The notes beneath the pieces are model-generated. The model had not been told where the DNA came from and ran no database searches. It was given only the letters and a program-made list of their open reading frames with translations. Source: a bacterium (lineage in GTDB: Bacteria > JADJOY01). From it: a DNA stretch of 46,305 nucleotides. Both the position numbers and the translations under genes were made by a program. The stretch is taken from positions 1 to 46,305 of the forward strand of contig JAXLQJ010000058.1 of assembly GCA_046331705.1 (NCBI GenBank). Direction: 5' to 3'. Numbering within the stretch: position 1 is the stretch's first letter; the number at the start of each line of letters is the position of its first letter. Of this stretch, positions 1-46,305 are shown piece by piece.

Positions 1-18
1 GCGCCGGCTCGGCCGGAC

Positions 19-64
19 CGCGCCCCTTCCCTCGAGGCCTCGAGAGCCTCAGGGGAGGGGTGCG
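19..64. terminator. GC-rich imperfect hairpin just downstream of the MMPL gene (possible terminator or REP-like element)
   Basis: cgcgccccttccctcgaggc-(ctcgaga)-gcctcaggggaggggtgcg pairs with G-U wobbles and one bulge, 8 nt past the stop at 73. No poly-U tail. Confidence 0.3.
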
Positions 65-72
65 CGCGGTGC

Positions 73-2505
73 TCAGCGCCCCGCCTCGAGCTCGCCCGCG
101 GCGGCCGCCTCGTCCGCGAGCGGCGCGCGCTCGTTGGCGCGGCGCCGCAAGAAGCGCGGCTGGCGAAGGATCACGAAGGCCGGGACGATCGTCACGGCGG
201 CGAGCGCCGACGTCACCATGCTGAGCGACACGTAGCCTCCGAGCTGCTTGGCGTACGAGAGCCGCGACAGGCAAAGCACCAGCGAGCCGGACCCGATCGC
301 CGACGCCACGAAGAAGATGGCCTTGCCCGAGGTGAGCATGGTGGCGAGGGTCGCGGCGCGGACGTCGCCCGAGCGCGCATGCTCCTCGCGGAAACGGAAC
401 AGGAAGTAGATCGAATAATCGGCGCCGATCGAGATGGTGAGCGCGGTGATGGTCGCGGTCGCCAGATTGAGGTACGTGCCGACGAGACCCATGACGCCCA
501 TGTTGACCAGCGCCGCGAGGATCGTGGGCGTGAGCACGAGCGCGCCACCCGCCAGCGAGCGCAGCACCAGCGACGCCACCACGAAGATGATCGTCGACAC
601 CACCACGGCGTTGCGCAGCTTCTCGCGCAGCACCGACTCGTTCATCGCCTTGCCGATGCCGAGCATGCCGCCCGCGACGCTGACCTTCACGCCGGGCGGG
701 AAATGCGTGGCGACGTACTCGTCGGCGCGCGCGAAGAGCGCGTCGGTGAAGCTCGCGGTGTCCTCGCTGGCGAAGGCGCGGATCACCGCGCGCCGATAGT
801 TGGAGTCGACCACCGAGTCGAAGTCGTCCGGATCGCCCGAGTAGAGCAGGAAGAGCTGGGCGATCGCCTCGCGCGAGTCGGGAATCACCCGAAAGGCCTC
901 GTCGCCGTCGTTCATGGCGACGTTCATCTGCTCGAGGAAGTCCACGATCGACTGCGAGCGACCGACGTTGGGGACACTCTCGAGCAGACGCTGCAGGCCT
1001 TCCATCGCGTGCAGCACCGCCGGCTCGTGGAGGGCGTCGTCGTGATCGCCCTCGACCAGGATGTTCATGGTGTTGGTGCCGCCGAAGCTCTTCGACAGCG
1101 CCTCGTCGTCCACGTACACGGGCTCGTCGGGCGGATACGCGCGTCGGAACGAGTTGTCGACCTCGACCCGCGAGATCCCGTACACGATCACCGCCAGCAC
1201 CCCCGCCGCGATCGCGAGCGCGCCCGCCGGCCGCGCCAGGATTCCCGCCGCGAGCCGCTCGAGCACGGTCTCGAGCAACCCCGAGTGGCTCTCGGCCTTC
1301 ACCTCGCCCACCTTGGGCGCGGGCAACAGCGCCCGGCACGCCGGGATGAACGTCATCTCGATCGTGAGCGCGCTCAGGATGCCGAACGAGGTGAGCACAC
1401 CGAAAACCTGCACCGTGCGGATCGGGAACAGCGTGAGCGAGAGGAAGCCGGCGGCGGCGATCAGCCCCGCGGTGATCATGACGCCGCCCACCCGCGCCGT
1501 GCTCTCGATCACCGCCGCGTCGTTCTCGCCGAGTCTCCGGAACTCCTCGTAGTAGCGCTTCAGGATCTGCACCGCGTGGCCCGCAGCGACCGCCAGGATC
1601 AGGAACGGCGCCAACGAGGCCCACGCGTCGAGCGGGAACGACGTCCAGCCCAGGAACCCCATCGCCCAGGTCACGCTGAGCACCGCGGTGACCAGCGGCA
1701 GCACCATCGCCTGGAAGGTGCGGAAGGCCTCCAGGTGCACGAGCCCGATCACCAGCACCGCGACGCCGAGGAGCTGGAGGATGCCCATCGTGTACTTGTC
1801 GAGGGCGGTCTGGAAGATCGGCCAGCCCGAGAGGTAGACGTTCACCTGGTCCGAGTGGCGATAGGGCGCGATCACTTCCTCGAAACGCTTGGTGAGGATC
1901 TGGTTGCCGAGCTCGGGGCGCGGATCGAGGTCGTCGAGGTCGGCGGCCACGGCGGTGATCTTGCCGTCGTCGGAGACCAGATAGCCGCGCACGAGCTTCT
2001 GCCCCATCACGCGCTTGCGGATCACCTCCGCCTCGGCGTCGTTGGTGGGCAGACGCTCCACCAGCCGCTTCACCACCAGCTCGCCCGGTGCGCCGTTCTC
2101 GATGGCCTTGGACTTTCGCGCCGTCAGGCTGACCACGTCCTTCGGGTCCACGCCCGGGATCGCGGCGACGCCCTCGGTGATCTTCTTGACGATCGCCAGC
2201 ACCTCGGGCTGGAAGACGTCCCCGTGCTTCGCCTCGACGCCGATCAGCGTGTACTTGCCGCCGCCGAAGATCTCGAGGATGCGGTCGTCGATCTTGACCA
2301 GCGGGTCGTTGCCGGGAAGCTGGAGCTTGCGCTCGTTGGCGAGGTAGATCCGCGGCAGGCCGGCGCCGAGAAGGGCCGTGGCGGCGACGACGCCCGCGAT
2401 CACCAGCCACGGGTGGCGGGTGACCCAGCCGACGTAAGCGCGAAGCGCGCGATCGAATCGCGAGGGGGAAGCCTGGGTTCGGGACGAGGGCGCGGCAGCG
2501 TTCAT
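73..2505 (-). CDS. MMPL/RND-family (efflux RND permease-like) membrane transporter, ~810 aa
   Basis: Two repeats of 1 TM + large soluble loop + 5 TM; motifs 'ILAVAAGHAVQILKRYYEE' and 'SIGADYSIYFLFRFREE'. Start placed at ATG 2505 (MNAAAPS) because the longer ORF overlaps the divergent AraC gene. Confidence 0.85.
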   Translation of the reverse strand: MNAAAPSSRTQASPSRFDRALRAYVGWVTRHPWLVIAGVVAATALLGAGLPRIYLANERKLQLPGNDPLVKIDDRILEIFGGGKYTLIGVEAKHGDVFQPEVLAIVKKITEGVAAIPGVDPKDVVSLTARKSKAIENGAPGELVVKRLVERLPTNDAEAEVIRKRVMGQKLVRGYLVSDDGKITAVAADLDDLDPRPELGNQILTKRFEEVIAPYRHSDQVNVYLSGWPIFQTALDKYTMGILQLLGVAVLVIGLVHLEAFRTFQAMVLPLVTAVLSVTWAMGFLGWTSFPLDAWASLAPFLILAVAAGHAVQILKRYYEEFRRLGENDAAVIESTARVGGVMITAGLIAAAGFLSLTLFPIRTVQVFGVLTSFGILSALTIEMTFIPACRALLPAPKVGEVKAESHSGLLETVLERLAAGILARPAGALAIAAGVLAVIVYGISRVEVDNSFRRAYPPDEPVYVDDEALSKSFGGTNTMNILVEGDHDDALHEPAVLHAMEGLQRLLESVPNVGRSQSIVDFLEQMNVAMNDGDEAFRVIPDSREAIAQLFLLYSGDPDDFDSVVDSNYRRAVIRAFASEDTASFTDALFARADEYVATHFPPGVKVSVAGGMLGIGKAMNESVLREKLRNAVVVSTIIFVVASLVLRSLAGGALVLTPTILAALVNMGVMGLVGTYLNLATATITALTISIGADYSIYFLFRFREEHARSGDVRAATLATMLTSGKAIFFVASAIGSGSLVLCLSRLSYAKQLGGYVSLSMVTSALAAVTIVPAFVILRQPRFLRRRANERAPLADEAAAAGELEAGR

Positions 2506-2538
2506 GATCGGGAGCTTGACGAGGGCACGCCCGGGCGG

Positions 2539-2576
2539 CTTGATCAATTGCGCCAACTTCTTGATCTTTAGCGCCA
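2539..2576. promoter_or_regulatory. Tandem direct repeat CTTGATC-N4-GCGCCA x2 (21-bp period), putative AraC binding half-sites
   Basis: cttgatcaattgcgcca at 2539-2555 and cttgatctttagcgcca at 2560-2576, in the 70-bp gap between the divergent MMPL and AraC starts. A 21-bp period is typical of AraC/XylS sites. Confidence 0.65.
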
Positions 2577-3607
2577 TGGAACGCGTCCCCTCGCCCCGCA
2601 TTCGCGCCGAGATCGTCACGGCGGTGCTCCAGTTCGTCGCCGGCGCCGGCGGAAACCCGGCGCAGGTGCGCTCGGCGGCGGGGCTACGAGCCGGCGAGCT
2701 GATCGATCCCGAGCGACTGCTCGACGTCGATCGCCTCGCCGCCACCGTGGACGCGGCGGCCGACGATCTCGGCGACCCGGCGTTCGGGTTGCACCTCGGG
2801 GCGAACTTCGACCTCGAAGGGCTCGGGCCGCTGAGCTACGCCGTGCTGAACGCGCCCACCGCCGCCGTCGGTGTGGCGAACCTGGTGCGCTACATGGGCG
2901 GCCTTGCCCACGGCGTCCGCCTCGAGCTCGTCCAGCACCGCGGCGACGCGGTGCTGCGCGGCGCGGTCGGCGGCGCCGGAGCGCGCCGACGCCCGTCATC
3001 TCAACGAGGTGGCGCATCCTGACCCAGTGATGGTCGGCTGCGTCGCCTGGCGGGCGCGGACGATTGGCACCCGCGCGCGGTGCGCTTCGTCCACGCTCGC
3101 CCCGCCGACGTCACCGAGCACCTGGCGCTCTTCGGCGTCGAGCCGACCTTCGGCCATCGCGGCAACGAGATCCATTTCGACGCGCGCATGCTCAGCCGCG
3201 AGGTCCGCAACGCCGATCGCTCGCTGTTGCCGGTCGTGGAGCGGCGGCTCCAGGAAGTGCTGCGCGCCGAGCCGGGCGCCGAGCCATGGCTGGCGGCACT
3301 GCGAGTCGAGGTCGCGAGCCGCCTCTGCGACGGCCATCCGTCGCTGGCGGAGGTGGCGCCTGACCTCGGCCTGAGCGCCCGAACGCTCCAGCGACGCCTG
3401 GCCGAGCACGGCCTCGCCTACCGCGATCTGGTCCAGCAGACGCGGCGCCAGCTCGCCCTCGAGTACCTCGAGCGCGGCGATACGGATCTCACCGAGGTCG
3501 CGTTGCTCCTCGGCTACGCCGAGCTGAGCGCCTTCGCGCACGCGTTCCGGCGCTGGACCGGGCGGAGCCCGGGCCGCCATCGCCGCGCCCAGCCGGGGCG
3601 CCTCTGA
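2576..3607 (+). CDS. AraC-family transcriptional regulator (N-terminal ligand domain + HTH), disrupted around 2975-3035
   Basis: N-half 'GDPAFGLHLG...LGPLSYAVLNAPT'; C-half 'LGLSARTLQRRLAEHG...EVALLLGYAELSAFAHAFRRWTGRSP'. Both halves are in the same frame with one TGA (3020-3022) inside a short, apparently frameshifted patch. Confidence 0.85.
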
Positions 3608-3704
3608 GCCGCGGCTCGCTCGGCGCCGCGGTATCGGACATCAGCGCCGCGTGTGGCTCGAGCGAAGTCGCGCACGAAGCGCCGCGCGTGGAACGCGTGC
3701 CGCG

Positions 3705-4538
3705 TCACGGGCCGTCGGTCACGTCGATTCCCGCTTTCTTCATCAGCATCGCCATGAGCGGCCCGGCTCGTTCGGGAACCACGCGGGTCACGAGGTCCAG
3801 GATCTTGCTGTCGGCGCCGACCAGCACGCGCGCGGCACCGACCTCCACACCGCGCACGATGGCTTGCGCTGCCGCCTGGGCCGTGACGCCGTAGGACGAG
3901 CGCTGGCTCGCGTCGAGCTGGGACCTCTTCGCATGCTCCGACATGTCCGGCGCATTGGCGAGGATGTTGGTGCGCACGGCGCCTGGAAGGACGACGGTGA
4001 CGCCCACCGAGGTGCGCTTCAACTCCGCGGCGAGGGCTTCCGAGAAGAGCTTCACGGCGGCCTTGCTGGCGCCGTACACGCCCTGCCCCGGGACCGGACA
4101 GAAGCCGCCCATGCTCGACATGTTCACGAGACGCGCCTCGGGCCGCTCGCGCAGCCTCGGCAGGAAGGCGCGTGTCGTGTGCACGACGCCCCACCAGTTC
4201 ACCGCGAAGACGCGCTCGATCTGCTCGATCGTCAGCCGCGAGAACGGGATGAAGGGTTGGATGATGCCCGCGTTGTTGACGAGGATGTCCACGGCGCCGT
4301 ACTCGGCGACCACGGCCTGCGCGAAGCCTTCGGCCGAGCCCGGCTGGGTCACGTCGCCGCAATGCGCGAGGCACGCGCCGCCCGCCTTCCGCACGAGGGC
4401 GGCGGTCTCCTCCATGGACTCCGCGTTCCAGTCGAGACCGGCGATTCGCGCGCCACGACTCGCTGCTGCGAGCGCCAGCGCCCTGCCGATGCCCGAGCCG
4501 GCTCCCGTGATGGCGACGGTCGTGCCCGCGATTCGCAT
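3705..4538 (-). CDS. Short-chain dehydrogenase/reductase (SDR)
   Basis: TGAGSGIG Rossmann motif, NNAG, YGASK catalytic motif; GGAGG RBS upstream. Confidence 0.93.
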   Translation of the reverse strand: MRIAGTTVAITGAGSGIGRALALAAASRGARIAGLDWNAESMEETAALVRKAGGACLAHCGDVTQPGSAEGFAQAVVAEYGAVDILVNNAGIIQPFIPFSRLTIEQIERVFAVNWWGVVHTTRAFLPRLRERPEARLVNMSSMGGFCPVPGQGVYGASKAAVKLFSEALAAELKRTSVGVTVVLPGAVRTNILANAPDMSEHAKRSQLDASQRSSYGVTAQAAAQAIVRGVEVGAARVLVGADSKILDLVTRVVPERAGPLMAMLMKKAGIDVTDGP

Positions 4539-4766
4539 GACGACGTCCCTCCTTGAGCAAGACGACGACGCATTCGACGGCCGTTCGAAGGTGGCCGGTC
4601 GCCAGCACGACCCTGGCGCACGCGATCGGCGCTCCCGGGCCCCCGAACGTCACCGAGCCTAGTCGAGCGGCGCCGAATCCGCGGCGCAGCGGCCAGACGA
4701 GACGGACCGCGTCGCGACTCGGCAGACTCGAGGCGAGCTCGAATCCGATCGAGCGCGGAGCGGACG

Positions 4767-6188
4767 TTGAGCGCACCAACCACGATCCTCGCGAACCGAG
4801 TCTTCGACGGCGAGCGCTTTCTCGAGGGAGAGCACGTCCTCGGTTTCTCCACCGACGGGATCCACGCCCTGCGAAGCGCGAGCGGTGCCGAGATCGCCCG
4901 ACTCGCGTCCGCGGCACCCGGCAGCGGAACCGTCGTCGACCTGCGCGGCCACACGCTCGTGCCCGGGCTCATCAACACCCACGCGCACACGGTGCGCGGC
5001 GGCGCATTCGAAGCGGACGAGCCGCCCGCGCCGGTGCAAGCGATCCGGAACTTCCACGAGAGCCTGCGCGCCGGCGTCACGACGATGGCCGACATGGGCG
5101 CAACGGCGCCGCTGATGGCTGCGGTTCGCGCGCACCTCGCGCGCCATCCGACCGCAGGGCCGTCACTCCTCGCCGCGGGCCCGCTGGTGACGGCGCCCGG
5201 CGGCTACCCACTCGACTGGATGCCGCCGCTGCTTCGGCTCGCGGGAGTGGCATTGCCGTGCGACACGGAACGCGACGGCGCCGCCGCCGTGGATCGCATC
5301 GCCCGAGCGGGCATGGATCACGTGAAGATCGCCGTCATGCACCAGACCTACGCCGAACGGCCCATCCCGGCCGTCGAGCCCAAGGTGGTGCGCGCGGTGG
5401 TAGCCGAGGCACATCGACTGGAGCTGCGCGTGCTGGCGCACGCCCATTCGGCGATCGACTACCGCGTGGCGGTCGAAGCGGGCGTCGACGCGCTCATGCA
5501 CTCCTGCTTCGATCCGCTCTCCCCCGAGATCCTCGAACGGATCGCGGACCGAGGCATCCAGGTCTGCCCGACGCTCTGGGTCTTCGATTCCGCGTGCAAC
5601 AACCACGAGCACCGTCACGATCGCGATCCGGATCTTCTCGCCGCCGTCGAGGAGCCGATCCGCGGATCCTGGCGCCGCTTCGCCGAGGCGTACGCCGCAT
5701 CCGGAGACGTCGTGCCGCCCGGCATCGCCGGCGGATTGCCGAAGCAGCGCAGCTTCGAGGCGGTCCGCAACGCCGCAGCCAACCTCAAGCTGCTCGCCGA
5801 GGCCGGCGTTCCGATCGCATTCGGCAACGACGCGAACTACGGCTTCTCGGTGGTCTCGCGCCCGATGAACGAGCTGCGCGCGATGCACCGCGCGGGTCTG
5901 GATGCGGTCGCGTGCCTGCGCGCCGCGACCAGCACCGCCGCCGCGCTGCTCGGCAGAAAGGACCGCGGCAGGCTCGCCCCGGGCACGCGCGCGGATCTGC
6001 TGGCGATCGCCGGAGATCCCCGCGACGATCTCGAGGCCCTCGTCCGACCCCTCGCGATCTGGGCGAACGGCCATCCGGTCCTCGCGCCGCCCTCACGCCT
6101 GGGCCTGGCGGGCGCGCTGGCGCGAGGCTACGCCGGCACGATCCTCGAGAGCTTGCCGCGGTTGGCCGCCACGCTGCGCGCCGGCTGA
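4767..6188 (+). CDS. Metal-dependent amidohydrolase (prolidase-like subgroup)
   Basis: 'DLRGHTLVPGLINTHAH' (HxH), 'AGVTT', 'HVKI', 'LAHAH', 'MH', 'FGND', 'GRLAPGTRADL'; TTG start. Confidence 0.88.
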   Translation: MSAPTTILANRVFDGERFLEGEHVLGFSTDGIHALRSASGAEIARLASAAPGSGTVVDLRGHTLVPGLINTHAHTVRGGAFEADEPPAPVQAIRNFHESLRAGVTTMADMGATAPLMAAVRAHLARHPTAGPSLLAAGPLVTAPGGYPLDWMPPLLRLAGVALPCDTERDGAAAVDRIARAGMDHVKIAVMHQTYAERPIPAVEPKVVRAVVAEAHRLELRVLAHAHSAIDYRVAVEAGVDALMHSCFDPLSPEILERIADRGIQVCPTLWVFDSACNNHEHRHDRDPDLLAAVEEPIRGSWRRFAEAYAASGDVVPPGIAGGLPKQRSFEAVRNAAANLKLLAEAGVPIAFGNDANYGFSVVSRPMNELRAMHRAGLDAVACLRAATSTAAALLGRKDRGRLAPGTRADLLAIAGDPRDDLEALVRPLAIWANGHPVLAPPSRLGLAGALARGYAGTILESLPRLAATLRAG

Positions 6189-6244
6189 TGGACCGGGACT
6201 GCGCGCCAGCCAGGCAGCGCGTCAATCGCCACGCGCGCAGCCCC

Positions 6245-6420
6245 GTGATGGTGGTTGCGGGGCCAGGCGGGTCCGTGCTGGGGCTCGCCGAGTAATCGCT
6301 CGCGTCGTACCCGTCGTTGACCCATTCCCGCACGTTACCGATCAAGTCGAGCGCGCCCTTGGGCGAGGCGCCCGCGGGCTTCGATCCCACCGGCAGCGTG
6401 TGGTCGGTGCCGCAGCCGGG
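6245..6420 (-). pseudogene. Fragment of a formylglycine-generating-enzyme (SUMF1/FGE-sulfatase) domain gene
   Basis: Within ORF 5785..6705: 'TLPVGSKPAGASPKGALDLIGNVREWVNDGYDASDYSASPSTDPPGP' matches the FGE signature. The N-terminal part and the RGGSW/GFR C-terminal motifs are missing. Confidence 0.7.
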
Positions 6421-6849
6421 CGCGCGATCCCGCACGAGAGTGTCACGACTCTCGTCCCCGTCGTCGGCGACGAGATCCGGCAGCCTGCGCGGGGACGGCG
6501 AGCGAGACGGTCGCCGAGATGCGCTCCCACGCCAAGACACCGTGCAGCCGGCGTCGGTGCTGGAGACGCTCACGCACTCGATTGGCAACGCGCAACCGAC
6601 GCCGCCGAGGAGGAGCTCGGCAGAAAGGCGAGCGCGATGCGTCACGGGCGCTTTTCGTCGGCGGGCGCGATCCGGCGCGTGGGTCGAGTTCGCACGGCGC
6701 TTCATCGTCTCCGCTCGTCGCCGGCACCGCCATTCCAGCGAGTCGGCCGATCGCGCCCGTGCGACGGACGGCCGCCCGCCTTGCTCGCTCGTCGCATCTC
6801 ACCCGGGCCGTGGGACATCGCGCGGCGCGCGGTCCCGCGACTCAGCGAC

Positions 6850-8241
6850 TCAGCCGGAAGGCGCGCGCAATCCCGCGCGCACGAACGACGTGGCGCGCTC
6901 GGGAGCACCCGTGACGCCACGCGCGTAGGCCGCGCTCCCGGCGACGCCCTTGCCGAGCAAGCGCTGACGAACCAGCTGGCGCACCGATTCGAGCGCGAGC
7001 GGTGCGGCCATGGCGGGCCGCAGGAACACGGCCTTGGATCTCACCCCCGTCATCGCGGCGCCGAATTCCGCCATGAAGGCGTCACCCTTGCGCTGCGCGA
7101 CGACGTTCGCCGCGTCGAGAAGCAGCGGCACCCGGTGAACGAGCGCGGCAGCGCGCCGCGAGATGGCGAAATCACGCCCGAACGCATCCATCCAGCGGCG
7201 GTGATAGACGGCCAGCGAGCCGGCACTCAGGTCGCCTCTGCCGAACGCCTCGTGCAGGGTGGTCGCCGCGAGCCGCGCGGCGACCATCGCCGTGTGGATG
7301 CCCTCGCCGGTGAGCGGATCGGTCTGGCCGGCGGCGTCGCCCACGGCGAGAAAGCGCTCGCCATGACTCGTGGGAACGCCGCCCAGTCGTAGTGGGGCGA
7401 GCCTGAGCGGCTCGAGGAACTCGGCATGGGGTCCAAGCGCCGCGCGCACGAACGCGTCCTGCGTGATGCACTCCCGATGGAGGGTCTTGAGCGCCGCGGG
7501 ATCGGCCGCGCCGCCGGGAATCGCGTAGCAGCCGAGGTCGACGTCGTCGTTCGCGTGTCGGAAGAGCGCCACGTAACCCGGCAACATGTACGTCGGATAG
7601 AAGAGCACTCCGTCCGCGCGGAAGGCGTGGGTACCGCCGGCGACGTAACGGCGTCCGGCGACACCGGCGGCGGGCCCGACAACCACGCCGAGTCGTTGCG
7701 CGACGCGGCTCGTCGCGCCGTCCGCCGCCACCAGCAGCGACCCTCGAAAGGTTCGTCCGTCGCGACAGCGGACGGTCCACACTCCGTCGCCGCCGAGCAC
7801 GGTCTCCGCCACCGCGGCGCCCTCGTGGAGCTCGGCACCGACCTCGACAGCGCGCCGCGCGATGCGCTCGTCGCAGACCTTGCGTTGGATGGCGTAGACC
7901 CGCGTCGCGACCGAGGCGGGTGCCTCGCCCGTCGACACGTAGCTCTCGCCCGCTGGCGAGACGAACCCGCCCACGACCGTCGCGCGCGCCAGACCCTCGG
8001 CCTCGAGACGCCCGAGAATCCCCATCTCGTCGAGGATGTCGAGGGCCGGCGCGCACCAGGCGTCGCCGCAGTACTTGTCGCGCGGGAAGACCGCTCTCTC
8101 GAGCAGCGCCACGCGTCGCGGGGGGCCGTGCGGGGAGCGCCGCGCCAGGTCGTAGGCGAGCGTTGCGCCGGCGGGGCCCGCGCCGACCACCACCACGTCG
8201 TATGGCGCGCGCGAGGAAGCGCTCGGGGCGGGACCCGACAC
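6850..8241 (-). CDS. Geranylgeranyl reductase-family FAD-dependent oxidoreductase
   Basis: 'YDVVVVGAGPAG', 'FPRDKYCGD', 'AADG', 'VGDAAGQTDPLTGEGI'. Start uncertain; GTG 8241 chosen. Confidence 0.85.
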   Translation of the reverse strand: MSGPAPSASSRAPYDVVVVGAGPAGATLAYDLARRSPHGPPRRVALLERAVFPRDKYCGDAWCAPALDILDEMGILGRLEAEGLARATVVGGFVSPAGESYVSTGEAPASVATRVYAIQRKVCDERIARRAVEVGAELHEGAAVAETVLGGDGVWTVRCRDGRTFRGSLLVAADGATSRVAQRLGVVVGPAAGVAGRRYVAGGTHAFRADGVLFYPTYMLPGYVALFRHANDDVDLGCYAIPGGAADPAALKTLHRECITQDAFVRAALGPHAEFLEPLRLAPLRLGGVPTSHGERFLAVGDAAGQTDPLTGEGIHTAMVAARLAATTLHEAFGRGDLSAGSLAVYHRRWMDAFGRDFAISRRAAALVHRVPLLLDAANVVAQRKGDAFMAEFGAAMTGVRSKAVFLRPAMAAPLALESVRQLVRQRLLGKGVAGSAAYARGVTGAPERATSFVRAGLRAPSG

Positions 8242-8338
8242 GCGCTCACTGCCCGCCGGCGACGCGGTCGCGACGCCGGCGCACGGGCCCCGTCGCGATG
8301 CCGCGCGGCAGCAGCACGCGCAGCCTCGCGGCGAGCCG

Positions 8339-10147
8339 TCAGGCATCGAAGAGCTCGCTGCGCATCGCGAGCGTGAGGCCGTCGCTCGCCAGCAGGCGGC
8401 GCGCGAGGCCGGCGAGCTTGGGAAGCTCGTAGCCGTAGAAGTAGCGGAACGTGACGAGCTTCCCTTCGTAGAAACGCGCCTCGGCGGGCGCCGGCTCGCG
8501 CGCCAGCGCGCGACTGGCCGCGATGGCCTGCGCGAGCCATTGCCACGCGACGGCAACGAGGCCGAAGAGCTCGAGGTAGAGCGTCGCGTCGGCCAGGAAG
8601 AGCTCGACCTCTCCGCCGAGCGCCAGCCCGGTGAGATGCCGGGTCACGCGCTCGAGCTCGGCGCGGGCTTCGTCGAGGGCCGTGGCCTCCCTCGCGAGAC
8701 CGTCGATGTCGCGCGCCGCGGCGATGGTGCGCTCGAGCTCGCGCAGGTAGAGCAGCAACGGGCGCCCGCCCTCCATCACCACCTTCCGCCCCAGCAGATC
8801 GAGCGCCTGGATGCCGGTGGTGCCCTCGTGGATCGCGTGGATCCGGATGTCGCGATAGTACTGCTCGAGCGGGAACTCGCTGCAGTATCCGTAGCCGCCG
8901 AGGCATTGAAGCGCCTGGCTCACGGCGAGGATCCCCATCTCCGACGGGTACGACTTGGCGACCGGCGTGAGCAGCCCGAGGAGCAACGCGCACTCCTCGC
9001 GCTCGTCGCCGGGCTCGAGAACCGCTTCCAGGTCGGCGTAGTGAGCGCACTTCAGGATCAGACCGAGCGCTCCCTCCACGACCGCGCGCTGGAAGAGCAG
9101 CATGCGCTTGACGTCGGCGTGCTCGATGATCGGGAGCGGCGGCGACGCGGGGTCTCGATCGGTGATCCTGCGGCCCTGCGGCCGTTCGCGTGCGTAGTCG
9201 AGCGCACGATGAAACGCGGCGGACGCGATCGCCGCCGCCGACATGCCCACGTCCACCCGCGCCTCGTTCATCATCTGGAACATGTAGCGCAGTCCCTGAT
9301 GACGCTCCCCCACCAGCCAGCCGCGACAATCGCCGCGCTCGCCGAGGGCGAGCTGGGTGATGGGCGAGCCGCGATAGCCGAGCTTGTGGAAGAGGCCCGC
9401 GACGGCGACGTCGTTGTCGATCAGCCGGCCGTGCTCGTCGAGGCGCTTCTTCGGCACCACGAAGAGCGAGAGCCCCTTCATGCCGCGCGGGGCGCCTTCG
9501 GTGGTGGCGAGCAACAAGTTCACCACGTTCTCGACGCCGTCGTGATCGGCGCACGAGATGAAGATCTTCTGGCCGCGGATCCGGAAGTATCCGTCCGCGG
9601 TGGGAACCGCGAGCGTCCGCACGTCGGCGAGCGACGAGCCCGCCTGGGGCTCGGTGAGCGCCATCGTTCCCTGCCACTCGCCGGCGAACATTCGCGGCAC
9701 GTAGGTCTCGATCAGCTCGCGCGAGCCGAACGACGCGATCAGCTGCGCGGCACCCGAGGTGAGCGCCGGATAGACCGACGCCGAGTAATTCGCCGCCGAG
9801 AAGATGCCGCGCGCAGCCGCCAAGAGCGCGCCGGGAAGCTGCTGTCCGCCCAGCTCGAGGGGCGCGTGAGCGCCGATCCACCCCCCTTGCCCCCATTCGC
9901 GCATCACCGTCCGCACCACCGGGTGCACCCGGATCGCGCCGTCCACCAGCTCCGGCGGCCGGCGGTCCATCTCCTCGAACGCGGGCCACAGGATGTCGGC
10001 GGCCATCCCGGCCGCGGTGTCGAGCACCGAATCGAAGGTGTCGCGATCGTGAGCGGCAAACTGCGGAAAACGCGTGAGCGACTCGAGATCGAGGACCTCG
10101 TGGAGGACGAAACGCAAGTTCCGCAGGTGGATGAACGTCGGCGCCAC
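8339..10147 (-). CDS. Acyl-CoA dehydrogenase (~600 aa, DmdC/FadE5-like size class)
   Basis: 'GTMALTEPQAGSSL', 'GQKIFIS', 'FQMMNEAR', 'LGGYGY', 'IHEGTTGIQALDL'. Confidence 0.93.
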   Translation of the reverse strand: MAPTFIHLRNLRFVLHEVLDLESLTRFPQFAAHDRDTFDSVLDTAAGMAADILWPAFEEMDRRPPELVDGAIRVHPVVRTVMREWGQGGWIGAHAPLELGGQQLPGALLAAARGIFSAANYSASVYPALTSGAAQLIASFGSRELIETYVPRMFAGEWQGTMALTEPQAGSSLADVRTLAVPTADGYFRIRGQKIFISCADHDGVENVVNLLLATTEGAPRGMKGLSLFVVPKKRLDEHGRLIDNDVAVAGLFHKLGYRGSPITQLALGERGDCRGWLVGERHQGLRYMFQMMNEARVDVGMSAAAIASAAFHRALDYARERPQGRRITDRDPASPPLPIIEHADVKRMLLFQRAVVEGALGLILKCAHYADLEAVLEPGDEREECALLLGLLTPVAKSYPSEMGILAVSQALQCLGGYGYCSEFPLEQYYRDIRIHAIHEGTTGIQALDLLGRKVVMEGGRPLLLYLRELERTIAAARDIDGLAREATALDEARAELERVTRHLTGLALGGEVELFLADATLYLELFGLVAVAWQWLAQAIAASRALAREPAPAEARFYEGKLVTFRYFYGYELPKLAGLARRLLASDGLTLAMRSELFDA

Positions 10148-10172
10148 GACACGACCTCCCGCGCGGATCGGA

Positions 10173-10931
10173 TCAGAGCCCGCCGCTCGCCGCGACCTCG
10201 GCGATGCACATCGCTTGATTGCGGTCCTCGAGACGAATCGTCTCCTCGAGCGTCATCCCGCCCGCGCTCAGATCGATCGCCTCCTTGGTGAGCCGCAGCC
10301 CGAGCGGCGACTTGCTCGCCAGGTTCTCGGCGAGCGCACGCGCCTCGGGCAGCAAGGCGGGAAGCTCGACGATCGCCTGGACGAAGCCGATCCGGTGGGC
10401 CTCGGCTGCCGGCAGCTTGTCGCCGCTCAGCAGATAGCGCGCGGCGTTCCCCGCGCCGACCGCGCGCGTGAGCAGCCACGACGAGCCCATGTCCGCGCCG
10501 CCGAAGCCCAGGTTGATGTACGCCGCCTGGAACACCGCCTCGGCGGTCGCGAGCCGGATGTCGCACGCCATCGCGATCGAGAAGCCCGCTCCCATCGCCG
10601 GGCCGTGAATCGCGCCGATGATGGGCTGCGGCAAGCGCCGGAGCTTCAAGATCATCTCCGAGAACGTGCGCTGCGCCACGTACGCCTGGCGCGGCGAGTA
10701 CGCGCCGCCCGTGATGGTCGGATCCTTGATGTCGAGGCCGGCGCTGAAGGCGCGACCGGCGCCGGTCACGACGAGCACGCGGGTGTCGAGATCGCGGGCG
10801 CGCTCGTCGAGCCACGCGTGCAGCTCGTCGCGCATCACGAAGTTGATCGCGTTGAGGCAGCGCGCGCGATCGAGGGTCAAGACGCCCACCGGGCCATGCT
10901 GCTCGTAGCGCAGGGTTTCGTACGCGGTCAT
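10173..10931 (-). CDS. Enoyl-CoA hydratase/isomerase (crotonase) family protein
   Basis: 'VTGAGRAFSAGLD', 'PQPIIGAIHGPAMGAGFSIAMACDIR'; GGAGG RBS; 25 bp upstream of the ACAD start. Confidence 0.92.
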   Translation of the reverse strand: MTAYETLRYEQHGPVGVLTLDRARCLNAINFVMRDELHAWLDERARDLDTRVLVVTGAGRAFSAGLDIKDPTITGGAYSPRQAYVAQRTFSEMILKLRRLPQPIIGAIHGPAMGAGFSIAMACDIRLATAEAVFQAAYINLGFGGADMGSSWLLTRAVGAGNAARYLLSGDKLPAAEAHRIGFVQAIVELPALLPEARALAENLASKSPLGLRLTKEAIDLSAGGMTLEETIRLEDRNQAMCIAEVAASGGL

Positions 10932-11180
10932 GCGTCCTCCTGGATGACGGGAAAGCCTCGCGCGGCGAGATCGTCGGCGGAGTCCTCGAAGCCCGGCATG
11001 CGCGTGAGCCTCGGCTCGAGCGGGACGCCGCTCGCCAGCGGCCAGGCCGGCCCGCCGACGATGGCCTCGGGCTCCTTGCCGATCACCGGATTCATCCTCG
11101 TGGCGTCCACGTGCTCGAGGTCGGATAGCACCAGACGCGTCGCAGCGGCGAGCGCGGCCGCGAGCCGCCGAGCGGGTGCG

Positions 11181-13505
11181 TCACCACTGGTGGGCGCCGA
11201 CGAGCGTCGCGCGTACCAGCGCGGCGAGCTCGGCGGCACTGTAGGGCTTGGCGAGGAACGTGAAACCGGCCGCTTCGGCGTTGGCTCCGACCCGCTCGCG
11301 TGCGTAGCCGCTGATCAGCAGCACGGGATGCGAGTGACCGTGGGCGCGCAGCCAATCGAGCAGGTCGTCGCCGCCGAGCCCGGGCATCACCAGGTCGAGG
11401 ATGAGCAGATCGATCTCGGGGTGGCGCTCGCGAAACAGCGCCAGCGCCTCCTGCCCGTCGCACGCGGTGATCACCCGATAGCCGAGGCGGGCGAGGATGG
11501 TTTGCGTGATGTGACGCAAGCGCTCGTCGTCCTCGGCGAGCAGCACCGTCTCGGACCCTCCGACCAGCTGCGCGGCGTCCGCTTGCTCGAGCTGCTGCGT
11601 GGTCTCGGTGGCCGGCAGCTCGATCGTGAACTGACTGCCGACGCCGAGTTGGGTGGTGGCGTGGATGCGCCCGCCGTGGGCGCGCACCACCCCGAATGCC
11701 GTGGAGAGCCCCAGCCCGGTGCCCTTGCCGACGGGCTTGGTGGTGAAGAAAGGATCGAACGCTCGCGACAACGTGTCGGTATCCATGCCGGTGCCGCTGT
11801 CGGTCACGGTCACGCGCACCGTCGGGCCGGCGAGCGCGTCGGGCGGCGCGGCGCCGGCGGCGGGCTCGGGCGACGCGCGCTCTCCCGTGCGCTCCTCGCA
11901 TTCGATGTTGAGGACCCCGCCCCGCGGCATCGCGTCGACGGCGTTCAGGCAGAGATTGAGCAGCACCTGATGGATCCGCGCGGGATCGCCGAGCACGCTC
12001 AGGCTGGCGGCGCGACACGAGGTGCGCACCTCGACGTTCGGCGGCAACGAGCGCCGGAGCATCCGCAGCATCTCGCCGATCAAGTCGTTCATGCGGAAGG
12101 GCGAGATGATCATGGGCTCGAGCCGGGTGTAGTGACGAAGCCCTTTGGTCAGCTCGACGCAATGCCGGGAGGCGGTCTCGACGTCCGCGAGCAGCGACTG
12201 CAGCTCGTGGTCCGGCCCCAGATCCTCCCGCACGATGCGCAGATTGCCGAGCATCACGTTGAGCTGGTTGTTGAAGTCGTGCGCGATGCCCGCCGCCATC
12301 ACACCCAGCGCTTTGAGCTTCTCGCCGTGGGCGAGCTGCTCCTCCAGGTTGCGACGGCGAGCCTCGTCCCGCAGCCGGTCGGTGCGGTCCTCGAAGCGCG
12401 CCAGCATCAACGGCTCACCGACCCGCGAGAGCTCGAGGAGCGTGAGCTGCCCGATCCGACGTTCGCCGGTCGGCAACGCCAGCGTGGCGGGCAACGACGT
12501 CAGCGTGCCCTCGCCGCCCACCCCGCCCGCGTGGGCCTTCACGGAATCCTCGACCTGGAAGATGGACTCGAAGCGGTGCGGCACGGCGATGGACGCGGTC
12601 CAGCGCTCGAGCGCCGGGTTCTCGTCCACCAGCTCGCCCGCGGCGTTCACCAGCGCCATCGCGTCCGGGCTCTGCTCGAAGACGGCACGCGCGCGACGCT
12701 CGGAGTCCTCGAGCGCGCGCAGGTAGCGCCTGCTGTCCTCGACGCCCTGGCGCAGCGCCGCCGTCAGGCTCGCGATCTCGGGTCGCTCGTCGGGGCCGCT
12801 CGCCAGCTCCTCGAGCGGCACCGGGAAGCGCGCCACGCGCCGAGCCAGCTGACGTAGCGGGCGCGTGATCGAGCGGCTCGCGGACACGGCGAGCCCCGCG
12901 AACACGCTCGCCAGCAGCACCGCGATCGGTGCGCTGATGAGCAAGATCTCGCGCTGGATCTCGTCGAGCGCGGCTGTGGAGAAGCGCAGCGCGATGGCGC
13001 CCACCACACGCGCCGGCCGATGTGTGGGGTCGCCGGGAAAGAAGAGGTCGGTCGGGTCCGCGCCGGGCTCGCGACGCGACGAACCGACCACCGGCGTGGC
13101 GATGTCGAAGCCGCGCGGGTCACGGTGCACCACGGTCGCGCCGTCGCGCAGCACGGCGTCGGGAAGCGAGCTCCACGCGGGACCGACTCCGTGGCGCGCC
13201 AGCAACCGTCCGGTGCGGTCGAACGCGGCGATGCCGAGCACCGACGAGTCCGCCATCGTGGTTTCCGCTTGCTCGCGCAGGAAATCGGTCGAGCCCGCGG
13301 TCACCGCCACGCGCAAGCCCGCGGTGATGTGGTAGGCGAGCGAGCGCGCGTTGCGCTCGAATTGCTGGCGAGCGAGCCGCGTCCCGACGAACGCCCCCAG
13401 GCTCGCGAGCGTCGCCGAGGCGAGCATCACGAACGCCGCCGCGAGCAACGCGAGCTGCACGTCGAGCGAACGCGGAGCGGAGCGTCGGCCGCCGAGCAGC
13501 CTCAT
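11181..13505 (-). CDS. Membrane hybrid sensor histidine kinase/response regulator (periplasmic domain-HAMP-like-PAS-HisKA-HATPase-REC)
   Basis: Two TM segments; 'AGIAHDFNN' H-box; 'QVLLNLCLNAVDAM'; 'DSGTGM'; 'FDPFFTTK..GKGTGLGL'; REC 'LLAEDD..DLVMP..LAKP'. Confidence 0.93.
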   Translation of the reverse strand: MRLLGGRRSAPRSLDVQLALLAAAFVMLASATLASLGAFVGTRLARQQFERNARSLAYHITAGLRVAVTAGSTDFLREQAETTMADSSVLGIAAFDRTGRLLARHGVGPAWSSLPDAVLRDGATVVHRDPRGFDIATPVVGSSRREPGADPTDLFFPGDPTHRPARVVGAIALRFSTAALDEIQREILLISAPIAVLLASVFAGLAVSASRSITRPLRQLARRVARFPVPLEELASGPDERPEIASLTAALRQGVEDSRRYLRALEDSERRARAVFEQSPDAMALVNAAGELVDENPALERWTASIAVPHRFESIFQVEDSVKAHAGGVGGEGTLTSLPATLALPTGERRIGQLTLLELSRVGEPLMLARFEDRTDRLRDEARRRNLEEQLAHGEKLKALGVMAAGIAHDFNNQLNVMLGNLRIVREDLGPDHELQSLLADVETASRHCVELTKGLRHYTRLEPMIISPFRMNDLIGEMLRMLRRSLPPNVEVRTSCRAASLSVLGDPARIHQVLLNLCLNAVDAMPRGGVLNIECEERTGERASPEPAAGAAPPDALAGPTVRVTVTDSGTGMDTDTLSRAFDPFFTTKPVGKGTGLGLSTAFGVVRAHGGRIHATTQLGVGSQFTIELPATETTQQLEQADAAQLVGGSETVLLAEDDERLRHITQTILARLGYRVITACDGQEALALFRERHPEIDLLILDLVMPGLGGDDLLDWLRAHGHSHPVLLISGYARERVGANAEAAGFTFLAKPYSAAELAALVRATLVGAHQW

Positions 13506-14491
13506 CGGATCGACTCGCTGGCGCGCGCTTCGAGGCTCGGCGGGATCGCGAGCCCGAGCGCGCGCGCCGTCTTCAGATTGATCGTGAGGCCGAGGGCCTG
13601 GGGCAGCTCCGGCGCTGGCAGCAGCGCCTGCGCGCGGCGCTCGTCGGCACGCGCGATCAACGCCCCCAGCTGCGCGCCCAACGCCTCGGGATCGAGGGAA
13701 AGCGCCAGCAAGGCGCCACCCGCTGCGGTGGCGCGGTTGAAGCCCATCACCGGATCCCGCTCCTCCAATCCCGCCAGGATCGCGTAATCGATGGTCTCGC
13801 GCGTCATGATGGACGGCTCGGGGATCAATACCCAGGCATCCACCTTGGAGCGCTGCTCACGAAGGGCGTGCAGCGCCTCGCGCACGTCGCCGACCGCCGC
13901 CTCCATCGCGGTGAGCGAGTGACGCGCGAGCGCTCCCGCGAGCTCGCGGGCCACGCAGCTCGGCTCACCCGCGCGGCGCAGATAGCCGACCGTCGCGACC
14001 TTCGGGCTCGCTTCCACGAGCGTCCGCACGATGCGCTCGGCGTCGATGCGCAACACCACTCCGGTCTCGTGCTCCGACGGGACGAGCTCGCAGCGCTCGT
14101 CCTCGGCGAAGGCGAAGGCCCGCGGCACCGATGGCGACTCGGCTCGCGCCAGCGCCAGCGCCTCGGAGCCGAGCGCCACGATCCAGCGTGGCGTCTCCCC
14201 CACGAGCGAGGCCTGGGCGACGGGTGCCCGCACCGAGATCGTCCAGCCCTTCCCGTCCAGCGCTCGTTGGAAGCCCCGGATCGCCGCCGCGTAAGGCTCG
14301 CGTTCACGCGACGGCGCGAGCACGACCACCGTGTTCGGCGGTGCGCCGCTCTCGGCCCAGCGCGCGACGAGCAGCCACGCCGCCCCCAGCGCGAATGCCC
14401 ACCCGCGGCGCGCCGAGCGTTGGTCCGGGCGTTCGCTCGACCCAAGCCCCGCGCGTGCTCGCCCGCGGGCGCACGCCACTCGCTGCTTCAC
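13502..14491 (-). CDS. ABC-type periplasmic substrate-binding protein (ABC_sub_bind-like)
   Basis: Hydrophobic signal segment and C-terminal family signature 'INLKTARALGLAIP'. Stop overlaps the kinase start (ATGA). Start uncertain. Confidence 0.75.
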   Translation of the reverse strand: MKQRVACARGRARAGLGSSERPDQRSARRGWAFALGAAWLLVARWAESGAPPNTVVVLAPSREREPYAAAIRGFQRALDGKGWTISVRAPVAQASLVGETPRWIVALGSEALALARAESPSVPRAFAFAEDERCELVPSEHETGVVLRIDAERIVRTLVEASPKVATVGYLRRAGEPSCVARELAGALARHSLTAMEAAVGDVREALHALREQRSKVDAWVLIPEPSIMTRETIDYAILAGLEERDPVMGFNRATAAGGALLALSLDPEALGAQLGALIARADERRAQALLPAPELPQALGLTINLKTARALGLAIPPSLEARASESIR

Positions 14492-14558
14492 CTCGGCGTC
14501 CGGGAAATGGGCTCCACCGTGTCGACCAGCGACATGCAGCGACCTCCCCCGGCCGTGC

Positions 14559-16664
14559 TCAGAATCGGTACGCCGCGCTCGCGTAGACGCTGAGTCGTTC
14601 GGGAAACGCCGTGCCGGGGTTGGCGGCGAGCGGCCTGCGAACGGCATCGTCGAGGACGTTCACCGCGGTGAGCGCCAGCGTGAGTCCGTCCACGCCCGCG
14701 TCCTCCCAGCGCAGATTGAGGTCCAGGTCCGCGTTCACGTCGCTCGAGTGGGTGATGCGCTGGCCTTGATCCGTTCCGGTGGCGAAGTAATCGGCGGCGC
14801 CCACGATCCGCACGATCGCGGCCAAGGAGGCACCGTGACCGAGGTGGTAGCGCGTGATCACGTTCGCCATGAGCTCGGGATACGAGAGCAGGTTCCCCTC
14901 GGCGTCCGCGGCGCCCAGCAAGCCGTAACGCCCAGCTTCGAACTCGGCGTGCGCCCACGAGACGTTCACCTCTTCCTGAAGCCGCGCCCATTGCCCGTGG
15001 ACCTCGGCCTCCGCTCCCCACGAAACGACGTCGCCCAAGTTCACGAAGGTGCGCGGAGGCGGCACGTCGAAGCGGGCGTTGTAGCTGATCAGGCTGTCGA
15101 GGCGGCGATGGAATCCCGTGACCGAGAAGCCGAGCGAGGCGAGCGGCTGCCAGAGCAGCTGAAGGTCGTGGGAGGTGAGCCGCTCGTTGTCGATGTTGCG
15201 CTGCGCCTTCTGCAGCTCGGGCACGTCGTCGGGCGTGAGCGGGCTACCGGGCGGGATCGTGACGAGCGCGTTGCGCTGGAACGCGGAAGGGTGCAGGAAC
15301 GCTTTCTGGAAGACGTACTTGATCTGGAACGAGTCGTCGCCGAAGGGCTGGATGCGTAAGGCGCCCTTCGGGTCCACCGAGGCGTCGAAGACGTCCGAGC
15401 CGGTGTAGCGCCCGCCCCCCACCAACGAGAGCCACGACGCGATCCACCATTCGTACTGCGCGAAGAGCGAGCCCCCGAGGGCGTGGAAGGGAATGATGCG
15501 CTTGCCGTTCTCGGTGGCCGCGAGCCGCGAGGAGTCCTGGTAATCGGACCATTCGACCTCCCCGCCCAACGTGAAACGGTGATCGGCCGTGGGGAACCAA
15601 TCGAGCAGCACGGTGCTGGCGCCACGGTACTCGTCGAATTGCCGCACCGGCGCGTCGAAGCCGCCCGTGAGCAGCTCGCGCGGCGTCGAGGCATCGCCGT
15701 TACGGATGTCCTTGCGCTGCCGCCACCAATCGCCCGAGACCGTCACGCGGGTGCTGAGCGTGGTCGCGGGGCGCGCGTCCCAGGCCAGCTCGGCGAAGTT
15801 GCTCAGGTTGCGCTCGGTGCCGTCCGGGCGCGGCAGATCGCGGTTCTCGGGCAGATCGAGGGCGCGCAGCGTGGCGCTCAGATCACCCCAGCGAGCGTTC
15901 GCGAAGAGCTCGTACGCGGCGCCGGGATCGTAGAGGCGCGAATCCGTGTCCACCGGTTCGGCGCCCAGGAACAGCATCTTCCCGTCCGGGGTGCCATGCG
16001 ATTGGTGGAACTTGCCCGATGCGTAGAGGCTCGCCGGCGTGCCCGCGAGCGTGCCCACGTCGGCGTGCTGGGCCCACACGTGCACGAGGTCCTCGTTGCC
16101 CACGCCGGCGCCGACCTCGGTCTTGGTTCGATCCGCGCCCACCAGCGTGTCGGCGTCCTCGGTCACGATGTTGAACACGCCGAGCAGCGCGCCGCTGCCC
16201 CACAGGGTGGAGCCCGGGCCGGTGAGGACCTCGATCCTGGCGACGTTCTCCAAGGACATCGGAAACACGTGATTGGGATTGACGCCGTTGTTGAAGGTGC
16301 TGGTCAGGTTGTGGCCGTCGAGCAGCACCACGAACTTCGAGTTGTTGTCGGTGACGATGCCGCGGGTGCCGATCACCAGATCGTCGATGTCCGTGACCAT
16401 CGTGAATCCCGGCGTGATGCGGATCACGTCGGAGAGCGTCCGCAAGCCGAGCTCGCGAATCTCCTCGCGCGTGTAGACGCGCACCACGGCCGGCGCGGTG
16501 GCGGCGCGTTCGCCACGACGCGACGCCACCTCGACGGGCTGATTGCCGAACAGCATGTCGATGGTCGCGGACGCATCGTCCGCGGCTCTGGCGGGCACCG
16601 CGAGGCCTGCGACGGTCGCGATCGAGATCAGTACGGGGCGAAGGTCGAACCGAGGACGCGGCAC
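14559..16664 (-). CDS. TonB-dependent outer-membrane receptor
   Basis: Signal peptide; plug motifs 'VASRR..APAVVRVYTREEI', 'VVLLDG', 'VARIEVLTGPGSTLWGSGALLGVFNIVT'; C-terminal 'AYRF'. Confidence 0.92.
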   Translation of the reverse strand: MPRPRFDLRPVLISIATVAGLAVPARAADDASATIDMLFGNQPVEVASRRGERAATAPAVVRVYTREEIRELGLRTLSDVIRITPGFTMVTDIDDLVIGTRGIVTDNNSKFVVLLDGHNLTSTFNNGVNPNHVFPMSLENVARIEVLTGPGSTLWGSGALLGVFNIVTEDADTLVGADRTKTEVGAGVGNEDLVHVWAQHADVGTLAGTPASLYASGKFHQSHGTPDGKMLFLGAEPVDTDSRLYDPGAAYELFANARWGDLSATLRALDLPENRDLPRPDGTERNLSNFAELAWDARPATTLSTRVTVSGDWWRQRKDIRNGDASTPRELLTGGFDAPVRQFDEYRGASTVLLDWFPTADHRFTLGGEVEWSDYQDSSRLAATENGKRIIPFHALGGSLFAQYEWWIASWLSLVGGGRYTGSDVFDASVDPKGALRIQPFGDDSFQIKYVFQKAFLHPSAFQRNALVTIPPGSPLTPDDVPELQKAQRNIDNERLTSHDLQLLWQPLASLGFSVTGFHRRLDSLISYNARFDVPPPRTFVNLGDVVSWGAEAEVHGQWARLQEEVNVSWAHAEFEAGRYGLLGAADAEGNLLSYPELMANVITRYHLGHGASLAAIVRIVGAADYFATGTDQGQRITHSSDVNADLDLNLRWEDAGVDGLTLALTAVNVLDDAVRRPLAANPGTAFPERLSVYASAAYRF

Positions 16665-16833
16665 GCGGGCTCACCTCTCGCGCGCGGCGCACGGCGCCGG
16701 GCGGGACGCTGGGGCCGCTCGACCATACACCCAGGAAAACCCGCCTCGCCAGCGCGAAATCCTCGCAGGCGCGACGTTCCCGGGAGGTCGCGACCGCACC
16801 CGCGTTCGCCGCCGCGACGCGCGCTCTGCCCCC

Positions 16834-18288
16834 TCAACGAGCGCCGGAGCGCGCCCGACCCGCGGGGCGATCCGCGCGCCGCCGTCCTGCGCTCGCGGCG
16901 CGCCGCGCGAGGCGCACCAGCGCACGGACCTCCACCGCGATGGCCGCGGCCATGACGTCGACGTCGCGCGCGCTGTCGTAGTCGCCGGTGATGCCGAACG
17001 CGATCCGGCCGTCGTAGGAAAGCGCAGCCGTGCCGACCCGCACGCCCTGGATGATCGGCACGTACGGCAAGCACTCGAGCAGCGTCCGACCGAGGCAATG
17101 GAGCGTGAACGGCGGACCCGGGACGTTGGTGACGACGGTGTTGATGGCGCGTTGCGGGAGCTGGTGCATGGCGCGGGTCACCAGCCGCGTCACCGTGCCG
17201 ACCACCATCGGCGGAGCGAGATCGCCGAGCTCGGTGGCCCATTCGCCTGCCTCGACCATGTGGGAGCCCTTGAGCTCGGCCATCTGCGCCGAGAGCACGC
17301 GTAGCCGTTCCCGCGGATCGGCGAGGTGAACCGGCAAATCGCAGAGCAGCGCGGAGACGCGGTTGTCGCTGATTCCCCTCGCGTCGGCGGTGCGCACCGA
17401 CACCGGCACCAGCGAGCGGATTCCGGCAGGGCCGATCGGCTCGCCGCGATGGAGCAGGAGCGCGCGGATGCCAGCCGTGACGGCCGCCAGCACCACGTCG
17501 TTCACGGTGCCACCGAGCCCTTTGCGCACGGTGCGCACGTCGTCGAGGGTCACCGACGCGTGGGCATAGACCCGGTGGGTTCCCACCGTGCCCACGATCG
17601 ACGAGGGTGGCTTGATCAGCAAGCGCCGCGCGAATCCGATCAGTCCCTGGCCGGTCTCGACCACCGCGCGCACGCCGTCGGCGGGGTGCGTGAGCCCGTC
17701 GCGTGTCTTGCGCGCCCAGGCGAATGCATCGCCGGCCAGGCCGCGCCACGCGTCCAGCACCAGCGCGAGATCGGACGGCTCGGCCGCGGGAGTCCACGGC
17801 ACCACGTCGGGCAGCCGCGACTCGCGCTCGGTGTCGAGCAACGCGGCCAGGAGCTCGATGCCCGAGATCCCGTCCACCAGGCAATGGTGGATCTTCGAGA
17901 TCAGCGCCCAGCGACGCCCCTTCAATCCCTCGACGACCCAGGCCTCCCAGAGCGGCCGGTCGCGATCGAGCGGCTGGGACATGATGCGGCCCATGAGATT
18001 GCAGAGCGCCCGATCGTCGTGGGGCGCGGGCAACGCCGTGCGTCGCAGGTGGTAGCCGAGATCGAAGCGCGGATCGTCGATCCACACCGGGCGGCCGAGC
18101 TCCAAGGGCACGAAGCGGACGCGCTGCCGGTAGCGCGGGACCTGGTGCAGCTTGGAGCGAAAGAGCGCCTCGATCTCCGCCGCCTGCGGCACCGGCCCCG
18201 CGAAGATCGAGATGCACGCGATGTGCATCGGCGCCGCGGCGTCCTCGAGATGGAGGAATTGCGCGTCGAGCAGGTGTAGGCGCTGCAT
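16834..18288 (-). CDS. Wax ester synthase/diacylglycerol acyltransferase (WS/DGAT)
   Basis: 'LDAQFLHLE...PMHI', catalytic 'HHCLVDG', 'GTVNDVVL', 'TNVPGP'; GGAGG RBS before ATG 18288. Confidence 0.93.
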   Translation of the reverse strand: MQRLHLLDAQFLHLEDAAAPMHIACISIFAGPVPQAAEIEALFRSKLHQVPRYRQRVRFVPLELGRPVWIDDPRFDLGYHLRRTALPAPHDDRALCNLMGRIMSQPLDRDRPLWEAWVVEGLKGRRWALISKIHHCLVDGISGIELLAALLDTERESRLPDVVPWTPAAEPSDLALVLDAWRGLAGDAFAWARKTRDGLTHPADGVRAVVETGQGLIGFARRLLIKPPSSIVGTVGTHRVYAHASVTLDDVRTVRKGLGGTVNDVVLAAVTAGIRALLLHRGEPIGPAGIRSLVPVSVRTADARGISDNRVSALLCDLPVHLADPRERLRVLSAQMAELKGSHMVEAGEWATELGDLAPPMVVGTVTRLVTRAMHQLPQRAINTVVTNVPGPPFTLHCLGRTLLECLPYVPIIQGVRVGTAALSYDGRIAFGITGDYDSARDVDVMAAAIAVEVRALVRLARRAASAGRRRADRPAGRARSGAR

Positions 18289-18676
18289 TCGGACCTCCGT
18301 GAGGCTCCTCGGTTGCGCCGCCTCGCAAGCCACCACGCCGCCCGCGACAGCGCGGGCATCCGACGCAGCGACCGCGCGCGGCCCGAGCGATCCGGCTCGG
18401 TCGCGCGACGATCGCGAGCGATTCGCGTGACGGCGCACGAGCGCGCGACGACGCGTGGGATTCTGGCCCGCCGAGAAGCCCGCCACAACCGTCCCCGTCG
18501 AGACGCAGCCGCGCGGCGCTCGCGCACGAGTTGCCGGCCGGGCTCACCACGACGCGAGTGGAGCGCGCCCGCGGGAGCCGCTCGCCCCAGGGACTGGAAC
18601 CTCGGCGACTCCTGCAACATGATCCAGGCGTGGCGTCCGTGTCGGCGGTTCCGCACGGCCCACGGCGAGGCTCTGA

Positions 18677-19165
18677 ATGCGCGCTCCGCACCGTTTCGCG
18701 ATCGTGTTGCCGTCGCAGGCACTCCTCGGCGTCATCGGATCGTGGGTCCCCGAACTCGCTCCGGTGCCGGAGGGTTCGTCCGGCCCCATCGAGAACGCCG
18801 ATCTCGTCCGTCCCCGCCACACCGTCGCATTCGACATCCTGGGCGAGCAGCGCATGGATCATTGGGCGGTGCCTGCCGGACCTTCGCCCGCGCACGGATG
18901 GCCCGTGGTGATCCCGTTTCACGGATCCGTCATCGGCGCCCAGCTCACCTGGCAGGCCTCGAAGGCCACGCCCTTCGGCGCCGACGATCCGACGCAGAGG
19001 GTCGAGTGCCTCATCCACGGCGCCAGTCCGTGGGATACCAGCGACCTGCTCGTCTCGGACCACGAATGGATCGCGGCGGCACCGGACGAGGTGGTCTCGT
19101 GGTTCCCGTCGCACCCGGGAACCCAGCCGCGCTCGAGCCACCGACACCGATGCGGTCGCTCATGA
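18677..19165 (+). pseudogene. Internally deleted relic resembling extracellular mcl-PHA depolymerase (PhaZ-type)
   Basis: Retains 'HWAVPAGPSPAHGWPVVIPFHGS...PFG' and C-terminal 'HEWIAAAPDEVVSWFPSHP', but the central catalytic GxSxG region is absent. Similarity recognised from memory, not searched. Confidence 0.55.
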
Positions 19166-19896
19166 CGGCGAGCGTGCAAGACGCGGAGATCGAGCGGCGC
19201 CTCGCGCCGTTTCTCGCCCGAGGGCTCATCCGGCGAGTGCCCACCCGCTGGCAGCTGCTGCAGGGCACCCTCGAGATGACGCCCTACGTGCTGAGCTCCG
19301 ACGCCACCGCCGAGCAACGCTACGCGGGCACGCCGTTCGGCCATCCGATCTTGCGCCAGCCGCTGATCTTCGCGCGGGTGGGTCTCGATCACCTGCGCAC
19401 CGGCGCCGCGCTGGGCGCCAAGCTCGGCTCGGTGTGCGCGCACCTGCACCTGACCCATCACCAGGGCATGCCCGTCTTCGACTTGCAGGTGGTGCAGACC
19501 CACCCCGATGGGCTCGCGCGATTGCGCGCCCGCACCAAGGAGCTCCTCGAGAACCAGAGCGCACGGGCGCGCCGCGACAACCGGTTGGTGGCGCTGATCC
19601 TGCCGCGCGCCGCCGAGTACTACCGCCAGTTCCTGGGCGCCGACGGCTGGATCGCGCGCGCCGAGCGCTTCGATTATCCGACGGCGCAGGACGAGGGCGC
19701 GGCGCTGCCCGAGGAGTTCTGGAGCCTGACGGGCTTTCTCGAGCATTGCGCGACCACGTTTCCCGCCACGTCCCGCGAGTGGCCGTGGTCGCGCTACCCC
19801 GGGCACCTCGCTCGCCTCGCGACGCGACGTTTCCGTGACAGCCGCGAACGCAGCACCCGTCCCGCGACCGGATCTTCCGAGGGCGCGAAGTCGTAG
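19162..19896 (+). CDS. Hypothetical protein, 244 aa
   Basis: Protein-like composition, GC-rich third positions, ATGA overlap with the upstream ORF stop; no family recognised. Confidence 0.75.
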   Translation: MTASVQDAEIERRLAPFLARGLIRRVPTRWQLLQGTLEMTPYVLSSDATAEQRYAGTPFGHPILRQPLIFARVGLDHLRTGAALGAKLGSVCAHLHLTHHQGMPVFDLQVVQTHPDGLARLRARTKELLENQSARARRDNRLVALILPRAAEYYRQFLGADGWIARAERFDYPTAQDEGAALPEEFWSLTGFLEHCATTFPATSREWPWSRYPGHLARLATRRFRDSRERSTRPATGSSEGAKS

Positions 19897-20022
19897 CTGC
19901 GCCAGCGCGAGATCTCCGCGGCTCGAACGACGTCTAGACCACAAACCGGTTGGCCGGTAGTCTCGCGTCCCGACCCCCACTCGCGGCGAGATCCCCTTCG
20001 GCCGCAGCACATCGGAGAGACG

Positions 20023-22137
20023 ATGGCCGATCGGCCGCACAACGGCCTCGCCGCGACCGCCGAGCGCCCTCCGCTCGACCGACGCCGCGTGAGCGTCATC
20101 GCGGGAATCACGCTCGGCGTGATCGTGGGCCTCGTCGACGCGATCTTCGTGTGGCGCTTCGACGAAGCGAGCCCCGCGGCCCGTGGGCTTCGCTCGCTCG
20201 CGGCGTTCCTGACTCCGAGCCCCGTGTGGCGGCTGAGCCCGCTCTTCGTGACCGCGCCGCTGGTCAACGCGGCGGTGGGAGCGCTGCTCGGCGCCGGGCT
20301 CGGCTGGCTGCGCTCCCGCGCGGGCCGGCCGCGGGCGCGACTACGCAGCGAGCTGATGCGCGATGCGCTGGCGCTGGTCTTCGGCGCCGTCGCGCTCTTC
20401 GTGCTCGGCCTCGGCTGTGGCCTGGCTCGCGCGTCGCGAACGCCCGGCCTCGTGATCCTCGGCGCCGTCCTGGGCGTGGCGGCGCTCTACGGCGTCATGC
20501 GCCTGATCGCCGCGATCCTGGATCGGCTGCTGGCGATCCGCCTGGCGACCCATCTCATCCGGCGGCCTCCGTGGCGGAAGCTGGGGATCGCGCTCGCCGT
20601 CGTGGCGGTGGTGGTGGCGATCGTGCCGCGTGCGTTGGCGCCAGCCGCCACCGCGCTCGCGCCAGTGGATCGGCCCAGCGCGGCGGACTCCGCGCGCCCC
20701 GATGGCGCGAGATCGGCGCCCAACATCGTCGTCGTCGTCATCGACACCGCCCGTGCCGATCGGTTCTCCGCCTACGGCTACCACGCGCCCACCACTCCCG
20801 AGATGGACCGGCTCGCGGGGCAAGGCATCCTCTTCGAGCGTGCGATCGCCCCCGGCGTGTGGACGGTGCCGACTCACGCCTCGTTGCTCACGGGCGTGCC
20901 GCTCTGCGTCCACGGCGCCGACGCCACCAGCCCGTACCTGCGGGGCGGCTTGGCCACGCTGCCGGAGGTGCTCGCCCGCCACGGCTATCGAACCGCGGGA
21001 TTCAGCAACAATCCGCTGGTATCGAGCATCACCGGCATGACCCGTGGCTTCGAGCGCTTCGAAGACCATTGGCGCGGCGGCGGATTCGCGCCGCTCATGG
21101 TCTACCAGCGCCTCGGCGAGCTGGTGATCGCCAAGTGGAAGCGCGGCAAGAACCATGGCGGCGCCGACTACACGCTGCCGCGGGTGCTCACGTGGATCGA
21201 CGAGGTCCGCGAGCAAGACGGCGACGCCGGCGAGGCGCGGCCATTCTTCGCGTTCGTGAACCTGATGGAGCCGCACAGTCGGCTCACCTACCATCCCGGC
21301 GTCACCGACGCCTTCCGTGATCCGCGCGACAGCGTCGACGACCTGCTGCGCACGCCACAGACCGCGTTTCAGCTCGTGCGCGAGCCGCCGGCGCTGCGCG
21401 CCGACGACGCGCGGCGCCTGAGCACCCTCTACGACGGCGAGCTCAAGTTCGCCGACGTCGAGATCGGCCGCTTCGTGCGTGGGCTCGAGGCCCGCGGCCT
21501 GCTCGAGGACACGCTGCTCGTGATCACCGCGGACCACGGCGAGGCGATCGGCGATCACGATCTCTTCAGCCACGGCCAGAGCGTCTACGACGAGGTCGCC
21601 CGCGTGCCGCTCATCCTTCGCCACCCGCGGCTCGGCCCCGCCGGTACCCGGGTGCGGACGCCGGTCTCGACCGCCGATCTCTTCCAGACCGTGCTGCGCT
21701 TCGCCGGGATCGCGACGCCCGCGCACCCGTCCGCAGCGATCTCCGCGGACCTGCTCGCGCAGCCGTTGCCGACGCACCCGGTGGTTTCCGAGGTCGAATC
21801 GGTCGACAAGCTGATTCGCGTGGTGCGCGCCGTGGACGCGGACGTCGCCCGCACCGCCGGGCAGAAGACCGGCCACAAGGCGCTCTACGAAGGCCACCTC
21901 AAGTTCATCGCGCGCAGCGACGGCGAGCGCCAACTCTTCGACCTCGACGCCGATCCCGGCGAGCTCACGAATCTCGCGGCGGCGCGGCCGGCGGACGTGG
22001 AGCGATTCGTCGCGGGGCTCGCCGCCTGGCACCGGGTGGTCGGCTGCGACGCCACGGCGACGCGGGGCGCCCAGGCGGCGCTCACCGTCGATCCCACGGC
22101 CGAGCAGGCGCTGCGCGCCCTCGGCTACGTGGAATGA
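20023..22137 (+). CDS. Membrane-anchored sulfatase-like hydrolase/transferase (alkaline phosphatase superfamily)
   Basis: About five N-terminal TM segments; 'PNIVVVVIDTARAD', 'WTVPTHASLLTG', 'EPH', 'YDGE', 'TADHGE', 'DPGE', C-terminal 'LRALGY'; GGAGA RBS. Confidence 0.88.
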   Translation: MADRPHNGLAATAERPPLDRRRVSVIAGITLGVIVGLVDAIFVWRFDEASPAARGLRSLAAFLTPSPVWRLSPLFVTAPLVNAAVGALLGAGLGWLRSRAGRPRARLRSELMRDALALVFGAVALFVLGLGCGLARASRTPGLVILGAVLGVAALYGVMRLIAAILDRLLAIRLATHLIRRPPWRKLGIALAVVAVVVAIVPRALAPAATALAPVDRPSAADSARPDGARSAPNIVVVVIDTARADRFSAYGYHAPTTPEMDRLAGQGILFERAIAPGVWTVPTHASLLTGVPLCVHGADATSPYLRGGLATLPEVLARHGYRTAGFSNNPLVSSITGMTRGFERFEDHWRGGGFAPLMVYQRLGELVIAKWKRGKNHGGADYTLPRVLTWIDEVREQDGDAGEARPFFAFVNLMEPHSRLTYHPGVTDAFRDPRDSVDDLLRTPQTAFQLVREPPALRADDARRLSTLYDGELKFADVEIGRFVRGLEARGLLEDTLLVITADHGEAIGDHDLFSHGQSVYDEVARVPLILRHPRLGPAGTRVRTPVSTADLFQTVLRFAGIATPAHPSAAISADLLAQPLPTHPVVSEVESVDKLIRVVRAVDADVARTAGQKTGHKALYEGHLKFIARSDGERQLFDLDADPGELTNLAAARPADVERFVAGLAAWHRVVGCDATATRGAQAALTVDPTAEQALRALGYVE

Positions 22138-22140
22138 GCG

Positions 22141-23064
22141 TCAGCGCCGGGCGGCGCGGGCGGCGATCGCCTGTCGCACGGCGTCGACGAGCGCGCGATT
22201 GGTGCGGCCGTTCCGTGCCGCGGCCTCGCTCGGATCGAACCGATACGCGGCGCGCTCGGCCTTGTCGAGCGCGCGTCGCAGCAGCCCGTGCACCCGCGGC
22301 GGCGACCAATCGCCCATCACGTCCATGCCGAGCAGGCGCCCGTCGGCGGCCGCCACGAACCACTGGACGATCCGCAGGATCTCGCTCAGCTCGAGACGTC
22401 CCGAATCCCAGTTCACCAGCGCGTCGGCAGGCCGCATCACGTCCTTGTCGATCGTGACGTAGAGCGGCAGGCGAGCGAGCTCGCCGCGCAAGCCGCCGCA
22501 GACCTCGTCGAGCCGCTCGGGTGCCATCGGCCGGTCGGGCTCGGCGCGCAGCGGTCGAGTGGGCACGCGCTCCCATCGCCCGCGCGACAACCGCCGCACT
22601 GCGGGGAACGCCACGGCCTTGCCGCTCTCGAGCGCCCACCACGGCGCCACCCAGCGAAAGACGTTGTCCAAGTCCAAGTCGGCGCCGACGTGGAACAAGC
22701 GCGCGAGCTGCGGATGCGCGAGCGCGTGGTTGACCCAGGTCCCGCAGTGCATGAGCGGCGCGTGGCCAACCCAGTCGGGATGCTTGTCGACGATCAAGAG
22801 GTTGAACGGCTCGCGGATCTGGCGCAGCAACGCCACCGTGACGTGGTGGAAATCGCCCGAGCCGCAGAAGCGAATCGCCGGCTCGCCCGCGTCCGCGGCG
22901 GAGCGCTCGGCCAGCTCGCGCTCGAAGCGACGAAACCGCCCGAACGAGCAACAGATGCGGATCGCGGGGCCCCAATCCCGAAGCGGCACGATGGCCGGCG
23001 CGTCGCTCGCGAGCGCCGCCTGCGGCGTGACGGCGCCGTCCAGATCCAGGATTCGAACCAGCAT
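22141..23064 (-). CDS. Arginase/ureohydrolase-fold protein
   Basis: 'GSGDFHH', 'DKHPD', 'HCGTW', 'YVTIDKDV', 'GMDVMGD' metal-binding pattern. Confidence 0.7.
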   Translation of the reverse strand: MLVRILDLDGAVTPQAALASDAPAIVPLRDWGPAIRICCSFGRFRRFERELAERSAADAGEPAIRFCGSGDFHHVTVALLRQIREPFNLLIVDKHPDWVGHAPLMHCGTWVNHALAHPQLARLFHVGADLDLDNVFRWVAPWWALESGKAVAFPAVRRLSRGRWERVPTRPLRAEPDRPMAPERLDEVCGGLRGELARLPLYVTIDKDVMRPADALVNWDSGRLELSEILRIVQWFVAAADGRLLGMDVMGDWSPPRVHGLLRRALDKAERAAYRFDPSEAAARNGRTNRALVDAVRQAIAARAARR

Positions 23065-23170
23065 GGCGCGAGCTCCGCGCCGCCAAGCCTCGCACAACTC
23101 GCCGCGTCGGTCGCGCGGCGCTCGGGAACCGAGCGCTCCGCGCCAGCGTGAGGTGCGTCGAGCGGCGGGC

Positions 23171-23428
23171 TCAGCCGCCGCTCAACGCCTGGACGATCTG
23201 AATCTCGTCGCGCGCGGCAAGCGGGTGCGCCAGATCGAAGGTCTGCTCGCCGTTCACGAAGAAACGGATGTGCGGTCGCATCCGGTCTTGCTCGTCGATC
23301 ATCCGAAAACGAATGCCCGGAAAGCGGGAGTCGAGCTCGGCCAGCAGCGCTCCCAGCGTCGCGCCGCCCACGTCGACGATCGCGGCCCCGGTGTAGGAGC
23401 GAAGCGGGGTCGGGATGAGCACGTTCAT
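23171..23428 (-). CDS. MoaD/ThiS ubiquitin-like protein
   Basis: 85 aa; 'IPTPLRSYT', 'FFVNGE', C-terminal 'ALSGG'. Confidence 0.9.
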   Translation of the reverse strand: MNVLIPTPLRSYTGAAIVDVGGATLGALLAELDSRFPGIRFRMIDEQDRMRPHIRFFVNGEQTFDLAHPLAARDEIQIVQALSGG

Positions 23429-23460
23429 CGCACGTCAGGATGCGAGTCGGCAGCGCCGGC

Positions 23461-24669
23461 TCACGCCGGCACGCCGGTCTCGACGGCGTAGATCTCGGGA
23501 AGATGGCGCGCGATGCACGACCAGCGCTCGCCTTCGTCGCGACTCATCCACAGCTCACCGCTGGTGGTGCCGAAATAGAGCCCGACGGGATCGTGATCGT
23601 CGGCGGCCATCGCCTGGCGCTTCACCGTCCACCAGGCCTGGCGCTCGGGAAGCCCTGCGGCGAGGCGCCGCCACGTCTTGCCGGCGTTGCGCGTCACGTA
23701 GGCGGACGGCGCGCCGCCAGGGCTGGTGCGCGGCCACACGGTGGTGCCGTCCATCGGGAAGACCCACGCGACGTCGGCGTCACGCGGATGGACCACCATC
23801 GGAAAGCCGACGTCGCCGACCTTCTTCGGCATGCTCCTGCCGATGCGAACCCACTCGTCGGAGGGTCGATCCAGCCGATAGATGCCGCAATGGTTCTGCT
23901 GGTAGAGGCGATCGGGGTTCGACGGACACATGCGCACGCAGTGGGGGTCGTGGAACGTGATGACCGCGGGGTCGAAGCCTTCGACGACCTCCATCCCCTT
24001 CACCAGGGGGCGAAACGTGCGGCCGCGGTCGGTGGACTCGTGGACGCCGCCTCCCGACATGCCGAAATAGAGGTGCTTGGGGTCGCGCGGGTCGACGATG
24101 ATCGAGTGGAGCTTCGGACCGTCGGGAGTGCCGTCCTGCACGGATCCCATCCAGGTCCGGTATTGCGCGTCGTCGTTGATGTCGGAGCACGGATCCCACG
24201 TGACTCCGCCGTCCTCCGAGCGGAAGAGCCCCTGCGGTGACGTGCCCGCGTACCAGACGTTGGGCTCGTTGGCGTGGCAAGGCGTGAGCCAGAAGGTGTG
24301 GTCGACGGCACGGCCTTTCTCGCCCTCGGGGACCTTCGCGAACGCCGGCGGGCGCTTGGCTTCCTTCCACGTGCGCCCGAGATCGGTGGAGCGAAAGACG
24401 GTCGGCCCGAGATGTCCGGTCTTCGCCGCCGCGAGGAGCGTGCGCCCGTCGCGGGGATCGAGCACCAGCTGCTGGATGATGTGACCCAGGAAATGCGGGC
24501 CGTCGACGCGCCAGTCGCGACGCTTGGAATCGCCGTGGAGCAGCCAGGCGCCCTTGCGGGTCGCGACCAGCACCACGGACTTGCGCACGGCGGACGGTCG
24601 TTTGACCGTCGTCTTGCCGCGTTTCGCTGCCTGGGGACGCGCTGCCGATCGGGTGACGTTCCGTGCCAT
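23461..24669 (-). CDS. BNR/Asp-box beta-propeller protein (sialidase-like)
   Basis: Repeated Asp-boxes STDLGRTW, SEDGGVTW, STDRGRTF, TRNAGKTW, SRDEGERW; 'YQQNHCG'; AGGAG RBS. Confidence 0.88.
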   Translation of the reverse strand: MARNVTRSAARPQAAKRGKTTVKRPSAVRKSVVLVATRKGAWLLHGDSKRRDWRVDGPHFLGHIIQQLVLDPRDGRTLLAAAKTGHLGPTVFRSTDLGRTWKEAKRPPAFAKVPEGEKGRAVDHTFWLTPCHANEPNVWYAGTSPQGLFRSEDGGVTWDPCSDINDDAQYRTWMGSVQDGTPDGPKLHSIIVDPRDPKHLYFGMSGGGVHESTDRGRTFRPLVKGMEVVEGFDPAVITFHDPHCVRMCPSNPDRLYQQNHCGIYRLDRPSDEWVRIGRSMPKKVGDVGFPMVVHPRDADVAWVFPMDGTTVWPRTSPGGAPSAYVTRNAGKTWRRLAAGLPERQAWWTVKRQAMAADDHDPVGLYFGTTSGELWMSRDEGERWSCIARHLPEIYAVETGVPA

Positions 24670-24822
24670 CGCTCTCTCCTTCGACGGCACCGCTGCGGCG
24701 CGTCGATCGCGCACGCTTACCACCCGTGCGCGTGAACCTGCAATCGAGGGGTAACCTCCGCGAACGAGCGTCGCCGGATCGCGCGCGCACCCGCCGCGGA
24801 TCGCCCGGCCGCGCGGCACCGA

Positions 24823-25179
24823 TCAGCGCCGACGTGCAGGCTTGCTCTCCTTGCGGTCGACGTCACGCCCGTACGCGCCGTGACGATCGAAACGTCCTTC
24901 CCAGAAGCGCCGATAGCGCTCGAGCCAAGCGTCCACGTCGCGCAGCGGCGCGGCGCGCAGCCGGCAAGGCCGCCACTGGGCGTCACGCCCCCGCTCGACG
25001 AGCCCGGCGCGCTCGAGCACCCGCAGGTGCTTCGAGATCGCCGGCAGGCTCATGTCGAAGGGCTCGGCGATCTCGGTGACCGAGGCCTGACTCGAGGCCA
25101 GGCGCGCGAGGATCGCTCGCCGTGTGGGATCGGAGAGCGCGGCGAAGGTCGCACTGAGCGAGTCGGCGGCGAGGGTCAT
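24823..25179 (-). CDS. ArsR/SmtB-family transcriptional regulator
   Basis: 'FAALSDPTRRAILARL', 'SLPAISKHLRVLERAGLV..GRDAQWRPCRL'. Confidence 0.9.
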   Translation of the reverse strand: MTLAADSLSATFAALSDPTRRAILARLASSQASVTEIAEPFDMSLPAISKHLRVLERAGLVERGRDAQWRPCRLRAAPLRDVDAWLERYRRFWEGRFDRHGAYGRDVDRKESKPARRR

Positions 25180-25180
25180 G

Positions 25181-25212
25181 ATAACCTCATGGTTAATTAA
25201 CCCTTTGGTTAT
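25181..25212. promoter_or_regulatory. Double palindromic operator (TAACC-N4-GGTTA x2), probable ArsR autoregulatory site
   Basis: ataacctcatggttaattaaccctttggttat: AT-rich, dyad-symmetric, immediately upstream of the ArsR start. Confidence 0.75.
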
Positions 25213-25939
25213 CTACGACGCCCCGAGCTCCTCGTCAACTCGCGTTCAGAGCGCTCCCACGACGAGCGCGACGCGACGCCCCGCGAGACCCGCGCACGAC
25301 GCGGCTTCCGCGCGACGCCATCGAGAACACCAGCGCGCGGTGGGGTGTCACGAAAGCGGAAACGCTCGAGCGCGTCACCGGCGCCATTTCGTCTCGTCGC
25401 GGTAACAGCGCCCGTCACGCACGGTCACGGCTCCGTGATCGAATTGACGCGCTGAGCCACGAAAAGGCGTGGGCACGCTCGGTAACGTCGTCTGCCGTCT
25501 CGCGCGACGGCGTACCGGAGAATCCTCCTCACTGCGAATCCTGGCTCCGCGCTCGTAACGCCGGTGTCCTTCCGACGAGTCGCGAGCTCACGACTTGCCC
25601 GCAGCAGCGGCGTCCGTTGCGACGTCACGGTGCCGCCGACGCGTTTCGTTACGAGCGCGTGTCCAGAAACGGCGCACGCGACCTCGCGCGGCGCGTTGCG
25701 ACGCAGGGCGTCGAAACCGGCCACGACGCGCACCCGTCGAGCGACGATCGAAGCTGGCACGCATCTCGCGAGGGAGCGCATCCAAGCCACGCGCGACCAG
25801 GGATGAGGACGCGCAGCGATCGACGCCCGCTTCGGGTCGTCCACGGCATCGTCGCGCACGCGATGCATGGAACCCCGAGGATGGCTCGAAGTTCGATCCG
25901 CACCCGCACCACTCGGTGCGGGAGGAGGAGAGCAGGATC

Positions 25940-27604
25940 ATGGCCGGTCTGGACAAGGAGACGTTGGACGCAGCGATCGCCGCGCTGCACCAGTTCGCGA
26001 CACGAAAGCTGCCGGACGCGACGTTGCTCGAGCTCGACGCCCGGGACGAGTTCCCCGAGGCGATCGTGCGCGAGATGTGCGGTGCCGAGCTCGGCATCCA
26101 GCTCTTCTTCATCCCCGAGGAGTACGGCGGGATGGGCGGCGGCGCCTTCGACCTCTACCGGATCTGCGAGCAGATGGGGCGCATCGACGTCGGTGTCGCG
26201 ACCGGCGTGCTGGCGACGTTCCTGGGCAGTGACCCGATCACCGTGGGCGGCACGCCCGAGCAGAAGACGCGCTACATCGGGCGCATCGCCGAAGAGGGGA
26301 TCCTGTTCGCCTACGGCGCGACCGAGCCGGAAGCCGGCAGCGACCTCGCCGCGCTGCGCACCACCGCGACGCCCGTGGAGCGAGACGGTCGGGTCGTCGG
26401 CTACAAGCTCGACGGCGCCAAGCAGTGGATCTCGAATGGCGGCGTCGCCGATCTCTACACGATCCTCGCCAACGCGCCCGCCGGGCCGAGCTGGTTCGTG
26501 GTCGACCGCGACACCCCGGGCTTCGGCAAGGGAAAACCCGAGGACAAGCACGGCATCCGCGCCAGCAACACCGCGCCGCTCACCCTCGACGACGTCTACG
26601 TGGACGCTGACCGGCTGGTCGGCGGCGTCGAGGGTCGAGGCCTCGTCCAGGCTCAGGCCGTCTTCGGCTACACGCGGCTGATGGTGGCGGCTTTCGGTCT
26701 CGGCGCCGGCTGGGCGGCGCTCGACCGCGCCATTCCCTATTCGACGAACCGAATCCAGGCGGGCGGTCCGCTCTCGGGGAAGCAAGGCTACACGCACAAG
26801 CTGATCGTGCCGCACGTGGTGCGACTGGAAGCGGCGCGCGCCTACATGGAAGAGGTGGGCGAGCGCATCGACGCCGGCGAGGAGCTGCTCAACACCGAAG
26901 GCGCGATCGCCAAGCTACTGGCGACCGAGGCAGGCAACGCCGCAGCCGAAGCGTCCATCCAGGCCCTCGGGGGCTACGGCTACACGAAGGAGTACCTGGT
27001 CGAGAAGATCAAGCGCGACGTGCGCATCACCACGATCTACGAGGGCACCTCGGAGATCATGGAGATGACCATCAGCCGCGACCGCTGGCAGCTTCATCTC
27101 AAGACGCGCGGCGCCCACTACCACGACGAGGCGCGCCGTCTCGAGGCCATCCACGCCGGCGAGCCGCGCGTGGGCGCCGACGTGGCCGCGCTCGCCTGTC
27201 ACGCGCTGGCGGAAGTGCTGGAGCGCGCCCGCGCCGCACGGCTCACGCGCCACCAGCACGTGCTCTTCCGCCTCGGCGCGCTCATCGCGCAGGCGGAAGG
27301 TGCTGCGAGCGCCGTGCGACGCGCCCATCGCGCGGCCACCGGCGCGGCGCATCCCAAGACCGCCGAGCGCTTCGATGCCACGACGCTCGCGGCGCTGAGC
27401 CGCTCGTTCGCCCGGGAGGCGGCGCTCGCCGTCGCGTCCGACGGGCTGCGCTGGGTGGTGGGCGCCGACGGCGTGGCGCAGCACGACGTGGCGGGGTTCG
27501 AGGCCGCGATCGGTCTCGCCGCCATCCACCGTGCGCAACAGGGAACCCTCGCGGACCTGGACCGGATCGCCGACGCCCTCTACGGCCGCGGCGCATCCGC
27601 CTGA
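25940..27604 (+). CDS. Acyl-CoA/acyl-ACP dehydrogenase-family flavoprotein with C-terminal extension, first gene of the synthase operon
   Basis: '[12 protein letters not shown]', 'GAKQWISNG', 'LGGYGY', catalytic 'IYEGTSEI'; purine-rich RBS; 554 aa. Confidence 0.9.
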
Positions 27605-27646
27605 TTCCACCCGAGCGCTCGATGTCGGGCGCCAAGAGAGGAAGCG

Positions 27647-36396
<8,750 letters not shown>

Positions 36397-36455
36397 AGGA
36401 GTCGATCCGCCCATCCCGCGGCGAGCGCCACGCCCGACCGCGCGAGCGAGGCACC

Positions 36456-39400
36456 ATGTCCCGTGACTTCACGCGCATCGCGATCCTCGACCGTGCCGAG
36501 CCCGCGATGCGTTTCCTGCACGCCGCGCGCGAGCTGTCGCGCGAGGCGCCCGACTCTCCGCCGCTCGTCACCCTCGCGTTTCACACCGAGCCCGACCGCG
36601 GCGCCCCCTTCGTCCGGCGCTGCGACGAGGCCTACGACCTCGGATCCGCCGCCTTCGTCGACGAGCACGACGGGCGCCGCAAGAGTCGCTACCTCGACTA
36701 CGCCAGGCTGACGCGCGCGTTCCGCGAGACCGGCGCCGAAGCGGCGTGGGTGGGCTGGGGCGTCATCGCGGAACAGGTGGAGTTCGCCGAGCTCTGCGAG
36801 CACCTGGGCATCGTCTTCATCGGTCCACCGTCCCACGCGATGCGGGTGCTGGGTGACAAGATCGAGGCCAAGCGCATCGCCGAGCGCTGCGGGATCCCGG
36901 TGGTGCCCTGGAGCGCCGGCGCCGTCGAGACGCTCGACGAGGCGCGCACGCACGCGGAGCGCCTCGGCTACCCGCTGCTCTTCAAGTCGCGCGCCGGTGG
37001 CGGCGGACGCGGCATCCGGCGCATCGAGCGTCCCGACCAGCTCGCGGAGGGATTCGAGCGAGCACGGCGGGAGGCGGCGCTGGCGGTGGGTGATCCCACG
37101 GTGTTCCTGGAGCGCGCCGTCGAGGGCGCCCGCCACGTGGAGGTGCAGATCGTCGCCGACGCGCACGGGCATACCTGGGCCGTGGGCGTGCGCGACTGCA
37201 CGATCCAGCGGCGCCACCAGAAGCTCATCGAGGAGGGCCCCTCGCCGGTGCTCGCGGAGGAGCAAGACCGCGCGCTGCGCGCGATGGCCAAGCGGATCGC
37301 GACGGCCGCCGGATACGAGAACGCCGGGACCGTCGAGTTCCTCTACGACCCTGCGAGCCGTCGCTTCACCTTCCTGGAGGTGAACACCCGCATGCAGGTC
37401 GAGCATCCCGTGACGGAGCTCACCACCGGCCTCGACCTGGTCAAGCTGCAAGTGCAGATCTCCCGCGGCCTGGTGCTCGACGGCGAGCCGCCGCCGTGCA
37501 CGGGCCACGCCATCGAGGTGCGGCTCAACGCCGAGGACCCCGCCCGCGGCTTCGCCCCCGCACCGGGGGAAGTGGTGGCGTTCCGCGCCGCCAACGGTCC
37601 GGGGATCCGCGTCGATGCCGGTGTCACCGAAGGCACCGTGGTCACGTCCGACTTCGATCCGATGCTCGCCAAGCTCATCGCCTGGGGGCGCGATCGCAAC
37701 GAGGCGCTGGCGCGCGTCGAGCGCGCGCTGGCGGAAACGGTGGTGCTGCTGCGCGGTGGCGCCACCAACCGCTCGTTCCTCATGGGCTTGCTCGCCCACG
37801 AGGGCTTCCGCGAAGCGTCCATGGACAGCGGCTGGGTCGACCGCAACGCGGCGCTGATCCTGGAGCCGCCTGCGCGGCTCGCCGAGCTCGCGTTGATCCA
37901 AGCGGCGCTCGCCGTCTACGAGACCGAGCTGGCGCGCGAGCGCAAGGACTTCTACCGCGCCGCCGCGCGTGGCCGTCCGCGCGTCCGCGAGCAGATCGGC
38001 TACGTCGCCGATCTGCGCCTGCGCGGTCAGAGCTACAAGCTCGCGGTGCACCAGCTCGAGCCGAACCTCTATCGCGTCGAGGTGGGCGGACGCAGCCTCG
38101 AGGTCGCCGTCGAGCTGGCGAGCGGCTTCGAGCGCTGGCTGGTGTGCGCGGGGCGGCGCCATCGCGTCGTGTCGCTGGTGGACGACGACCATCTGCTCGT
38201 CGAGATCGAGGGCACGATGCACCACATCGCGCGCGACGACGCCGGCGTGGTGAGGGCGCCATCGCCGGCGGTGGTGCTCGAGGTCTCCGTCGAGGTGGGT
38301 CAGCGGGTACGCACCGGTGAGCGCCTCGCCGTTCTCGAGGCCATGAAGATGGAAGCTCCGGTGCTGGCACCCATGGCCGGCCGCGTGCGCCAGGTGATGG
38401 TGATCGCCAACCTGCAGGTGAACGCGGGCACGCCGCTGGTCGTGCTCGAGCCCGTCGAGCGCGCGGAGACCGAGGAAACGCGTGGGCGACTGAGCTTCGA
38501 GCTGCTGCGCGCGGAGTCGGGTGGGAGCGCGGACCTCGCGACCCGCTGCCTCCGCAACCTCGACACGACGCGACGGCTGATGCTCGGGTACGACGTCGAT
38601 CCGTCGGAGGCGAAGCGGCTTTCCACGGAGCGACCGCTACTCTGCCGCGACGCGAGCGGCGGGATCGAGCGGCTGCTGGCGCGCGAGGACGAGATCCTGT
38701 CGATCTTCGCCGACCTGCGTTCCCTGTTCCGCCGGGAGCCGCCCAGCGAGCGCCCCGACGCGGCGGAGGCACCGCGCAGCGAGGAATACCTCTTCACGTT
38801 CGTGCGCTCCCTCGACCGGGCGGGGCGCGAGCTGCCGCCCGCGTTCCAGGAACGCCTGCGGCGAGCGCTCGCGCATTACGGGTGCACGTCGCTCGCGCCC
38901 GCGCCCGCCCTCGACGACGCGCTGGTGCGCATCTTCAAGTCGCGCCAGCGGCTGGAGGCCCAGGCGCAGGTGGTGCTGCGCATCCTCGAGGAACGGCTCC
39001 ATCGCATCACCGAGCTGCGGGCCCTCGCCACCGACGGCTTTCGCGGCGTCCTCGACGACCTGATCGCGGTCAGCCAGAGCGCGTCTCCTGCGGTCGCCGA
39101 CGTCGCGCGCGAGGTGCGCTTCCGATTCTTCGACGAGCCGCTCTTCGAGGCGGCGCGCGCCCAGGTCTACGCCGAGATGGAAGATCACCTCGCGCGGCTG
39201 GTCGCCGAGCCCGCTGCCGCGGACCGCGCCGCGCGCATCGCCGCGCTGGTCCACTGCCCGCAGCCGCTGGTGGGCGTCTTCGCCAACCGACTCGCCGGTG
39301 CCGAGCTGCCGCTGCGCCAGCTGATGCTCGAGGTGCTGACGCTGCGCTACTACCGGATCCGCGACGTCGCACCAGTGCTCTGCTGCGACCGCGACGGCAC

Positions 39401-42044
39401 GAGCATCGCCATCACCGCCTACCGCCACGAGGGAAAGCAGATCCACGTGGTGGCCACCCACGCCGAGTACACGGCCTTCCCGCACGCCATCTCCCGCCTC
39501 GCGCCGATCCTCGCCGAGCTCCCCGCCGGCGAGGACGTGGTGGTCGATCTCTACGGCTGGCGCGCCGCCGCGCTCCGGGACCCGGAGTCGACGGCCGCCG
39601 AGCTCACCGAGTGGATCGGCAAGCTCGCGCTCGATCGCCCGCTCCGGCGACTCGTCGTGGTGCTCGGCGGTCGAGGCGAGGGCCGCGGCCTCGCGAGCGT
39701 CCAGCACTTCACGTTCCGCCCTGGCGCGGACGGCTACGGCGAGGAGCGAGTCCATCGGGGCATGCACCCCATGATGGGCAAGCGCATGCAGCTCTGGCGG
39801 CTCGCGAACTTCGACATCGAGCGGCTGCCTTCGGTCGAGGACGTCTACCTGTTTCGCGGCGTGGCGCGCACGAACCCCAAGGACGAACGGCTCTTCGCCA
39901 TCGCCGAGGTTCGCGACCTGACACCCGTCCGCGACGCGACGGGTCGCGTGACCCACCTTCCCTACCTCGAGCGCATGCTCATGGAAGCGCTCGCCGGCAT
40001 CCGCCGCTTCCAGGGGCAGCGCCCGCCACGCGAGCGGCTCTTCTGGAATCGCGTGCTGCTCTACGTTCGGCCGCTGCTCGATCTCTCCGTGGAGGATCTG
40101 AGCACCGTCGTGCACGCGCTCGCACCCGCCACCCAGGGCCTCGGACTGGAGCAGGTCGTGGTGCAGGCGACCATTCCGGATCCGGTGACGCGCGAACCGC
40201 TCGATCGCGTGATCCGAATCTCGAATCCGCGTGGCGCCGGCTTGAGCATCACCACGGGGCCGGTGCCGCTGCGTCCGCTCCAGCCGCTCAGCGAGTACGA
40301 CCAGAAGGTCGTGCGCATGCGCCAGCGCGGGCTCGCCTATCCCTACGAGGTGATCCGGATGCTGACGCCGCCACGCGATTCGGCGGCGGCGGAGCTGCCG
40401 CCCGGCGAGTTCACGGAGCACGACCTCGACGAGAGCGGCGAGCGCTTGGTCCCCGTCGAGCGGCAGCCCGGGCGGAACTCGGCGAACGTGGTGGTCGGCG
40501 TGATCCGCAACTTCACCGCCGAGTACCCGGAGGGCGTGACCCGGGTGATCGCCCTCGGCGATCCCAGCAAGGCGATGGGCGCCGTCGCCGAGCCGGAGTG
40601 CCGGCGCATCAACGCGGCGCTGGCGCTGGCACGCGAGCTCGGCGTGCCGTTCGAGTGGTTCCCGATCTCCGCCGGCGCCAAGATCTCGATGGAAAGCGGC
40701 ACGGAGAACATGGACTGGATCGCGCTCACGCTGCGCCGCCTGATCGAGTTCACGCAGGCCGGCGGCGAGGTGAACGTGGTCGTCAACGGCATCAACGTGG
40801 GCGCCCAGCCGTACTGGAATGCCGAGGCGACGATGCTGCTGCACACCCGCGGCATCCTGGTCATGACGCCGCAGGCGGCGATGGTGCTGACCGGCAAGCA
40901 GGCGCTCGACTACTCCGGCAGCGTCTCCGCCGAGGACAACTTCGGCATCGGCGGCTACGAGCGAATCATGGGGCCGAACGGCCAGGCCCAGTATTGGGCG
41001 CGCGACGTCGGGGAGGCGGCACAGATCCTGCTGCGCCATTACCAGCACACCTACGTCGCCCCCGGCGAGCGATTCCCGCGCCGCGCGGCGACCCACGACC
41101 CGCTCGATCGAGACGTGTGCGCGTCGCCGCATCCCCCCGTCGAAGGATCGCCGTTCGTGCGTGTCGGCGAGATCTTCGCCGCGGACAAGAACCCCGATCG
41201 CAAGCTTCCCTTCGACATCCGCAGCGTGATGCAGGCGGTGATCGACGCCGATCACCCGCCCCTCGAGCGTTTCGGGGCGATGCGCGACGCCGAGATCGGC
41301 GTGGTGTGGGACAGCCACCTGGGCGGCTTTCCGGTGTGCCTGATCGGCATCGAGTCGCATCCGTTGCCGCGGCTCGGCTTCCTGCCCGCCGACGGACCGG
41401 AGAAGTGGACCGCGGGGACGCTCTTCCCGCGCTCCTCCAAGAAGATCGCGCGCGCCATCAACACCGCCAGCGGCAACCGGCCGGTGGTCATCCTCGCGAA
41501 TCTCTCGGGCTTCGACGGCTCGCCCGAGTCGATGCGCGAGATGCAGCTCGAGTACGGCGCCGAGATCGGACGCGCGGTGGTGAACTTCCGCGGCCCCATG
41601 GTGTTCTGCGTCGTGTCCCGCTACCACGGCGGCGCTTACGTGGTGTTCTCCGGCTGGCTGAACGAGAACCTGGAAGTCGCGGCGGTGGAGGGCTCGTTCG
41701 CGTCGGTGATCGGCGGCGCGCCGGCCGCCGCCGTGGTCTTCGCCGGCGACGTCGAGGCGCGCGCCCGCCGCGACGGTCGCGTGGTGGCGCTCGAGGAGCG
41801 CATCGCCGCCGCCGACGGCGCCGAGAAAGCACGCCTGCGCGCGCAGCTCGACACCCTCTACCGCAGCGTCCACTCGGAGAAGCTCGGCGAGGTTGCCGCC
41901 GAGTTCGACGGAATCCACAGCATCCAGCGCGCGCTCGCCGTCGGCTCGCTCGATCGCATCCTGCCACCCAGCGAGCTCAGGCCCTATCTGATCGATGCCG
42001 TCGAGCGAGGCATCCAGCGCGCCAGCGAAGGAGCACCGCGATGA
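36456..42044 (+). CDS. Single-chain multidomain acetyl/acyl-CoA carboxylase (BC-BCCP-central region-CT), 1862 aa
   Basis: BC 'GGGGRG', 'RDCTIQRRHQK', 'EVNTRMQVEHPVTE'; biotin site 'EAMKM' (Lys codon 38346); CT-like 'SAGAKI', 'ANLSGFDGS', 'GGAYVV'. Confidence 0.9.
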   Translation: MSRDFTRIAILDRAEPAMRFLHAARELSREAPDSPPLVTLAFHTEPDRGAPFVRRCDEAYDLGSAAFVDEHDGRRKSRYLDYARLTRAFRETGAEAAWVGWGVIAEQVEFAELCEHLGIVFIGPPSHAMRVLGDKIEAKRIAERCGIPVVPWSAGAVETLDEARTHAERLGYPLLFKSRAGGGGRGIRRIERPDQLAEGFERARREAALAVGDPTVFLERAVEGARHVEVQIVADAHGHTWAVGVRDCTIQRRHQKLIEEGPSPVLAEEQDRALRAMAKRIATAAGYENAGTVEFLYDPASRRFTFLEVNTRMQVEHPVTELTTGLDLVKLQVQISRGLVLDGEPPPCTGHAIEVRLNAEDPARGFAPAPGEVVAFRAANGPGIRVDAGVTEGTVVTSDFDPMLAKLIAWGRDRNEALARVERALAETVVLLRGGATNRSFLMGLLAHEGFREASMDSGWVDRNAALILEPPARLAELALIQAALAVYETELARERKDFYRAAARGRPRVREQIGYVADLRLRGQSYKLAVHQLEPNLYRVEVGGRSLEVAVELASGFERWLVCAGRRHRVVSLVDDDHLLVEIEGTMHHIARDDAGVVRAPSPAVVLEVSVEVGQRVRTGERLAVLEAMKMEAPVLAPMAGRVRQVMVIANLQVNAGTPLVVLEPVERAETEETRGRLSFELLRAESGGSADLATRCLRNLDTTRRLMLGYDVDPSEAKRLSTERPLLCRDASGGIERLLAREDEILSIFADLRSLFRREPPSERPDAAEAPRSEEYLFTFVRSLDRAGRELPPAFQERLRRALAHYGCTSLAPAPALDDALVRIFKSRQRLEAQAQVVLRILEERLHRITELRALATDGFRGVLDDLIAVSQSASPAVADVAREVRFRFFDEPLFEAARAQVYAEMEDHLARLVAEPAAADRAARIAALVHCPQPLVGVFANRLAGAELPLRQLMLEVLTLRYYRIRDVAPVLCCDRDGTSIAITAYRHEGKQIHVVATHAEYTAFPHAISRLAPILAELPAGEDVVVDLYGWRAAALRDPESTAAELTEWIGKLALDRPLRRLVVVLGGRGEGRGLASVQHFTFRPGADGYGEERVHRGMHPMMGKRMQLWRLANFDIERLPSVEDVYLFRGVARTNPKDERLFAIAEVRDLTPVRDATGRVTHLPYLERMLMEALAGIRRFQGQRPPRERLFWNRVLLYVRPLLDLSVEDLSTVVHALAPATQGLGLEQVVVQATIPDPVTREPLDRVIRISNPRGAGLSITTGPVPLRPLQPLSEYDQKVVRMRQRGLAYPYEVIRMLTPPRDSAAAELPPGEFTEHDLDESGERLVPVERQPGRNSANVVVGVIRNFTAEYPEGVTRVIALGDPSKAMGAVAEPECRRINAALALARELGVPFEWFPISAGAKISMESGTENMDWIALTLRRLIEFTQAGGEVNVVVNGINVGAQPYWNAEATMLLHTRGILVMTPQAAMVLTGKQALDYSGSVSAEDNFGIGGYERIMGPNGQAQYWARDVGEAAQILLRHYQHTYVAPGERFPRRAATHDPLDRDVCASPHPPVEGSPFVRVGEIFAADKNPDRKLPFDIRSVMQAVIDADHPPLERFGAMRDAEIGVVWDSHLGGFPVCLIGIESHPLPRLGFLPADGPEKWTAGTLFPRSSKKIARAINTASGNRPVVILANLSGFDGSPESMREMQLEYGAEIGRAVVNFRGPMVFCVVSRYHGGAYVVFSGWLNENLEVAAVEGSFASVIGGAPAAAVVFAGDVEARARRDGRVVALEERIAAADGAEKARLRAQLDTLYRSVHSEKLGEVAAEFDGIHSIQRALAVGSLDRILPPSELRPYLIDAVERGIQRASEGAPR

Positions 42045-42835
42045 GCTCGGCGACGACGACGGTGCGCTATTGGTCCTGCCCGGCGAGCGACGTTCCCGCC
42101 CACGACGAGTGGCTCGCGCCGTTCGAGCGCGACGCGTTGCGACGCTTCCGCGCACCGAAACGCCGCGCGGACTGGCGACTGGGGCGGTTCACGGCCAAGC
42201 GTGCGGTGGCGATGACGCTGGCCCCCGACGCGCCTCCTCCACGCTCGATCGAGATTCGCGCCGCCGCGAGCGGCGCACCCGAGGCCTGGCGCGAGGGACG
42301 CCGTTTGCCCTTGCGCATGTCGCTGAGCCACAGCGCCGGTCTCGCGATCTGCGCCGTCGCCACCCCCGAGTGGCGCCTCGGCTGCGATCTGGAGCGCATC
42401 GAGCCGCGCGCGCCGGTCTTCGAGCGCGATTTCTTCACCGACCGCGAGCAACGCTGGCTGGCGCCCGTGACCAGCGCCAACGCCCGGGCCGCATGGCTCA
42501 CCCTGCTGTGGAGCGCGAAGGAGAGCGCGTTCAAGGCGATCGGCGAGGGGTTGAGGCTCGACACCCGCAGTGTCGAGCTGCGCGCGCTCGCGCCAGCCGA
42601 CGAGGAATCCCCCGCGCCGCCCCCTCGAGACGACGACGGACGTGATTCCCACGGCGCGGTCGCGCACGCGCGGCTGCTCGCCGAGCGGCGCACTCCCGGC
42701 ACCGAGTGGGAACGCTTCGTCCTCGCGGACGCCGAGCGAGCCTGCTCTTGGTTCGGATGGTGGAAGACCGACGGCGACTGGGCGATGACCGTCGTCACCA
42801 GCGAGCGTGCGCCCGCGCCGGTTCTGCTCGGGTGA
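42041..42835 (+). CDS. Sfp-type 4'-phosphopantetheinyl transferase
   Basis: 'KRRADWRLGR', 'SLSHS', 'GCDLE', 'WSAKESAFKA'; ATG overlaps the carboxylase stop (ATGA). Confidence 0.9.
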   Translation: MSSATTTVRYWSCPASDVPAHDEWLAPFERDALRRFRAPKRRADWRLGRFTAKRAVAMTLAPDAPPPRSIEIRAAASGAPEAWREGRRLPLRMSLSHSAGLAICAVATPEWRLGCDLERIEPRAPVFERDFFTDREQRWLAPVTSANARAAWLTLLWSAKESAFKAIGEGLRLDTRSVELRALAPADEESPAPPPRDDDGRDSHGAVAHARLLAERRTPGTEWERFVLADAERACSWFGWWKTDGDWAMTVVTSERAPAPVLLG

Positions 42836-43261
42836 TCGAGCCGCAACGCGGCGTAGCCAGCCGGCCGCAACCGAGCGACGGACGCGCGACGAACCGGCTC
42901 GCGCACCCGACCGTGGCCGGGTGCGCGTCGCAGCGACGAGCGGTGCGACGGCCCGAATCCGTTACCCCTCGGTAGTCGGCGGACGTCGCGCGAGCGGGAT
43001 CCCGTCACCGTCCGCGCAGCGGCGGCGCGCCGTCGCCGAGCCGCCTGGGGACCGTTCGCCGTCGTGACCCGCCGAGAGTGTTGAGCAAGCGGCGACCGCG
43101 CTGGCGGGCGCGCGGACCTCCGGACGGTTCACGGCTCACGGCGTCGTGCTTGCTCCAGCACCACGTAGCCGGTCGCGGGACGGGATCCGTCCCTGGTCGT
43201 ACCGGAACGTGGGGCGTTCCCGTTCGCCTCCCATCGGGTTGCCGGCTTCGGGAGCTCGTCC

Positions 43262-44533
43262 ATGAGACCCGTGGAAACGCGTGGGCGCGTGCTCGGACGG
43301 TCGCTGGTGACCGCGCTCGCGAGCGCGGTGTGGATCCTCGCGGGCTGTCCGCCCACCGACGTCGATCCATGCCTCCACCAGGTGTCGAGCGATGGCTTCG
43401 GCGATGCGAAGAATCGCTACGCCTGGTCGATGAAGGAGTTCGCCTCCACGCTCTACGTCGGCACCCTCAACACCATCGACGCCAGCGCCACGCCGGATGG
43501 GGAGCCGCTCGCGACCGCCCCCGGCGACCCGCGCGACGCCACCGAGGGCACACAGATCTGGCGCTTCGACGGCACGGCGTGGACCAACGTCGTGAGCGCG
43601 GGCTTCGGCGATCTCGGCAACGAGGGCGCGCGCAACCTCGAGGTGTTTCGCGGTGCGCTCTACGCGGGAACGCTCAACGTGACCACCGGCGCCGAGGTCT
43701 GGCAGAGCGACGACGGGCTCGCGTGGACACAGGTCAATCCCGACGGCTTCGGCAACCCCGCCAACACCTCGGTTCGAGGCATGACGGTGTGGCGCGACCG
43801 GCTGTGGGTCGGCACCGTCAACCAGCAGGGCGCCGAGGTTTGGTCGTACGACGGCACCACCTGGACGAACGCCGCCGCAGGCGGCATCGGCGACCCGACC
43901 AACGACACCGTGGCCGACCTCTTCGCCTTCGAGGACCGCCTCTACGCGGGGACCTGGAACGAGGGCGGCGCCCAGCTGCATCGCTTCGACGGCACGAGCT
44001 GGGAGCAGCTGGTGGGTCCGACCGCCGCTCTTGGGCCGGGCTTCGGCGACGCGGCGAACACCGGCATCTTCACCATCCTCGACTTCCACGGCGCCCTCTA
44101 CGTGAGCACCCGAAACTTCGTCGAGGGATTCTCGGTCTGGCGTTCCGCGGACCTGGGCGCAACCTGGCAGCGAGTCGTGGCCAACGGCTTCAGCGACCCG
44201 CGCCAGCGCTATGGCTGGCGCATGCACGTCCACGATGGCCAGCTCTACCTCGGCACCTGGGTGAGCACCACCGGCAGCGACGCGTTTCGCGTCGGCGGCC
44301 GGCTCTACCGGACGAGCGATGGCACCAGCTGGGTCCAGGAGGTCGGCCCGTTCGGAACGCTCGCGCCACCCGGCATCGGCGACGATCTCAACTACGGCAT
44401 TCGCACCTTCGAGAGCTTCCAGGGCAGCCTGCACATCGGCACGGCCCAGTGCTTCTTCTGCGACTTCCCCGTCACCGGCCTCGAGGTGTGGAGACGCGAC
44501 TCGAGCTGTCCGGGCTCGAGCCCGACGGGCTGA
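43262..44533 (+). CDS. Secreted lipoprotein with ~50-aa repeats, probable beta-propeller
   Basis: Lipobox 'ILAGC'; repeats of LYxGT..G.xxW...G..W..V..xGFG(D/N). Confidence 0.75.
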   Translation: MRPVETRGRVLGRSLVTALASAVWILAGCPPTDVDPCLHQVSSDGFGDAKNRYAWSMKEFASTLYVGTLNTIDASATPDGEPLATAPGDPRDATEGTQIWRFDGTAWTNVVSAGFGDLGNEGARNLEVFRGALYAGTLNVTTGAEVWQSDDGLAWTQVNPDGFGNPANTSVRGMTVWRDRLWVGTVNQQGAEVWSYDGTTWTNAAAGGIGDPTNDTVADLFAFEDRLYAGTWNEGGAQLHRFDGTSWEQLVGPTAALGPGFGDAANTGIFTILDFHGALYVSTRNFVEGFSVWRSADLGATWQRVVANGFSDPRQRYGWRMHVHDGQLYLGTWVSTTGSDAFRVGGRLYRTSDGTSWVQEVGPFGTLAPPGIGDDLNYGIRTFESFQGSLHIGTAQCFFCDFPVTGLEVWRRDSSCPGSSPTG

Positions 44534-44551
44534 GCCGCCCCGAGCGCGGGG

Positions 44552-45715
44552 TCACACGCGCACGCGCTGATTCGCCGCCAGCAGCTCCGAGGGATAGCGC
44601 ACACCGCGCCACACGATGCCGCCCACGCGCCAGCCGACGAACGCAGCGCGCAGCACCATCCAGCTCATCCCCAGACACGCGAGCGGCGCCAGCCACGCCC
44701 CGCTTCGGGAGCGTCCGGTCACGCGGCTCGCGAGCGCCACGCTCGCCATCCACGCCGCTTCGCCGAGGATCGTGAGCGCGTGCTCGGCGAGGGACGCCGG
44801 CGCCAACAGCGCGCACGGCAAGAGCCCGATCCACGCGAACACGCCGGCGAGCCCGAGCATGCGCGGCACCGAGAAGCGTCCCAGGATCGCGAACAGATTC
44901 TTCTGCATCGCCACCCGCATCTCGCGGAAGCTCGCATACCATTCGAGCGTCACCACGCCACGGGCGTTCACGATGTCGCAGCGCCCACCGTGCGATTTGA
45001 CGAGGAGGCAGAGCCCGAAATCGTCGGCGACCTCGAGCTTGAGCCATTCGAAGCCGGGGGTGCGCGCCAGCGCCGCGCGCCGCACCAGGATGAAGGCGCC
45101 CGTCGCCGCCACCGCCGGCGAGCGCGGGTCGCGAACCCGCTCGAGCCGACCGCCCACGCTCAGGATGGCCAGCGAGAGGCCGAAGATCGCGCCCGACAAA
45201 CGGCCCGCGGACTCGATCGTCGGCACCACCGTCAGCAGATCGAGCCCGTGGTGCTCGGCCTCGGCCACCGCCTGGCGCAACGCGCTCGGCGCCAGGTGCA
45301 CGTCGGCGTCCATGAACAACAACCACTCGCCGTCGCTCGCGTCGACACCCCGCGCGAGCGCGTTGAGCTTGCCGAGCCAGCCGGCAGGCAGCTCGCGAAC
45401 GTGCTCGACCACCACTCGCTCGTCCTCGCGGGCGAGCGAATCCAGGATCTCGCCGGTCCGATCCGAGGAGCGGTCGTCGATCGCGATCAGCTCGAGATCG
45501 GGATAGTCGACGCCGAGGATGCTGCGCAGCGCGAGCTCGACGTGTCGTTCCTCGTTGCAGGCCGGCGACACGATCGAGACGCGCGGCCACGACGCGAGAT
45601 CCGGCGTCACGTCGGCGAGACACCGGAGTCTCGCCAACCCTCGCCACGTCGCTCCGAGCACGTAGAACGCGACCAGGCTCGGCGGCAGGACGAAGGCGAG
45701 GTGGGCAGCGTGCAC
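44552..45715 (-). CDS. Family 2 glycosyltransferase, membrane-associated
   Basis: 'VSIVSPACNEE', 'DDRSSD', 'GWLGK', 'DADV', 'VADD'; N- and C-terminal TM segments. Confidence 0.88.
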   Translation of the reverse strand: MHAAHLAFVLPPSLVAFYVLGATWRGLARLRCLADVTPDLASWPRVSIVSPACNEERHVELALRSILGVDYPDLELIAIDDRSSDRTGEILDSLAREDERVVVEHVRELPAGWLGKLNALARGVDASDGEWLLFMDADVHLAPSALRQAVAEAEHHGLDLLTVVPTIESAGRLSGAIFGLSLAILSVGGRLERVRDPRSPAVAATGAFILVRRAALARTPGFEWLKLEVADDFGLCLLVKSHGGRCDIVNARGVVTLEWYASFREMRVAMQKNLFAILGRFSVPRMLGLAGVFAWIGLLPCALLAPASLAEHALTILGEAAWMASVALASRVTGRSRSGAWLAPLACLGMSWMVLRAAFVGWRVGGIVWRGVRYPSELLAANQRVRV

Positions 45716-45804
45716 GCGGCGGCTCCTGCGGGTGAACGAGGGGAGGCGAGCGTCTTACCCCGGACCGCCGAGAGGCGCCACCCGGGGTTGGCGCGCGCGA
45801 GCGC

Positions 45805-46305
45805 TCACTCGCCGCGGCGCTCGGCCCGGAGCAGCGCCAGCTCGGCCTCGAGGGCGCGGATCCGCTCGTCGCGCTCGGCCAGCGCGCGCGCCACGTCGGC
45901 CGCCTCGAATCGCTGGGGGATGTGCTGCGGGCAGTTGGCATCCCAAGCCGTGACGCGGATCACGATCGCTTGCTCGGGATGGGCGGCGTAGCCCTGCGGG
46001 GTGAGCCGGGCCAGCAGCGCGGGATCGTCCTCGACCACCCGCGCCTCGCCCCAGATCTTCACGCGGCTGCGATTCGCGTAGTCGATCAGGAACAGATGGA
46101 CCTTCGGGTTCTCGGTGAGGTTGCCCTGGCTCACGTATTGGCGATTGCCTCGGAAATCGGCGAACGCGAGGGTGCGCGGATCGAGAACGTGGAGAAATCC
46201 CGGTGGTCCGCCGCGATGCTGGACGTAGGGCTGGCCGCGCGCGCTGGCGGTGGCCAGGAAGAAGCTGGTCTGCGCGGCGATGAACGCGGCGAGATCGTCG
46301 TCGAT
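45805..46305 (-). CDS. Pyridoxamine 5'-phosphate oxidase-family FMN-binding protein (5' end outside the window)
   Basis: 'SFFLATASARGQPYVQHRGGPPGFLHVLD..LAFADFRGNRQY', 'LFLIDY', 'DANCPQHI'. Confidence 0.85.
   Translation of the reverse strand: MDDDLAAFIAAQTSFFLATASARGQPYVQHRGGPPGFLHVLDPRTLAFADFRGNRQYVSQGNLTENPKVHLFLIDYANRSRVKIWGEARVVEDDPALLARLTPQGYAAHPEQAIVIRVTAWDANCPQHIPQRFEAADVARALAERDERIRALEAELALLRAERRGE

Follow-up and report, generated by a model that had tools for sequence, protein, structure and literature searches.

Genes and domains of the operon

The window, which is the whole stretch of 46,305 nucleotides that was analyzed, carries four co-oriented genes (Table 1). These encode, in order, an acyl-CoA dehydrogenase family flavoprotein (ACAD), a PfaA-like synthase, a single-chain carboxylase (ACC), and a 4'-phosphopantetheinyl transferase (PPTase). 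The ACAD gene is separated from the synthase gene by 42 nt (27604 to 27647) and the synthase gene from the ACC gene by 59 nt (36396 to 36456); the PPTase start codon shares an ATGA at 42041-42044 with the stop codon of the ACC gene. The original prediction, made from the sequence alone, had described this arrangement, and each of its elements was confirmed on the plus strand. The predicted contents, namely a synthase with two KS, four ACPs, KR, and DH accompanied by an ACC and a PPTase, were likewise found as Pfam domains, the number of ACPs being that of this assembly. Scans of positions 25100-26000 and 42700-43300 revealed no promoter-like site and one terminator-like site (25372-25384), which is no more than was obtained with shuffled sequences (mean 0.5). 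Six metatranscriptome runs contained 0.07 to 0.23 of the sampled words of positions 33900-36400, at most a weak hint of transcription.

Table 1. Positions of the operon genes, the synthase domains, and the frame break in the window
Feature	Position	Strand	Description
ACAD	25940..27604	+	554 aa acyl-CoA dehydrogenase family flavoprotein; Pfam ACAD N, M, and C domains
PfaA-like iterative type I synthase	27647..36396	+	KS1-AT-KS2-ACPx4-KR-DH (Pfam); about 2916 aa if read through
KS1	27665..28906	+	PF00109 + PF02801, residues 7-420; Cys-His-His visible: DAACAS, HGTST, SNIGH
Acyltransferase (AT)	29453..30340	+	PF00698, residues 603-898; GHSLG and HAFH in translation
KS2, second complete ketosynthase	30437..32200	+	labelled 'CLF' in the 2011 catalogue
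Tandem array of four ACP units	32514..33872	+	345-bp period (TRF); each reads [11 protein letters not shown]
Frame break	33186..33191	+	ACP2/ACP3 linker
Ketoreductase (KR)	34618..35292	+	PF08659, residues 440-664 of the 33301 frame; TGAAGGI, YSAAN
PKS-type dehydratase (DH)	35515..36348	+	PF21089 + PF14765; [10 protein letters not shown]
Single-chain biotin carboxylase (ACC)	36456..42044	+	BC-BCCP-central-CT, 1862 aa (Pfam)
Sfp-type 4'-phosphopantetheinyl transferase (PPTase)	42041..42835	+	264 aa; PF01648

The AT contains HAFH, which we take to be a malonyl-type motif, and scored 200.7 bits against the FabD model (cut-off, 260.9 bits). Among 223 long matches to KS2, the Cys, His, and His residues were retained in 221, 220, and 222, respectively. 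No ER, TE, or FabA-type DH was detected by Pfam within the cluster. The predicted absence of ER and TE was thus upheld for the cluster and that of PfaB/C/D for the window, and KS2 of the operon itself retains its Cys. A search of the ESM Atlas yielded nothing beyond generic KS clusters.

The operon shares with the bacterial PUFA synthase PfaABCD(E) the PfaA-like order KS-AT-tandem ACP-KR-DH, a dedicated PPTase, and omega_3_PfaA as the best NCBIfam model of the synthase. It differs in that the window contains no PfaB, PfaC (KS-CLF-FabA-type DH2), or PfaD, and in that the synthase has a second KS in the same chain, Thr-type carriers, and a score (686) below the PfaA cut-off (1010). Unlike the type I FAS of actinobacteria and fungi, which is marked by an integral ER and MPT and a characteristic domain order, it has no ER domain and shows the order KS-AT-KS-ACP-KR-DH. 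The architecture of the enediyne PKSE is KS-AT-ACP-KR-DH-PPTase; this enzyme is also a PfaA-related iterative synthase without an ER, and a fused PPTase is found in distant relatives of the operon synthase as well. However, the operon has a second KS, tandem ACPs, a partner reductase, and a carboxylase, and no enediyne accessory genes are present in the window.

The carboxylase has a eukaryote-like layout, with BC, BCCP, ACC_central, and carboxyl transferase (CT) on one chain (Pfam), as defines a multidomain ACC. Its N-terminal part resembles the alpha subunits of MCC and PCC, and its C-terminal 1163 aa match the central and CT regions of yeast, Chaetomium, and human ACC in the PDB. An assignment as an LCC-type long-chain acyl-CoA carboxylase was rejected because of this eukaryotic match of the C-terminal half. 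Judged by its description, SACE_4237 of Saccharopolyspora erythraea (PMC6491548) is likewise a bacterial single chain of BC, BCCP, eukaryote-type central region, and CT, but it is an essential housekeeping enzyme of an actinobacterium, whereas the operon ACC is an accessory gene in a genome that also has accA. The dedicated carboxylase occurs in three forms: the single chain of the window, a CT-BC-BCCP protein encoded after the PPTase gene (G079), and three subunits encoded upstream (L104 and L119); sister loci use PccB/AccD-type CT subunits. We propose that the carboxylase is a putative supplier of malonyl-CoA.

Frame break and threonine-type carriers

The synthase occupies two reading frames, with a flip of the GC3 phase near position 33150. 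The four ACP units form a tandem repeat with 97% identity, and their spacing of 339, 338, and 345 nt places the frame break in the ACP2/ACP3 linker. In a sister assembly (G005, 98.8% identical), 100 N stand where the array should be. No contig from four sludge runs bridges positions 33186-33191, an observation in which contigs cannot show absence, and the contigs on both sides of these positions run on into the outer flanks of the array itself. The frame break is probably an assembly artefact created by an assembler join. Because of the N gap and the lack of a bridging contig, we give the break and the number of ACPs, four, as they appear in this assembly. The synthases of relatives are single ORFs of 2700-3200 aa (e.g., 2949 aa in L012).

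A real frame break would truncate the synthase after ACP2. That the break is real and the operon a decaying pseudogene in this genome is very improbable. The 338-nt spacing is indeed present in the assembly itself, but beyond the break the new frame keeps the same coding periodicity up to the end of the DH, and every other domain is intact. Moreover, the break lies within a nearly identical repeat that the sister assembly also failed to resolve, at a junction without support from public contigs and with two sides that match the outer flanks of the array.

All four ACP units have Thr instead of Ser at the phosphopantetheine position, as seen in an alignment to ACPs of the PDB in which T falls on the Ser. 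The operon's ACPs therefore lack the Ser of classical PP-binding carrier proteins, and the domain core of ACP1 contains no Ser at all. Across the family, the T:S counts at this site were 396:0, 305:9, 319:0, and 195:2. Four family representatives have Ser at the same position, which identifies it as the attachment site. Other PfaA-like genes in the same genome use DLGIDSI. As for partners encoded elsewhere, which had been named as a finding that would speak against a stand-alone system, PfaD-type and other pfa-like genes do exist at other places in the genome (C9 and C23); they sit in their own clusters with Ser-type ACPs.

In an alignment of the PPTase with Sfp (1qr0 and 4mrt), the motifs SHS, GxDxE, and WSxKES are conserved. 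It belongs to the ACPS family (PF01648) and has the GxDxE and WxxKE motifs expected of an Sfp-type enzyme. In 32 distant representatives, the PPTase is fused to the C-terminus of the synthase. Phosphopantetheinylation of Thr was not documented in the literature searched, which left most subscription journals outside its coverage. The alignments suggest that the carriers of the operon are armed with phosphopantetheine on Thr.

Conservation of the operon and its place in the Type R family

The search for relatives yielded 492 confirmed cases among species-representative genomes and, with clustering at 50% and E<=1e-30, 701 representatives. The best 80 genome loci of the 492 relatives were examined in detail, together with 79 metagenome loci that were retrieved with an alignment as the query; a single protein as the query gave none. 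Among these best 80 loci, the ACAD gene was located directly upstream of the synthase gene in all 71 testable loci, the ACC gene directly downstream in 66 of 73 under strict filtering (with two further, partial cases), and a PPTase gene was present in 71 of 73. All four genes occurred in the same order in 61 of the 68 fully testable loci. The four-gene arrangement is therefore conserved far beyond chance, and the refuting condition of an unconserved gene order, set by the original prediction, does not apply. A further mark of Type R is the phylogenetic clustering of the KS with the genes of Koribacter, Solibacter, Roseiflexus, and Elusimicrobium; on this point the comparison covered MAG loci of Terriglobia and Korobacteraceae, which show 60-65% identity. 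The family occurs patchily, in two of the four remaining species of the genus and, within the class of genome G002, in 13 of 300. No flanking gene of the window was common to any related locus, and the genomic context thus gives no clue to the product.

The operon matches the Type R secondary lipid synthase, a family that was catalogued in 2011 and is uncharacterised, and is not a new kind. The original prediction that the system matches no described type and is distinct did not hold, since the architecture appears in the catalogue of Shulse and Allen (PLoS One, 2011; PMC3098273); its reservation that homologues might already be described was justified, although the Type R product is uncharacterised. 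In the catalogue's account of Type R, a single pfaA homologue with the order KS-MAT-'CLF'-ACP(3-6)-KR is followed by a PPTase gene, pfaA and pfaE are separated by an ACC gene in Koribacter, and the examples are Koribacter, Solibacter, Elusimicrobium, and Roseiflexus (PMC3098273). The window agrees with this account in having KS-AT-KS2-ACPx4-KR(-DH) with ACC and then PPTase downstream, KS2 occupying the position of the 'CLF', and Korobacteraceae loci are among the relatives found. In contrast, the description of 2011 calls the second KS a 'CLF' and lists no DH, the term 'acyl-CoA dehydrogenase' is absent from its main text, and its passages on Type R do not include Thr carriers, ETF genes, or alternative reductases (PMC3098273). 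The literature searched included few subscription journals; within it, and apart from that study, no paper was found that describes KS-AT-KS synthases, a PfaA homologue with an ACAD/ETF partner, or Thr-type carriers. Relative to those passages, the additions made here are the mutually exclusive reductase types in the 5' slot, the etfBA genes with a Gly of the bifurcating type, and the Thr carriers.

The prediction of a stand-alone module that brings its own PPTase and extender supply is supported by the ACC and PPTase genes of the cluster. Its suggested role as a substitute for FAS II is not: the genome has accA (450 bits) and fabH (367 bits), both over the cut-off, and three FabF-sized KS genes, which indicate that the operon does not replace FAS II. 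The set of activities would be complete if the ACAD were the ER, but with these genes present and the family so patchy, it is extremely improbable that the operon serves as the primary fatty acid synthase.

ACAD as a candidate enoyl reductase

The ACAD has a C-terminal helical extension of about 170 aa, giving it a VLCAD-like architecture. Its AF2 model (pLDDT 84) matched VLCAD, 2z1q, and 3owa best, over 570-600 columns. IYEGTSE was found in all 126 cluster-linked ACADs, and the C-terminal extension could be aligned in 122 of them. The 5' slot was testable in 73 of the 79 metagenome loci. It contained an ACAD in 51 loci, a FabI-like gene in 10, a fused NMO/PfaD-like ER in 6, and none of these in 6; exactly one of the three reductase types was thus present in 67 loci and two types in none. 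The FabI-like gene lies 23-56 nt upstream of the synthase gene in its 10 loci, and all 12 top NCBIfam matches of the FabI-like genes were FabI, with scores (225-261 bits) below the curated cut-offs. The mutual exclusion of the three types in one slot speaks for the ACAD as the enoyl reductase that the synthase lacks, and the six loci without any of them leave the displacement pattern incomplete.

Most Acidobacteriota loci have etfBA in addition: among the best 80 of the 492 relatives, etfB-etfA was found directly upstream of the ACAD gene in 69 of 71 genome loci. Together with the exclusive use of the slot, this gives strong comparative support to the predicted role of the ACAD in filling the missing redox step. 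A reductase of the Bcd-Etf type combines an ACAD that has a catalytic Glu with a partner EtfAB. No etfBA is linked to the operon in the window or in its closest relative (L001), and the ETFs encoded by the window genome share only 33-34% identity with those of the clusters. In the PDB, the cluster EtfB was matched best by a canonical ETF (1o94) and the cluster EtfA by the C. difficile Bcd-Etf complex. In 54 of 55 readable loci of the relatives, the cluster EtfB carries Gly at the site where bifurcating ETFs have it without exception. According to the passages of PMC12630350 on this point, Gly123 of EtfB (A. fermentans numbering) is the bifurcating criterion and allows a second FAD, and an ETF feeding a Bcd that reduces crotonyl-CoA has been demonstrated. 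The bifurcating assignment rests on one diagnostic residue. The Bcd-EtfAB and CarCDE complexes, and the Ldh-ETF-Bcd system of Fusobacterium (PMC12630350), resemble the present case as ACAD-family enoyl-thioester reductases fed by ETF. The operon ACAD differs from Bcd-Etf in being VLCAD-like with a C-terminal domain, in having no linked ETF in the window, and in its coupling to a type I synthase, presumably acting on ACP-bound long chains. Taken together, the comparisons suggest that the ACAD is a candidate trans-acting enoyl-thioester reductase of the megasynthase.

The reading that we favor, and hold to be rather likely, is that this Type R operon of an uncultured Myxococcota bacterium from activated sludge specifies a self-contained iterative FAS-like module that works beside the ordinary FAS II and uses the ACAD as its trans enoyl reductase. 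The PPTase of the operon would first arm the carriers on Thr, at the position given by the alignment, and the single-chain carboxylase would make malonyl-CoA, which the AT would load onto the tandem carriers. The two complete KS would then extend the chain, and the KR and DH would process each round; the domains and catalytic residues for this step are observed. As the gene displacement implies, the VLCAD-like ACAD would run in reverse as a trans enoyl-thioester reductase with electrons from ETF, provided in most Acidobacteriota relatives by the dedicated etfBA; the window genome would need one of its own ETFs. The expected product would be a long, largely saturated acyl chain.

An opposite direction of the ACAD is an unlikely alternative. 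The synthase would then be non-reducing at the enoyl step and yield a polyene, enoyl, or 3-hydroxy lipid, like PKSE or PfaA without PfaD, while the ACAD, with or without ETF, would oxidise either the starter or the finished chain, so as to desaturate it, shift a double bond, or trim it, and would deliver the electrons to the respiratory chain. ACADs with ETF usually work in the oxidative direction, and the absence of an ER domain from the polypeptide, of a dedicated ETF from the window, and of any kind of adjacent reductase from six metagenome loci fits this scheme. However, the KR and DH already give a 2-enoyl thioester, so that an oxidative ACAD would be redundant at that position, and the ACAD occupies the same slot as the FabI-like and fused PfaD-like ERs, never together with them. 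The bifurcating-type Gly of the cluster EtfB also argues against it. Considerably less probable is a scheme in which the carboxylase activates a long-chain acyl-CoA and one KS performs a Pks13-like head-to-head Claisen condensation to form a branched, mycolic-like lipid. Two complete KS domains, the CT subunits of the sister loci, and an NCBIfam Pks13 match of 399 bits point in this direction, but that score is far below the cut-off of 2100, the HAFH-containing AT is FabD-like, and the CT region resembles eukaryotic acetyl-CoA carboxylases. The tandem ACPs, KR, and DH fit iterative elongation instead.

Type R synthases are large and widespread, and no biochemical data for any family member were found in the literature searched. 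Beyond the FAS-like reading of this operon, we suggest tentatively, at somewhat less than even confidence, that Type R is a distinct class of type I FAS. It would combine a Thr-borne arm, set only by a co-evolved and sometimes fused PPTase, with a plug-in enoyl reduction in which, over evolution, a PfaD-like FMN domain, a FabI-like SDR, and a VLCAD-like ACAD replaced one another. In the ACAD/ETF version, lipid synthesis would draw its electrons through a flavoprotein that transfers and possibly bifurcates them, and chain reduction would thereby be linked to the NADH/ferredoxin pool of soil and sludge bacteria that are largely aerobic. If this is true, a Thr-armed carrier protein and an ACAD/ETF pair that acts as enoyl reductase for a megasynthase would be two pieces of new enzymology. 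The family would also offer a compact cassette of four to six genes, with its own carboxylase, synthase, reductase, and PPTase, which could be moved to production hosts without cross-talk to the host Ser-type carriers. Because the reductase types are mutually exclusive, the hypothesis is directly testable by gene swaps.

Gene organization and family assignment

ORF lists and codon-position GC delimited four co-oriented genes in the window (approximately 71% GC; contig C58 of a source genome of 8.17 Mb, 118 contigs, 95.7% complete). The gaps are 42 nt (ACAD/synthase) and 59 nt (synthase/carboxylase), and the carboxylase and PPTase genes overlap by ATGA, an arrangement that ORFs and Pfam confirmed as originally claimed. 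Pfam matched KS, AT, a second KS, PP-binding, KR, and PKS-type DH in the synthase, BC, BCCP, ACC_central, and carboxyl transferase in the carboxylase, and ACPS in the PPTase, whereas no Pfam match to an ER, TE, or FabA-type DH was found within the cluster. In translation, Cys-His-His is visible in both KS domains, and YSAAN and HxxxGxxxxP are found in KR and DH, respectively. The AT contains GHSLG and HAFH, the latter of which we take to be a mark of malonyl specificity.

Features of the window, of its genome, and of one related locus
Feature	Position	Strand	Remark
MMPL transporter	73-2835	opposite to operon	
Second ACAD and enoyl-CoA hydratase	8339-11180	opposite to operon	
WS/DGAT wax-ester/triacylglycerol synthase	16834-18543	opposite to operon	
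ArsR/MarR-type HTH gene	24823-25212	-	divergent, 727 nt upstream of ACAD
ACAD	25940-27604	+	
Megasynthase	27647-36396	+	
Single-chain carboxylase	36456-42044	+	
PPTase	42041-42835	+	
ORF of 454 aa	43169-44533	+	directly 3' of operon
Own ETF (L081)	C30:76812-77759		EtfB with bifurcating-type Gly (QAIDGD)
Own ETF (L082)	C63:26429-27208		EtfB with Asp at the diagnostic position
pfa-like locus (L089)	C9:168000-187900		NMO-type ER-KS-AT-ACPx4-KR, 2786 aa, beside KS-AT protein, 1720 aa
pfa-like locus (L090)	C23:64000-83900		KS-AT-ACP-KR megasynthase with AAT-like domain, 2796 aa
GMC-family oxidoreductase, related locus L069	18735-20633		3' of PPTase

The excerpted text of Shulse & Allen 2011 (PMC3098273) describes the Type R secondary lipid synthase as one pfaA homologue (KS-MAT-CLF-ACP(3-6)-KR) with a PPTase downstream, of uncharacterized product, in Koribacter, Solibacter, Elusimicrobium, and Roseiflexus, the first of which has an ACC gene between the pfaA homologue and the PPTase gene. 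Judged by that excerpt, the operon belongs to a family that is on record but uncharacterized, it is not a new kind, and the system originally called distinct had already been catalogued. A string search of the literature found no further papers with this domain order; the ACAD as a neighbor may already appear in the figures or supplements of that study. The same excerpt names a CLF after MAT, whereas KS2 here is complete: its Cys, His, and His are kept in 221, 220, and 222 of 223 long matches. KS2 is therefore a second ketosynthase, and the chain-length factor was ruled out.

The carboxylase resembles MCC/PCC alpha subunits in its N-terminal third, and over its C-terminal 1163 residues it matches ACC from yeast, Chaetomium, and human (central and CT regions). 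Going by the excerpt of PMC6491548, SACE_4237 is the nearest characterized bacterial enzyme sharing this layout. Relatives also have dedicated carboxylases of other forms, encoded by CT, BC, and BCCP genes 3' of the PPTase (genome G079) or upstream of the synthase (loci L104 and L119).

With each species represented by one genome, a scan gave 492 confirmed relatives. The best 80 of the 492 are mostly Terriglobia, with one Binatia, one 'Verrucomicrobiia', and one 'Deltaproteobacteria'/Myxococcota MAG, whose locus (L001) is the closest. Among these 80 loci, the ACAD is directly upstream of the synthase in all 71 testable cases, a single-chain ACC is directly downstream in 66 of 73 under a strict filter, and the PPTase is present in 71 of 73. 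Two further loci (L044 and L064) have partial ACC matches only, and in five the ACC is absent and the PPTase abuts the synthase. The conservation check on the gene order came out positive, all four genes being kept in 61 of the 68 fully testable loci. Identity to the window was 70-73% (ACAD), 60-65% (synthase), 56-60% (ACC), and 40-50% (PPTase). None of the window's flanking genes recurs in any related locus, L001 included, so that the four behave as a block of their own.

A quick ACAD tree, rooted at the midpoint only, grouped the window with L001 (support 99), sister to 66 Acidobacteriota rows (support 98); G079 and G387, from an unrelated family, fell outside those groups. The distribution is patchy: within the genus, 2 of the 4 other species have the synthase, as do 3 of approximately 395 randomly related genomes and 13 of 300 additional ones from the class of genome G002. 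Of the words sampled from 33900-36400, a fraction of 0.69-0.91 was found in 14 DNA runs from 8 studies of activated sludge or digesters; one of these runs may be the source sample itself.

L056, from the MAG labelled Verrucomicrobiia, has a complete etfBA-ACAD-synthase-ACC-PPTase block, and its ACAD falls within Terriglobales in that tree, a placement indicative of mis-binning or recent transfer. L069 and about 25 other Terriglobia loci (26 of the 80) have a GMC-family oxidoreductase gene 3' of the PPTase, and an ABC1/UbiB-like kinase lies on the opposite strand in 28; both may act on the synthase product.

Carrier threonines and the frame break

Every ACP unit contains an 11-residue motif, [11 protein letters not shown], with Thr at the phosphopantetheine position. 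This Thr aligns with the phosphopantetheine Ser of solved ACPs (PigH, DLGVDSIALAE; 2ehs, DLGADSLDVVE). Ser is absent from the canonical site, and the ACP1 domain core is without any Ser. Thr, Ser, and other residues numbered 396, 0, and 1 (Ala) in 120 close homologues, 319, 0, and 0 in the 80 genome loci, 195, 2, and 0 in 79 metagenome loci, and 305, 9, and 4 in a distant set (150 representatives of 50%-identity clusters, from 701 with E<=1e-30). The nine Ser come from four proteins, one of which has Ser, Thr, and Ser in its units; that Ser occurs here at times shows that this is the functional site. The PPTase, which keeps the catalytic motifs of Sfp, is almost always encoded in the immediate neighborhood and is at times fused to the synthase. 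No description of Thr-type carriers was found in the literature searched, a library with limits, within which they look undescribed.

Codon periodicity showed a frame shift at approximately 33150, followed by an unbroken frame to the DH end. The array comprises four 345-bp units (97% identical) spaced 339, 338, and 345 nt apart, so that the ACP2/ACP3 linker is either one base short or two bases too long. In four activated-sludge runs, positions 33186-33191 were bridged by no contig; contigs fitting the left side ran on as post-ACP4 sequence, and those fitting the right were preceded by pre-ACP1 sequence. The array site is a run of 100 N in G005, a sister genome from the same genus (98.8% identity over 14 kb), and the synthase genes of relatives are uninterrupted (2700-3200 codons). 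The break is probably an assembler join, and the count of four ACPs is therefore this assembly's reading only. In G001, the genome of L001, the synthase was called as a 1909-aa protein, and accA and fabH each give two adjacent matches instead of one, which fits many indel errors of a long-read assembly.

The ACAD as candidate enoyl reductase

The distant alignment reads ER-KS-AT-KS-ACP-KR-DH-PPTase in a single chain, with an N-terminal NMO/PfaD-like ER in 13 and a fused C-terminal PPTase in 32 of the 150 representatives. At the 79 metagenome loci, the position 5' of KS1 is occupied by an ACAD (51), a FabI-like gene 23-56 nt upstream of the synthase (10), or a fused ER (6); six have none of the three, and in six the upstream sequence was too short to class. 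The FabI-like genes matched Pfam adh_short_C2 (222 bits), and their top 12 of 12 NCBIfam matches were FabI (225-261 bits, under curated cut-offs), versus 63-93 bits for FabG models. No locus among the 79 had two reductase types. Judged from gene content, this mutual exclusion has the signature of non-orthologous displacement of a single function, and it is the main reason for which we accept, as originally proposed, that the ACAD would fill the missing redox step.

The residues and fold of the ACAD were also inspected. IYEGTSE, whose YEG Glu we take to be the MCAD-type catalytic base, is kept in 126 of 126 ACADs, and the C-terminal extension aligns in 122. The AF2 model (pLDDT 84, pTM 0.86) matches VLCAD, 2z1q, and 3owa over 570-600 columns and ACAD9 over 522, and MCAD-type enzymes over approximately 390 only. 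Directly upstream of the ACAD lie etfB and etfA in 69 of 71 genome loci. The best PDB match of EtfA is the C. difficile Bcd-EtfAB complex and that of EtfB the canonical M. methylotrophus ETF. According to the excerpt of PMC12630350, bifurcating ETFs invariably have Gly at position 123 of EtfB (A. fermentans numbering), where canonical ETFs carry bulkier residues; in the cluster, 54 of 55 readable loci encode an EtfB with Gly at this position. The same excerpt describes an ETF passing electrons to Bcd, which reduces crotonyl-CoA, a precedent for an ACAD as reductase. Against this role stand the six metagenome loci without an adjacent reductase and the window itself, which, like L001 and L076, lacks linked etfBA and whose genome's own ETFs are only 33-34% identical to the cluster type. 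The best-supported reading is a FAS-like cycle complete in itself, with enoyl reduction that the ACAD would supply and carriers that would be armed on Thr.

Contigs of the FabI-linked subfamily (L164, L101, L134, L135, L158-L160, L166, and L167) are low in GC (0.35-0.56). A TBP-like gene beside the L164 locus suggests archaeal hosts; an ESM Atlas KS cluster is labelled Thermoplasmatota.

Neighboring genes and other lipid synthesis loci

The ArsR/MarR-type HTH gene is a possible regulator and has no counterpart in any related locus. The 454-aa ORF has good coding statistics, with no Pfam or NCBIfam match and nothing alike in related loci. The MMPL, second ACAD/enoyl-CoA hydratase, and WS/DGAT genes are further lipid-related genes of the window, all encoded on the strand opposite to the operon.

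The original prediction allowed that the operon substitutes for FAS II. Replacement was ruled out by the presence, in the same genome, of three FabF-sized KS genes and of accA and fabH, which score 450 and 367 bits and exceed their curated cut-offs. Two further pfa-like loci lie on contigs C9 and C23, and their megasynthases carry the canonical Ser carrier motif DLGIDSI.
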